Origin: Azolla caroliniana
Lineage: Eukaryota > Plantae > Polypodiophyta
Reading direction: 5' to 3'
Assembly: GCA_043228905.1 (NCBI GenBank)
Contig: JBHGNT010000014.1
Span: 8,556,001-8,620,000, forward strand
Length of the DNA stretch: 64,000 nucleotides
Part shown: positions 1 through 64,000 of the stretch, piece after piece
Position numbering within the stretch: position 1 is the stretch's first letter
Layout of the letters: the number at the start of each line of letters is the position of its first letter
Made by a program: the position numbers and the translations under genes
The notes under the pieces: generated by a model
Seen by the model: the letters and a program-made list of their open reading frames with translations, nothing else
Told to the model about the DNA's origin: nothing
Database searches by the model: none

Positions 1-977
1 GAACAAATGATACTTTGACCATTAAAAGGTGAGACCATCGAAAGCCAAGAAATAAACGAGAACGAAACATTATCTTATTTTATTGTCATGTTTAGGCTTA
101 TTTTTATGGTTCTTTCTTTTGTTGGTGATTCGCCACATTTCTATCTTTTGTCACATTTCCATTTGATGCCTTGTAGGTGAAATTATCATAACCATTGGAA
201 ATCACAATCATATATATAGTTTCTTGTTGTATAATCAATAAAATACTTCATATATTTATTTAGAGAGAGAGATGTAAATCGATTGTTTGGTTGTTTGATG
301 TAGACCGGAGAACATCAATTATGGTGGTTTGCAATTTGAAAAGGTATAACATCATGATAAAAAAAACATGCACTATATGTACATACGTAACATCAAAACA
401 AAAACAGTTACCAAATGGCCATGTACTTCTTAGATAGGAATAATGAAGTGGGCAATAGCATTTTGAATAAGAGGTTGAAGTGTTGTCCCAAATTTTTGTA
501 GCATCTATGGTAGCAAACCCATGCACTATAGATAACATACAAAAGCATTTTAACAATTCAACAGAAACCAATAGCAAGAGTACCATGGGTGAAGCTATGA
601 ATAATAAAAAGGATGCAAGAGAGGATATTCATGGATTTGCTCAAGATTTAAACATTACTTGTGAGGCCAAAGTGAAACATTTTCATGTTAGGATGTGAGG
701 AGTCGACGAATGATTCTTAATGTTCATAAGGGTTTTTGCAAATGAACCTCCAATGGAGAGCCACATTGTCATTCAAGGAGAAATGTATGTATGGATAAGT
801 TGAAAATATGGGGAAAACAAGCACAAATTTTTATCAAAAGATGGAGCAGTGTCATAGAATGTGATATTCAACTAGCAAACTTGCTCAATGACAAAATATA
901 CATGATCTACATTAATGCTCTGTCTCATATTGGAAAGAGCATAAGTTTAGTTGTATAGAAACAAGTCATGGGCAAAC

Positions 978-2165
978 ATTATTATTATTATTATTATTAT
1001 TATTATCCAAAAAAAACTCTTTCCATTAGTTATAAAGATTTTACAGATGAGATTATTATATACAAATCCCTATAGAGACACGATAGGTCCATCTTATGTG
1101 GATGCCCACTGCCTCAAGAAAGGGAGAGGACGACCATTGTTGGATAAAGGCTAGTCGTTGTCTTTCAACTCTATCGGAGTCGCCCTTGAGGCCATCATAT
1201 TGGCTCTTTAGAGTCGCTACAGCTTCACTCCATATCTCTTGCATTAACATTATTGGTTGCGTGCTTTGGTTGGAGAAGACTTGTCTACACCGTTGTTTCC
1301 ATAGAATCCAAAGAGTTATTGGGATGACCAAGTCCAACACAACTTGAGATTTGGCACTAATAGGAGTTGAGTGGATATTGCCGATGGTGGAGAAAAAAAT
1401 CTCTTATGTTTTTATAACCAAAGTCATCCCCTCTTCCTGATGCTCATAACTGTCAATTGGGGCCTGCCATGATAGCCAACATACATTCCCCTTCTTGATT
1501 GAGCCTTGCACCTGGCATAATCGCAATAAGCAGCCAACCCCCCACCATATTCGATGGGACTCTGGGCAGTCCCATAGAACCCGTCGTATGGATTCTAATA
1601 CAGTTGGACACGCTACACAATTAGGAGAGTTGAGGTTTCCACACTGCCATGCACCAACCGGTAGTGACTTATGTATTAATAGCCATTGGAAAGTGGTGAT
1701 TTGCCTCACGTGTTGTTGTTTCCAGAGTTTTTGCTAAAGCTTGGTGATAATTGTGTAAGGAACATGATATGTGTGCCAAACCTTTGCAGCAGCTGGCTCT
1801 TGGGCGGATTGAGTGGCTATAATATGGCGACCCAATCTAGTTGTGAATTGAAAGAAAGGGATAGGTTTGCTTCCTTGCCCCGCGTAATGATCACACCATG
1901 TTCATTGCAAAGGGTCCCAACTGACCTTACGTAGCCATGTGTTTTCATGAGTACATATGTGCCAATCATGTTGTACTTTGATCAGATCAGGATCTACAAT
2001 CCATTTATGCCCAGTATATGCTAGTACTCGAATTGCCTTATGCTGTGATGATGTCTCGTTGCCCTGCAATTCAGAGCCTTCGATCCTGTTCGGTGTGTCC
2101 CTACCTCTTGGGATCAAAGAGCCCTCCTCCTTGTAGCCTATCCATTTCTCCGTTGTCGTCCACAA
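978..2165 (-). mobile_element. 5'-truncated LINE (L1-like) 3' fragment with zf-RVT region and (TAA)n tail
   Basis: Broken minus-strand ORFs give FQWLLIHKSLPVG...CVACPTVLESIRRVLWDCPES..IW and LWILWKQRCRQVFSN, typical of the zf-RVT/C-terminus of plant L1 ORF2. An (ATT)n run at 978-1006 lies at the 3' end. No clear TSD. Confidence 0.75.
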
Positions 2166-3227
2166 TGAATTAATGTTTGGTGCAATATATATGTGTGAGG
2201 TCTAAACTTCCACATTTCTCTAGTTGTGAAACAATGACATTCCAAAAAAGCGTCACTCACAAAAGTTTTTGTTTAGGAATCATTAAATAAACACAATGAA
2301 TCCATATGTTGTGTTTATAAAAATAAAAATAAACTCACTATGTTGCTTTTCATGGGTCTTCTTGATTTTACTTGCTTGCTTTCCATGCTATTTGAGGAAG
2401 TTGATGTTAGGTTTTTTTAAAAATACGTTAAGCATGTGTACCCCCATACAACCCTCTCCAAGTCCATGATCTAAATGTGAAGTGATCCATTCTTGACAAA
2501 GTAGGAGCATGCATGGTGTTTGTATCTTGACATAAGCAACTTCATAAAAAAGAATGCAATTAAATTAAACATTTTCAAAGTCTTTCCAAATGGATTTGGC
2601 CCTCCATACCATCACCAAATTTGGTACTTGAACACTTTTAAGTATTCCATTCCATCAAAGACTTGGTCCTTTCTAACCTTTTCGATCGGGAGGCTTCCAT
2701 ACTAATAATGACCTCTAACCTTTTCAAATTTTAATAAGATGTTACCTACTAGGTCCATGGAAAGCTAGCATGTGATAACATTGCAAAGCATAGGATGCAC
2801 AAAAGGCATCAATTGATTGTCCTTCAAACTTTCCAATCAAGGTTTTTTCTTAGATTCCACACAAGTGGGTATGTACCTACCCCAATCCTTATATGGTTAC
2901 CAATGTATGGAACACATATTTAAAAGGCACCCAACATTTTATTCCTCCTCCATTTTGATATGATCTTGAATGTCTTCCTTTTCCAACTTTCAAGCGGCAA
3001 GTAGCACATTGGTCACGGTTAGAAGGAGGCACAGACAACATTGATGAAGGTAAAAGCCATGGATGGAATAAAAAGCTTGGGCCAACAACAAGAAACAACA
3101 ACCAATTTTGTGGGGTTTGAGGGTATGTAATTACAATGGTGGTCGTGAGAACATATACAAATGTACATATAAATATTGTGTGTGTTTGTTTTGGTTGAGT
3201 AGCATCTAAAATCTACATAGATGATTA

Positions 3228-3416
3228 GATAGATAGATAGATAGATAGGAAGGAGAGTATTTATTCTAATTGTCGTGGGAGGGAATATGTACATACATAC
3301 ATACATACATACATACATACATACATACAATATGTATATACATGTATGTATGTATGTATATACAACACTGTACACATGTGATGTTCTCTCTGTCTCTGTC
3401 TCTGTGTGTGTGTGTG
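3228..3416. repeat. Compound microsatellite (GATA)n/(TACA)n/(TG)n upstream of the TOM1-like gene
   Basis: Directly visible simple repeats. Confidence 0.85.
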
Positions 3417-3710
3417 CGTTGTGTTGGTCTCACTGGAGACAGAGATGGGCCCCAAGTCCATCCAAAAATGGAAGAAACTCTACGACTAGGAGAGAGAAAG
3501 AGTAAAAATATTTGATGTATTGGCCTGGCCACCTTCACTACTTCCTCCTCCTTCAGATCTGTGGGAGAGAGAATTCTGTGTTTCTTCCTGTTTTCTGTGA
3601 CCTAGTTTAGTAGGGTAGTTGTAGTTTGAAGATCAGATAAGAGGAAGGAAAACAATTCGGGAAAGGATTTGGTTTGGTTTGGTTTTATGTTTGTTGTGGG
3701 GGGTTTGTTT

Positions 3711-6700
3711 ATGGATCGAGAATCGCATCTGATTGCCCAAGGAGTGGATAGTTGCAGTAACGGCTTTGCCACGATCTCAATCATCGCCGTCTATGCCACA
3801 TTGTCTCTCATTGATCTCTTCATCGTCTCTGTCGCCATCGTCCAGGTATTTCCTTCCCTCTTCCTTCCCTCTTATCTCAGTAGTTGCAATGCTTATTTAT
3901 TAGACTATTGTGTGTGTGTGTGTGTCTCTCTCTCTCTCTCTCACCTCCGTTTCTTGTAGTTTCTTTCTTTTCTCAGTACAGTAGCTGTATCGCTTGTTAA
4001 AATTTTGTTTTACCATGTCGTCTCTTAATATTGTCTGAATGTTTCCTTTGTCATCACTGTAAATTCGTTGCAATGACTTTTGTTTTTTCATGCGTTTTCT
4101 TTTTTTCTTTCCGTAAATGAAACCTAGCTGCAAGTAAGTAGGGTTCATACATCCCTACCCCCCTACCAAAGAGGAAATCAAAGAAAAACGCAAACATGAA
4201 ACAAAATGAGGTCTTTCTCCAGGCTTTTTGTACCAAGCGCAAGCAGAGATGTCCTTATTGGGATGTGTAATTGAACATCATCAAAATTTAATGCTCTATT
4301 GAGTCCCAATGGAGAAAAACTGATGTTAGGCTAAGTTGTAGCCTCACTAGCACATACAGATGCATGTGTGTGATGCATGCACACACGCATCTATGTGTCT
4401 GTAATTGTATGTATATTTTGCATATATGCTATGCTGTCTTGGTCAAGAATCCTCTTCTGTAGTCCTAGATTGGCTTGTAGCATGAGGAGTCACGTGGCTA
4501 AAGAAAGTTGTGATTGTCCTCTATCGATGACCTGTTGTGGGTATGTGTGTGGCAAGCATCGAGACACACACATTGATCGGAAACTCTATTTCATATGCTT
4601 GCATGACGTTACTAAAACCACCATGTATGTTGGAAGAACATAACGTCAATCAAATCTTCAAATTCCAAATCTATCATTGGAATGTCATGAACCTCTTTTG
4701 CGATGTTGGGATCACCCTATTCTAGTATAGGACTCACGTGAGAGCAACGATCCAAAATAGCATGTTTTGTTTGCCTTTTTTCCTCCTTGTTTGTGACCTC
4801 CCCGTGATTATTGTAATTAGTTCTTCAAATAGACAAGCAATGGGGGAGATTACTAAATACATGCTTTCTGCGATTAAAAAACCCCAGTAATCAGTGGGAG
4901 AAAGACTGGGTTCTAGCACGTATTCAAGGGGTTCTCATCCTTCTCTTAGGTTCTCTTGCATAAGAATTATTTTCTTGTAATTGGTAATAGATTCTTCTTG
5001 TGATCATTTTAGATTCTCAGGGTGTGAAGACCATCTTGTACAAGAATGTACGTAGTATACAGATTGTTTTTGAAGCATACAGTAGATCATTCAAAAATCA
5101 AATGTAAGATTTACGTAGATGGGTATATGCATAGTACGTAAAATTCGTGTTCGTCTAGCATAACATTCGTTTTCCTACGTTGGAAAACGAATGCGAATGT
5201 TATTCAAACATTCTTGTGTTTTTTTCCCCTTTTTTTAAGGTTTCTCTTTTGTTTTTTTCCGTTTTTTAGGTTTATTTATCTCATAATAAATAGTTAATCC
5301 AAAATTATGGTATTTACCATTCTTTGAGGGTGTTTACCATACTCGAATGATGGAAACATTCGTGAATGTGAATGCACGTATGGTACGTTTGGTTCATACT
5401 ATGGGTATATGTCTTCATTAGCTTAACCTCTTTCCACTCATTCTACCCTCTCTATTCCGGATCATGATATTCTTGTTCACATTCTTATTTCCATGCCCCT
5501 TTTTTCATGTTCGTTTCTTTGTGACTATGCGCAAACTTGATTCAAATTAGTTTCTTATTATGATTCAAGCGAAAGAAAAGAACTTTGGGATTAGTTTTTA
5601 CGTGTGCTTATTTTCATACATATACTAACAAACTGGGAATATTTTGTCCATATATAGCTCCAAACTTCTGACATTGCACGAATTATTGACAAAATCAATC
5701 AATCAAAGAAAAATAGCCCTCATGAGTTATGAAATTTGTCATTGCAAACACTGATAAATGTGAACTTGCTGCATCTGAAACTGATTTGTAGCATTTATTG
5801 CAGCTATCAAGGCTTTATCTACGAACTCAGTATAGGATTTGCAACCGGCAAAAGGTATTGAATCCTAAAGCTTATTGACAACACTGAAGAATTTTAATAT
5901 TATTGTCATGTATATTGGTATTGTCAAGCCTTTATCTCAGAGATGTGTATCTTATTAAAAATGATGTAAATTCTTCCGTAAAGGATATTCTGCGCCTTCT
6001 TCAATTGTTTGATGTGAACTTCACAATACACATAAATACTCATGAAATGTAATGGTGTGGACAAAGATCATCAATACTTGGGATATGTGATGGATAATCC
6101 TGTGCTATTACTTGATGAATGACCCTTAGCCAGTTTGTTATTTTCAATGTCTATGATTTGAACTATACAAATTGAACGGTTGTATATTATTTCAGGTTTT
6201 CCATTGTCTTATTGGAGCATCAAATCTTGGTGCGTCATGTGTTTTTATGCTAGGAACGAAGTAGTTCAAATATTTTTTAAGCTCTTAGCATACCGTTTTG
6301 CTATGCAGGTTACCTTGCATATTTTGTGCTAACGCCCATTGCAAAGTGTTACGGATGGTCGTGCTGGTCATATGCATGTGGATTTGCAGTTATGGGTATG
6401 AGAGACAACCTTTCTTTCTGCTTTTTGAATTTCTTTTCATCTGCCAGCCTGTGGATAGAAGAAGATAGAAATATTGAGAATCGATTAGATAGGTATATAG
6501 AGTTACAACTACAGAGATGGGATATATGAAAACAAAACTTCTATTACATATGAGAGTAGCTCACAATGGTAGTTTTCCCATGCACTCCCACCTTAGAGCT
6601 TAGATAGGATATGGACCAGCTCACTACAAAATGGGGACTAACGATCAACCCAGCCACTGTGTAAGAGAGTGGATTATATTCTTTATTTGGTCTGAGTGTA

Positions 6701-9700
6701 ACATTAAATGTGGAAGTCAGTTGATAGTAGTGGAGATATTCCTTTTCTGTCAACTGACTTGTCATTTAATATGACCAACTCCCTAGGTACAGGCTAGTGC
6801 TAGACAGTACTTATCTTGAAGTCAATGACACATACTTCAAGACTAAGTACATCGTAACTTGCCCACAAAATATTCTAGTTGACTTGATTAGCCAATCCTA
6901 TTACCTATTTCTCTCTTTCGTAAATACATTGTGTCCTACGCATCTAAGGTTTCTTAGATTAATCCATATCGACCCATATGGTCGAGTTGCACACTAGCCG
7001 CTCCTCATTTGGGGCGCTATCACAAAATGTGCACTCTAAGAGCACATATGGGGATAGATTTACAACTTGGGGCTGATCATTGATTATATCTATCAAAAGG
7101 AATAAATGTGTACATACATTTTTTCCTTTTTCTTTTCATGGATCATCTTGTAACCCTGCTGGTCTTGTGATTACCTCCAATGGAGTAACAATGATGGGGT
7201 CAAGATCAAAGCAGAAATACTCTGATTAGGAGGTAGATTTATAAACCAATGGATTATCCAAACTTAATTGAGGTAGATGCCATTAATAAAGCTGTATAGA
7301 TAAATATGTAATGTACTGAGAAATGGGCGACCCGTACTAACCTTGCTTGAATGATGGAAAAAGCAATGGGTCTATCCTTCCAACATATAACATTTGCCAA
7401 TAGCGTATGCTTGTGGGCCCAGGCCAGGGTTTCAATAAGCTTTTGCCAGTATCTACACCTTGAAATCAAGAACATTATCCAGTGCTTTTCTGTTTCTCCA
7501 CATAGAGCGGGATGTAATCCTCCAATCCTTTCTGTTAGATACCCTTTTAGAACTGAATATTAAAATTATATTAAATCGATCAGTTGTTTGAACCTACTCT
7601 CGAGTTGGAGTTTTCTTGCAGGACTTATGCCGCTTAAACATACCTACCAATCTAAATACCTGGAAGATGCTCCCTGGATCTATGTCCCATTTGCATTTCA
7701 AATAGAAATGAGATATAAATTATCTATGTGCCACTGTGACGTGAGTAGATGACTCCAATATGTGGGGATTAACGACAAACCAGTTGTCACACATAAACCA
7801 GGCTAGAATTTTGTGCTAAAGAATAGAATTGGTTGGATAAGCTGTATGGCTACCAATTTTGTTGATGATATCCCCAAGGGTAAACCTTGGGTTAGTCTTT
7901 TAAGAGTAAGTTTGCAGTGACTTAACTCAGAATGTGGAAAAGTGGTTCCTGGTTTGGGAACTACCCCTCTAATGGGAGTCTTCATGGCCTTATTTGCTGT
8001 GTTCTTAGTTATGATTTTGGAAATTTATAGGTCACCATTCTTCATTGCTGCAATAACTGGGGGTTAGTCATTGATTCTGTCTTCATTTTTATTTCTAGCT
8101 CTCAGACCAATTCAACATTTTCAAATTAATTGTCCATTACTTACCACACTTTTGATTATTGGAAAGATATGTCTAAAATCACCAACTCCATGATGGAAGT
8201 AATAAAATAAAATAGAAATAGAAGATGGATGGTCATCTCTAGTGTTTGCCGTATGCTTGACGGAATGTTATTCCCAGAGGGTAGATGCAGCATTCTTAAA
8301 AATCCTGGTGTTGAGTTGCAGTCACTATTAGCGATGGGCACGGTTTGGTTCCGTTTCAAGGCAAAGAAACTGAACCGAACTGAAACCGAACCGTTTATAT
8401 AAAACCAAACCAAACCAAACCGTTTATGAACTCTCAAGTATTTAAACCAAACCATTTTATGAAAAAGTAAACCAAACCATTTTATGAAAAAGTAAACCAA
8501 ACCATTTAAACCCAAACTGTTTAGGGAAAAGTTGAAACCAAACCGAACCATTTATTAAAAAATTTAAACCTAACCATTTAAGTCAAACTAATTTAACATC
8601 TAAATAAATAAAAATACATTAAATTAAATAAGCATTTAAGTTAAATCTATTAAATCAATAAAATAAACTTTAATTGAACCATTAAATTAAATAAACATTC
8701 AAGTTAAATTTAATTGAATCAATAAAAAACCATTAATTAAGCCATTACATTAATAAACTATTAAGGTAAAAAAAAGTTAACCAAAAACCTATAAACCCGA
8801 GTTTTAAAACCGAACTGAACCGAAATCAAACCGTTTATCGAAAATCCAAACCAAACCAAACCATTAAATATTTTTGGAACCAATATACCGTTAAACCAGG
8901 GCTTAATGGTTCGGTTCGGTTTGAGCTGAAACCGTGCCCATTGCTAGTCACTATTCATGATGTGCTAGGAATGCATGGTGATTATCTGAACCGAAACCGA
9001 ACCGTTTATAGAAAATCCAAACCAAACCAAACCATTAAATATTTTTGGAACCAATATACCATTAAACCATGGCTTAATGGTTCGGTTCGGTTTGAGCCGA
9101 AACCGTGCCCATTGCTAGTCACTATTCAGGATGTGCTAGGAATGCATGGTGATTATTTTCGAAAGCACATAAGAATGAAAATAATAAAATAAAATGAATT
9201 CCAAGAAAAGAAAGTTTCCACACATGCAAGAGTTCAGCAAATGGACGCAATTGTATGTTGACAAGATGAAAATACATGAATCAAATGAATATAGACTTCT
9301 TCTTACCAATTTGAATGGAAGGTTTACCTCAATTTAAATGACCTAAATTGAATAATGAAAGGAATATTTGTGGAAATGTTCAATGATGGTTTGACTGACT
9401 TATTTGTATTATATAAGTTGCGAATTTATGTTTTCTAATTGTATATTTTCGGTGACTATTGCAGCTGTTCCACAGATAATATTTTTGGCTTCATTTCTGC
9501 TATTGTTATCATTCTGGTACTGCTTCAGCCTGTTATTATCAAACTTCTCAACTTTAACAAGATTTTTTGATCAATTTCGAAAAACCTTTGAATGCAAGTA
9601 GCATTAATTAATGGTCACCTGTCTGTCATGTATATGAATCTTATTTCATGAGATTACTTGATTCCCTTTGTATTGTCCATGGATGATGCAGCCCCTAGGA

Positions 9701-12700
9701 AGATTTGTGCTTAGCTAAGAGAAAGATTTTGTACAAAAAAAGAAAGCAAAATGCAAACTATGACCACTGTCATAAATTTATGAATATATAAAAAAAATAT
9801 GACCACTTCTAGGTCTACATAATAATATATATAAAAAATTTTGGTCTTTGATATAGGTTTAAATAATATAATGATAAAAATAAGTATCATCTAGCTCAAT
9901 CCATTAGGTATTGTGGGGTCCATGGGTTGAAGTTAGGATTCATCTCAATATTAAAACAAATATACTTTGGCACATAATCTATAATTTGCCTTCACAGCTA
10001 TCTGATACTACTCATTTAAATTTGCAGTCACACACAGTAATTATTCCTTTTGTAGTAAGTTGCTAGTTTTTGTTTCTTTTCCTCCTAAAGAGTATTTGGC
10101 ACTTCTATTTCCCTTTGTTATCTTTATAAAACTATTCTTTAGGAAATGCCTGTACATTCATTTCATTTGAAAATATGTTTTAGGTTGGATCTATGTCACC
10201 AAGCAACTGACAAATATGAGGACGAAGAAGAAGAAGAAGAAGAAGAAGAAAATAATAATGATGGTGATTATGTTCTTCTTCCAGCCTTGAACCGACCAGA
10301 CACTAGGAAACAATCAAATGCTATTAGTCGAAAATGTTGCCCATGTTGGCGATTTCCTCGGATACGCAGCCGGCAAAAGTTTGTTATTGGGGTAGGTGTT
10401 TTGCTTTCAGGCTACTTTGAGGTTTATTCTCTCCACATTGAGCGTGTATATTCGTGCTCTTGGATTGAACATATTCATGCATGCATGGATAGCTTAAAAT
10501 TCAGGATAGAGTTGTACATGTTTGCCATTTTGGTTGCTGTGCAGCTATTGCATGTGTTTCTAATCACTATTCTAATAGATTATTATCTTATGACTTTCTA
10601 GGCTTCCAACTAGGTAGGTTTTTATTATGTCAGTATTCACTAATGGAAACTGATTATTTTGAACCTTCATACATTTATTACTCTATAACAGGGTTTGGAT
10701 TCCGTTTGTGCGCTTACTCAGAACAGATGATAAAATACAGTGTTATGGGTAAAACATTATCTGGGGATGGGGTTTTTCTGAAAACAAGTGTGCACGTATA
10801 TCTTATTAGCTAGATCTGTAGGATCAAGCATAATGATAATGACTAAGAAACAGGAAAACAGGTAATTTTGCTATAAAAAGACTGCAAAATAAAACCTGAA
10901 ATTTAGGTATAATTATAGAAAACAAGATAAAATAAATTGTATTACCGATTATAGTAAAAGATATATAATATTTGTTCATCTAGCAATGACCATGATGATG
11001 GGATCATGGTCATGGTGGATGTGGCCTATGTACACAACAAGAGTTGGGAACAAGACTCTACATGTGCAGCCTTTGATTAACTTGTAGCAAGAGAACATTG
11101 TGGCGTTTCTTTGTGATGAACTGTTGTTTGTTATATTGTCATTATTCTTTATAGCTCATAAGTTCTAGCAAGAATAGTCCCATTCAATTACCTTGCATAG
11201 TAGGTCAAATCCTTCTTTGAAAAGAGGCATTGATATCTCTAGTTTATCTAATTAAAAACAACAAAACAGCAAACATAGTGTTGATTGTTAGAAATATTGA
11301 GAATCGATTAGATAGGTATATAGAGTTACAATCACAGAGATGGATATATGAAAACAAAACTTCTATTACATATGAGAGTAGCTCACAATGGTAGTTCACC
11401 CATGTGGTCACACCTTAGAGCTTAGATGGGAAGTGGACCACCTCACTACAAAATTAGTGGGGAGTCGGGACTAATGATCAACCCAGCCATTGTGTAAGAG
11501 GGTGGATTATATTCTTTATTTGGTCTGAGTGTAACATTAAATGTGGAACTCAGTTGATAGTAGTGGAGATATTCCTTTTTTGTCAAGTCACTTGTCATTT
11601 AATATGACCCAACTCCCTAGATACAAGCTAGTTCTAGATAGTACTTATCTTAAAGTCAATGGCACATACTTCAAGACTAAGTACATCGTAACTTGCCCAC
11701 AAAATATTCTTCTAGTTGACTTGATTAGCCAATCCTATTAGCCTACTTCGCTCTTTCCTAAATACATTGTGTCCTACTCATCTATGGTTTCCTAGATTGA
11801 CACCTTATCGACCCATATGGTCGAGTTGCACAATAGCTACTTCTCATTTGGGGTGCTATCACAAAATGTGCACTCTATATGGGGATAAATTGACAACTTG
11901 GGGTTGATCATTGATTATATCTGACATTAATGGCCTTTATTTGTGTACAAGGGAGACATGATCCAAATGGACGTGGGCTATGCCCATGACCAATTGCTAT
12001 GGCCTGATCTTTTGTAACCCCTTTGGAATGTTGTTGTCGAAACCCTACGTATGTAGCCCTTGATTAACTGGTAGCATGAGTGATGGAGGTAAAGAAAGTT
12101 AAGATAGTTTTTTTGTTGATGAGCTATTGTGGTTGTATTGTTGTCCAACAACTTCTTTTTGTGTCTATTGAGTTGTAGAAAAAACAGTCCCAATCATCTA
12201 GAAAGAAAAAACATATGATATGGGTCAGGGATTTGCAGAACGTGTCACAAAGGAGACATTTTTTGTTTTAACATTAAAATCATTAATTATATGTCAAAAT
12301 GTGGAACCATTTTCCAGTTTCAGATGGGCTGGGATGCACTTCATCAATGCTGTTTATGTTAGCTCCATGAACGTATGAGGTTTCAGAAAAAAAAATCATG
12401 TTTGCTTATGTAATATGTATGGAAAGTACTTGTAAAAAACTATTCTTGTTACTTGAAACTTTCTTACAACTTAACATTAGCTTCATATTGACATCCTTTG
12501 TAAGACTATTGCTATATGTTTTCTAATTGGCAATTGTTTTTTTACGATAGGTTATTATACTTATATGCATATTGACAGTAGTTTTTGCTGTCTTAATCTG
12601 GATTGGTATGGAAGATGGAAGCTCTATCAATTCAGCCACACTTGCTCAGGTTCCCATTTTCCTTGAAAAGATTCTCGAGATTACTTTAAACATCTCCAAA

Positions 12701-14842
12701 TGAAAATGAAAAACTTTTAGCCTCTGTATTTTCTTTTAATATTTTGACAGCAGCAGATATCATGCATATTGATGCACCTTAATAACTTAAATAAGAAATC
12801 GGAAAGTTGTGAAATGGCATGTTTCTAAAATTTATCGTTATATATTATGCAACCCAGTTTATTTGCAATGGACCTATATTTTTCGCCCTTCCATTGTCTA
12901 TTTTTTGCATCAGAGAGTTGAGGAATATCTTCTCAGTACCATGTATGACTATAAAGTACTCTAGTAAAGAAAGTGAAAATACAATATCCGCAAAGATATG
13001 TTATCAAGGAAGCATAATTATAGCCTAGAAATAAACCAAGTACTAAAAAAGGAGTGTTACAGTGAAAATGTACAAAAGAAAATTTGTTCAATGAGAGAGA
13101 GAGATGATGATGATAATGTGTGGGCATAGCAGATCTACTCAGATATCTTTGCTGTTGTCATCTTGATTTCGGGAGGCGGCCTTGCTGTATATGGTCAGCT
13201 CAATTAAACAATCAGAATGATGTTTCAATAAGTTGGTGGTCAAATAAAGAAACATGTTCTGACCTCTGATTCCCTCATAGTGTGTGTACAGGCCTTATAT
13301 TGTACCATAAGATGAAACGCGTTCGTTCAGACACTGCCTCACGTGACATAAGAAAGGTAGATCAGTTGTATGTGTGGATGTTTAAAGGTAGCTCAATAGT
13401 GTGAATATTTATTGTTTTCTTGAATGTCACGTGGTTTCATCTTCTTGCAAGTGCGTAAAAATATAATTCAGGTTATTGTGATGTTTCCCTTAAACTCATG
13501 TTAATTTGATTCATTAGTTTTATTAGAAGGTGCTGATTTGTATGTTTATCCTGAAGGTGGGTTATTTTTCTAATAGGGTTCTGGGCTGTTTCCACACATA
13601 GTTTTTACATATTAAGTAACAAATTTTGGTTCAGAAGGCTGAAATTCATTGTGGCTTGGGTAGCAAAGTGTCTTGTATAGCAATAATGGCATTGTGAGTT
13701 TGATCTTCCAATTATGTAGGATGAGTGCAAGAATAATCCATAGATCTCTTTTAAATGAATAGATGTCCTTTGAGGGATGTTTGCAATTTCTCTTCATTAT
13801 TCATCATTCTATGTTTTAACGCTGTTTGGTTTCTTTCTCAGCTTTTCTATGTACATAGGTCAACCCTCACTTGATTTGTGCTTGGTAATTCTGGATAAAA
13901 TTCACTAATAAGAGTTTACATGATGTTGGTCACTATGGAGAAAGAAAGAGAGGAAAAAATAGATATTGATGTCTTTTAAAAGGTCAAATTGGCCTATAAG
14001 ACCAAACAAGAGATGGATATTAATATGTTATCTCTCTGGTCTTTGAAAACAAAAACCAAAATAAATGTAACAAAATGTTGTCTCACCTTTGAGAAAAAAG
14101 TAAAATAAATAAATAAAACTAAAATGTGGTATTGTCTTTGATAAAACTAAGCTAGTAAAACTGTCAAAGGTAACAGATATTCTCATTAGCTAAGTACTTT
14201 ACATTGTGACCTTAGATAGACCGCCACTTTTTCCTTTCAAAGATCTCCAACCTGGGCTGATCCAATGTGGGCAAGTCTCCGATGTGAAAGGAAGAGAATA
14301 GAATGACTATTAGCCACTGTTTTGGAGCTTCTTTTAAGACTAGGAATAGATAGCATGCCAAAAATATAGAACTGATAGTTGTTTCTTCAGGTTGCAGGAC
14401 TGGCAGTTATTTCAGTTGTATGTTTTTCATTACGGGGATTTTTGGTATTGTTCACTGATATACCGGTAAGATTTTGTTGCAGTAGGTTTATTTTAGTTTA
14501 GTTTTTGTTATCAAGTGAATTTAAGTTGGTAATATGCTCAAACTAATTTGCAGGCCCTCGATATACTGCGAGTTCAGCATCTTCAACGTGATCAATATCC
14601 TGCTCTTCTATTCTTATACTATTTCATTGGTATTTTATCTAATTACTTAGAATTGGCATGAATACATCATATTCTCTTTTCTTTCATCATGATGTTATGA
14701 CCAGAAGATGTTGGTGTATATAGGAGAGTCAATACCTTCAATAGTGGTACTCTGGGTCTTGCGAGATCTACCGTCTCGTTCTGTTGATGGTCGGCCACCT
14801 AGACTTATTATTACCGATGTGGGTGGGTATCATCCCCAATGA
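3711..14842 (+). CDS. Tobamovirus multiplication protein 1-like (TOM1/THH1/TOM3 family; At3g59090-like) multi-pass membrane protein, 12 exons
   Basis: GT-AG exons in frame: 3711-3845, 5804-5854, 6196-6229, 6309-6395, 9465-9516, 10184-10391, 12551-12649, 13133-13193, 13292-13356, 14391-14465, 14554-14629, 14724-14842. Translation includes [75 protein letters not shown] and [22 protein letters not shown]. Confidence 0.9.
5130..5403. mobile_element. hAT-type MITE (274 bp) in intron 1 of the TOM1-like gene
   Basis: TIR CATAGTACG...CATACTATG; perfect 8-bp TSD GGTATATG (5122-5129 / 5404-5411); related copy at 55471-55742. Confidence 0.85.
6463..7095. mobile_element. Solo LTR, copy 1 (intron 4 of the TOM1-like gene)
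   Basis: ~630 bp highly similar to 11286-11926; ends (A)GATAGAAATA...TATATCTATCA form an imperfect inverted repeat; TSD degenerate. Confidence 0.7.
8329..8946. mobile_element. hAT-type MITE with AACCG/CGGTT subterminal repeats
   Basis: TIR TAGCGATGGGCACGGTTT...AAACCGTGCCCATTGCTA; 8-bp TSD GTCACTAT (8321-8328 / 8947-8954). Confidence 0.85.
8815..9156 (+). repeat. 171-bp tandem duplication covering the MITE right end, TSD and flank
   Basis: Units 8815-8985 and 8986-9156 are near-identical. Confidence 0.85.
11286..11926. mobile_element. Solo LTR, copy 2 (intron 6 of the TOM1-like gene)
   Basis: TGTTAGAAATA...TATATCTGACA termini (TG...CA); 5-bp TSD TTGAT/TTAAT with one mismatch; same family as 6463-7095. 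Confidence 0.8.
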
Positions 14843-15393
14843 CACCTTAATTCAGCAGCGGGTTCATTTCAATTGAAGAGGTGATAGGGACATCAGCAGT
14901 GTAGAAGATTTTATAAGGAACTTGGTATGACATGGACATCTGGTAAGACTATAAAGGGATCTTCACGGAATGAACATTAGCATAAATCATGCAGATTTTA
15001 TATTCAAAATTCTTTCAATGAGGGGGACATGTATGAAGGATCGACGTCAAAATATTGGCATATGTGTGACCTGTGAGGATCACGGAGTATGGAGTCATAT
15101 TTTCAGAAGATAATCAGCAATTAGCCCTCAATCTTGTATTTCTATGAGTTGAAAAGAGTTCTGTACAGTATCGTATGGAGGGTGTGATGGCATAATAGGT
15201 ATTAGGTTATTTCTCTTCCCATGGAAGGCTTGTTCAATTTTGAGACAGCAGGCCCAAATGTCTATAAACTTGCCTTTGTGAAGTTTCAGCGATACACAAC
15301 AGTCTTCAAAACAACTCTATTGGTGAAGGAGAATTATACATTACGTGTATATTATTTAGTATTATTCCTTGTAGGAATGTAGTGAGCATGAAG

Positions 15394-15919
15394 TGCATAA
15401 TATTCATTTTGAAAAGAATCTACTATAACATCATGTGTTGGTGCAAGTTCAAGAATCTCTTAAATAGTGGCTGTCTCAAATGTGACATTGTTCACTATAT
15501 ATAAACTGCAAGCTCAAAAATCCCCTCAATGTGGACTATCCGTCTTAAATTGCTATAGTGTGCTGTAACATATCCACAGCATGTAATAGCACATAAATAG
15601 GTATTTGATTCCGTTGAAAGCCATATTTAGCTGCCAATGGGTGTGGTATGCTGCTGAATAACCACTCTACCATCCATGTTTCTATGCATAATATTCATTT
15701 TGAAAAAGACTTTGGATAATTAATCCTCTGGCTGTATCAAGTGTGACATTATTCAGTCTAAGCTGCAAGCTCAAAAATCCTGTCAATGTGGGTTATGCAT
15801 CTTAAATATGAAAGTGAGTAGAGTGAGTACTTAACTCCTTTGAAAGCCATATTTAGCTGCCGAAGAGTATTATGGTATGTTGCTAAATAACCGCTCCACC
15901 ATACATGTTCCTAATGCAT
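15394..15919 (+). repeat. Diverged tandem duplication in the intergenic region between convergent genes
   Basis: TGCATAATATTCATTTTGAAAA...GAAAGCCATATTTAGCTGCC recurs starting at 15394 and 15685. Confidence 0.7.
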
Positions 15920-16903
15920 CTTATAATCTTAAGTTTGATCTGTTATATCACAACAAATGCACTCTATTATGTTCCTACATCAAATAGCAATGCTTATTCA
16001 TCCTCTCTTGCATCATAACATTATGCTTCTATACATCCCTTCAAATTTGAAGCTTTTGCCACTTCACCACCACAGGACAATGGTGGTGTTGAAGCTTGAG
16101 CAACAGCAACACACCCTAAGGTTACCAGCATCCAGTCATACTCAAATCTAATTGAGCTCAAAATTTATTTGCTTTTGACATTCCTCTTTACTACTTTATG
16201 ATAGTAACTCAAACAATATTCATTCCAGGTCAGTTCTACTCAATTTGAACCCTTTCCTTACAATGAATGCCATAAAACATTTGGGAGAAGAAACTCAATA
16301 CAGAATAATTAGAAATCCTACAGACAGTATAGTATCTCCCTTATTTAGGAAAAGAGTGGAATTGTCTCTTTTATTGGTGGAAAAAGCAGAATGAAAATCC
16401 AATGACAGTGGTGAAGGCTATTATTGATCAATAGTACATCTTATTTATTGCATAATGTCCTCGATATTGATATCTATCCACTATGTTGTCAAAGTTTTCC
16501 ATGTTTTATTATGTTGTTCAAAATAAGTTATCATCTGTTGCTACCTTTTTCAATAGGCACAGAAACAAGACAGAATTTAGGTGTCAAATATGTTGAAAAA
16601 GCACGAAATTGCATCTGATTTGTACACAACGCTGTCATGTGTCTATTTTAACAATAGAATGCAAGGAATTCAATAGATATCAGCTTCAATAAATTAATGA
16701 GAATTCTCATTAATAGAATGAGGACTCGTGCCTGGTTCTATCATGAAAAAAAATCATAGAGGTGATATATAATCTTTTCTATTCTGGAGGTCCTAGAGAT
16801 GTTTGTGAGTATAAACAAAAGGCTCTATTACTTGGTATGATTTATGTTATCTTATTTCGTATAACTACTAGGGCATAGTTAAGAAATCATTTTCCATTAT
16901 AAT

Positions 16904-17160
16904 TGCCCTTCCTTTGCATTACCTCCCAGAGTCTCCAGCATCATCATTCATACTTCTTTCTTCAACATTACTTACTTTGCATACTAGTACTACATTGTTC
17001 ATACCATTCGTTTTCCCTCCTTGTCAGGAAAGATGCCCTTCCTTTGCATTACCCCTCCAAAGTCTCTGGCATCATCATGCTTCTTTCTTCAACATCACTT
17101 TGCATACTAGTACTAAATCGTTCATACCATTCATTTTCCCTCCTTGTCAAGAAAGATGCC
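16904..17160 (-). repeat. Tandem duplication of the ISPE terminal coding exon
   Basis: Two ~130-bp units (16904-17033 and 17034-17160), both reading ASFLTRRENEWYE on the minus strand. Confidence 0.85.
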
Positions 17161-20100
17161 TCTGGAAAAAAAAACGTCTCATGATTTAAGAAAAATGTAT
17201 ATATTATTAGTATATTTTCAACAGGTAAAATCAGTACACTACGGAAAGTAAAGCATAAAGGCTTCAATAATAAGTAAACTGAAATGTTATATTCTTATAA
17301 CGATTCAAATGACGAAACAAAGTTAAAATTATTGTAAAGATTTCATGTACCATTATCAACTACACACCTGAAACAAAAATGTCCTGGTATTCATCATCAT
17401 CATAAATGAATTGAGGTGGCTGACTATCACCAACCCCTACAATTGTACTGCCACTGCCCATCAAACAAATCCGCAAAAACATTACCTATCCATTGAAGTT
17501 TTTCAACACAATTAACTACATGTTTTAATCGATGTATCATATTACATATCCATTCAAGCCTTCAACAGATTTACCATGTTTGTATGATATCATGTTAACT
17601 ATCCATTCAAGTTTCAATACAATCAACGATGTTTATATAGATATATCATATTGACCATTCATTCAAGTCTTTTAACAGGATTATCCAGGTTTCATAGATG
17701 TTATGCACATCTACCTTCCAGACATAAAGACTGCCTGATATTTATCCCTGCTTGCAGCTAAGATCCTCTCTTTTAGGGACTTCAATGATGGCAAAACCTG
17801 GAATGCTGGAGTCTCTGTCAAACAAAACATTGTATATATAAGCGAATATACTAATTGTACCCAAACAAGAATCATACTTAACCTTACCAAGATCATTGAT
17901 ACAAAGAGACTGTGAAATTCCATTTTTTATGATGTCTTCTAGAAGCTTCCTTGGATCTGCAGAGCTAGCTTGACTTAGCTCAAAGCGCTGCAGACAATTT
18001 GCTACTTAGAATGTACGACGAACCAGAATTATGGTCAAGAAATCTTCTCAATAGTGTAAAAAATTGCAAACCAAATGCTCAAAAAAACCTCAAAAGATAT
18101 TCAGTAATGAACCATGGATGGCGTTACACATCCATACGTATATACATACATCCATACCATAGATAATACATCCATATAGATCTGTATCAGAGTTATCAAG
18201 CACAGCATTCAAATGAATATACAAACACCAGCATCATATGCATCATTTACAGATCACAAGAACCAAAGGTAAACTCTGCTGTATCTTCAAATGCATATCT
18301 AGTGTAGGATACCTTGTAGACTTCTGCTGTTGAGCACTCCTCCTTAGGCTTCACAAGAACCAAAGGTAAATTCAGAGGCAATGGTGGCACATCTTCCACA
18401 ATCTGAGGCAAACAAAGCACTTCTCAGTCTCCACACAAAAAATGTATATCAAATTCATGTCCAAATAACATTTTCCTTTCTGAATAAAAATTCATTCCTA
18501 AACAAATTTTGCATGCCCCAAATAAATGAAAATGATACAATGGTAATCCATCTCTAAGGATTTAACATGATAATCAACTGTTTAATCACCTCTCCTCTTC
18601 CAGTACAGTAGGCAGACCCTTTGGAGAAGAAAAAAGGCACATCAGATCCAATTTCTCCTGACCAAGTTTGGAGCTCTTTCTCTTGGACAAGATGTCCACC
18701 TAACTTATTTGCGGCCCAAAGAGCAGTTGCTGCATTTCCACTTCCTCCTCCAAGCCCTGCACCAGTAGGGACTTTCTTGTCCAAATGAATCTATCACCAT
18801 CATCATCATGATAATAAGACATACAAACTATGAGAATACAACTTGACAGTATTTATGTTTAGGCTAACGAAATCTATATGACGAGAACATTTAAGTTGTT
18901 CAAAGATCATTATTGGGAGTTTACTATTACCCAGTAGTATGTATTGGATCCTGTCTTTCTCCGGAACAAATTCAGCGCCTTTATAATCTGGACATTCACC
19001 AGTGCAGTGCGTTTACCAGTTAAAAGTGTTGGCCCTGATTAGTTATAGATTATAATTTTCTCATGGATGATGACAATGATAAACCTAACAACAATACTAT
19101 ATACATGCATTCAAAGAATTGTGGGATTTATATTTATGCTCTAACGGCTGATGGCTTTAAAAAATCTTGTTGAATTGGCATCCTTCATTTTTTGTGCACA
19201 GGATATTGGGCAGGGGAAAGAATTCATACCAGATTTTTCTCATCCAAAGGGATCCCTGGTACATTTGTTGTTAATGAATCTTTTGTGGTTGAAGGTGAGA
19301 TTGAAAATTTAATAATGTCACCCAAGCTAACCACCTGAAAGAGCAACAAAAGTAAAGCTAACGACAGAAATTTGGACTCCAAAAGTGGGTATACAATGCT
19401 CATTTAAAATAGCACCAAATCCTCCGTTAATTTTTGGATGTTTACCAGAACTCCAAATTCTTCACAAGTTACAAGAATACGCTTATGAAGGCGCAAAATA
19501 TTATACTGCATTGGCGTATTCTTGTCATTTTTGAAAATTTACGTGTTTGCTGGTAAACACCTAACATGTCTGGTGTATTTTGGTGTTTTTCCTGTTACAT
19601 TCATAATCCACAACAAAATTGCATACATGGAAAAGAGATGCTAAATCGTGATAACCATCTGGCCTTTTACTTGTAATTCGAAGGAAAACATTTATCTGCA
19701 AGTAACATAAGAACTTTGTTAATAGCATAGCATAAAGAATATACACCAAATCTACCCTGGCATTAAAATTGGACCCAGGTTGCATAGACTAGAAGGCAAT
19801 ACAACACTGAGTAAGTTCTCTGTTGTAAATCTAACGTCATCCAACTCATCATACAAAACCTCAATAAGCTCATATACAAATGGATGCATGCTTTTATGTA
19901 CACATGGGTTAGAATGGTCAATTTTGAGTTTTGAAGCTAGAAAAACGTAGTCTATGCCTACAATGAACATGTGAAGAACCCAGATAGAAATCGTAACTTT
20001 TACAAAGACTCCTGAACTTCTCCAACCATGCATAAGCAAGGTTGTTAAGTACGTTAGATACGGTACAGATACTATACATATATAACGTATTAATACGCGT

Positions 20101-21639
20101 ATAGTACCTCCCAATTTAAAAATACATAAAATACGTTTTTTAATATGTTAAATACTTACAAAATAGGTATTTTACGTATAGTATGTTAAATACTTCTAGA
20201 ATTTGAAAATTATTTACCTTTCTAAAAAATATTTGTAATATTGTAAAAAGCATCTATGTTATACACAATTTTGTGATGTACATTATAGTTCTACATTCTA
20301 AAATGCATAAGACATTTGAAGATTTCATATCCTAAAATACTTATAATATAGATGTCGACATTCACTTATTCTATAAATCAGTGTAAGTGTGTATCATGAT
20401 GTTCTACATCAAATTGTAATTATTTATAATTATGTCTTCATAGATTGAGGAATCGTCTATGATTATCACACTCAGGATAAGTTTCTCTCTTCTTCTCTCT
20501 TCTTCATCTTCTACCTTTTGTGATTATCACACTTAGAGTCAGGACAGAAACCTTCATCTTCTTCTTCTTCTATCTTCTGTGATTATCACACTTAGAGTCA
20601 AGACAGGTTCCTGTCTTCTTTTCTCTCTTTTTCTTCTTCATCTTCTTCTTCGTCGTCATCTCTTCTGTTCTTATTTCTTTCTTCTTTTCGTTTCTTTTTC
20701 ACTAAAATCTTTTTTTTCTTTTGCTTTTTGTTGGGGTTTTACTTACATTTTTTTATAAATACCTATTATACCTGTTTTTTCAAATGTATGTTAAATATTG
20801 TATTGGACAAATGTAATTGATATCTGATTAAACAACATTGAGGTATAGTATGTACTATACAAATTATGAGGTACTATACGTATTTAAACGTTAAATATGG
20901 GTACGTAAACAACCATGTGCATAAGTAATAAGACTTTTCATCCAATGTGGCCAATGTAATCATTTATTACTCATTGGGTTCGAAACACTTATAGTTACAT
21001 GAAACAAGGTTTATGCCTTGGGGTTTGAAGATTTCATTTTTGAGAACACTTTGTAAAACCAAAAATAGTGCTTTGGCTGACTATAATAGAAAAGATAAAT
21101 AGAACAGCAAAAGTCTGTAGCATAGACTTGCTGGAGATGAGGTCGAATTTAGAATGCTAGTGTGATACGCTTACAGTTCAGGTTGATTTTGGTTTTCAAG
21201 CCATGATTACTGCTTATACAATGATCGATTCCAGCAAAGTAAAGGGAAGAAGCATTGTAGAAAGGCAGTAAGCATCAAGGAAAGGATTAGAACAAAATGG
21301 TAACATCACTCTTTCTGCTGACCATACATGAGAAGGATGATGTTTGTTTACACCAGAAATATAATATAGCCATTAAAATTCCAGCCTCGGAGAAGCTGAA
21401 TTCCTGTTTCCTATTAGTCTGTCCAAATGTTCAGACGGAGCTATGGAGGACATAATACAGGATTTAAAGCAACAGAATTTCTGTCTAAATTTCGAGGCAG
21501 ATATTATCAAGAGTTTCCTCTTGTTTTAATCCGTTCTAATAAGGTGTGAGATCTAGAGAGATACAGAGAAATCATACCTGGCTCGCGAAAAGGGAGCCAG
21601 GTCTAGCCTCATAACAACAAACATTTTCTAATTGTGACA

Positions 21640-21689
<50 letters not shown>

Positions 21690-22338
21690 ACCTTACAAGG
21701 AGAGAATAGTGTTAAGTTACGGAGGGAACCAGTGAACTTGCTGCTTAGTTCATCAAATCTTGACTTTGGATCATAAACGATCTGAAAAAACAAAGATGGA
21801 TGGGAAGTAGAAGAGAGTAATGATGAGGAGGAGGAAGATGAAGTGGAAGATGAAAAAACAAGATGAGTGAAGAAGAAAAGCTCGGAGACAAAAGACGAAA
21901 GCTGAAGATTGATAATGGAAGAAGACGATGATGAAAAAGAAAGTTGTAACATGAAAGTCTGAAATCTAAAGATGGAAGAAGACGATGATCGTCTCCATAA
22001 CACGGTAAAAGATGAATAAATGAAAAAAGAGGGAAGATAATTAATAATACAAAGAGAGAGAGAGAGAGAGAGAGAGATGTGCACACCTCCACCTTCTTGT
22101 CGCTGTTGTTATTTACTGGGCCATTATTATTGTCTGATGTTGCAGAATTAGCAGCACGCACAGATAAGAAGGAAGATGAGAGGAATCCGTTCTTCCGGCT
22201 GATTCTGGAGTGACGAAGAAGAAGAGGAGGAGGAGAGCTCTGAAGCGCAGGAAAACAAGAAGAAGAAGAGAGAGGGAGTGATAGATATGGAGGAGGAGAA
22301 GAAGAAGAGATGGGCATGATCATCATCGGCATGGCCAT
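17049..22338 (-). CDS. ISPE: 4-diphosphocytidyl-2-C-methyl-D-erythritol kinase (CMK/IspE), plastid-targeted, 11 exons
   Basis: Exons 22087-22338, 21692-21781, 19627-19695, 19230-19334, 18931-18987, 18590-18790, 18313-18402, 17888-17987, 17715-17814, 17368-17453, 17049-17161. Ser/Pro-rich transit peptide; motifs [29 protein letters not shown], GHMP loop PTGAGLGGGSGNAA, GSDVPFF, STAEVYK, NDLE and FMSGSGST. Confidence 0.95.
20037..20917. mobile_element. Non-autonomous hAT element in ISPE intron 2
   Basis: TIR CAAGGTTGTT...AACAACCATG; 8-bp TSD TGCATAAG (20029-20036 / 20918-20925); three internal GATTATCACACT repeats. Confidence 0.8.
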
Positions 22339-24461
22339 TTTCAAGCGACCCTTATCATTCCACTTCCACGCCCTTTCTCGGAGAGAGAGAGAGAGAGAGA
22401 GAGATTGTTGATTAAGAGAATATGTATGAAGTATATATATAATAGAGACTCGAGAGGACCGGGGTGAACCCAAGACTGCAATAATGCTTGTAGTGTAAGT
22501 TGTAACAACTTACCACTAGGGTAAGCTAAGTATGATAAAAAAATAAACAGAGATTGTTGATTGTGTTCTCTAATACTTCTTCTTGTTTGATTGATTAGTT
22601 CCGCACACTCATCAGCGGACAAGGTTAATTATGTATGTATGTTTGTGCATATGTATATTATGTATGTGTATATAATGTACATATAATGTATAATGTGTGT
22701 AGAGAGGACGGGGAGGGGAGGCTCGTTTCTATTTGCAACCAAATCATAATTAGGCCTGGTGAGGAAACCGCAGACACGGACGGTGTAGGACACGTGGCGT
22801 GTGTGATCTGCAACATTCAATCTCTATCCACAAAAAACGTGTGCCTAAACCTAACCCGCGTCTGACGAGCCTTTGTCACATCTAACCTGGGTCTGACAAT
22901 CGGATCTATCACATTAAACCCGGGTCTAACAAGCCTCTGTCACATCTAACCCAGGTTTGACAAGCCTCTATCTCACCTAGCCTAGGTCTGACAAGCTATT
23001 CTGTAACACCTAACCCGAGTACCCGATTAAAAACATATGTAAGATTACTCAAAAATATCAAAAAAAAATTAAAATACAAAATTGCATGATTTTACATATA
23101 AAAATCACATGATGTAATGTAATAAAAAACTATGAGATCAAGGCTCTTGTTCAAAGCATGGCAAGATACACCCACAATTTTTGCAGCAATTTGCACTGGA
23201 GTCTCTTGAAGGTAATGTCAAACCATCACAATGCAAACACCGAACCTTCTCAGTGTCACATATTGGCAACCGCCTCTTAGCACGACGAGCATCTCTTTGT
23301 AGTCTGCTAGTGTGTGTTCTAGTCGTGTTTGGGGAGCTGGCAATAAGTTCTTTTGAAATGTTGCGCATGGCTCTTGTTTTCGCACCAATTTGTTACTTCC
23401 AACTTATTGAACCTCCCGATGCCATATTGGTTGTTGCCGATGCACCCATAGATAAGAGCAATTCCTTTAAAAAATCTACCATGAGTTGTCGACAACACTC
23501 AAGAGCAACATTATTCATTGCTCCCCATCCTTACTCGAGAAGTTGAAGTGCTTCCATAGTTTGATGTGCTTCTAACTTTATTTCTTCCCTTTCGTCAACT
23601 TCTACATTCATCTCGACTTCTGCTTCTTGTGTTGACTCTAGTTCTCTATCCATTGCGGCATCATCCATTCGCATTTGGGTTGCATGATCTATAAATGGTA
23701 ATGATCCACATAGTGATGGCATATGTCTCTCAACGATCATCCGAATGGCAAGCAAATGCTTACATTTATTTGCAAAGTTTTGACAATCACAATATGAACA
23801 TTGGAGTTAGACATTGTACCATATAGTGGGAATGGTCATGCGTAATATTCGAAACCAATATCGGGCCTTGTCCACAATATGCACTGAATTGCTATTGGTC
23901 ACATATCTTTCTAGTATCCTCTCAGCCTCTTTAAGTCTTGACCTTTGATCCTTACAATTTGCACGGGGTTGGAATCTACCACGCTCACATATCTCTTGTC
24001 GTTGCATGTACCATTCTACCACGGTCTCGCTGATGCAAGTGCCAGAGACATTGTCCCCAATTAAAACATGCACAAGATCAATAATATAACGGTTTATTCT
24101 TCCTCTCAAGGCAATGTACTTGAGAAATTGCCAATGTCTCTCCATAAGATTGGTAGTGTCAACATGTCCATAATTGAATAGTCTACCAAACTTGGGCCAT
24201 AGACTGCCCCAAACACAAGTTTGTCCACACCATCCACCTTCGATATATCGCCAAACTCTAGGTTTGTCTGAGTATTATTGTCTTACCTCCTCACACATAG
24301 CATTGAAGGATGATCTGCTAATGCAATGCATGAGTTGACACATCCTTTGATAGAGGGGGTTTCTTTCAGCAGCACTCACTTTGGGCAACAAGTTGTCAAC
24401 CCATGATTTGTTTGCATGGAACTGTCACAATAAAAGACAACAACGTGTTTGTGAGCGTTCA

Positions 24462-24549
24462 TGGAAAAGGTTAAGTGCGGAAGCAATAGAAAACCGAACA
24501 CAGAAAATAAGCAGGTTTAATGGAGAGCTTGAATATACACAGTACGCAG

Positions 24550-24589
<40 letters not shown>

Positions 24590-25977
24590 ACACAGAAACT
24601 CAATTCAAAATAATACTCAATCTGTACATAGAATGTGCCCAATGAGCACTTTTATACAAGTCCATACGGACTGACAATAGTACTGGCACATACTTCAATG
24701 CTCATAACTAAGCTCTACACTAACTCCCAAAATATATTCCTACATGGAATATCTTTCCAACGGCCTCGCAGTTTACGCACTGCTACGGCTTCTCGTTACG
24801 CACCGGTTTGCGTACCGGTTTACGCACCGGTCCGGCCTAACCGATCAGCCCCAACCGATCCGGTTCTCGGCTTGCACAACCAATCCGGACAATGTTGAGC
24901 TTGTATCTCAACACTCCTCCTCAAGCTCAACTTGAGGTTCCATCTGCTCTTTCGGATCTGCGCTCCGGTTCCTTCTGGTTTCACGCCTTGCTCGCGCTCC
25001 TCGACCTGTTCAATTCCGCGTGCCTCGACCCTTCCGGTCGGCTTGTCTGCTCACACGACCCTTCTCAGCTTCTTTGTTGTTGCGGTGTTGGCGCCTCTTC
25101 CGTTGCCTTCTCTTCCGCTTGGCTCTTGGTTGATTCAGCGTATCCAAATCAAACATCTGAACCGACTCGGCTTCCTCCGATCGGTTTTCGCTCTCGTCCG
25201 AGTTGGCTGTCTCCAACTCGTCTTCGGTCTTCTCGCCCTTGATGGCTTTGTCTCTCCCACGCTTGGTTGGCTTCGGCTCTTTCTTTTGTCTGCTCCCCTT
25301 ATATCCGCTTTCGGAATCTTCCGCCGATCCGCCCTCGACTTCTTCAGCCGATCCGAAATCGAATTCGTCATCCGACTCGACGTCACGGTCTTTTCCGCTC
25401 CTTTCCTGCTCCCTCAAGTTCGGCACGTCGAGGTGACGCAACCCAAGCGCACCCAAGAATTGCTGCAACTTGTCCAGACCAAGAGGCTTGGTGAAGATGT
25501 CGGCGTTCTGCCAACCCTCACGCTATGATACCATGAAAAAGATTATGTGCGAAAGCAATAGAAAACCGAACACAGAAAATACGCAGGTTTAATGGAGAGC
25601 TTGAATATACACAGTACGCAGGAGAGAGACACAGAGAGAGAGAGAGAGAGAACACACAGAAACTCAATTCAAAATAATACTCAATCTGTACATAGAATGT
25701 GCTCGGTGAGCACTTTTATACAAGTCCATACGGATTGACAGAAGTACTGACACGTACTTCAATGCTCATAACTGAGCTCTACACTAACTCCCAAAATATA
25801 TTCCTACGTGGAATATCTTTCCAACGGCCTCGCGGTTTACGCACCGCTACGGCTTTTCTTTATGCACCGGTTTGCGTACCGGTTTACGCATCGGTCCGGC
25901 CTAACCGATCGGCCCCAACCGATCCGGTTCTCGGCTTGCACAGCCGATCCGGACAATGTTGAGCTTGTATCTCAATA
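24462..25977 (-). mobile_element. Internally deleted Ty1/Copia element (LTRs 25534-25977 and 24462-24913)
   Basis: Paired ~450-bp LTRs; tRNA-iMet-type PBS TGGTATCATAGC; PPT TTGAGGAGGAG; only the RNase H end (ADIFTKPLGLDKLQQF) is retained; 5-bp TSD GTTCA. Confidence 0.9.
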
Positions 25978-26009
25978 GTTCACCATTTGTGACAATCCAA
26001 GGTTCACGT

Positions 26010-29000
26010 TGTCGTGAAGAAAACCGTCCCTTAGCGTAATTGGTGCATAGCGCGCGTGAACCGGCTCTTCACGCGTGCGCGCCCTTTAATGTATACAATA
26101 GAGAATTGGGTACAAAGGTATATCCTAGGTAGTTAGATTCGGTAGGTAGGAAGTTAATGAGGGAAACGGCTCCCCTCTTGAAGCTATAAAAGAGAGAGAG
26201 ATGCGGGGAGACAGGGCATTAATTTTTATTGAGGAGGACGAAGTGTTGTCGGACCGAAACCGAACGCTTCTCCTCTGTTCGTTCTCCATCGCTCTTCTCT
26301 ACAGGTTTTCGGGAGGCTCGCGTTGCTTCGAGGAACGCCCGTGTGCTTCCGGCAACACCTCCATCCTATCCCCTTTCGTGCGCAGACGAGCAGGCATCAA
26401 CATCTGTTCGCCGGCCTGTTCGGTTGTAACCGCTCGCGTGCTTTGTTGTTTATTTGTCATTCATTAATATACAAACATTCGTGTCTCTCTGTCTTTGTGT
26501 CCATCCGTGTCTTCTGCGTTGACAGGGCCGTGTCCCTGAGTTTCTTTGCTCATACGTAACCGAGCGTCTCTCTCTTTCTCTTTCCCCTTCTATCACCTGC
26601 TCTTTGGTTCAAGACCCTGGTGGTCCCGCCTCGTTCTCCACGCACGCGCGTAGTAACGCGACATCTTTGGTGAACCCGACGTGAACAAGGCGGCAAAGAA
26701 CCAAGAAGATAAGGACGGCATTCGGTTCCCAATCCGGTTCGGTGCGAAGGTCCTCAGCGAGCGACATCGAGGATATGCCCAGGTTAAATGCGAACTCTGG
26801 GGTATCGTTTCGGCGGTGAAGGCCGATAAAGACTATCTGATCGGGACAGAGGTGATTATCGAGATGGACTGCCTGCCGATTCTCGGCATGGTTTCCGGAT
26901 GCGCAACCCCGGACCTGGCAATGCTCAGGTGGATAGCGTACATCAAGTCCCTGGATCCGGAAATACGACACATTTCCGGGAGAGACAATGCCATGGCTGA
27001 CATGCTTTTGAGGGCGCGATTCGACGACGAGGGCGGCATGGTTTCGGAGGACGAGGAAGTCGGCGTGGACTTCTTCGAGGCGGCTTACGTAACAACCAAA
27101 GGGGGGAGCACTCCGGCGCTTAACGATTTCAACGAGAGCAAGTATGATGGGGAGTGGCTGCAGATTGGGGGATTCTTGAGGACGATGACGCCGGACGCGT
27201 CATGGACAAAGAACGAGGCCAACCGGATCCGAAGGAAAGCATACTGATTCTTTCTCCGGGACGGATACTTGTGGAAGCACCCGAAGAAGAGAAACGACAT
27301 CCCGCTCTGAGTAGTGGCGATGGAGGAGGAACAGGAGGAGTTGTTGAAGACCTACCACGACAGCCCCTGGGCTGGACACCGTGGGACGTGGGCCACGTTC
27401 GAGAAGCTAAAGGGGAAGTACTGGTGGCCGGGACTGTACCAGGACGTGCATCGGTTCGTGACAACTTGTGAGAGCTGTCAGATACACTCCATAGTCCGAC
27501 ATCGGGACGAGCTTCACCCTACATACCCTCCGGCCATCCACTTCAAATGGATGGTAGATTTGGTGACGATGCCGATGGGCGTAGGGCAGATGCGATATCT
27601 GGTACTGGCCCGGGAGGACCTGACGAACCAGGTGGAAGGCCGAGCCTTGTAGAACAAAACGACCGCGGCCGTGTGTCGGTTCTTGATCGAGGACGTGATA
27701 TGCCGGTACGGGTGCGTCAGGAAGATCGTGGCTGACCGCGGGGAGTTGGACGCCGAAGAGGCCGAGGAGCTGTTCGACCGGTTAGGGGTCAAGCTCTCGC
27801 TCACCACAGCGTACAATCCGGAGGCGAACGGGAAGGTGGAGCGCGGACACGGACCGATCGTCAAAGCGCTAGTCCAGGCGTGCGGAGGCCAGGTCGGGAA
27901 CTGGCCATGACTGTTACCTTATGCCTTGTGGGCGGACTGGACAACGCACAGTTCGGTAATCGGGTTCATGCCGTCAGAGCTCATGTTCGGACAGAAGCCG
28001 ATCATGCCGATGGAACGGACGATCTCCTCTTGGGCGACAGTGGACTGGAGAGACGAGATGAGCCGGGAAGAACTGCTAACGGCGCGTATACGGCAGCTCG
28101 AGCGGAGGCCAGAGGACGTGGAACGAGCGGCGGAGAGACTTCGGACGGCGAGGATGAGGAACAAAGCCCAGTTCGACCGAACGCACCGGCTCCGACCAAA
28201 GAAAATCGAGGAAGGCGACTGGGTGCTAGTCTACGACAACAGCCTCGACAACCAGCACCGGGCAACACGGAAGTGAGCAAAGCGGTGGTTCGGGCCTTAC
28301 GTGGTAACTAGCGCCAACGACAACGGGACGTATCACCTGGCGGAACTCGACGGTACGAGGATGGTGATACCGGTAGCAAGGAAGCGGATCAAAGCGTGCA
28401 AGAAGCGCCACGACGGCGAACCGGATCTAAGAGGCCTGGACAACGACGACGAACAGTCCGAAACGGAGGACGAACCGATGGACGAGGAACCGGAACCCGG
28501 ACCGGTTTTCTCCAACCAGAACCCAATTTTGGCGCATACCGGTGGATGCGCGGTTAGGTGGGGGCGGATGTCGTGAAGAAAACCGTCCCTTAGCGTAATC
28601 GGTGCATAGCGCGCATGAACTGGCTCTTCACGCGTGCGCGCCCTTTAATGTATACAATAGAGAATTGGGTACAAAGGTATATCCTAAGTAGTTAGATTCG
28701 GTAGGTAGGAAGTTAATGAGGGAAACGGCTCCCCTCTTGAAGCTATAAAAGAGAGGGAGACGCGGGGAGACAGGGCATTAATTTTTATTGAGGAGGACGA
28801 AGTGCTGTCGGACCGAAACCGAACGCTTCTCCTCTGTTCGTTCTCCATCGCTCTTCTCTACAGGTTTTCGGGAGGCTCGCGTTGCTTCAAGGAACGCCCG
28901 TGTGCTTCCGACAGCACCTCCATCCTATCCCCTTTCGTGCACAGACGAGCAGGCATCGGCATCTGTTCGCCGGCCTGTTAGGTTGTAACCGCTCCCGTGC

Positions 29001-29222
29001 TCTGTTGTTTATTTGTCATTCATTAATATACAAACATTCGTGTCTCTCTGTCTCTGTGTCCATTCGTGTCTTCTACGTTGACAGGGCCGTGTCCCTGAGT
29101 TTCTTTGCTCATACGTAACCGAGCGTCTCTCTCTTTCTCTTTCCCCTTCTATCACCTGCTCTTTGGTTCAAGACCCCGGTGGTCCCGCCTCGTTCTCCAC
29201 GCACGCGCGTAGCAACGCGACA
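26010..29222 (+). mobile_element. Ty3/Gypsy element lacking gag-PR-RT (654-bp LTRs 26010-26663 and 28569-29222)
   Basis: TG...CA LTRs with ~21 differences by eye; PBS TGGTGAACCCGACGTGA (tRNA-Trp complement); RNase H (IIEMDCLP...NAMADML); integrase HHCC (YHDSPWAGH...CESCQ), core and GPY/F motif with several stops; PPT GGTGGGGGCGGA; 4-bp TSD ACGT. Confidence 0.92.
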
Positions 29223-30745
29223 ACGTCTTGAGTAATTACATTAGATATGTCAATATATGATGTCCAAGATTTATCAATGACTATCGCATTTGGCCTTACC
29301 CTAGGCATCCTAGCAAATATGACTTTCAAGCAAGTTTCTAATGCCACTTGCTCATGATTTGAGCCCTTATCAAAACTACAAATCATATACCATAATGGGA
29401 TCCTTATTCCCATGGCATTTGGTGCAACAATTGCATATAATGGGAGGCGAAATTGATTAGTTTTAAATGTGGAGTCGATTGCCCAAGAGTTGTTTTGTGA
29501 CAATCGCTCACACATTTCCAACATCCATTTGGACCAGGCAAGTAGGGTTGGACATGTGCCACTTTGCCTAGATCTCAGAGTGCATAGGCATCTTGCATCA
29601 TCAAAGACCAATCAATTTCCGACAATGCACTACCTATTTTTAACGTATTGGCCATGTTATGTACCTCCTTTGGTATCATAAAGAAATTATCTAAAAATGA
29701 CAAGTTCTAATGGAGTAGCGTTGGACTTGTGATATGCTTCTTTTCGCATGCTCATTCGTGCAACATGCCTTGCACAATCAACATCAAAAAGGTCAACTTT
29801 ACAACATTCTATTACATTAGGATGGACCGACAAGTGGTACATGTCAAGTCTCGTTCCTAGGACATGACCTGAATGACATTCGTATACATAAATGCTCATG
29901 ATCCCATGTTTATCCCCTTCATTGACTTTTACATTCAAATGAAAACTACATCCAAAACGCTTTGAACCCTTGTGCAAGCGAGAGCATCCAACCACTCGTC
30001 TAGGCACACTTGCGCGATGACAATCATATCTAGTCACATGCTTGCCTTTCAAGACTCCTCTCTGCAAGCATGTATGATACTTGATTTGAATCTCTACCAA
30101 AGTATCATCTAACTTACTAGCTTCTACCTCTATCACTTTTGTGGGCATTGTTGTCTTATCATATATTACTTACACTTGTGCCTAACATGTCAATAGAATT
30201 CACCTTTTGTATTATCTGACATCCACATTGGTCAATTAGTGCTTTTATGTATGAACTAGCTATTCCATGATTGCGAAGATCCATGGCCCAATGTGTTTAT
30301 GGCGTAATATGCACAAACAAAAACTACAATATGCACAAGAATTTATAAAAGAGTGTTGCTTTGTATTGTGTAAAATACAATATATTGTGGGCAAAATTAC
30401 ATGCCGAAATTTACAATACCTACAAGAGAGTCGAAACAAGTTTGTTTACACACGCCATATGGCTTTGACAAATAGACCAATATTACGTCTCCAAGAAACA
30501 AGTGTGGCTTTTACAATAAAGCCAATTACAATACCGAGGGGTATCCTAACAACATGTACAAGCCATATAGAGGATGGCATAAAACAGGATGAGGTCACAA
30601 GTTCAGAAACCAAAAACACATCGTGCCCACTTAGCAAATGTAACGCGTAGAAGGTAGATGTCATCATCACCATACCAATGCTCAGACCCCTCCCAGATAG
30701 GATGTATAAGAACCAATAATCGAGGATGACTATAGAAAATGGAAA

Positions 30746-31453
30746 TTATAAGATACTTATAAAGTTCGGTGATTTGAGGCCATAAGCAAACTCTTCGACA
30801 AACATACGAACTGTTTGCATTACATAATATCCACAATCTGTTCCGTTGGCTTGAGTTGGGATATGGATTTCAGTATATCGGTTCTCAGGTATGATGTTAT
30901 GGTCTGCGACGGTGCTTGTGACTTTGGTTATAACCATTTTTGCCAAACTCTTCAATTCCCTAGTAGCAAGATTATTCATTGGGTCAATAAATACAACTGG
31001 ACTTATTACCTTGTCTGCATGTAAACTAGTTGGAGCATGTTGCATCGTTACCCAGAGGACCCAATGCCCTTCATGCACTATGGGTATGAATACAAAATCG
31101 CATTTGCACACTTGTCCAAGGATGTCGTTGGCCTTATTGGTTTGCTTGTATAGTTGGACCCAAAGTGGATAGACTATCCAATATCGGTCGGATATGTGTT
31201 GTGGTTGGGTGTATTCCATCCACGTATGGAAGACATTCATGGGCCATGTCGATGCCATCTCTCTGTGGGTGCACATTGATTGCAATTCGCCTTCCCCAAT
31301 GTAAATGGACAAATTCAACCTTCTACAAAAAAGTTGGAATTTGTTTTGCATCATAATATTACAACATGAGAATACCCTTTGAATCTTGATTGCTAGGACA
31401 CTAAACCAGAATGTACAACCAGAATACCTGGTGAATGCCTTTCCAATTGTCAT
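30746..31453 (-). CDS. Ulp1-like (C48 family) cysteine protease domain carried by the MULE, possibly pseudogenised
   Basis: DFVFIPIVHEGHWVL (His), VFIDPM (Asp) and IPTQANGTDCGYYVM (Gln/Cys) match the Ulp1 catalytic signature. Confidence 0.8.
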   Translation of the reverse strand: MTIGKAFTRYSGCTFWFSVLAIKIQRVFSCCNIMMQNKFQLFCRRLNLSIYIGEGELQSMCTHREMASTWPMNVFHTWMEYTQPQHISDRYWIVYPLWVQLYKQTNKANDILGQVCKCDFVFIPIVHEGHWVLWVTMQHAPTSLHADKVISPVVFIDPMNNLATRELKSLAKMVITKVTSTVADHNIIPENRYTEIHIPTQANGTDCGYYVMQTVRMFVEEFAYGLKSPNFISIL

Positions 31454-32630
31454 GGATAAGGATTTGATGACTTCCCTGTATGTGATCTAAATGTAGGCGG
31501 CATCTTCATAATCCTCCTCTGACTCAGATGGAATCCGTACCCATAAGGTCGCGTCTAACTTTGGCCGTCTCACTGGGATTTTGGGTCTACTCGGCGGGTA
31601 TGCTTCCAAGTTAAATTGTGTCTTATGCCCACTAGAAGTTGAGATGTTCCCATCTTCTTTGTCCATTTGCACCTTCTAAGCCCTACATTGTAAGGTATCA
31701 AATTGGCAACATATTATTAGTTCGATGAGTATTATTAAAAATACATAAACCCAAAATACAATACTTACATAAATATCGTAACCTTTTGCAATCTTGGCCT
31801 TAATCTTCTCTATCCACTTCTCTTTTGTAGAATTGTATTTCTCGATCTCGTGGCGTGTAAGGTTTTGTACAAATTCAGCCTCTATGCAGGATCGGACATC
31901 ATTAGGGATGCATTGTATTCCTCAAGTGCTTTTTGATTTATTGTTCTTAAGTGGGACAGACAAGCTCTATTATATTTTTTATCAACATTAAAAAAGCGCT
32001 TGATTGATCTCTCTCGTTCGTAGTTGCTAAAGTATCTAGGACTACCTTCCAATGCTTCCTCCTCTTCCACTATCTTCAACCCTCTTGGAAGCACGTTCCT
32101 AATGATGTGTTCCTTCAATAAATGTGCCTCTAGATCCAATTTATTATGAACATTTGATCCCCATCGGATCTCGAACATAATTGAACATTGGGTGGGTGTC
32201 AACTCCACCTAAATTCACAATGACTCCAATGTACAAGATGCATTACAAAAAAACATTTTGTATCAATTAGCCTTATCTAAACCCTTACCTGTTGGAGTTA
32301 CATCAACATCTATCGCATTTGTTGGCTCACAGTGGGTCTGTTGGCTCGCGATGTCTACACTTTCTAAAGCCCTTGCCCCTTCCATATTGTCTTGGGTCTC
32401 CATCCATCTTGAATTGTGGGTTTTTTTCCTCCTTCGTACATAAACCTTGTTGCCATTGCTGAATAGAACATCTTCATTAAAACCTTCGATGACTATAACA
32501 TATTTTATGAATGAATCTGAATAATACCTCTCCTCACTGATTTTTCTTTCACCCCAAAATCCATCCATGTGAAGTAATTATAAGGATTGAGCAGCCATCA
32601 ATCTGACAATGTTATATATTTGAAAGCTAA

Positions 32631-33171
32631 AAAGCTCATTCTGAAAGCAATTGAAGAATCGTGACATGAAATGTCTTATATTTAAAACAATCAGTGCAAG
32701 AAGCCACAAACAACAAAGCTCATAATGAAGCAAAAGCTATAGAATCATGCAACTTAGAAAGCTCATATCAGAGAATAGGTTATAAGAAGCCATACACAAC
32801 ATATTGATAAAGATAAAGTTGTAAATCACATGATGAAGAACTTTTCAATTAACGAATACCATATTGATGATATCGATAGAAGAACCTTCAAACATACTTG
32901 AAAGCTCATTCTGAAAGCAATTAAAGAATCGCGACATGAAATGTCTTATATTTAAAACAATCAGTGCAAGAAGCCACAAACAACAAAGCTCATAATGAAG
33001 CAAAAGATATAGAATCATTCAACTTAGAAAGAGCTCATATCAAAGAATAGGTTATGAGAAGCCCTACACAACATATTGATAAAGATTTAGTTGTAAATCA
33101 CATGATGAGGATCTTTTCAATTAACAAATATCATATTGATGGTACCGATGGAAGAACCTTCCAACATACAA
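32631..33171 (+). repeat. ~270-bp tandem repeat inside the MULE (third copy at ~41700-41980)
   Basis: AAGCTCATTCTGAAAGCAATT...GACATGAAATGTCTTATATTTAAAACAATCAGTGCAAGAAGCC is repeated. Confidence 0.8.
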
Positions 33172-35046
33172 ACATATTAATCGAGTGATGATATAAACCA
33201 TGTGTGGTCTTAAGGTGATTGAATGGCTCCCACACTTACCTTCTTGTCTTGCGATTTTTTAACTGATGAGTTGGGCTCTCCCAACATTGAGAAGTAAGGA
33301 TCTACCTCCCTATACAATGACCCAATCTTCGTTTCCATAGTGTGCTTGTGCTTGTGCTTGGCAATTGTTTAAGCATTTGTCTTGAAATGCACCTTATGCA
33401 TAGACACCCATATACTCAAGTTTTATTTACATTTTGTGGGGCGGGCAAGCTCAACCGGATCCGGATCGGCTGAATAAGCTTGAGTCGGATCGTATCCGGA
33501 AGGATGAGCCGGATTCAAATGTGAACCGGAAAGCTAGTAGTAGCCTATACGCGTCTAGACTACTAGGTAGTCAGAGTCCTCATAGTTAGTATCAGTCGCT
33601 CGTATGAGCATTGAAGTACATGGTACTTCTGTCAATCCTCCAAGGACTTGTATAAATAGTGATGTCAAGCACGTTGTATGTACAAAGAGTAACAGAGTAT
33701 TGTTACTTTTTTAATAGAGTTTATGTTCTGCTCTCTTTGTCTCTCCCACAGATATTCTCTGTGTTAAGGTTTCCATTAAACCTCCTCTCTTTTTCTGTTG
33801 TTATCCGACGGAGCCGGTTTTGTCAAACGCTTCCGCATGTTTACTTTCACATGGTATCAGAGCGCGAGGGTTGAGAACCTTTATAGACGACAGACACCTT
33901 CGAAGACAAACCCTAATTCCCAGTAAGGATAGATAAAGAAAGATATGGACAGAGGTATGACGAGTTCACTTCCCACATAGAAGCTCGACCGGAGCAACTA
34001 TGCGTCTTGGTCATATAAAATGCACCAGTACCTGCTGGGGCATGTATTTTGGAGCTACATGGAAGGAACCAACGAGGTAGCGTCGGAGCCGGCACACAAG
34101 GACTTCCCGGCATGGGAGCAAGGAACGAGCTGTGTACTGTATTGCCTCGTCTCTTGTGTGCACGACTAGATGATCGGCTACATCAAAGATGTTAAGACGC
34201 TGAAATAGGCCTGGGAGAATCTGAAGAAGATTTTCGCAACAAGTACCTCTACCCTGGAAGCTTCAGCTTTGGCAGGAACTGAACAATATCCAACAAAGGG
34301 ATACTTCAGTTACAAACTACACCGCGAAGATAAAGGAGATTTGTGACACATTAGGGTCCATTCAGGTCACAGTAGATGAGGAAGAAATGGTGCAAATCTG
34401 CTTCGGTGGTCTGGCTCAAAGGTATGGGCCTATCCAGACAGCTATCCTCACTCAGGAGAAGCCACTATCCTTCTTCGACTTGCAATCGATGCTGATGGTC
34501 GAAGAAAACCACGCAAGTGGGTCCAATCCCACTCAATCGGACAACCGGATGTTATACACAGAGGCGGATCGGCCCCATGGGCGTGGTGGACATGGTGTGT
34601 CGGTACACAATGGAGGCGGCCGCCAAGAGCAGGACCGAAGGCACAAGGATAGTGCTGACAGCAGTTCCGAACCCTCCACAAGCAGGGGGAGTCAAAGCAG
34701 CGTCGGAAACCAGCAAGGAAAAGCCGACACGGAATGCTAGTATTGTGGTAGAAAGGGCCACAGAGAAAGCGAGTGCTGGAAGAAGCGCGCCGACTCAGAT
34801 AAATCCCAGACAAGGGAACCGACAAAGCTCGCACTACGCCGAAGGATCGGAAGGATCCAGAACCGGGAAGACCAGTAAAGGGCCAGCCTTCGTGATGAAG
34901 CACAAGGCTAATTCGATGAGGAAGAATACTTCCAAATCGGAGGAAGTATGGTACGTTGATTCCGGGGCGTCTAACCATATGACAAGCCATGAAGAGTGGT
35001 TCTACTTTTTGGAGAAACCAGAACAACCGGGGATTGTCGAGACCGG

Positions 35047-35774
35047 TGTCGTGCCTTTCGGCTCCGGATCGTTGCGTGAGTCGGGTGGGAACCGCTGGGG
35101 TTTTGGACTAGGAAGAGGAGAGTTTTAAGGCTAATAAGAATATAAATATGTTGTAAGAAAGAGTTATAGCAAACTCGTGAATCCCACAAGTGTATTGTAT
35201 TAGATTAATCAATATGAATATAAGAATATAAACTTCGGTTGAAAGAGAATGATATAGAATTCTCGTGAATCCCACGAGTATAGTTTATTAATTGGTGTTT
35301 TTTAGAAACATATCCAGTTTCCAAATATTTTTCACACACAATTACATTGTGCTTCCCATCCTTATGTAGTGATGAGGAAGTCTTAGTAATCCATGCTTTT
35401 TCTCTAACTATAGACCCCATGCTTTTCCTATAGATAGACTATATGCTTTATCTAAAGTGATCATGCTTTTTTCTAACTTGTGCGTTTTTTATCATGCACG
35501 CTAGATGTGTATGTGTAGCTTTTTCTTTTGTTATGCGTTTTTCTAATGTTTATCCTAGCGTGAATTTACCTTTCTATGTGGGACATCTATGCTTTAACAC
35601 TAATGAAATGCTAGTGTAATGGTAAGACATTACATTATTAACATGGAGGTGCAAGGTTCGAATCTTGCCCTATGCATGTTCCATTTATTTTGCTATTTTC
35701 TTCTATTTCTTCATTTTTTATTGAATCTAATACTATATACGTTTTTCACGTAGTGTACAAAATACACTACGACA
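35047..35774. mobile_element. Solo LTR inserted in the Copia protease region
   Basis: TGTCGTG...CTACGACA termini; 4-bp TSD CCGG; removal restores the host frame PGIVETG-DDNPHPI. Confidence 0.85.
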
Positions 35775-38720
35775 CCGGAGACGACAACCCTCACCCAATT
35801 ATGCATGTCGAAGAAGTCCCTTTAAGCCATGACAGACAAAAGGGAAAGCTAATGAACGTATTACACGTTCTAACATTCACAAAGAACCTGGTATCGGTCA
35901 AACAAATCGTCAACCAGGGAATGCATGTGCGGTTTACGCACCTCGGGTGCTTCATCGAGGAAGAAGGCCGGATAATTGCGCGAGGGCGCAGAGAAGGGAG
36001 GATGTTCATCCTCAACACTAATGATGTCGACACCGCCATGTTTGCCGAAGGACAGAAGATTGAATCGGACATCGATCTCTTGCATAAGCAGATCGGCCAC
36101 GTCAACTACGGGAGGCTTCAAGATCTACAGTCGAAACAACTTGTGTTCAGATTGCGAAGTTTAGTGGCCGGAAGGCCCAAATATGTGAAGCCTGCCAACT
36201 CGGGAAGCAACATCGGCTTCCATTCCCCCACCGAACGAAACCGGAGCCGTAACAAGCTCGACTTAATCCATTCGGATGTATGGGGACCGGCACAAAATGT
36301 TAGTCTTGGGGGGAGTCGGTATTTCGTCTCCTTCATCGATGATTATAGCTGGCACACGTGGATCTACCTCATCGAGAAGAAAAGTGAAGTCTTCGACTGT
36401 CGAAAGGGAAACGGAGAGGAAGATAAAGTGCCTGTGGTCGGATGGGGGAAAAGAATACTTTTCCAGCCAATTCAACAGTTATTTGCAACAGAATGGAATT
36501 CGGAGAGAATTCAATTGTCGATACACACTGGAACAAAACGTTGTGGCCGAGATAAAGAACCAGTTCATTGTCGACGCAACAATGGCAATGCTAGAGGAGA
36601 AGAGCATGCCCAAGTTCTACTGGGTTGAGGTGGTTCAGACGGTCGTCTACATCCAAAACCGGATCGGTGACAAGGTGTTAGCACATGAGTTGTATTTCGG
36701 GCAAAAACCAAATTTGAGACACCTTCGGATATTTGGTAGCATAGCATATATGCATGTACTAGATGAGAAGCGGAGGAAGCTAGATCCGAAGTCAGAGAAG
36801 TGCATCCTAGTTGGTTACTCACATGAGCAGAAGGGGTATAAGTGATATAACCCCCAGACTAAGCAGGTCCGAGTAAGCTGAGATGTCGAGTTTGATGTGT
36901 CAGCATCATGGTACTCTCTACCGACTCCAACTTCCAACTCTGTCCCAATTCCGGAAGATGAGGTTTGCGGCCTCAAAGTCTGACTCTTCATTGTTCATCC
37001 GGAACGGTCTGGATAGTCCGATTTGCATTTTGCTTTATGTAGATGATTTAGTCATCACCGGACCCGGACTCGATGGAATTGGCCAAGTGAAGTCCTAGCT
37101 ATCAGGCGCATTTGAAATGAAGGACCTAGGGGAACTTCATTTCTTTCTTAGGATCGAGGTGATCTAGACCCCCGGCAACATATTTCTCTCACAACGACAT
37201 TATGTGTTGAATATGTTGTACAAGTTCGGCATGACTGAATGCCGCCCGATCTCTACACCCCTAGACCGGAACCTGAAGCTACGTCCCGACTCCGGTTCGG
37301 CCTGCAATGAGAAATGGTTCTGACAAATTGTCAGAAGTCTTGTATACTTGACGATCACCCGACCTGACATCAGTTATCCAGTTGGGGTTATCAGCCAGTT
37401 TATGCAGAAACCAACCGTGGTGCACCTTAAGTGCACGCATCGCCTATTCCGATACATGAGCAACACTAAGGACCGGGGACTGTTATACCAACACGGTATA
37501 GCTGTAGAGCTAGTCGGATACACAAATGTCGATTGGGCTGGTGATGCATTGGTCTGTTGATCCACCTCCAGCTTCATCTTTTCTCTTGGTAGTGCAGTTG
37601 TTGCTTGGAGCAACAAAAAGCAACCAACAGTGCCTCTGTCAAGCACTGAGGCTGAATACCGGGGCGCTACCATTTCCACCTGTGAAGCCATCTAGCTTCA
37701 ACAACTGCTGCGAGACCTCCGGATCAAGGTGCCGACCCCGATCCTAATCTACTGTGACAACATAAGCAACATCCAGCTCGCCAAGAATCTTGTATTCCAT
37801 GCTCGAACAAAGCACATAGAAGTGCATTATTGCTTTGTTCGTGAATGGATCCTGAGCGGTGACGTTGAACTTCGTTATGTTCACACGAATCGGCAAGTTT
37901 CCGACATCTTCACCAAGCCGCTCAGATCGGACAAGTTGCAACACTTTTCAGAGATGCTAGGCATTCAACATCTCGACGTGCCACACTTGAGGGGGAGAAC
38001 AGGAACGGGAACGGGAACGGGAATGAGTGGCATCGGACAAGGAGCCGAAGAGGAAGAAAGAACCAAGGGGGAAGATAAGTAAAAAAAGGAAGCCGAGCCG
38101 ACCAAAGGAGTCGACACATCCGAACAAGTCGGAGCAAGCGGCAGAGGCGGCAGAGTCAAGAAGGACAGAGCCGACCATAAGAAGAAGGCCAAGACCCGGA
38201 CATGGTCTGATATGGTGAAGGGCCTGAAAACTGGAGACGAGTTGGAGAACACCAACTTAGACAAGAGCCGGAACGAATCAGAAGCAACCGATTCGCACAA
38301 GAGCTGGAACGAATCGGAGACACCCGATTTGGTTCAACAGTTGGATTTGGAAGAGTCAGATCAATTAAAGGCCATGCGTACTAAGAGGCAGTGGAAGTCG
38401 ACGCCAACACGAAGGAACCGACGGGTCGACAAGCACCATAGTTGCGGCAGCGAAGAAGCTGACATGGGCCTACTGAGCAGACAAGCCAACCAAGGAGGTC
38501 TAGGTGCGCGGAACCGGACAGATTGCAAGAAGCGGAACCGAACCGGACAAGGTGCGTGAGCGAGGCGAGCGAGCGAGAGGAGCTGGAGAGGAGAACCAGC
38601 TATTGCAGACACTGACACCACGATCCGACCTCAAGATGAGCTTGAGGGGGAGTGTTGAGCGGGCAAGCTCAAACGGATCCAAATCGGCTGAATAAGCCTG
38701 AGCCGGATCATATCCGGAAG

Positions 38721-39833
38721 TGTTACGGGCATGACCATATAATATCCTGTGGTGAGAATTTACCATAGTATTCTATACACGTGGATAAGTGTGAGGGTTA
38801 AACGAGAGTGTAAAGAAGGGGAGGATTGAGACAACCCATTAGGCCAAGTGTGAACTTGCATGGGGGCCTTGGGTATCGCTATAAATATGAGGCCTAACTA
38901 CCCTCATTTCATCATATCTTGACTACGTCGAGACTCTATTTCGTGGTGGGTCAACTCTTGTAGCGAGCGCGCCAGTACCAGCCATGACTCGACGCCACGG
39001 CGGTGGTATGGGACATTGATCGAGGCTCGAGTCCGTCTCGCTCCCTTCGCTCAGGGGTGGTCGGGTGGATCGGCACCCTTCTTTCTCTCTCTCCTTTCTA
39101 TCTATCTATCTATCTTTTATCCTTTCATATGCTTACTTTAGATCATAACTCTAACAATTGGTATCAGAGCTTATGTTTCTAATGTTTCCTTTGGTTGTTT
39201 TTGTCTTCTTGATGGATGGTGATCGATCGACGTGCGGTCGACCTTGATCCAGATGACAATCAACAAAGGAACTTTGGTAACTCTTTTTTGTTTTTTTTTT
39301 GTATTTTTTCTTCTCCCATCTAATTGTGTATATGGTCAATATGATTTTTTTTTCATTGATTCAATGATGTTGTAGTGGTAATTAATTGGTTGTATAAAAC
39401 ATGTACATATGTGTATGAGGTCAATACCTCATTTGACATATGTTTAATATGTGATTAGTGTCGTATGTGTACGAGGTTAATACCTCAATTGCGTAATACG
39501 TTCACATACATATGTTACGTTTGCGTATGAGGTCAATATCTCGATTTCTATGTAAATGATACGCGTATGAGGCCTAGCTATCCTCATTTCATCATATCTT
39601 GACTACATCGAGACTCTGTTTCGTGGTGGGTCAACTCTTGTAGCGAGCGCACCAGCACCAGGTACGACTCGACGCCACGGCGGTGGTATGGGACGCCGAT
39701 CGAGGCTCAAGTCCGTCTCGATCCCTTCGCTCGGGGGTGGTCGGGTGGATCAGCACCCTTCTTTCTCTCTCTCCTTTCTATCTATCTATGTTTTATCCTT
39801 ATCATATGCTTACTTTAGATCATAACTCTAACA
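38721..39833 (+). mobile_element. Small non-coding LTR derivative (TRIM-like) inserted in the Copia 3' LTR
   Basis: LTR 38721-39156 (TGTTA...TAACA), PBS TGGTATCAGAGC at 39159, 5'-truncated second LTR ~39566-39833; 5-bp TSD GGAAG. Confidence 0.85.
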
Positions 39834-40326
39834 GGAAGGATGAGCTGGATCGGTATCCGGAAACAGCACCCAGATCGGGGAGCCGGATTCAAATGTGAAC
39901 CGGAAGGCTAGTAGTAGCCTATACGCGTCTAGACTACTAGGTAGTCAGAGTCCTCGTAGTTAGTATCAATCGCTCGTATGAGCATTGAAGTACATGGTAC
40001 TTCTGTCAATCCTCCAAGGACTTGTATAAATAGTGATGTCAAGCACATTGTATGTACAGAGAGTAACAGAGTATTGTTATTTTTTTAATGGAGTTTATGT
40101 TCTGCTCTCTCTATCTCTCCCATGCATATTCTCTGTGTTAAGGTTTCCATTAAACCTCCTCTCTTTTTCTATTGTTATCCGGCGGAGCTGGTTTTGTCGA
40201 ACGCTTCCGCACGTTTACTTTCACACTTTTATTGACCTCGTGTAGGTGAGTATTTGGTTTACCACATTGTCTCATATGAGTGTTGTATGGAACAAAAGAA
40301 ACCATGAGCATTATGCAATATCCATA

Positions 40327-40905
40327 TGTTATGAATCGACCAGCCACAACTAGTCTTTCGTTCGTTTTCAAGTGAAGAAAACAAGAGAGAGCTAGTACAC
40401 AGACAGAAAAACATGAAGACAAGAAAACAAATATAGAGAGAGAGACTGGAGGTTTAATGTCGAAACCCGAACTAGGAAAACCATGTGGAGTCCACAAACT
40501 CCAAAATAGAATCACTATGATGATGAGAGGAGTACAACAAGAAGCTCGGAGGCAACAACCTCGAGTTCTTCCTCTTCAACAGACGGTTGTAGAGACACAC
40601 TCATTGACGCTCATACTCTCTCTCTCTCTTTCTCTTAGTTACATAGGCAACGACTTGGGCTAACTCTATCTCACAATAATGATACATCACATTCTAAGGT
40701 TTGCCCTAACTATATATATACTTATACAACTTTATGGCTATTTACATACATAGCCCTCATGGGGCACATTTCGACTATTTACAAATGTAGTCTCCCGAGT
40801 TGGCTATATCCACGATTTCGGTTTTGGCTTCAGCCTTTCGGCCTCGGCCGAGTTACTCATCAACTCAGCTCTTTTCTTCCCATCCAGAGGGACCTATTCC
40901 CAACA
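40327..40905. mobile_element. Solo LTR flanked by a 60-bp direct duplication
   Basis: TGTTA...CAACA termini; flanks 40267-40326 and 40906-40965 are copies of each other. Confidence 0.7.
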
Positions 40906-43900
40906 TTGTCTCGTACGAGTGTTGAATGGAACAAAAGAAACCATGAGCATTATGCAATATCCATATATATGGCCACTTATTAAGTCACTAATATGCCAAA
41001 TTTCATGAACAGATCCATCATTTCTATATAGATCTATTTATTTATATAATGTACCCCATAAACTAATAATCGGTGAAAGTTCATGGGCAATAGCAACTAT
41101 TGCATATCCCTTATCATGAATATATGTGCTATACCAAGATCTTTCCAAGCTGTCAATGTAGATTTAGTGTATCCCTTATGTCTAGCTCACTTGCTAGATT
41201 CACAACTTAAATAAAAACTAGTAGTCTTCCCTATTTTTCTATCATATATGCATAGATGGCCATTTGCCTTTTTGTGCAAAGTCTTGCATTTTGCACTTGG
41301 ATTCTTGCACAACGAGTACATTGCTTCATCAAATGTTGGGCTTCCCCAATTGCTTTCTAAAATTTAAGTATTAAGACACTTTTTATACATTTAATATTTG
41401 TAACGTTATATCACTTTTGACTTATCTCATGCATCATGACATCATTATTTGAATCTTCACCATTCAATTGAAAGTTCCAATGAGTTCATCGTGCCAAATC
41501 TAATCAACTCATTAAAACAATAGTTATAAAAACATCCATTGTTTACAAAGTATTGAGGAGGAATGGGTAGTGGACTTAGTACACCGTATCGACACTAGAT
41601 TTGCCATTGAAGAGGAATGGTCATTACTTTTAAGTCCAATATCTATGGCTTAAGCACACATATAGTAGATGTGAAAGAATATATCAAATGTATTACAAGT
41701 TGTAAATCACATGATGAGGAGCTTTTCAATTAACGAATACCATATTGATGATACCGATAGAAGAACCTTCAAACATACTTGAAAGATCATTCTAAAAGCA
41801 ATTGAAAAATCACGACATGAAATGTCTTATATTTAAAACAATCGGTGCAAGAAGCCACAAACGACAAAGCTCATAATGAAGCAAAAGATATAGAATCATG
41901 CAACTTAGAAAGCTCATATCCGAGAATAGGTTATGAGAAGCCATACATAACATATTGATAAAGCTCAAATCACATGATGAGACTCAACATATGTTTCTTA
42001 AATCCCAAAAGAGAGATAAATATAGACGGTGTGGTGGAAGAAAGTACTTACTAGGCCCTGGTACCCATTAGCTATTTTGATGCAGGCGCATGTGCGGGTG
42101 TAGGTTTTGGTTCTAATGCACTTGTAGATGCAGGTGTAGCAAGTTTCAAATTTTGAAAAATTGGGGAAAATGAATTTATGCAGGGTTTTAATAATGTTGA
42201 AGTTGTGCCTGGGTTAGGATTATAGGATTATAAGGCCTGGGTTAGGTGAAAGGACGCCGGGTTAGGATTATAGGATTACAAGGCCCGGGTTAGGTGAAGA
42301 CTCTGGGTTAGGCTTAGATAATTACACTGCCCGAATTAGGTGATGAGTGGCCGGGTTAGGTAATCAAATAGCATCATCACTACCCGGGTTAGATGTGACA
42401 GGGGCTCGTCAAACCTGGGTTAGGTTTTAAGTGTGTGCTTTTTATAGATAGAGATCGAACGGTGCAGATCGCACGCGCCATTGAAAACATGTTTTGCACC
42501 GTCCGTGTCCGAGATTTCCTCACCAAGCCTCATTATTATCTAGTAGCAAATAGAAACGTTGGGAGGGGAGGGAGAGTGTGAGGCTCAGTCGCTCATTATC
42601 TATACATATTATTATGTATATATCTATCTATCAAATCAAAGTGAATGAGTGAGTGAGATGGATTATGATGATGGCAGACCCGCCTGTCACCATATTATGT
42701 ATGTATGGAGCAGAGAATCCATTCATTGTGGCTTTACCCAATGGAAAGTTCTGCCCAAATGAAGATATTGTTGCGACCAATACCCCTTTTTTGGATAGAT
42801 TTAAAAATAGACCAACTCACATGGTTGATAGCCTGATTTTTTATGAAATTGTCAAGTATATTGCTCATTGCTTCAGGCAAAGCGTTTCATGGCCTCAAGT
42901 ATTGACATTTGTTATGTAATTGTTGCTAGCACACTACCGCATAAGGATTCTGATTTGATTTCCTATGTTGCTCGAGTATGATTTCTTCTCAAGGATCCCA
43001 GTTCATTTCCTATGTTGTTTGAGCATGATTTCTTCTTGGTGCAGCTCGATCATTATTGAATTTCCCTTAAACAATTTACTTGAATTTTTATCCACATGGT
43101 TGTAGTAATATGGTTCAAGGTTTCTTGTGGTTGGATTCTATACTTTTAGAGTAGAATATTTTCCCTACAATTGGTCTACATTGCTAAGACAAGAACTCTT
43201 TGAATTAAGTGCAATGAAAGAAAAATGACCATAATGTAAAAGCGAGCAAGTTTTTTCACAATCGTAGGATTTACTACTATATTGCTCATGACAATATTGT
43301 GCACTCTTTGCCATACAATTTGAATGACCAAACATTGATTCCCACTTTGGTTCACATAACATCATCATGAGTTATGCGTTGCAACTTGAACCATAATTGG
43401 ATTCAATAGCTTGTCATCATGCAATCATTTAGGTTTGAGACGTTTAAGACAATCATCACACAATCCCAAGATATTCAAGTTGCACAATGGTTGGTCAATA
43501 TCAAAATATGATCACCAACTTTTCAACAACGCATTTCCTCAAGTTTGATTGATCATATATTTTTAGCTCATCAAAGTCAAGTTTGTCGAATATGTTGTCA
43601 ATAAGTCAACCGCAAAACTACTCATCTATAACTTTCTTTTAGAAACAACTTCCAACATTTTTGAATGTTTCAATCATGGAACTTATTCTTGTCTTCTTTA
43701 GAATTATGAATGCTTTCAATTACAACACATACGCGAGCAGTTATAATAACATATAAAACACATGTGTTTCCCTTAAATCTATTTACAATCTTTGAAGTTT
43801 GACTACACTTAGGAGACTAAGTTTAGAGACATGCTTCCTTTGACCTTGAAGTAAATGCATGCATTTACTACCATCTTTACATGTCCCTCCCTCCCTTAGC

Positions 43901-44625
43901 TCATTAGGTTTTGTGCAATTAACAATGTAATTGATACTTACCCTAGGATTTTCTCCTAGCGTGGCCTTAGGAACACAATGCTAGTGTTCTCAACCCTCTA
44001 GGTGTGTGAAATGAAAATTAATCCTTGCTAAATGTATTGAATGATAATTTCCTGCAGGGTACTAGTCAATATGCATTACATAAAAGGTTTGAATCAACTA
44101 CTATATACACATAATCTATATTAACATGAGAGAGAGAAAGAGAGAAACAAAAAAAGTACATAACGAAGCAAACAACTAGAGAGCAGGAATTCTCCATGTA
44201 ATCTCCACCCAAGCAAAATGTGTCACTATTTCCTTTCCTTGTATCAAAATAAGTTCTATCAAGTTTTCAAATGCTTGTGATGATGTTTCTGCCTGTTTCC
44301 ATAAAAATCCAAGTAGAGCTCAATTATTTCACTGAATTTTGAGGTCAAATCATTGTTATATATGCACACAACTTGACCAAAAGCCATTTCACTTCATTTA
44401 GCCTCTAGCATATCTCAATGTTCTGCCTATTTCCGTAAATATCTAGGTGGAACACAATTATTTCATTGCCCAAATTTAGCGGTTTGTTCATTCATTCTTC
44501 ATAAGCACACAACTTACTCAAGAACCATTTTATAGCTGTCCAACCTTTTAATTAGTATTTGTGAGGTTGGGAAAACTTAATTTTCCCTGACAAAATAAAT
44601 CACATGAATGGAGACAAAACAAACC

Positions 44626-44745
44626 AAATTGTCCAATTGGTATGTTAACTCAAACAAATGTTGTAAGACATCATTGAGTCTGACAAACTTGTCCAATTGG
44701 TATCTTAACTCTACAAAAAGTCGTAAGAGATCATTAAGTTTGACA
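44626..44745. repeat. ~60-bp tandem duplication downstream of PYM
   Basis: TTGTCCAATTGGTAT(G/C)TTAACTC...TGACAAA occurs twice. Confidence 0.65.
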
Positions 44746-44997
44746 AAAAATGTAAAAAGACAATCACACAAACAGAGACAGAATGATAACAAATAAAAAT
44801 CATCTGGCTTTCGTATCTTAAAACTATATAAAGCAATAGAATATACAACAAAACACCAGAACAATTCATCAATATACTTCATCAAACAACAAATCTTTAC
44901 ATGTCAAGTTTGAACAAAGTCGAAGTTTTGCTGATTTGGCAGTGTTATAATAAAAAGAAAAGAATGTTTATAAACTTACAGCCATTGGTTCAAAAGA

Positions 44998-47900
44998 TCA
45001 TAGTTGTTTTTCCATCTCATCCAGCTCTTTTCGCCAGATATCTAATCTCGAAAGCTTCATTGCTTGCTCAGCATTCAGAGACCCTTTGCTTTCTAAAGAG
45101 TTCTTTAGTGTTTCGGTTTCACGAATCTACATATATATGCATATCAAAACATTATAAATACGTATAGTATATATTTTACTATCTAGAGGTTGATTTTGAA
45201 AAGCTCTTAAAAAACATTAAGATGGGAAATACACCACAGTACACTCCTAACATTTTTTGATATTTCCCAGAATACTACTCCCCTTGGATTCCAAAAATTT
45301 ATCCAAAAACCCCTCCCCTTGGTTTCCATAAACTACCAATTTACCTGTCTAATTCATCAGAACTACAACGCTTCAGATCTTTTCTAATTAAAGAAGATGA
45401 TGTTTTCTTTTAGCAATTAAAATCTGCCGTTTTCTCTACCAAAAGATAAAAGAAAACCATTTTCTCCTTTAACAAATACAAAAAATTCCTAACCTTCTTT
45501 CATCTAACAAAATAAAAGGAAAAGAGAAAACCAATTTTTCACTACTACTACGATGATGACAAGGGGAGAGAGAGAGAGAGAGATAAGACAAACCTTTTTT
45601 CTCAGGGCTCTTATTCGTTTCTCCATATCGGCACCTTTAGGGTTTCCATCAGTTTCAATGGTCACCTCATTGCTCTTAACCAATAATGCACCAATTTGTT
45701 GAGTCACAGAGTCTATTATATCTTCTTTGGAGCTTGAATACTTGGTTTCATTTGACACTACAGATTCAATTTTTCCTCCATTCGCTCCTGAAAAGGCTGC
45801 TTCTACCTATCAACAGATATATGCAAGCGCATGACAGCAAGTTAAGGATAAATGCCCCAGTTTTAGACGAATAAATAAATTGATTATTATTATTGCTTGA
45901 CAGGTTTATCTAGTTTTAGAAGATAAATAAGAACATCAAAATATACTTCATTTATTATTTTTAGTTCTTCGTTTTATTTATTCGTTTTAGTTATTTAAGA
46001 TGATTTCCCCCCATCCACATGTATGTTCATGTTCAGTCAGCAAATATCAATCACCTCCATTTAACAAATGGAAGGTATAATAGATTTAGAGAAGGAAGAA
46101 ACAAACTAGATTTACATAAAGACCACAATTATCAGATCTCAGTTAGTTTCGTAGCAAGAAAGAGAATATTATTATCATCTATAAAAGGTCAAAATGACAC
46201 AATAGCATTTTCACAACTATATTAAAATTGTAAAATAATTGTATCATTTTCCATGAGACGTTAATTCTTTTGTTTCATATCTATAGATATGTGAAGATAT
46301 TGCTTTCAGTTTATTTTCTAAGCAGCATATAGATAGGGATGTATAAAAAAATGCAACATGGTTTTAAGTTTTCTGCTATTTTCAATGAAGAAACAACTAA
46401 AAAGGCTTCTATTATGAAACTTTCACCCACCTGATTTGGAGGGGATTCCTCAACACAATATTGAGCCTATTAGTCGTAAATAAAAAATCAATTAGCTATA
46501 TTATTCTTGGGTTTTGGGTTCAGATATATAGACTGCTTCCTGTGGACATATTATTCTTAACACTTAATCTGGAAACAGACAGTCATTGCGCTCTCTTTAA
46601 GTGAGGTAGGTAGTTTTGAAGTTATGTGATCAAGGGTAAAAGAGTTAGTGATAACGGCATGCTAAAGATTAAGGTATCAGAGCTAAGACATAGCAGCGAC
46701 AAAAGAATTAATCTTCAAATGTTATAGATAATTAATTAGGAGAGTTATAATGATATCGTACAAATCTTTACATTTAGTATTTTACAAAGAAATTTTGAAA
46801 AAATAAGAAGACAAAAGATGCACACTATCTCTTGTTGGAGAATATAGAACTCAAGGACATATTGATATGCGGAAATTCTAAAAAGGAGACTCCAAAAGAT
46901 TCACTGAAGCATGACAACAACTTCGCTCATGATATCATGGTGTGATTTGCAAGATGAGAATACTTTGTAAATCATATTCAATATGAGAATAATTTATCAT
47001 TGTTTTCATCAAGAAGAGTGTGGGAAGGACCACTTGTGTTACATGAGATATTTCTTAATCAAGCTATCAATGTAAATATCCTTGATATGCGCACTCCTCT
47101 TAATCTCAGTGGATAGCTATGAGTCCTTTTTCCAAAATCCCCTGAGTATGACATAATATGCACTCTTGATGCCAAATCATGGTGTTTATGACCAGATTTT
47201 AATGTCAACTTCTTTTACATCACCCAAATGCATTTTTACTACTCTTTTAGGGCTCCCAAGAAAATAGAATAAAATATTTTTATTATACGTTTTTTAATGC
47301 CTATATTCCATAACATATTATGAGTTTAGTTGTTTTCATTACATTTCCGGAGAGGTAAATTCTCAACAAATAATTTATATAATTTTAATGATTTATCATT
47401 TGGTACTATCCATTTGCGATTGTTTGAATACTCTACAATTATATCTTAATAGATTTAACCTCAATCTAGACACGTGTGATAATAAAATTGCATTCCTTTC
47501 TCCACCACTTGACCAACTGTATCATGCCAGGAACATGAAGCACATTAGTCACTGTTTTAGTAGTTTTTGCGTGCATCTCAAAATTTACATTACCACGTTC
47601 TCTAGCAATATGACATGTGCCATCATCAGCATTATTTTACGAGCTATGTGGGTTAACTCTATCGTATTGAATTCCTCTATCAGTAAGTGTTACAGTGGAT
47701 GAGTGAAAGCAGAAATGCAACGCCTTTGAATTACAATGCTTAGCAGGTTCAAGGTTGTTACAGAAGTCAGTCATGAGAGTGAAAGAATAGATCTGTGGAA
47801 TTTTTTTCCTCTTAGGAAAACACCCCAGACTTTTCCAACAGTTTCATATTCTACTTTCCATACCAATCTGTTAGGACTGATTCTAGAGTATATCTTTGTT

Positions 47901-49010
47901 ATGAGAATGCTTACTTTTTAAGGCATAGTCTCCAAATTATACACTTAAATTAATTACATGACTAATCAATTAAAATATATGGAAATGCTACAATTTAGTA
48001 GTACTTACCTCCAGGTTCCATGCAGCCATACTATCCTTAGAAGCATGTAGAGCGATCCTTGGGATCAATATGTACATCAAAGGTGATCAAAGCATAGACT
48101 ACCAGTCATACAGGGGAAGCTCATGGAGAACAGGAAGATCAGGAAGAATGAATAAGAAATTGTGACACAAGGGTAGTATCTTCTATATACAATGTACAGC
48201 AATAAACTCTACCGCACGCGTATGCACTGCTTCATACCATAGCCATTTGCCATTTGGGTGACCAAAGTGGCTAAAGACCTCGTCTGAACTGAGCTTCTAA
48301 TAATGTAATATATGTATGGTCATAACATTGCTTACAGTTATTCCAACATACATATATTAGTTCCCAAAATTTGAGAAGCAAGCTTATCATATTTCAGAAC
48401 ATGATTGATTGTCAACATCAAAGGGAAAACGCATCTGGCATTTCCACCCTCAAGAAGCTTTGAGAATAAGAAAAACAATTGGGTTGGTGCTTTGCCAGTC
48501 CTTATACCAATATGTATCACTCTTTTTCTAGTATGATGTTGTCTGTTCAGGGTCAAAAAAATAATTACCTGGTGCTTCTTTTCTTTCCTCTTTTGATTCT
48601 TCTTCGCAGCTTTTGTTTTCGGTTTTAGGGACAAGTCCTCAGATGGGTCATATCCGGGTGGAACTTCAGGCTGCCCTTTTTTGAACTGCACAAAAGAAGG
48701 GTTCACAGAGAAATGGGGAATGTAAGTAAACCATTGCTTTATGCACAAAATTCACATGAAAAGAGAAAGAGAAAGGGAAGGGGAAGGGGAAGGGGAAGGG
48801 GAAGGGGGGGGGACTTACAAGGGCACCTTTGGACTGATAGATGGCAACCTCATCTTGGGGCGTGTATCCAGCGCGGATTCTGATGGGCTTTCGCATACTG
48901 CCGTCTGGGCGACGTGTGGCGGCCAACACACGCTCTCCCTCTCCATCTCCATCTCCCTCTCTCTTCCTCCTGCTGCTGCTGCTCCCTTCCTCATCCTCAC
49001 ACTCCTCCAT
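44998..49010 (-). CDS. PYM: Partner of Y14 and Mago (PYM/WIBG), 4 exons, ~216 aa
   Basis: Exons 48819-49010, 48569-48685, 45594-45806, 44998-45126. Mago-binding motif GERVLAATRRPDGSMRKPIRIRAGYTPQDEVAIY; KPKTKAAKKNQKRKEKK; EKRIRALRKKIRETE...LNAEQAMKLSRLDIWRKEL. Confidence 0.93.
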
Positions 49011-49247
49011 AACCACTATACTCAACTCCTCAAATCTTCTTTCTTTCTTTCTATCTGTCTGTCTTTCTGTCTTTCACGCTTCCTCCCTCCCTCCCTCCCT
49101 CCCTTCTCAAAAACCTAAATCCTCTCTCCTCCTCCCACCAAAGAAATAACTCCTTCCTCTTCCTCTTCCTCTTCCTCTTCCTCTGCCTCTTCCTCTGCTG
49201 CTGTTGCATCCATTCATTACATATATATTACATTATTATATATATTA

Positions 49248-50306
49248 GGGAAAAGTACCAGGATACCCCCCTGGAAGTTCGTCTATTTACTAGAATGCCC
49301 CTGGAAGTTCCAAATTTACCAAACTACCCCTATATCCAAAAAAATACACTTTATAAAGTAATTATACTACAAGCCCTATTTACCAGAATACCCTTCAAAC
49401 ACAAATTTCTTTACTTAAGCGATTCTTTGGGTCCTTTGTACCTAACTATGTAGTCTTTCTTTTCTTTCTTGTTCATTGGGTTGATCAATCGTCTTCATCA
49501 TATTGTACATTATTAGATATTTTGTTGAGTCGATGGATATATTTGATTTTGTGGATATTTTTGAAATTACACTTTTTGTAGACGGATCAAAATTAACATG
49601 TAATTATTACATTTCAATAATTAATTTTGGTTTGCAAGTATTTTTGAAATTGATGAGATTGAGGAGATTTAGTTGTGATTGCATTTTGCTAACAAAATTT
49701 AGTGTAAAATCATGAAATTTGGTTTAAGATGGCATTTTAATAGCAAAGTGTTATGTGAGATTTCGTTTAAAATGACATTTTGGTAGCAAAGTTTTTCGTG
49801 AGATTTGGTTTAACATTTTGGCCACAAATTGTTTGTGAATCCACAAATTCATGGAATTTGGCTTCAAAATGGCATCCCAATGGTAAAATTTGGTGTGCAA
49901 TCAAATCTTTTGGTTTTAAGATTAGGTTTTCGTCACTTCAATCACAAATTTTGGTTTTATAGGATTAAGCCAATATAACTCAGTGTAAATTCATAGAATT
50001 GGATTTTAAGGTGATCTTTCAATTGAAAATTTTGATATATAATATAATTTTGATAATTTAGTTTGATTTATGATGTATTTTGAAAAATAAAAGTGGTATA
50101 AATTGGTCAAAATAAGTATATAGTGGCATTATGGTAAATAAGTTTAGGTTTAAGGGTACTCTGGTAAATAAGGCTTGTAGATTTGAGTGTATAATTACTT
50201 TATAAAGTGTATTTTTTTGGACATAGGGGTAGTTTGATAAATTTGGAACTTCCAGGGGCATTCTAGTAAATAGACGAACTTCTAGGGGTATCCTGGTACT
50301 TTTCCC
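49248..50306. mobile_element. Mutator-like MITE (long TIRs) upstream of PYM
   Basis: ~150-bp TIRs GGGAAAAGTACCAGGATACCCC...GGGGTATCCTGGTACTTTTCCC; perfect 9-bp TSD TATATATTA. Confidence 0.92.
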
Positions 50307-50462
50307 TATATATTAGTCTTGGGTCCTCCTCTTTTTCTTTTTCTTTTGGGGGAGGAGCCTGGAGGGGATGGGATACATACATACATACATACATACAATA
50401 TAATTTTATATCAATAAATGTTATACATACATATATGTCTCTATGTCTCCTACTGAGCGAGC

Positions 50463-50770
50463 GATGTGCCTATTTGCACCTAAATCATAAATAGTGTTGG
50501 CGAGGGAATCGCGACCATGGAAAGTGTAGATCACTTAGCTGAGAGCGCGCGCGATTTGCACCATCCAATGTGGATAAAAAAACAACGCACAAAATATAAA
50601 ACTTGTCAGTAGTCACCCAACTCTAACACCCTTTGTCACCCGACAACTCGTAAGTCGCCTAACTATCCCAGGTCAATCACCCAACTAGTTGTAGCAAGTC
50701 TAAACTATCACAGGTCTGTCGCCCAAGCAAGTGCAGTCACCCGACCAAATGTGGTCGCCCAACTAATACT
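50463..50770 (+). mobile_element. Terminal region of a second MULE related to the 22722 element
   Basis: CTATTTGCACCTAAATCATAAATAGTGTTGGCGAGGGAATCGCG aligns with the TIR at 22729-22772. It is followed by GTC(A/G)CC(C/T)AAC-like subterminal repeats. The partner TIR is not in the window. Confidence 0.6.
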
Positions 50771-51440
50771 TGACATTGTATAAAACCCTGAAACATGTCA
50801 CTTTGTCACATTTTTTAAATGAGACTGTTAGGGTATTGTGGAGGGAAAAACAAAATCAGCCAACCAAGCGTTGACATGCATTTGGAACAACATCTTCATC
50901 GCCACCTACTTACTTCACATGTTGGTATTCTATTTGTTTCTATTTGTTCTGCAAATTTTTTATACTAGAAATCATATATTTCGTGAAAATGGTTTCGAAA
51001 TTATAAATATGTTTTTTTGTATGACAGTGGCATTCCAAAATCTTCCAAGTTTAGGTGCAAAAGAAAAACTATGTGCATCGTGAATGTGGACAGGAATAAA
51101 CATTCTTACTTTGTTTTGCATATGCTGGCAAAAAAAACAATTTGGGTGCTACGTTTTGTAAGGTTTAGGGTTTAGGGTTGCAATGTTCATTTAGTTTTGA
51201 TCTTCTAAAATATTTGAACTAAGTATTGCACTACACAAAATGGAAATGAGGAAACTTGAAATCAAGGAACTTTGCATGCATCGTCAAAGTGTTATGTTTT
51301 CCCAATCATTAGCCAAAGAATAACTTGAAAACCCTTTCTTTTAATGGATGCCCCTCCTTTGGACAAAGATTATATGAATATAGATTGGATGGATGTTAAA
51401 CAATAGATTAACTAACACACACTCGATATGTTGTTACAAC

Positions 51441-54400
51441 CATAGATTGAAGCATGCGTGATATGCGTGGTATTCGACATCCGCAATATTCGTAGTATTC
51501 GAGAATATAAAATTGCTCCAAGAATATTATAAAACCATTCGTTTATGGAAAATAAATTTATATAATAAAAATTATTCAATTCACTCAAAAAAAAAAGGAA
51601 AAATCACCAATTTATAGAAAAATGGAAGGTCTTCAAAATCACACTAACATAAGAAAGAAAAGTTTTAATTAAAGCGATTATGAGCCGTTATATTGTAATT
51701 TCTAAATTCTAGGTTCTAACTTCTAACTTCTAAGTAATGCTTCGAAATGCTTAAGACTCTATGCACTATCACATTCATCATCCGTATCTTCAAGCTCATC
51801 CATAATGTCCTTATGAGCTTCATTTTCATCAATAGCTTGATTTTGCATTCTCAAAAGTCTCTCATCATCTTCTTCTTTGTTGATCATATCTAATGTTGCT
51901 TCAATTATGCATAATCCCCTTTCCTTTATTCTTCTTATGAGACAATGATTTGCATGTATGTAAACCAATTTCTCAACATGAGCATGAGTCAATCTATTTC
52001 TTTTTTTTGTATGTATCGATGAGAATGTACTCCAATTTCTTTCACAAGAAGATGCACATGAACCTTGAGAAAGCACACGAATTGCAAGCCTTTTTAAGTT
52101 TGGAGTGCTTGCTCCAAATGTTTCCCACCACTTAATTGCATCATGCATTCTAGTTGGATCATTTGCCATAGGAACTTGAAATGAACTCTTTTGTTGAGTT
52201 TTATAAGCATAGAATTCATCTAATAAAACACCACATAAAGGTATATCACCATTAGTATACCGCATAATAGTTTCCATCCAACTTGTATTCAGCTTCTCAT
52301 CAATATCTTGAATTTTTTCTCTCCAAATTGGATGTAAAATAAAACCAGTTGCATGCAATGGTGAATGTAGCATTGTCCATCTTTGCATACATATTTCCCG
52401 AATTTCATCAAGCAATAAACGATCTACATCTTCAATGTGGTTTATTTCTTCTATCATACGATGAGTACATTCATAAATTAAACCCATGGTTGCACCTTCT
52501 CTATCCGCCAATCTAAGAACTTTTAGGATAGGCTTGCATATCTTTACGATCTTCTTTATATTTGCCCAAAAAGAAACATCAAGTATAATTGAAACTATTT
52601 CTTCTCCTAGTTGTGTTTTTGATCCTTTCCATTGACACCATTGTTCACTAACCACCATTCTTTGTAATCCACCTTTGACTCTGTCATCCAATAAGTTTGA
52701 CAACATGATAAAACTATAGGCAAATCTAGTAGTGGAAGGCTTTAACAATTCTTTCTCACTAAACTTACGAAACATTGCCAAAGAATATTGTTTTCGTGTA
52801 ATAAACACGATTACCTTTGTAGCTAATTTCAAAACATCATGAACCCAAGCACATTTTCCAATATCTTCAAACAACAAATCGATGCAATGACATGTGCATC
52901 TGGTAAAAAAGATCATGGGCCACTCTTTCTCTATCATCCTCCCAGCTACTACACAATTAGTTGCATTGTCCATACAAACTTGCACAACATTTGATGGGCC
53001 AATATCAAGAATAACATCCTTTAAAATCTTAAAGATATACTCTCCCGATTTATATTCTCCACTAGTGTCAACTGATTTCAGAAACACAGTGCCATACGCA
53101 GAAGTAGCCATCACATTAATTATTGGTCTATTCTTGGTATCTGACCAACCATCGCTCACAACAGTGCATCCAATAGTTTTCCATTTTTCTCTAATTTGCA
53201 TAATCTCATTTTCAACATATTTCACCTCTTCATTCAAGTGCTTTTTGCGCAATTGATAAGGAGATGGTGGCTCATAAGACGGCCCAGCAAGTGCCGCAAC
53301 TTTTATTAATTCACGAAAATATGTACTTCCCACTTTTACATCCGGTATATCCTCTACAAAAAAAAACCTCCTGATAGCTTCATCAACATTTTTATCAAGT
53401 TGCTTTTGCCATAACATCTTCAAAGGTACATTGTCTACTTTCATCTTTTTACTTGATGCATTACCAAACGATGATGAAGGCATTTCATTGATAGACGTTG
53501 ATTCCACATTCGCATCAACATTTGTGCTACAATTTTCAGCATTACATTCCATTGATGACTCATCATTCATGTCAACATTTGCACAACCAGATACCATTTT
53601 TTGTACTTCGGCTTTTATAACAGCATCAATTTGACGGCATTTGTCAACACCTAAACCTTTCAAGCCCAACAAGTGAGCTCTAATTCGAAAGGGGCCACCA
53701 ACAAATACATGGTGACAATGATTGCATTGAACAACATGCATACCCTTATCATGTTTTCTCAAAATGGCCACATGATTCCATTCGAAGCTCTTTTGTTTCA
53801 CCATTGTGTAAATTAACCTTCAGCCTTTGTTGTTCCCTGGACCCTAACCTATGAGAATAACTAAAAGAATTAGGCGACAGTGAACTATTCCATAATGCAA
53901 TGTTCTTTCATTGCACTCTGATTTGGTTTTTTCTGCACTTTGGAACATGCACAAGCAAAGGAGACTCTTCATTCCTTTGGTTGCATTGTTTATTAGAGCA
54001 ACTTCTTCATAGTACATATGCACATGGATTTTTTCATTTCTATATTTTGTTGCATAATGCAGAATAAACAAAATCTGACTACAAGGAACGAATTATGATT
54101 TATGAAATGAAATTCTAGAACAAATTCGAGAACAAAAAATTCGATGAAAACCAAATTCGAGAACAAAAAATTCTCTCTCTTCTCTCTCGTGAGAGAACAA
54201 AACTACACGAAAGAGCATATATTTCTTGCAGGAAAATCAGAGGAGAAGCAAGAGCATACCTGAATCTGTTGTTTCTGTAGACTGCGAAGAAGAAGAGATT
54301 GCGCGCAGGAAGATGCAGAGGAGGATTGGAGCTTCAATGGGAGCAGGCGAGAGAGAAAGGCAAGAAAACAGAAAGTCTCTGTTCGCTACTCGTCGACTGA

Positions 54401-54533
54401 ATTTTTTCCAAAAAAAAAATTAGGGGAAAAAAAGGGGGAAAAAAAAGTTAACGAATATTAGAAGAAATATTCGTATACGCATTCGTTGGGATTCGTGGGG
54501 GAGGCCCCACGAATGCGAATATTTCAATCTATG
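51441..54533 (-). mobile_element. Full-length hAT DNA transposon (3093 bp)
   Basis: Perfect 11-bp TIR CATAGATTGAA / TTCAATCTATG; perfect 8-bp TSD GTTACAAC; ATTCG-rich subterminal motifs. Confidence 0.95.
51759..53804 (-). CDS. hAT transposase (BED finger, DUF659-type core, hAT dimerisation domain), 681 aa, uninterrupted
   Basis: BED finger W..V...CNHC...RIRAHL; catalytic SDGW and MDNA, CxxH (CTCH), TTRFAY, CERNWSTF...KKRNRL. Confidence 0.93.
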   Translation of the reverse strand: MVKQKSFEWNHVAILRKHDKGMHVVQCNHCHHVFVGGPFRIRAHLLGLKGLGVDKCRQIDAVIKAEVQKMVSGCANVDMNDESSMECNAENCSTNVDANVESTSINEMPSSSFGNASSKKMKVDNVPLKMLWQKQLDKNVDEAIRRFFFVEDIPDVKVGSTYFRELIKVAALAGPSYEPPSPYQLRKKHLNEEVKYVENEIMQIREKWKTIGCTVVSDGWSDTKNRPIINVMATSAYGTVFLKSVDTSGEYKSGEYIFKILKDVILDIGPSNVVQVCMDNATNCVVAGRMIEKEWPMIFFTRCTCHCIDLLFEDIGKCAWVHDVLKLATKVIVFITRKQYSLAMFRKFSEKELLKPSTTRFAYSFIMLSNLLDDRVKGGLQRMVVSEQWCQWKGSKTQLGEEIVSIILDVSFWANIKKIVKICKPILKVLRLADREGATMGLIYECTHRMIEEINHIEDVDRLLLDEIREICMQRWTMLHSPLHATGFILHPIWREKIQDIDEKLNTSWMETIMRYTNGDIPLCGVLLDEFYAYKTQQKSSFQVPMANDPTRMHDAIKWWETFGASTPNLKRLAIRVLSQGSCASSCERNWSTFSSIHTKKRNRLTHAHVEKLVYIHANHCLIRRIKERGLCIIEATLDMINKEEDDERLLRMQNQAIDENEAHKDIMDELEDTDDECDSA

Positions 54534-55470
54534 GTTACAACCATCTTCGTAGTTTCAAGAATATGTATGTATGACATTTTCCACTAAAATTGATAATTTC
54601 TTATTATTGCTTTTGCTTGATTGTACAGATGGCTGTCAAGTCCAAGTATGAAAAGTGGTTTGATTGTGATAAGGGTGACAATATCCCAGTGAAGGGAGGT
54701 ACGCCACGAATATTTTTTTATTGCTATCGCTCAGGAATCGTGATGCATGTATGCTAATCGGTGCTTTGGTTCCAGGGTTTTTGTGAGAAGACAAAGTAGA
54801 AGTTGTACATCCGGCATTTCTAATGGTGGAGAGAGGTTGGACCAGCCAATGGTGGATCCTCATCCTCGGTTGGACCCCATACAAGGCAAGACATCATCCG
54901 ATGAAGATGCTCCTCCAAATGGTGTGTGGATGTAGTTCACTGTATTCCACCTATAATTATGTAAATATGTCCCAACAATTCTAATGCATAATCACAACAA
55001 CGTATTGTCAGCTCCCAAACTCGTTGTACAGGTGTGGGCAAGTTTCACAAGAAAACAAGTGTTGGTCATGTATTGTGCTTGAATCTTCCCGACACAAGCA
55101 AAGATGATATCGAAATAAATCAGACTCTAGTCCAAGGCTGATCCTTTAGAATGTTGGCCCAATAGGACGGTCGAAGTGTGAAAGGGTTGAAATGACAAGC
55201 ACAAGTTGTAACCCACATAAATAGAGTCGGACAAATGTGAAGCCAGCCAGTAGTTAAAGTAGGAAAAATAACACGTGTAAATTATTAGATAGAGAGTAGT
55301 AACATTTTTAGGCTCTTTTGTAACTTTCTTATGCTTCCTATAAAAACAAGCATGCAACATTGTAAATGGGTCGGTCCGTAAGACTAGTCGTGATAATACG
55401 AATCTTAATTTAAGGATATCCGTGTCTATATTCTGGGTTCATTTTCCCATATACTATGTATTGTGTAAGC

Positions 55471-55742
55471 CATAGTATGAACCATACGTACCATATTGTG
55501 TATTGTGCATTCACATTCGAGAATGTTTTAAATCAATCGAGCATGGTAAACACCCTCGAAGTATGGTAAATACCATACTTTTGTATTCATTATTTATTGT
55601 AAGGCAAAAAAGAAATTAAGGTAAGAAAGTTAAGATAAAAAGTGTAAAAAAAACATAAGAATGTTTTGATAACATACTCATTCGTTTGCATTCATGTGAA
55701 AAATAATGTTTGCCAATGCATTCGAGTATATTACGTACTATG
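55471..55742. mobile_element. hAT-type MITE, same family as 5130-5403 in opposite orientation
   Basis: TIR CATAGTATG...CGTACTATG; 8-bp TSD GTGTAAGC. Confidence 0.85.
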
Positions 55743-55967
55743 GTGTAAGCCGATTGGTTGTAGCTGACTTGGACTGGGAATAGAGTGTGTGTGTGTTAAA
55801 CATGCAATAAGGTATCTTCTGTGTGAGTTTACCTTTGCCTACATCTATGTGAAATGCACCGTGAGCAGTGCAACCTAGTCCCCGTTACCCATCCCTCCAA
55901 CCACAAAACCTTGATCAAGGTACTTAGGGATTAAGTATCTGACGCCTGTTTTTAGGGAATAGTAACA

Positions 55968-58900
55968 CAATTTGGCACACGTGGTTGATCTGTGAGAGAC
56001 AACAAACAAAGGGAGGGTGGATGTCGCCTAGTCATAGGAGACCACACACACAGTCAGACTCCCGATGGGTAGAACAAGATATTTCTTCGGAAATGGCACT
56101 TCCGGAAAAACCTCAACAGGAGCAAGACAACGATTTAGTAGTGCTTCATGGTTTGGAAACTACCAACAACCATAGTTTAGAGGTCGAATGGTCCGAAAAT
56201 CATAGACTGCGAGACAGTAGCCCACATCACCGGTTAATGGTGTCGTGAAGATTTCCGGCTACGGTGAGAAACTCGGGTGGGACAAATAAAATGGGGATGT
56301 GCAACATTGCACATGCACTTGTAAATTTGTATAATGAGAATAAGATAACAAAATGTTAGGGGAAGGGTAATAATCTAAGGCGCTAAAGGTGCACCATGGG
56401 GTTCGTAGAGGCATAAAGGTGATGTGCACTTTGTAGACTAGAGAAAAGTACATGAAGAATAGGTGTAGGGAGTAGTGGGCATTGAGTGTGAATGTGAGAG
56501 GAGAGAGAGTTAAAGGCCCACCAATTTAAGATAAAGGAAAATATTACCCATTGAAAGAAGGGTATTTGACCTCTCCTTTTGTAATGTGCCTCACCCCTTA
56601 CTACTATAAAAGGGAATGAGGGGTCTCTTGTGGTTGGTTGCCTATTTTGAGTGAGGAAGGGCTTCCACTTTTGGGGTTTTCTTTGGGGAGTCGCCATTTT
56701 GTTGTTTCGGGGTAGACCATTAGGGTTTTAACGATCCCTATTTCGTTTTAGGGTTTGGGGTTTTAGGATCTTGTTTTAGGGTTTCATTCATTCATTCTTC
56801 TTCTTCTTTACCTATCTGGTTAGGGTTTCTTCTTGGGTTTTGATTTGGCTTATGCGACCATGGTTGTAATCATAGAGTGGATTCTTAATATAGTTTGTTG
56901 ATGTATCTTGTCTCTATTTTCTCTACCATGCTAACATCTCATTCTATCTCCTTTCCTCTTGAGCTCAAAGATCGAAGGTTAAGCTCCCATTCCCCCTCTA
57001 CTCCCTAGTCCAAGACCCCCGCAGTCTCGCCTAAGATCCTACACATGCCCGCTGAATTCCGCGACAACGGTAATTCAAGAGGAAGACACAATGTCGTACC
57101 CATACTCCAAATATAACGATGAGGCCGATGTTGAAGCGGATGTTTGCGCTTTTCTTACTACATGGCTGCCCAACCACGCATCGCAATGACTAGCAGTAGC
57201 CGACGCAGATGCGTTGAAGACCGACGCAATGTACCCTATAGGTACAAAGTGTTGTGAAGAGGACGGAGAAACAATCTCGTGATTCAACGTCACCACCCTC
57301 GGACCCCGGCGAAAAGAAGTAGACGTAAAGGACGAAGAACTGGTACAACGAGTCACACGTCCAGGTGACGTCATGACCACTCAGAAGACTATGATGGACG
57401 CGGACTTCCTAGAGTATTTCAAACTCTATGAACAAGGGAATAGGGCAGTGGCTTGTAAGAGACCACAACGCACCCCCAAGGCCTAGGAGAAGTCTATGAT
57501 GGACCAACAAGGGTGAAAGAAATCAACCTCGGGAAAGGGACAGACTGCAAACTGGTGTTCATAGCCGCAGATCTCCAGCCTGACGAGGAGACGTCCTTGA
57601 TCACCCTCCTCACGAAATTTAGCGACGTGTTTGCATGGTTATACGTCGACATGAAGGGAGTCCTAGATGAGGTCGTCACCCATAGTATCCCCATGCGAGC
57701 CAACACCCGCCCAATCCGGCAAAGGCCATGTCCAATGAACCCTAACTACGCCCAACAAGTAAAAGCCGAAATCAACAAAATGTTGGCTGCAGGCATTCTC
57801 TACCCAATCGAACGAACTACTTGGGTCTCCCCGATTGTAGTCGTCCCAAAGAAAAACTGCTAGATCCGCATATGTGTCAACTAATGCCAAGTTAACAAAG
57901 CCACTATCAAGGACAATTACCTAGTACCCTACATCGAGCATCTACTCGAAAGAACCGCGGGAGCAGAAGCTTATAGCTTCATCGACGGGTTCTCCGGGTA
58001 CAACCAAATCTCGGTGGTCCCTGAGGATCAACACAAGACAGCCTTTGCCACGGAATTTGGTACGTTCGCGTATAAACAAATGCCTTTTGGACTCACGAGT
58101 GCCTTGAGCATCTACCAAAGAGTGACGGACCATATCTTTGCAGCAAGGTTACGACAAGGGGTGGAGTCTTATGTTGACGACTTATGTTGCAATTCGAAAT
58201 GGCATGACCACTTGGGGCTACTCCGTTTGACGTTCGAAAAATGCAGGACCTATCAACTCTCTCTCAACCCGCTCAAGTGTCAGTTCTGGGTCAAGCACGG
58301 AATAATATTAGGACATGTTGTGTCCCGCCACAGGATCTCGACCGATGAGGCAAAAGTAAAACTCATCCTTGACATGCCAGCCCCCACGAATGAGAAACAA
58401 CTACAAGGGTTCATGGGATACGCGGGTTACTATAGACGCTTCATTAAGATGTTCGTGGACAAGGCTAGACCACTCTACACCCTATTAAAGCAGTTCGTGT
58501 GGACAGAAGAATGCACACACTCCTTCAAGCTCTTGAAAGAGTGCCTAACTAAGGCCCCCATCCTCCGGCCTCCCAATTGGACCAAAGAATTCCATGTTCA
58601 CACCGACGCTTCCGCCTTCGCGATCAGTGCAGTGCTAGCTCAACCTGGTGAAGGGGCACTCGACCTACCGGTCACCTTCGCTAGTCGCCAACTAAATGCC
58701 GCGGAACGAAATTACTCCATGATGGAACGGGAGGCTTTGACCATGGTTTACAGCATAAAGAAATTCATCCACTACCTTTTGGCGTCCCGGTTCTCATTTT
58801 TTGGAGATCATCAAGCCCTACTCTACTTAGTAAACAAAACTCATGCCACCGGACGCATCTCACGATGGATCGTAACGTTACTTGAGTTTGACTTCAATGT

Positions 58901-59346
58901 AGTAGTGAGAAAAGGGAAAGACCATGTACTCGCCAATCATTTCTCCCGGATTCCCAACGGAGAAGAAGCCACTGGGGTCGACGATGAAACACCAGATGCA
59001 ACATTATTCGTGATCGACACCGTACCAACATGGGTATCAGACATCGTTTGCGTCCTAACTGAAGGAGCGTCCTTCCTAAAACAACTACCAAGGACACATG
59101 CACGTGTCTTGCTAAAGAAATGTGGCCCCTTCATGATGCTCCGTGGCAATTTGTACCGTCGGGGTAACGACGATCTACTTCGGAGGTGTGTAACAGACCA
59201 TGACATCGTCGCCACCCTCGAACAAGCTCATTGTGGGAGCAGAAGTGGTCCTTTCAATCACGAGACCACTGCGCGCAAGATCCTCCAGTCCGTCCTATGG
59301 TGGCCAACACTCTTCAAAGATGCATACGCGTACATACGCCGTTGTG
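55968..59346 (+). mobile_element. Degenerate Ty3/Gypsy (Athila/Tat-like) gag-pol, interrupted by a solo LTR and by another Gypsy element
   Basis: Gag N-terminus (MSYPYSKY...FLTTW); RT WVSPIVVVPKK, FIDGFSGYNQI, MPFGL, YVDD; RNase H HTDASAFAISAVLAQ; integrase start H...WWPTLFKDA...RC, cut at 59346. The 5' LTR boundary is not resolved. Confidence 0.85.
56241..57066 (+). mobile_element. Solo LTR of the TGTCGTGAAG...GCGACA lineage inserted in gag
   Basis: Same termini as the LTRs at 26010/28569; flanks ATGG/ACGG (4-bp TSD with a CpG transition); removal restores the frame HRL-T-VIQEEDTMSY. Confidence 0.8.
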
Positions 59347-62300
59347 TGTTATTGCTAGGGCCGGACAACAGCCTAACACAAGGTGTCCACTTAAGACACG
59401 TCACCAAAGGGTGGTACATCAGAATGACTTACGACACAACGCTTAATTAGACCTTAATCGATTACTTAGCCATCCGTAATTAACACGCGTAAGATATAAC
59501 AATGAATACAAAACGGTAATCAACACTGGAAGATTAAGACAATAAGCTTTTTTAATTATCCGCTCCTGATTACATTGTAACCGGGCCTTTATATAGGTCT
59601 CCGGTGCGAAATACAAAACGGTGCCAACCGGCACCTTTACAGGATCGTTCCGGATCCGGATCGGCATACCGATTCCGGTCCATCCGTCCACATCTTCTTA
59701 TATAATAATCTATATATATATATTAAGACTACTAATTACAACAGTTCCCGAATAACTATTCCTTTCACACTCTGGCTTGGACCTCCTTAAGCCTTCTTGC
59801 CGGCCGGTAACACATGGCACGCCCGTGGGACAGTACCTTGTACGTCGAACCCACTATCCGGCCCTTTTACGCTTCGTAAAAAATGTCCAGAATGCTTTGC
59901 TCCAAAATTTCCAATGGCTCGTCGGGAATCTGTTGTTGCTGTTGTGGCTATGGCCGCTGCTCTGTTTGTGGCTGTGGCTCCGTTTGTTGCTCTGGCACCG
60001 GCGTTTCCGTCGTTGGTTCCTCCGTCGAAGTTGTTTGTGGCCAACTGACCCCGGCCTGTTCCCCCTTCGGTCTTTGCACCGGCGACGGTTCCTCATCACT
60101 AAGGTTGACCGTTGCCGCCTTTTGCGCTTTTTCTTCCCGTAGTTGGGATCGCTCATAGCTTTCGAACTGGATTTGAGCCTCCAGCCGATCGTCGTCCAGT
60201 TGAGCTACGAGCTGCCGGACCTGGACCAATTGTTCATCCGCCAGGGCTGTGAAATCTTCTGCCATCTCATCCCTTATGGCGGTGAAGTCCTCCGAGGTCA
60301 TCGTATAATAGTCGTCGCCCTCCTTTCACCGGTTTTCCACGTCCGCCCTAAGCAAATGGAGTTCCGCCATATTCTGCGCCCATTTTGCCCACCAATGCAC
60401 CGAGCTGTCGTCAATCAAGCTTTTGGTCTTAGTGAGCCATGACCGGAGGATGCACTGGATCCGTTCGGCTCCCATCTGTGATTTATTTTATGTAGCTTGT
60501 CGCTCTTCCTTCAATTGCTTGATGATCCGAACCGTGTCCGCCTCCTGCTCCCTATAATGCGACAATTGATTTTGATAGGTTGTTTGCAACCTTTGTAATA
60601 CCATTGTCGCCCTTTCCTTGTCTTCATGGTTCTGTTTGTGGAGCTCCATCCGGTCATTCGCCGCTTCATCCAATAGCCTGGAACTTTCCGCTCGTTCTTC
60701 GGCGAGTGCCGTTGTGGCCCTATCAACTTCTTGCCGGAGCTCGGCCATCCGTTCTTGTTGTTGCTTATGCTTCGTCTCCAGCTGCTTGTAGTCCGATGCA
60801 GATGATCGAAATCATCGGTCTTCTGCTTCAGCCTTTGGTTGATCTGACGACGCGCGTGGTCCTCCCGGTCCTTCTGTTGCCGGAGCTCTTCCTTCAGCCT
60901 CTCGATTTCCGTTTCCGCCATCCGTCGCAGCTTGTCTTTTTCCTGCAACAATTTCTCTTTTTCCTCCTTCAGCCGGTCGTAAGCATGATGTCCTTTACGT
61001 AGGTTTTCCTTTGCCCAGCGAAGGTTCTCAGCAGTCTTCCTTAATTCTTCTTCGGCCGCCTTCTTCAAGTCACGTTCACGGCTCCGTAATGCTTTTTGTG
61101 CGGCAAGCTCATCTCGTAATTCCGCAAGCTCTTGGGCTTGTGCCGCATCTTTCTCCGGGATAATTTGTGTCTCCGGGGTCTTATTCTTTTGTACATCAAC
61201 CGGAGTCACCGGTGCTTGGATCTGCGTTGCGGTTAAGGCCATTTTGGCCATATCTCTTGTGATCCGATCCAAGGCTTGTTCAAGGCACCAGATCCTTGAC
61301 CGGGCCGTCTCCAGTTCATCGGTTGTGACGAGCAACCGTTCCGTTTGCGCTCTTTCCTCCGCCTCTATGCATCCGACTACTCCGGCAATTTGGTCTCCTA
61401 TCCACCGGAGCCATTGGCTGCCGGTGCACTGTTGTTGCGCTTGCACGGGGAGTTGGCTGATGGGTTCACTCGCCGGTGGCTAGTCCCGCCTTTTTGCGTC
61501 AAGCTGTGCTTCTGGTTCTGCCAACTAACCCTTGTCTGCTTGTTCTTGGCCGGCTGGGGCGGTTGACCTTTGTATATCCGGCTCTTGGGTGACGGGGCTT
61601 GCCGGTGTTGCCAGTTGTGCCGGGACTTTTGTGACCGGTTCCATCCGAACCGGTTCCGGTGCCTCCCTTGGCGTGGGTTGCTCAGCGTGAGTTGTGGGCG
61701 TTCCATCCTTTTGTGGGTCCGAATGCTTCCCGGCTGATTCAGCGGTGCTCTTCACCGGCCGCCGCTAGAGGTGCTCCGTGGGTTCTTCCTCCATTTCTTC
61801 CGCCTGAGTCCTGACATTCATTCTTGCCGCTAGGGTGTCCGTTTCTTGTTGCACCGGTCGGTGGAGTGGGCTCTTCAGGGGCCGTGCCAGTGTCTCCTCA
61901 CTTGCATCCGTCGGCCGCTTCCGGTTGGCGCGCTCCTTCGCCGCCTTCTCTGCATCGGCAGTCTTCCCCTTAGTGGCCTTGGAGGCCAACAATTGTTGCC
62001 GTTTCGAAGCAGGTTTCGGGGTGCCGTCCGTTGCTCTTCCCCGCTTCTTGGTTTGGACGGGCTCGACCGGTGGTGCCAACAGGGTGGGCCATTGTGTCAC
62101 CGCATGCCATATTTTTCGGCCTTCCTTGCCGTCCTTTCCTCTTACTATATCAATGGCCATACATAGCCCGTCGGCGATCAACACCGGCCAGTCTACCTTG
62201 ACCCCTTCGTACGTTGCGATGATCAAGCCTGCTCGGTTCTGAGGCATGACGGGGGCTCGAGGGTACACGTGGCCGAACTCGTTGAGCACACAGGCAATTT

Positions 62301-64000
62301 CGCGGAATAGCATATCTTCGCTGCCCTGTGTCCTGTAGCCCTTGCTGGCTAGAGAGTACTCACCGAAATATTTGATGAGTTGCTCGGAGGTAGGATTGTC
62401 GATCGTGTAGATACCTCCCTCCGGAAGGCCTATTAACGCACGGATCGCCTCCTCTGTGATCACCTCTGTGTTGATTTCTTTTATAATCTTTTCGGCCTCC
62501 TTGTGTGGCGCTGCCTCCATGATCGTTAAGAAACCCTCCTGACCGTGTTGTCGTAACCATTTCTTGGCGGCTTCAGAGAACGTTTGGCAGTCCATCTCTG
62601 CGTCGAGGTCGGAGAGCGTTGGCGAGGTTTGATGGTGGGGAGAGTGTGAGAGAGAAAGTTCTGAGGGAGGGGGTTCTCTGTGTGCGAGCTCTCTACGATT
62701 TATCTTCACGCGTCGCTCTGTGTCTGTTCTCCTTGGTTCGCGATAGGAGAAGGTCTCGATGCGTGGGGGTTTTTCTCTTTGCATCTTGGCGCCTTCTTCG
62801 AGCCTCCGCATGTGCAGGTCGTGTACTATAATAGCATTGCGTGCCATGTGGCGGTGGTTTAATGTCCTATTCATAGCTCCTCGTACCTTTTCGACGTGCC
62901 TCTTTACTCCTCATGTGCATGGCCGTTTCCACCACTCCTTTCCATGATTTCTTTGATTCGCTCCTTTATTCTCTTTTTCTTTTTCTTTTTTTCTTTTTTT
63001 TTTTATATAACTTACTTGTGTGGTTAGTTTTTCTCCGGTCCTGTCGGACCCTTGCCCGAAGCGTGCAACTTGCCGGCCTCTTGACGGTTTGCCGTCGTTC
63101 TGCTCTCCTCGGTTGCCGGCTCATGCTCCTCCTTACTGGCTTGGTGGTAGCTGTCGTCTTCACCGGTTGCTGTTATGGTTGGCCTGTCGGCGTCTAATTC
63201 GGTGGCGGCCTTTCGTTCAAATGGGTTCTTAGGCATAGGTCCTTTGTATGGTTTTAGTCTAAATCTGTTGACCTATTTGCCCAACACTTCTCCGGCAAGT
63301 GTCCCCAACTGGTAGGACCCATTGAACTCGCGTGTGATCCAATACGGTTCGGTTCATCTAAACCATAGTTTACCTGGCATTTTGCCCATCCGGGTCTGGA
63401 ACACGAGTACTGGCTTGTCGGTTCCGAACATCTTTTCGTTTCCCTTCCAGTGCCGATCTACAAATGCTTTCCGTCTTCGTTGTTCCAATTCCAGGTGCAT
63501 AATGCTCGCCCTTCGGAGTTCTTCTAGTTCGCACAGAGCCTTTAACCGAATTGCCTCCGATTCCTTTTCGTTCAATCGTTCCCGAATCTGAATCCGTAAG
63601 CTTGGTACATGGAACTCGACCTGCATGACTGCCTCCAATCTGAATGCTAACCAGAACGGTGTTGTTCAGATGCTTGTTTTGTACGTTGTTCGGTAAGCCC
63701 AGAGCGCACTGTGCAGCTTCGTATCCCAATATGTCTGATTTTCATTGACGATCTTCCGGAGGATATTCTGGAGCGTTTTGTTCGTCGTCTCAGCTAACCC
63801 ATTTGCTTGCGGATAGTACGGTGTGCTTCGTTTATGTACTACCGCATAGAATGTCGTCAAACTTTCTACCACCTGTCCAAGAAAGTACCCTCCTTGGTCG
63901 CTTATCAGCTCTATGGGGCATCCATACCGGCACTAAATGCATTCGTATAAGAATTTCGCCGTTGACGCCGCGGTGTTGTCTCGTAGGGCTTTCGCTTCCA
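59347..64000 (-). mobile_element. Ty3/Gypsy element, partial (runs off the window): LTR 59347-59812, integrase and a large extra ORF on the minus strand
   Basis: TGTTA...TAACA LTR interrupts the host integrase. Minus-strand integrase RYGCPIELISDQG...STPYYPQANGLAE...ALWAYRT, with pol ending at 63024. Confidence 0.85.
59876..62874 (-). pseudogene. Extra ORF (~900-1000 codons) between integrase and LTR: PMD-like N-terminal region plus long coiled coil
   Basis: ORF-track pieces 61765-62874, 61525-61755 and 60511-61446 share one frame separated by TAG stops; later pieces follow after frameshifts. Motifs ITEEAIRALIGLPEGG and KVDWPVLIADGL. Confidence 0.6.

What the first reader, a model, noticed from the sequence alone, without database searches (positions are those of the whole stretch)
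59813..59854. Gypsy element with a split tRNA-Arg-complementary site where the polypurine tract should be (PBS antisense to all ORFs)
Seen: immediately inside the LTR (59347-59812) the + strand reads TGGCACGCCCGTGGGAC (59815-59831), a 13-nt insert AGTACCTTGTACG (containing a GTAC-nnn-GTAC mini-hairpin), then TCGAACCCAC (59845-59854). Integrase and the extra ORF are both on the minus strand, no LTR boundary is visible between them and this site, and the LTR's CTATATAAAGG box (59586-59596) also points minus. There is no purine tract on the minus strand here. Established: plant tRNA-Arg(UCU) ends ...GTGGGTTCGAGTCCCACCGGGCGTGCCA (recalled, not searched); a PBS normally follows the 5' LTR on the coding strand and a PPT precedes the 3' LTR. 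Inference: either the genomic RNA carries a tRNA 3'-half mimic so that a tRNA or the mimic primes plus-strand synthesis instead of a PPT, or the family reverse-transcribes an RNA antisense to its mRNA. Either would be an unusual replication system.
Basis: partly seen in the sequence, partly recalled or inferred. Interest (0 to 1): 0.8.

Follow-up and report, generated by a model that had tools for sequence, protein, structure and literature searches.

The report
tRNA site replaces retrotransposon polypurine tract
A high-copy lineage of jumping genes, likely from a land plant, lacks the purine-rich signal that normally starts the second DNA strand and carries in its place a conserved copy of an arginine tRNA's tail, so a second tRNA likely starts that strand, a route our literature searches did not find described.

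Summary
The window holds the 3' end of a minus-strand, non-chromovirus Ty3/gypsy element inserted into another Gypsy pol gene. Two bases before its 3' LTR the coding strand reads as a tRNA 3' half ending in CCA, split by a 13-nt hairpin. No purine tract is there. In 21 related metagenome contigs, 15 of 20 readable upstream LTR junctions carry this site; the other five are unrelated flanks. Ten of 16 readable downstream junctions carry a different, ordinary-strand PBS followed by gag-pol. So the family has two tRNA-shaped sites on opposite strands and no PPT at either LTR. This removes the single-inversion reading and makes antisense replication unlikely. An unrelated LTR family keeps the site with compensatory hairpin changes. 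Best reading: host tRNA-Arg(UCU) anneals to minus-strand cDNA and primes the plus strand (0.5). Main rival: the element's own CCA-ended RNA is the primer (0.25). Priming is untested, and the host tRNA set was unavailable. Nine paper searches found no description. This scan noted the same feature earlier on other pieces of this genome.

The parts
59347..59812 (-). 3' LTR (466 bp, TGTTA...TAACA) of the element
   Evidence: homologous 443-454 bp LTRs in related contigs
59586..59597 (-). TATA-like box; sets LTR polarity along the coding strand
   Evidence: (motif in the window and 19 of 21 loci), strand
59813..59814 (-). 2-nt spacer between the CCA and the LTR
   Evidence: 2 nt in all 17 site copies (the search pattern required it); TG in 15, CG in 1, AA in 1
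59815..59831 (-). Block 1: copy of tRNA positions 59-76 ending in CCA, one acceptor-strand base short; a tRNA-complementary site on the cDNA (+) strand
   Evidence: identical in 12 of 17 copies
59832..59844 (-). 13-nt insert with a 4-bp, 3-nt-loop hairpin, at the tRNA 58|59 boundary
   Evidence: the four pairs are kept in 15, 16, 17 and 16 of 17 copies; two double changes in the unrelated family of L017
59845..59854 (-). Block 2: copy of tRNA positions 49-58 (T-arm 5' strand and loop); often with one extra A
59867..62910 (-). Extra ORF after pol (about 1000 aa in relatives, coiled-coil-like C-half, no Pfam family); broken by stops and frameshifts here; ends about 13 nt before block 2
62969..63004 (-). 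A-rich purine run between integrase and the extra ORF; 3.1 kb from the LTR; no run of 13 or more at this place in L021
63024..64000 (-). Integrase core and C-terminus (78% identical to L021 pol), with a stop; runs off the window
57885..59346 (+). Older Gypsy RT-RH-INT interrupted in the integrase zinc finger by this insertion (target site, not part of the element)

Best explanation
This Ty3/gypsy lineage has no polypurine tract at either LTR and likely primes both DNA strands with host tRNAs. Shown: on the coding strand the order is 5' LTR, CA plus a short T-rich spacer, a 12-18 nt PBS, gag-pol, an extra ORF, a split tRNA 3'-half copy ending in CCA, 2 nt, 3' LTR. Inferred: tRNA 1 primes minus-strand DNA at the 5' PBS as usual. 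After the first strand transfer, RT copies the 3' end and RNase H (catalytic residues intact in L021) removes the RNA. This exposes on the cDNA a site complementary to tRNA-Arg(UCU). The tRNA would dock by its last 11 nt, and possibly open further along blocks 1 and 2 with the 13-nt hairpin looped out at the 58|59 boundary. Its 3'-OH then sits 2 nt from U3, the position a PPT 3' end would take. RT would extend it into plus strong-stop DNA, RNase H would remove the tRNA, and integrase would trim the 2 extra bases present at both LTR ends.
For: Family-wide layout: 15 of 20 readable upstream junctions carry the site and none has a shared PPT; 10 of 16 readable downstream junctions carry the other PBS. 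Gag, pol and the extra ORF all lie on the strand of that PBS. The PBS junction is bridged by contigs shown for 3 of 4 runs, from two coded organisms. The site is a conserved island: in run X1 summed contig depth is 624k-664k over 59802-59849 against 116k and 80k in the neighbouring bins; diverse loose ends follow 59854 in all 4 runs (48, 56, 38, 13 contigs). An unrelated LTR family in L017 has the same site upstream of its TATA-bearing LTR, with a different spacer and two compensatory hairpin pairs. The sequence matches phage tRNA-Arg(UCU) 3' ends at 27 of 28 tRNA positions, and the insert falls where an 18-nt PBS ends. Bipartite tRNA sites that engage the T arm are known in Ty1 and Ty3 (PMC5371799, passages). 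RNase H D-E-D-D motifs are present. A control Gypsy in the same window has a normal PBS and a G-rich tract before its 3' LTR.
Against: No priming intermediate, RNA or cDNA end was observed. Block 1 is one base short of a real tRNA end in all 17 copies. The commonest block 2 variant (10 of 17) has an extra A that lengthens the self-hairpin but not tRNA pairing, which fits the mimic rival as well. A tRNA annealed to DNA is itself an RNase H substrate (established knowledge). The hairpin is not unusually stable (z -0.43 in the window; +0.37 to -2.61 over 10 distinct copies), and the compensatory changes come from one sequence. The 21 loci come from one accession series; 8 join both junctions on one LTR, so they are probably collapsed-repeat assemblies and not independent insertions.
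Confidence: 0.5

Rival explanations
1. Self-primer: the element's own RNA supplies the plus-strand primer. RNase H, tuned to cut after a tRNA 3' end, cuts the genomic RNA after the CCA of the mimic, and this fragment primes like a non-purine PPT. No second host tRNA is needed.
For: The site is one base short of a tRNA end, and the common extra A extends the RNA self-hairpin. In Ty3, PPT selection depends on hybrid geometry and an RT-specific fit more than on a homopurine run (PMC5371799, passages). Position and polarity are exactly those of a PPT.
Against: It does not explain why 27 of 28 positions of one tRNA species, including the T-arm 5' strand, persist across families whose LTRs and flanks cannot be aligned. 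Conservation against a fixed outside partner explains that more simply.
Confidence: 0.25
2. Antisense replication: the packaged RNA is antisense to the mRNA. The site is then the minus-strand PBS (canonical 2-nt spacing) and the site at the other LTR primes the second strand.
For: The 2-nt spacing and the bipartite T-arm pairing look like a textbook PBS. An AT-rich stretch lies on the + strand about 80-120 nt before the LTR end. In Ty1 and Ty3 the PBS is not refreshed from the tRNA, so the fixed one-base deletion does not exclude this.
Against: The conserved TATA box points along the coding strand. The coding-strand PBS has the offset from the LTR seen in Athila-like FIDEL (LTR ends at 1531, PBS at 1541; PMC2844528), and L014 carries a full 18-nt tRNA-shaped version. 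There is no PPT on the antisense strand either, so this model also needs tRNA-type second-strand priming.
Confidence: 0.08
3. The site is conserved for another purpose (packaging, circularisation, a decoy for tRNA fragments or for 3'-end processing enzymes), and the plus strand starts from a cryptic or random RNase H fragment.
For: tRNA-like 3' structures serve non-priming roles in other RNA elements (recalled). An internal purine run exists at 62969-63004.
Against: The CCA lies a fixed 2 nt from the LTR, mirroring the 2 nt at the other end. A precise primer is needed to define the U3 end. The internal purine run is 3 kb away and not kept in L021. No complement of 9 nt or more to the site was found elsewhere in L021, and none over 7 nt in the LTR.
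Confidence: 0.13
4. Artefact or single rearrangement: an inversion, chimera or nested insertion in this copy.
For: The other LTR and the target-site duplication of this copy lie outside the window. Many related contigs are collapsed assemblies.
Against: Window 59345-64000 is colinear with L016 and L021. The same junction is in 15 loci and, by depth, in 4 runs from 4 studies. Flank-anchored ends agree: site-LTR-unique flank in L002, L006, L015, L017 and the window; unique flank-LTR-PBS in L020.
Confidence: 0.03

Closest known systems
Athila (non-chromovirus OTA Ty3/gypsy; PMC6317226 passages, one part of the text and supplement 3; FIDEL, PMC2844528 passages)
   Same: GAG-PROT-RT-RH-INT order, no aRH, no chromodomain, an extra ORF in the 3' region, and a PBS set several bases off the 5' LTR.
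   Different: Athila has a PPT (core ttgggg), LTRs over 1.2 kb and mostly a tRNA-Asp PBS. This lineage has 450-bp LTRs, another PBS sequence and no PPT; its RT-RH is 38-43% identical and falls outside the angiosperm Athila-like clade.
Tat clades (TatIII, Ogre, Retand; PMC6317226 supplement 3)
   Same: Use tRNA-Arg as a primer; long region between pol and the 3' LTR.
   Different: Their tRNA-Arg site follows the 5' LTR on the coding strand and they carry aRH. Here the Arg site is inverted at the 3' LTR and no aRH was found.
Ty1 and Ty3 bipartite primer-binding sites with PPT plus-strand priming (PMC5371799, passages)
   Same: Split tRNA-binding site that pairs with the acceptor stem and the T arm; short PBS.
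   Different: Those sites are on the RNA and prime the minus strand; the plus strand starts from a PPT just upstream of U3.
Cer7 Bel/Pao element of C. elegans with a self-encoded tRNA-like primer (recalled; one search returned no paper on it)
   Same: A tRNA-like sequence in the 3' internal region on the sense strand.
   Different: As recalled, it is complementary to the element's own PBS and serves minus-strand priming. Here the mimic has no complement of 9 nt or more in the element and sits at the PPT position.

Membership tests
Ty3/gypsy LTR retrotransposon | Two direct LTRs with TG...CA ends | tested here: met
   One LTR in the window; the same LTR adjoins both the gag end and the extra-ORF end in relatives. 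No single intact two-LTR copy was seen.
Ty3/gypsy LTR retrotransposon | GAG-PROT-RT-RH-INT order | tested here: met
   Pfam on L021, L008, P0017, P0018; protease only as a weak hit
Ty3/gypsy LTR retrotransposon | tRNA PBS after the 5' LTR on the coding strand | tested here: met
   10 of 16 readable junctions; isoacceptor undetermined: 2 of 3 phage matches are tRNA-Asp(GUC)
Ty3/gypsy LTR retrotransposon | Polypurine tract before the 3' LTR (typical, not lineage-defining) | tested here: not met
   0 of 16 site-bearing junctions, window included; longest purine run 4 or less
Ty3/gypsy LTR retrotransposon | 4-5 bp target-site duplication | not testable with these tools
   Other end outside the window; no genome held
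Athila | RT-RH groups with Athila | tested here: not met
   Own clade (99/99) outside the 7-row angiosperm Athila-like clade (100/100); 31 rows, no topology test
Athila | tRNA-Asp/Asn/Ala PBS and ttgggg PPT | tested here: not met
   PBS differs from the FIDEL Asp site; no PPT
Tat (TatI-III, Ogre, Retand) | Additional archaeal-type RNase H domain | tested here: not met
   No such Pfam hit in L021 or L008 ORFs, P0017 or P0018
Chromovirus | Chromodomain after integrase; RT clade | tested here: not met
Phygy / Selgy | RT clade; no extra ORF; tRNA-Trp or tRNA-Ala PBS; 4-bp TSD | tested here: inconclusive
   An extra ORF is present, which argues against; no reference sequences were in the tree

The most novel reading that the evidence does not exclude
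An autonomous, high-copy lineage of plant LTR retrotransposons has abandoned the polypurine tract and uses two different host tRNAs: one on the genomic RNA for the minus strand, and tRNA-Arg(UCU) on the nascent cDNA for the plus strand. This would be the first LTR element or retrovirus in which a tRNA primes on DNA to start the second strand.
Probability: 0.5. Interest if true: 0.88.

Novelty: new variant of a known kind. Interest (0 to 1): 0.76.

Why it matters
tRNA for the first strand and a PPT for the second is the rule in the reviews read here for retroviruses and LTR retrotransposons (PMC5371799, PMC6317226, PMC11963269, passages). A successful lineage without a PPT would show that the rule can be broken. 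It gives a testable case of how RT and RNase H choose and remove primers, and it hints at how primer sites can arise from captured tRNA ends. In practice, annotation tools that orient elements by PBS and PPT would likely mis-orient or reject these copies. The symmetrical ends also make both strands potential targets of 3' tRNA fragments.

Tried and rejected
No whole genome is held, so no intact copy, target-site duplication or host tRNA could be read. The site pattern has 0 matches in viral contigs. The extra-ORF alignment was too variable for a locus search. The genome-contig scan gave 120 prokaryotic matches to a 16-mer; only 1 passed a loose context filter and none showed the LTR junction, so they were treated as unrelated. 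ARAGORN found no tRNA gene in the window. Rfam found nothing in L001-L020 at gathering thresholds (L021 not scanned) or in 59300-60100 at E up to 5. No RNA holder was listed, so there is no evidence on expression. Sequence-string paper searches gave nothing on plant elements; one HERV passage was read and is ambiguous on Arg versus Trp for a similar PBS. Five readable supplements of PMC6317226 held none of three motifs; its Additional files 1 and 3 were too large to read and may hold per-element PBS data. Rejected arguments: hairpin stability as evidence (z near 0); Tf1-like self-priming on the LTR (longest complement 7 nt); the idea that the fixed one-base deletion excludes a minus-strand PBS (Ty1 and Ty3 do not refresh the PBS from tRNA). 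Two rows (P0039, L008) were dropped from the tree as too short.

Full report
Observation. An LTR at 59347-59812 is followed on the + strand by CA, a 17-nt block, a 13-nt insert and a 10-nt block ending at 59854. On its other side the LTR interrupts the integrase zinc finger of an older + strand Gypsy pol, so that side is target DNA. Integrase and a long extra ORF lie on the minus strand, and so does the LTR's TATA-like box. The LTR is therefore a 3' LTR, and the site lies where a polypurine tract belongs. There is none: purine fraction 0.47, longest run 4. The 13-nt core occurs exactly once in the window.

Is it one odd copy? No genome is held, so I used public data. Contigs of four runs from four studies were laid on 59250-59950. 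The bins over 59802-59849 are among the deepest (X1: 624k and 664k, against 116k before and 80k after; only an LTR core motif is as deep). These figures are summed contig depths, not copy numbers. None of the 40 substitution rows shown falls in 59787-59849 (64 rows not shown). Loose ends with low agreement follow 59854 in all four runs. The site, insert included, is thus an island shared by families whose neighbouring sequence has diverged. Cover continues into the end of the extra ORF, and window 59345-64000 aligns as one block to L016 and L021. A hidden LTR or a private inversion is excluded.

The other junction. A scan of metagenome contigs with a 21-nt LTR core motif gave 21 loci. On the coding strand, 15 of 20 readable upstream junctions carry the tRNA-like site and 5 carry unrelated flanks (two of them the same flank). 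Ten of 16 readable downstream junctions read CA, a short T-rich spacer and TGGCGACCACGAT; 6 carry unrelated flanks. Gag starts within about 50 nt of that PBS. Gag, protease, RT, RNase H, integrase and an extra ORF of about 1000 aa all lie on that strand in L021, L016 and L008. Eight loci show both junctions on one LTR and are probably collapsed repeats, and all 21 come from one accession series. Flank-anchored ends agree, however (site-LTR-flank in L002, L006, L015, L017 and the window; flank-LTR-PBS in L020). Laying runs on L013, the locus closest to the window's LTR (90%), shows a local depth peak on the PBS and bridging contigs among those listed for 3 of 4 runs. The antisense strand at this junction has no PPT either. 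The offset PBS resembles Athila-like FIDEL (PMC2844528, passages). L014 has an 18-nt version with full tRNA 3'-end architecture. Its isoacceptor is undetermined: 2 of 3 phage matches are tRNA-Asp(GUC).

What the 3' site copies. Pattern scans of viral contigs returned tRNA-Arg(UCU) genes (1 of 1; 2 of 4 called, one being the same gene). Against L022 the site matches 27 of the last 28 tRNA positions, lacks one acceptor-strand base, and has its insert between positions 58 and 59 (numbering by standard tRNA architecture). These are phage tRNAs picked by the pattern, so they show shape and likely identity, not the host sequence. Among 17 copies block 1 is identical in 12. The four inner hairpin pairs are kept in 15, 16, 17 and 16 copies, and block 2 has an extra A in 10. 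The seventeenth copy belongs to an unrelated LTR in L017. It has a different 2-nt spacer, a TATA box downstream on the same strand, and two double changes that keep the hairpin. That is one sequence, not a statistical covariation result. Folding energies are unremarkable. As DNA, the cDNA strand is predicted to leave the first 10 nt of the site unpaired beside a hairpin, which would suit a toehold.

Placement. In an RT-RH tree of 31 rows (two rows dropped as short) the family forms its own clade (99/99) with unnamed metagenome proteins. It lies inside the non-chromovirus group (100/99) and outside both the angiosperm Athila-like and the aRH-bearing clades. No Phygy, Selgy or TatI-III references were included and no topology test was run. 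There is no aRH and no chromodomain. The RNase H catalytic motifs are present in L021. The host is likely a land plant (named relatives are plant elements; holders include leaf and plant metagenomes); a non-seed plant is my inference from a Phygy-type neighbour.

Mechanism. Shown: two tRNA-shaped sites on opposite strands, each facing an LTR, with 2 extra bases at both LTR ends and no PPT. Inferred: tRNA 1 primes the minus strand; after RNase H clears the RNA, tRNA-Arg(UCU) anneals to the cDNA and primes the plus strand 2 nt from U3 (0.5). The self-primer rival (0.25) is not separable by sequence alone; the missing base and the extra A lean towards it, while the long match to one tRNA across unrelated families leans against it. 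Antisense replication (0.08) would need an antisense promoter and would still lack a PPT. In Ty1 and Ty3 the PBS is not rewritten from the tRNA (PMC5371799, passages), so the missing base cannot be used against it. As a control, another Gypsy in the same window has a normal PBS and a G-rich tract before its 3' LTR.

Novelty. Nine full-text searches listed no paper describing a PPT-less LTR element with an inverted tRNA site. I read listings only, except passages of PMC6317226 (plus one part of its text and supplement 3), PMC5371799, PMC2844528, PMC4724089 and PMC11963269. The library lacks most subscription journals and Repbase, and the per-element table of PMC6317226 could not be read. Earlier notes of this scan describe the same feature on other pieces of this genome. 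They are unreviewed, I saw them after stating my reading, and I do not count them as support.

Verdict. A real, lineage-wide departure from the PPT rule in an autonomous Ty3/gypsy lineage; new variant of a known kind; mechanism untested. Interest 0.76.

Noticed in passing
window 26011-29222: Internally deleted Gypsy with 654-bp LTRs (96.8%), a long PBS after the 5' LTR, a G-rich PPT-like tract and a 4-bp ACGT target duplication. The NCGN target fits the Phygy description in PMC6317226; the tRNA-Trp call for its PBS is recalled.
   Followed up: partly
window 55956-55990: Possible 5' LTR end of the older + strand Gypsy: TAACA, a 5-nt spacer, then a TGGCAC-type PBS start; a second non-chromovirus lineage (89% to P0036) with an offset PBS. 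Its 3' junction is outside the window, so whether it also lacks a PPT is open.
   Followed up: no
window 59650-59681 and 33435-33502, 38653-38720: A CCGGATCCGGATCGG motif is the most conserved part of this Gypsy LTR (depth peak) and also occurs in the LTR region of a Copia-type element in the window; possibly a shared promoter element.
   Followed up: no
L017:1-380: Unrelated LTR family with the same CCA-ended site; only about 33 nt separate an upstream LTR-like end from the site, suggesting a very short or deleted element.
   Followed up: partly
L014 downstream of the LTR (622 bases): Full 18-nt tRNA-shaped PBS followed by sequence unlike the gag of L021: another subfamily or an assembly join.
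   Followed up: partly
window 59867-62910; L021:3319-6330: Extra ORF of about 1000 aa with no Pfam family and only 16 unnamed metagenome homologues for its N-terminal part; intact in L021 and L016; function not examined.
   Followed up: partly
window 51759-53819: Intact 686-aa ORF on the minus strand that looks like a hAT-type transposase with an N-terminal zinc finger (by eye; not searched).
   Followed up: no
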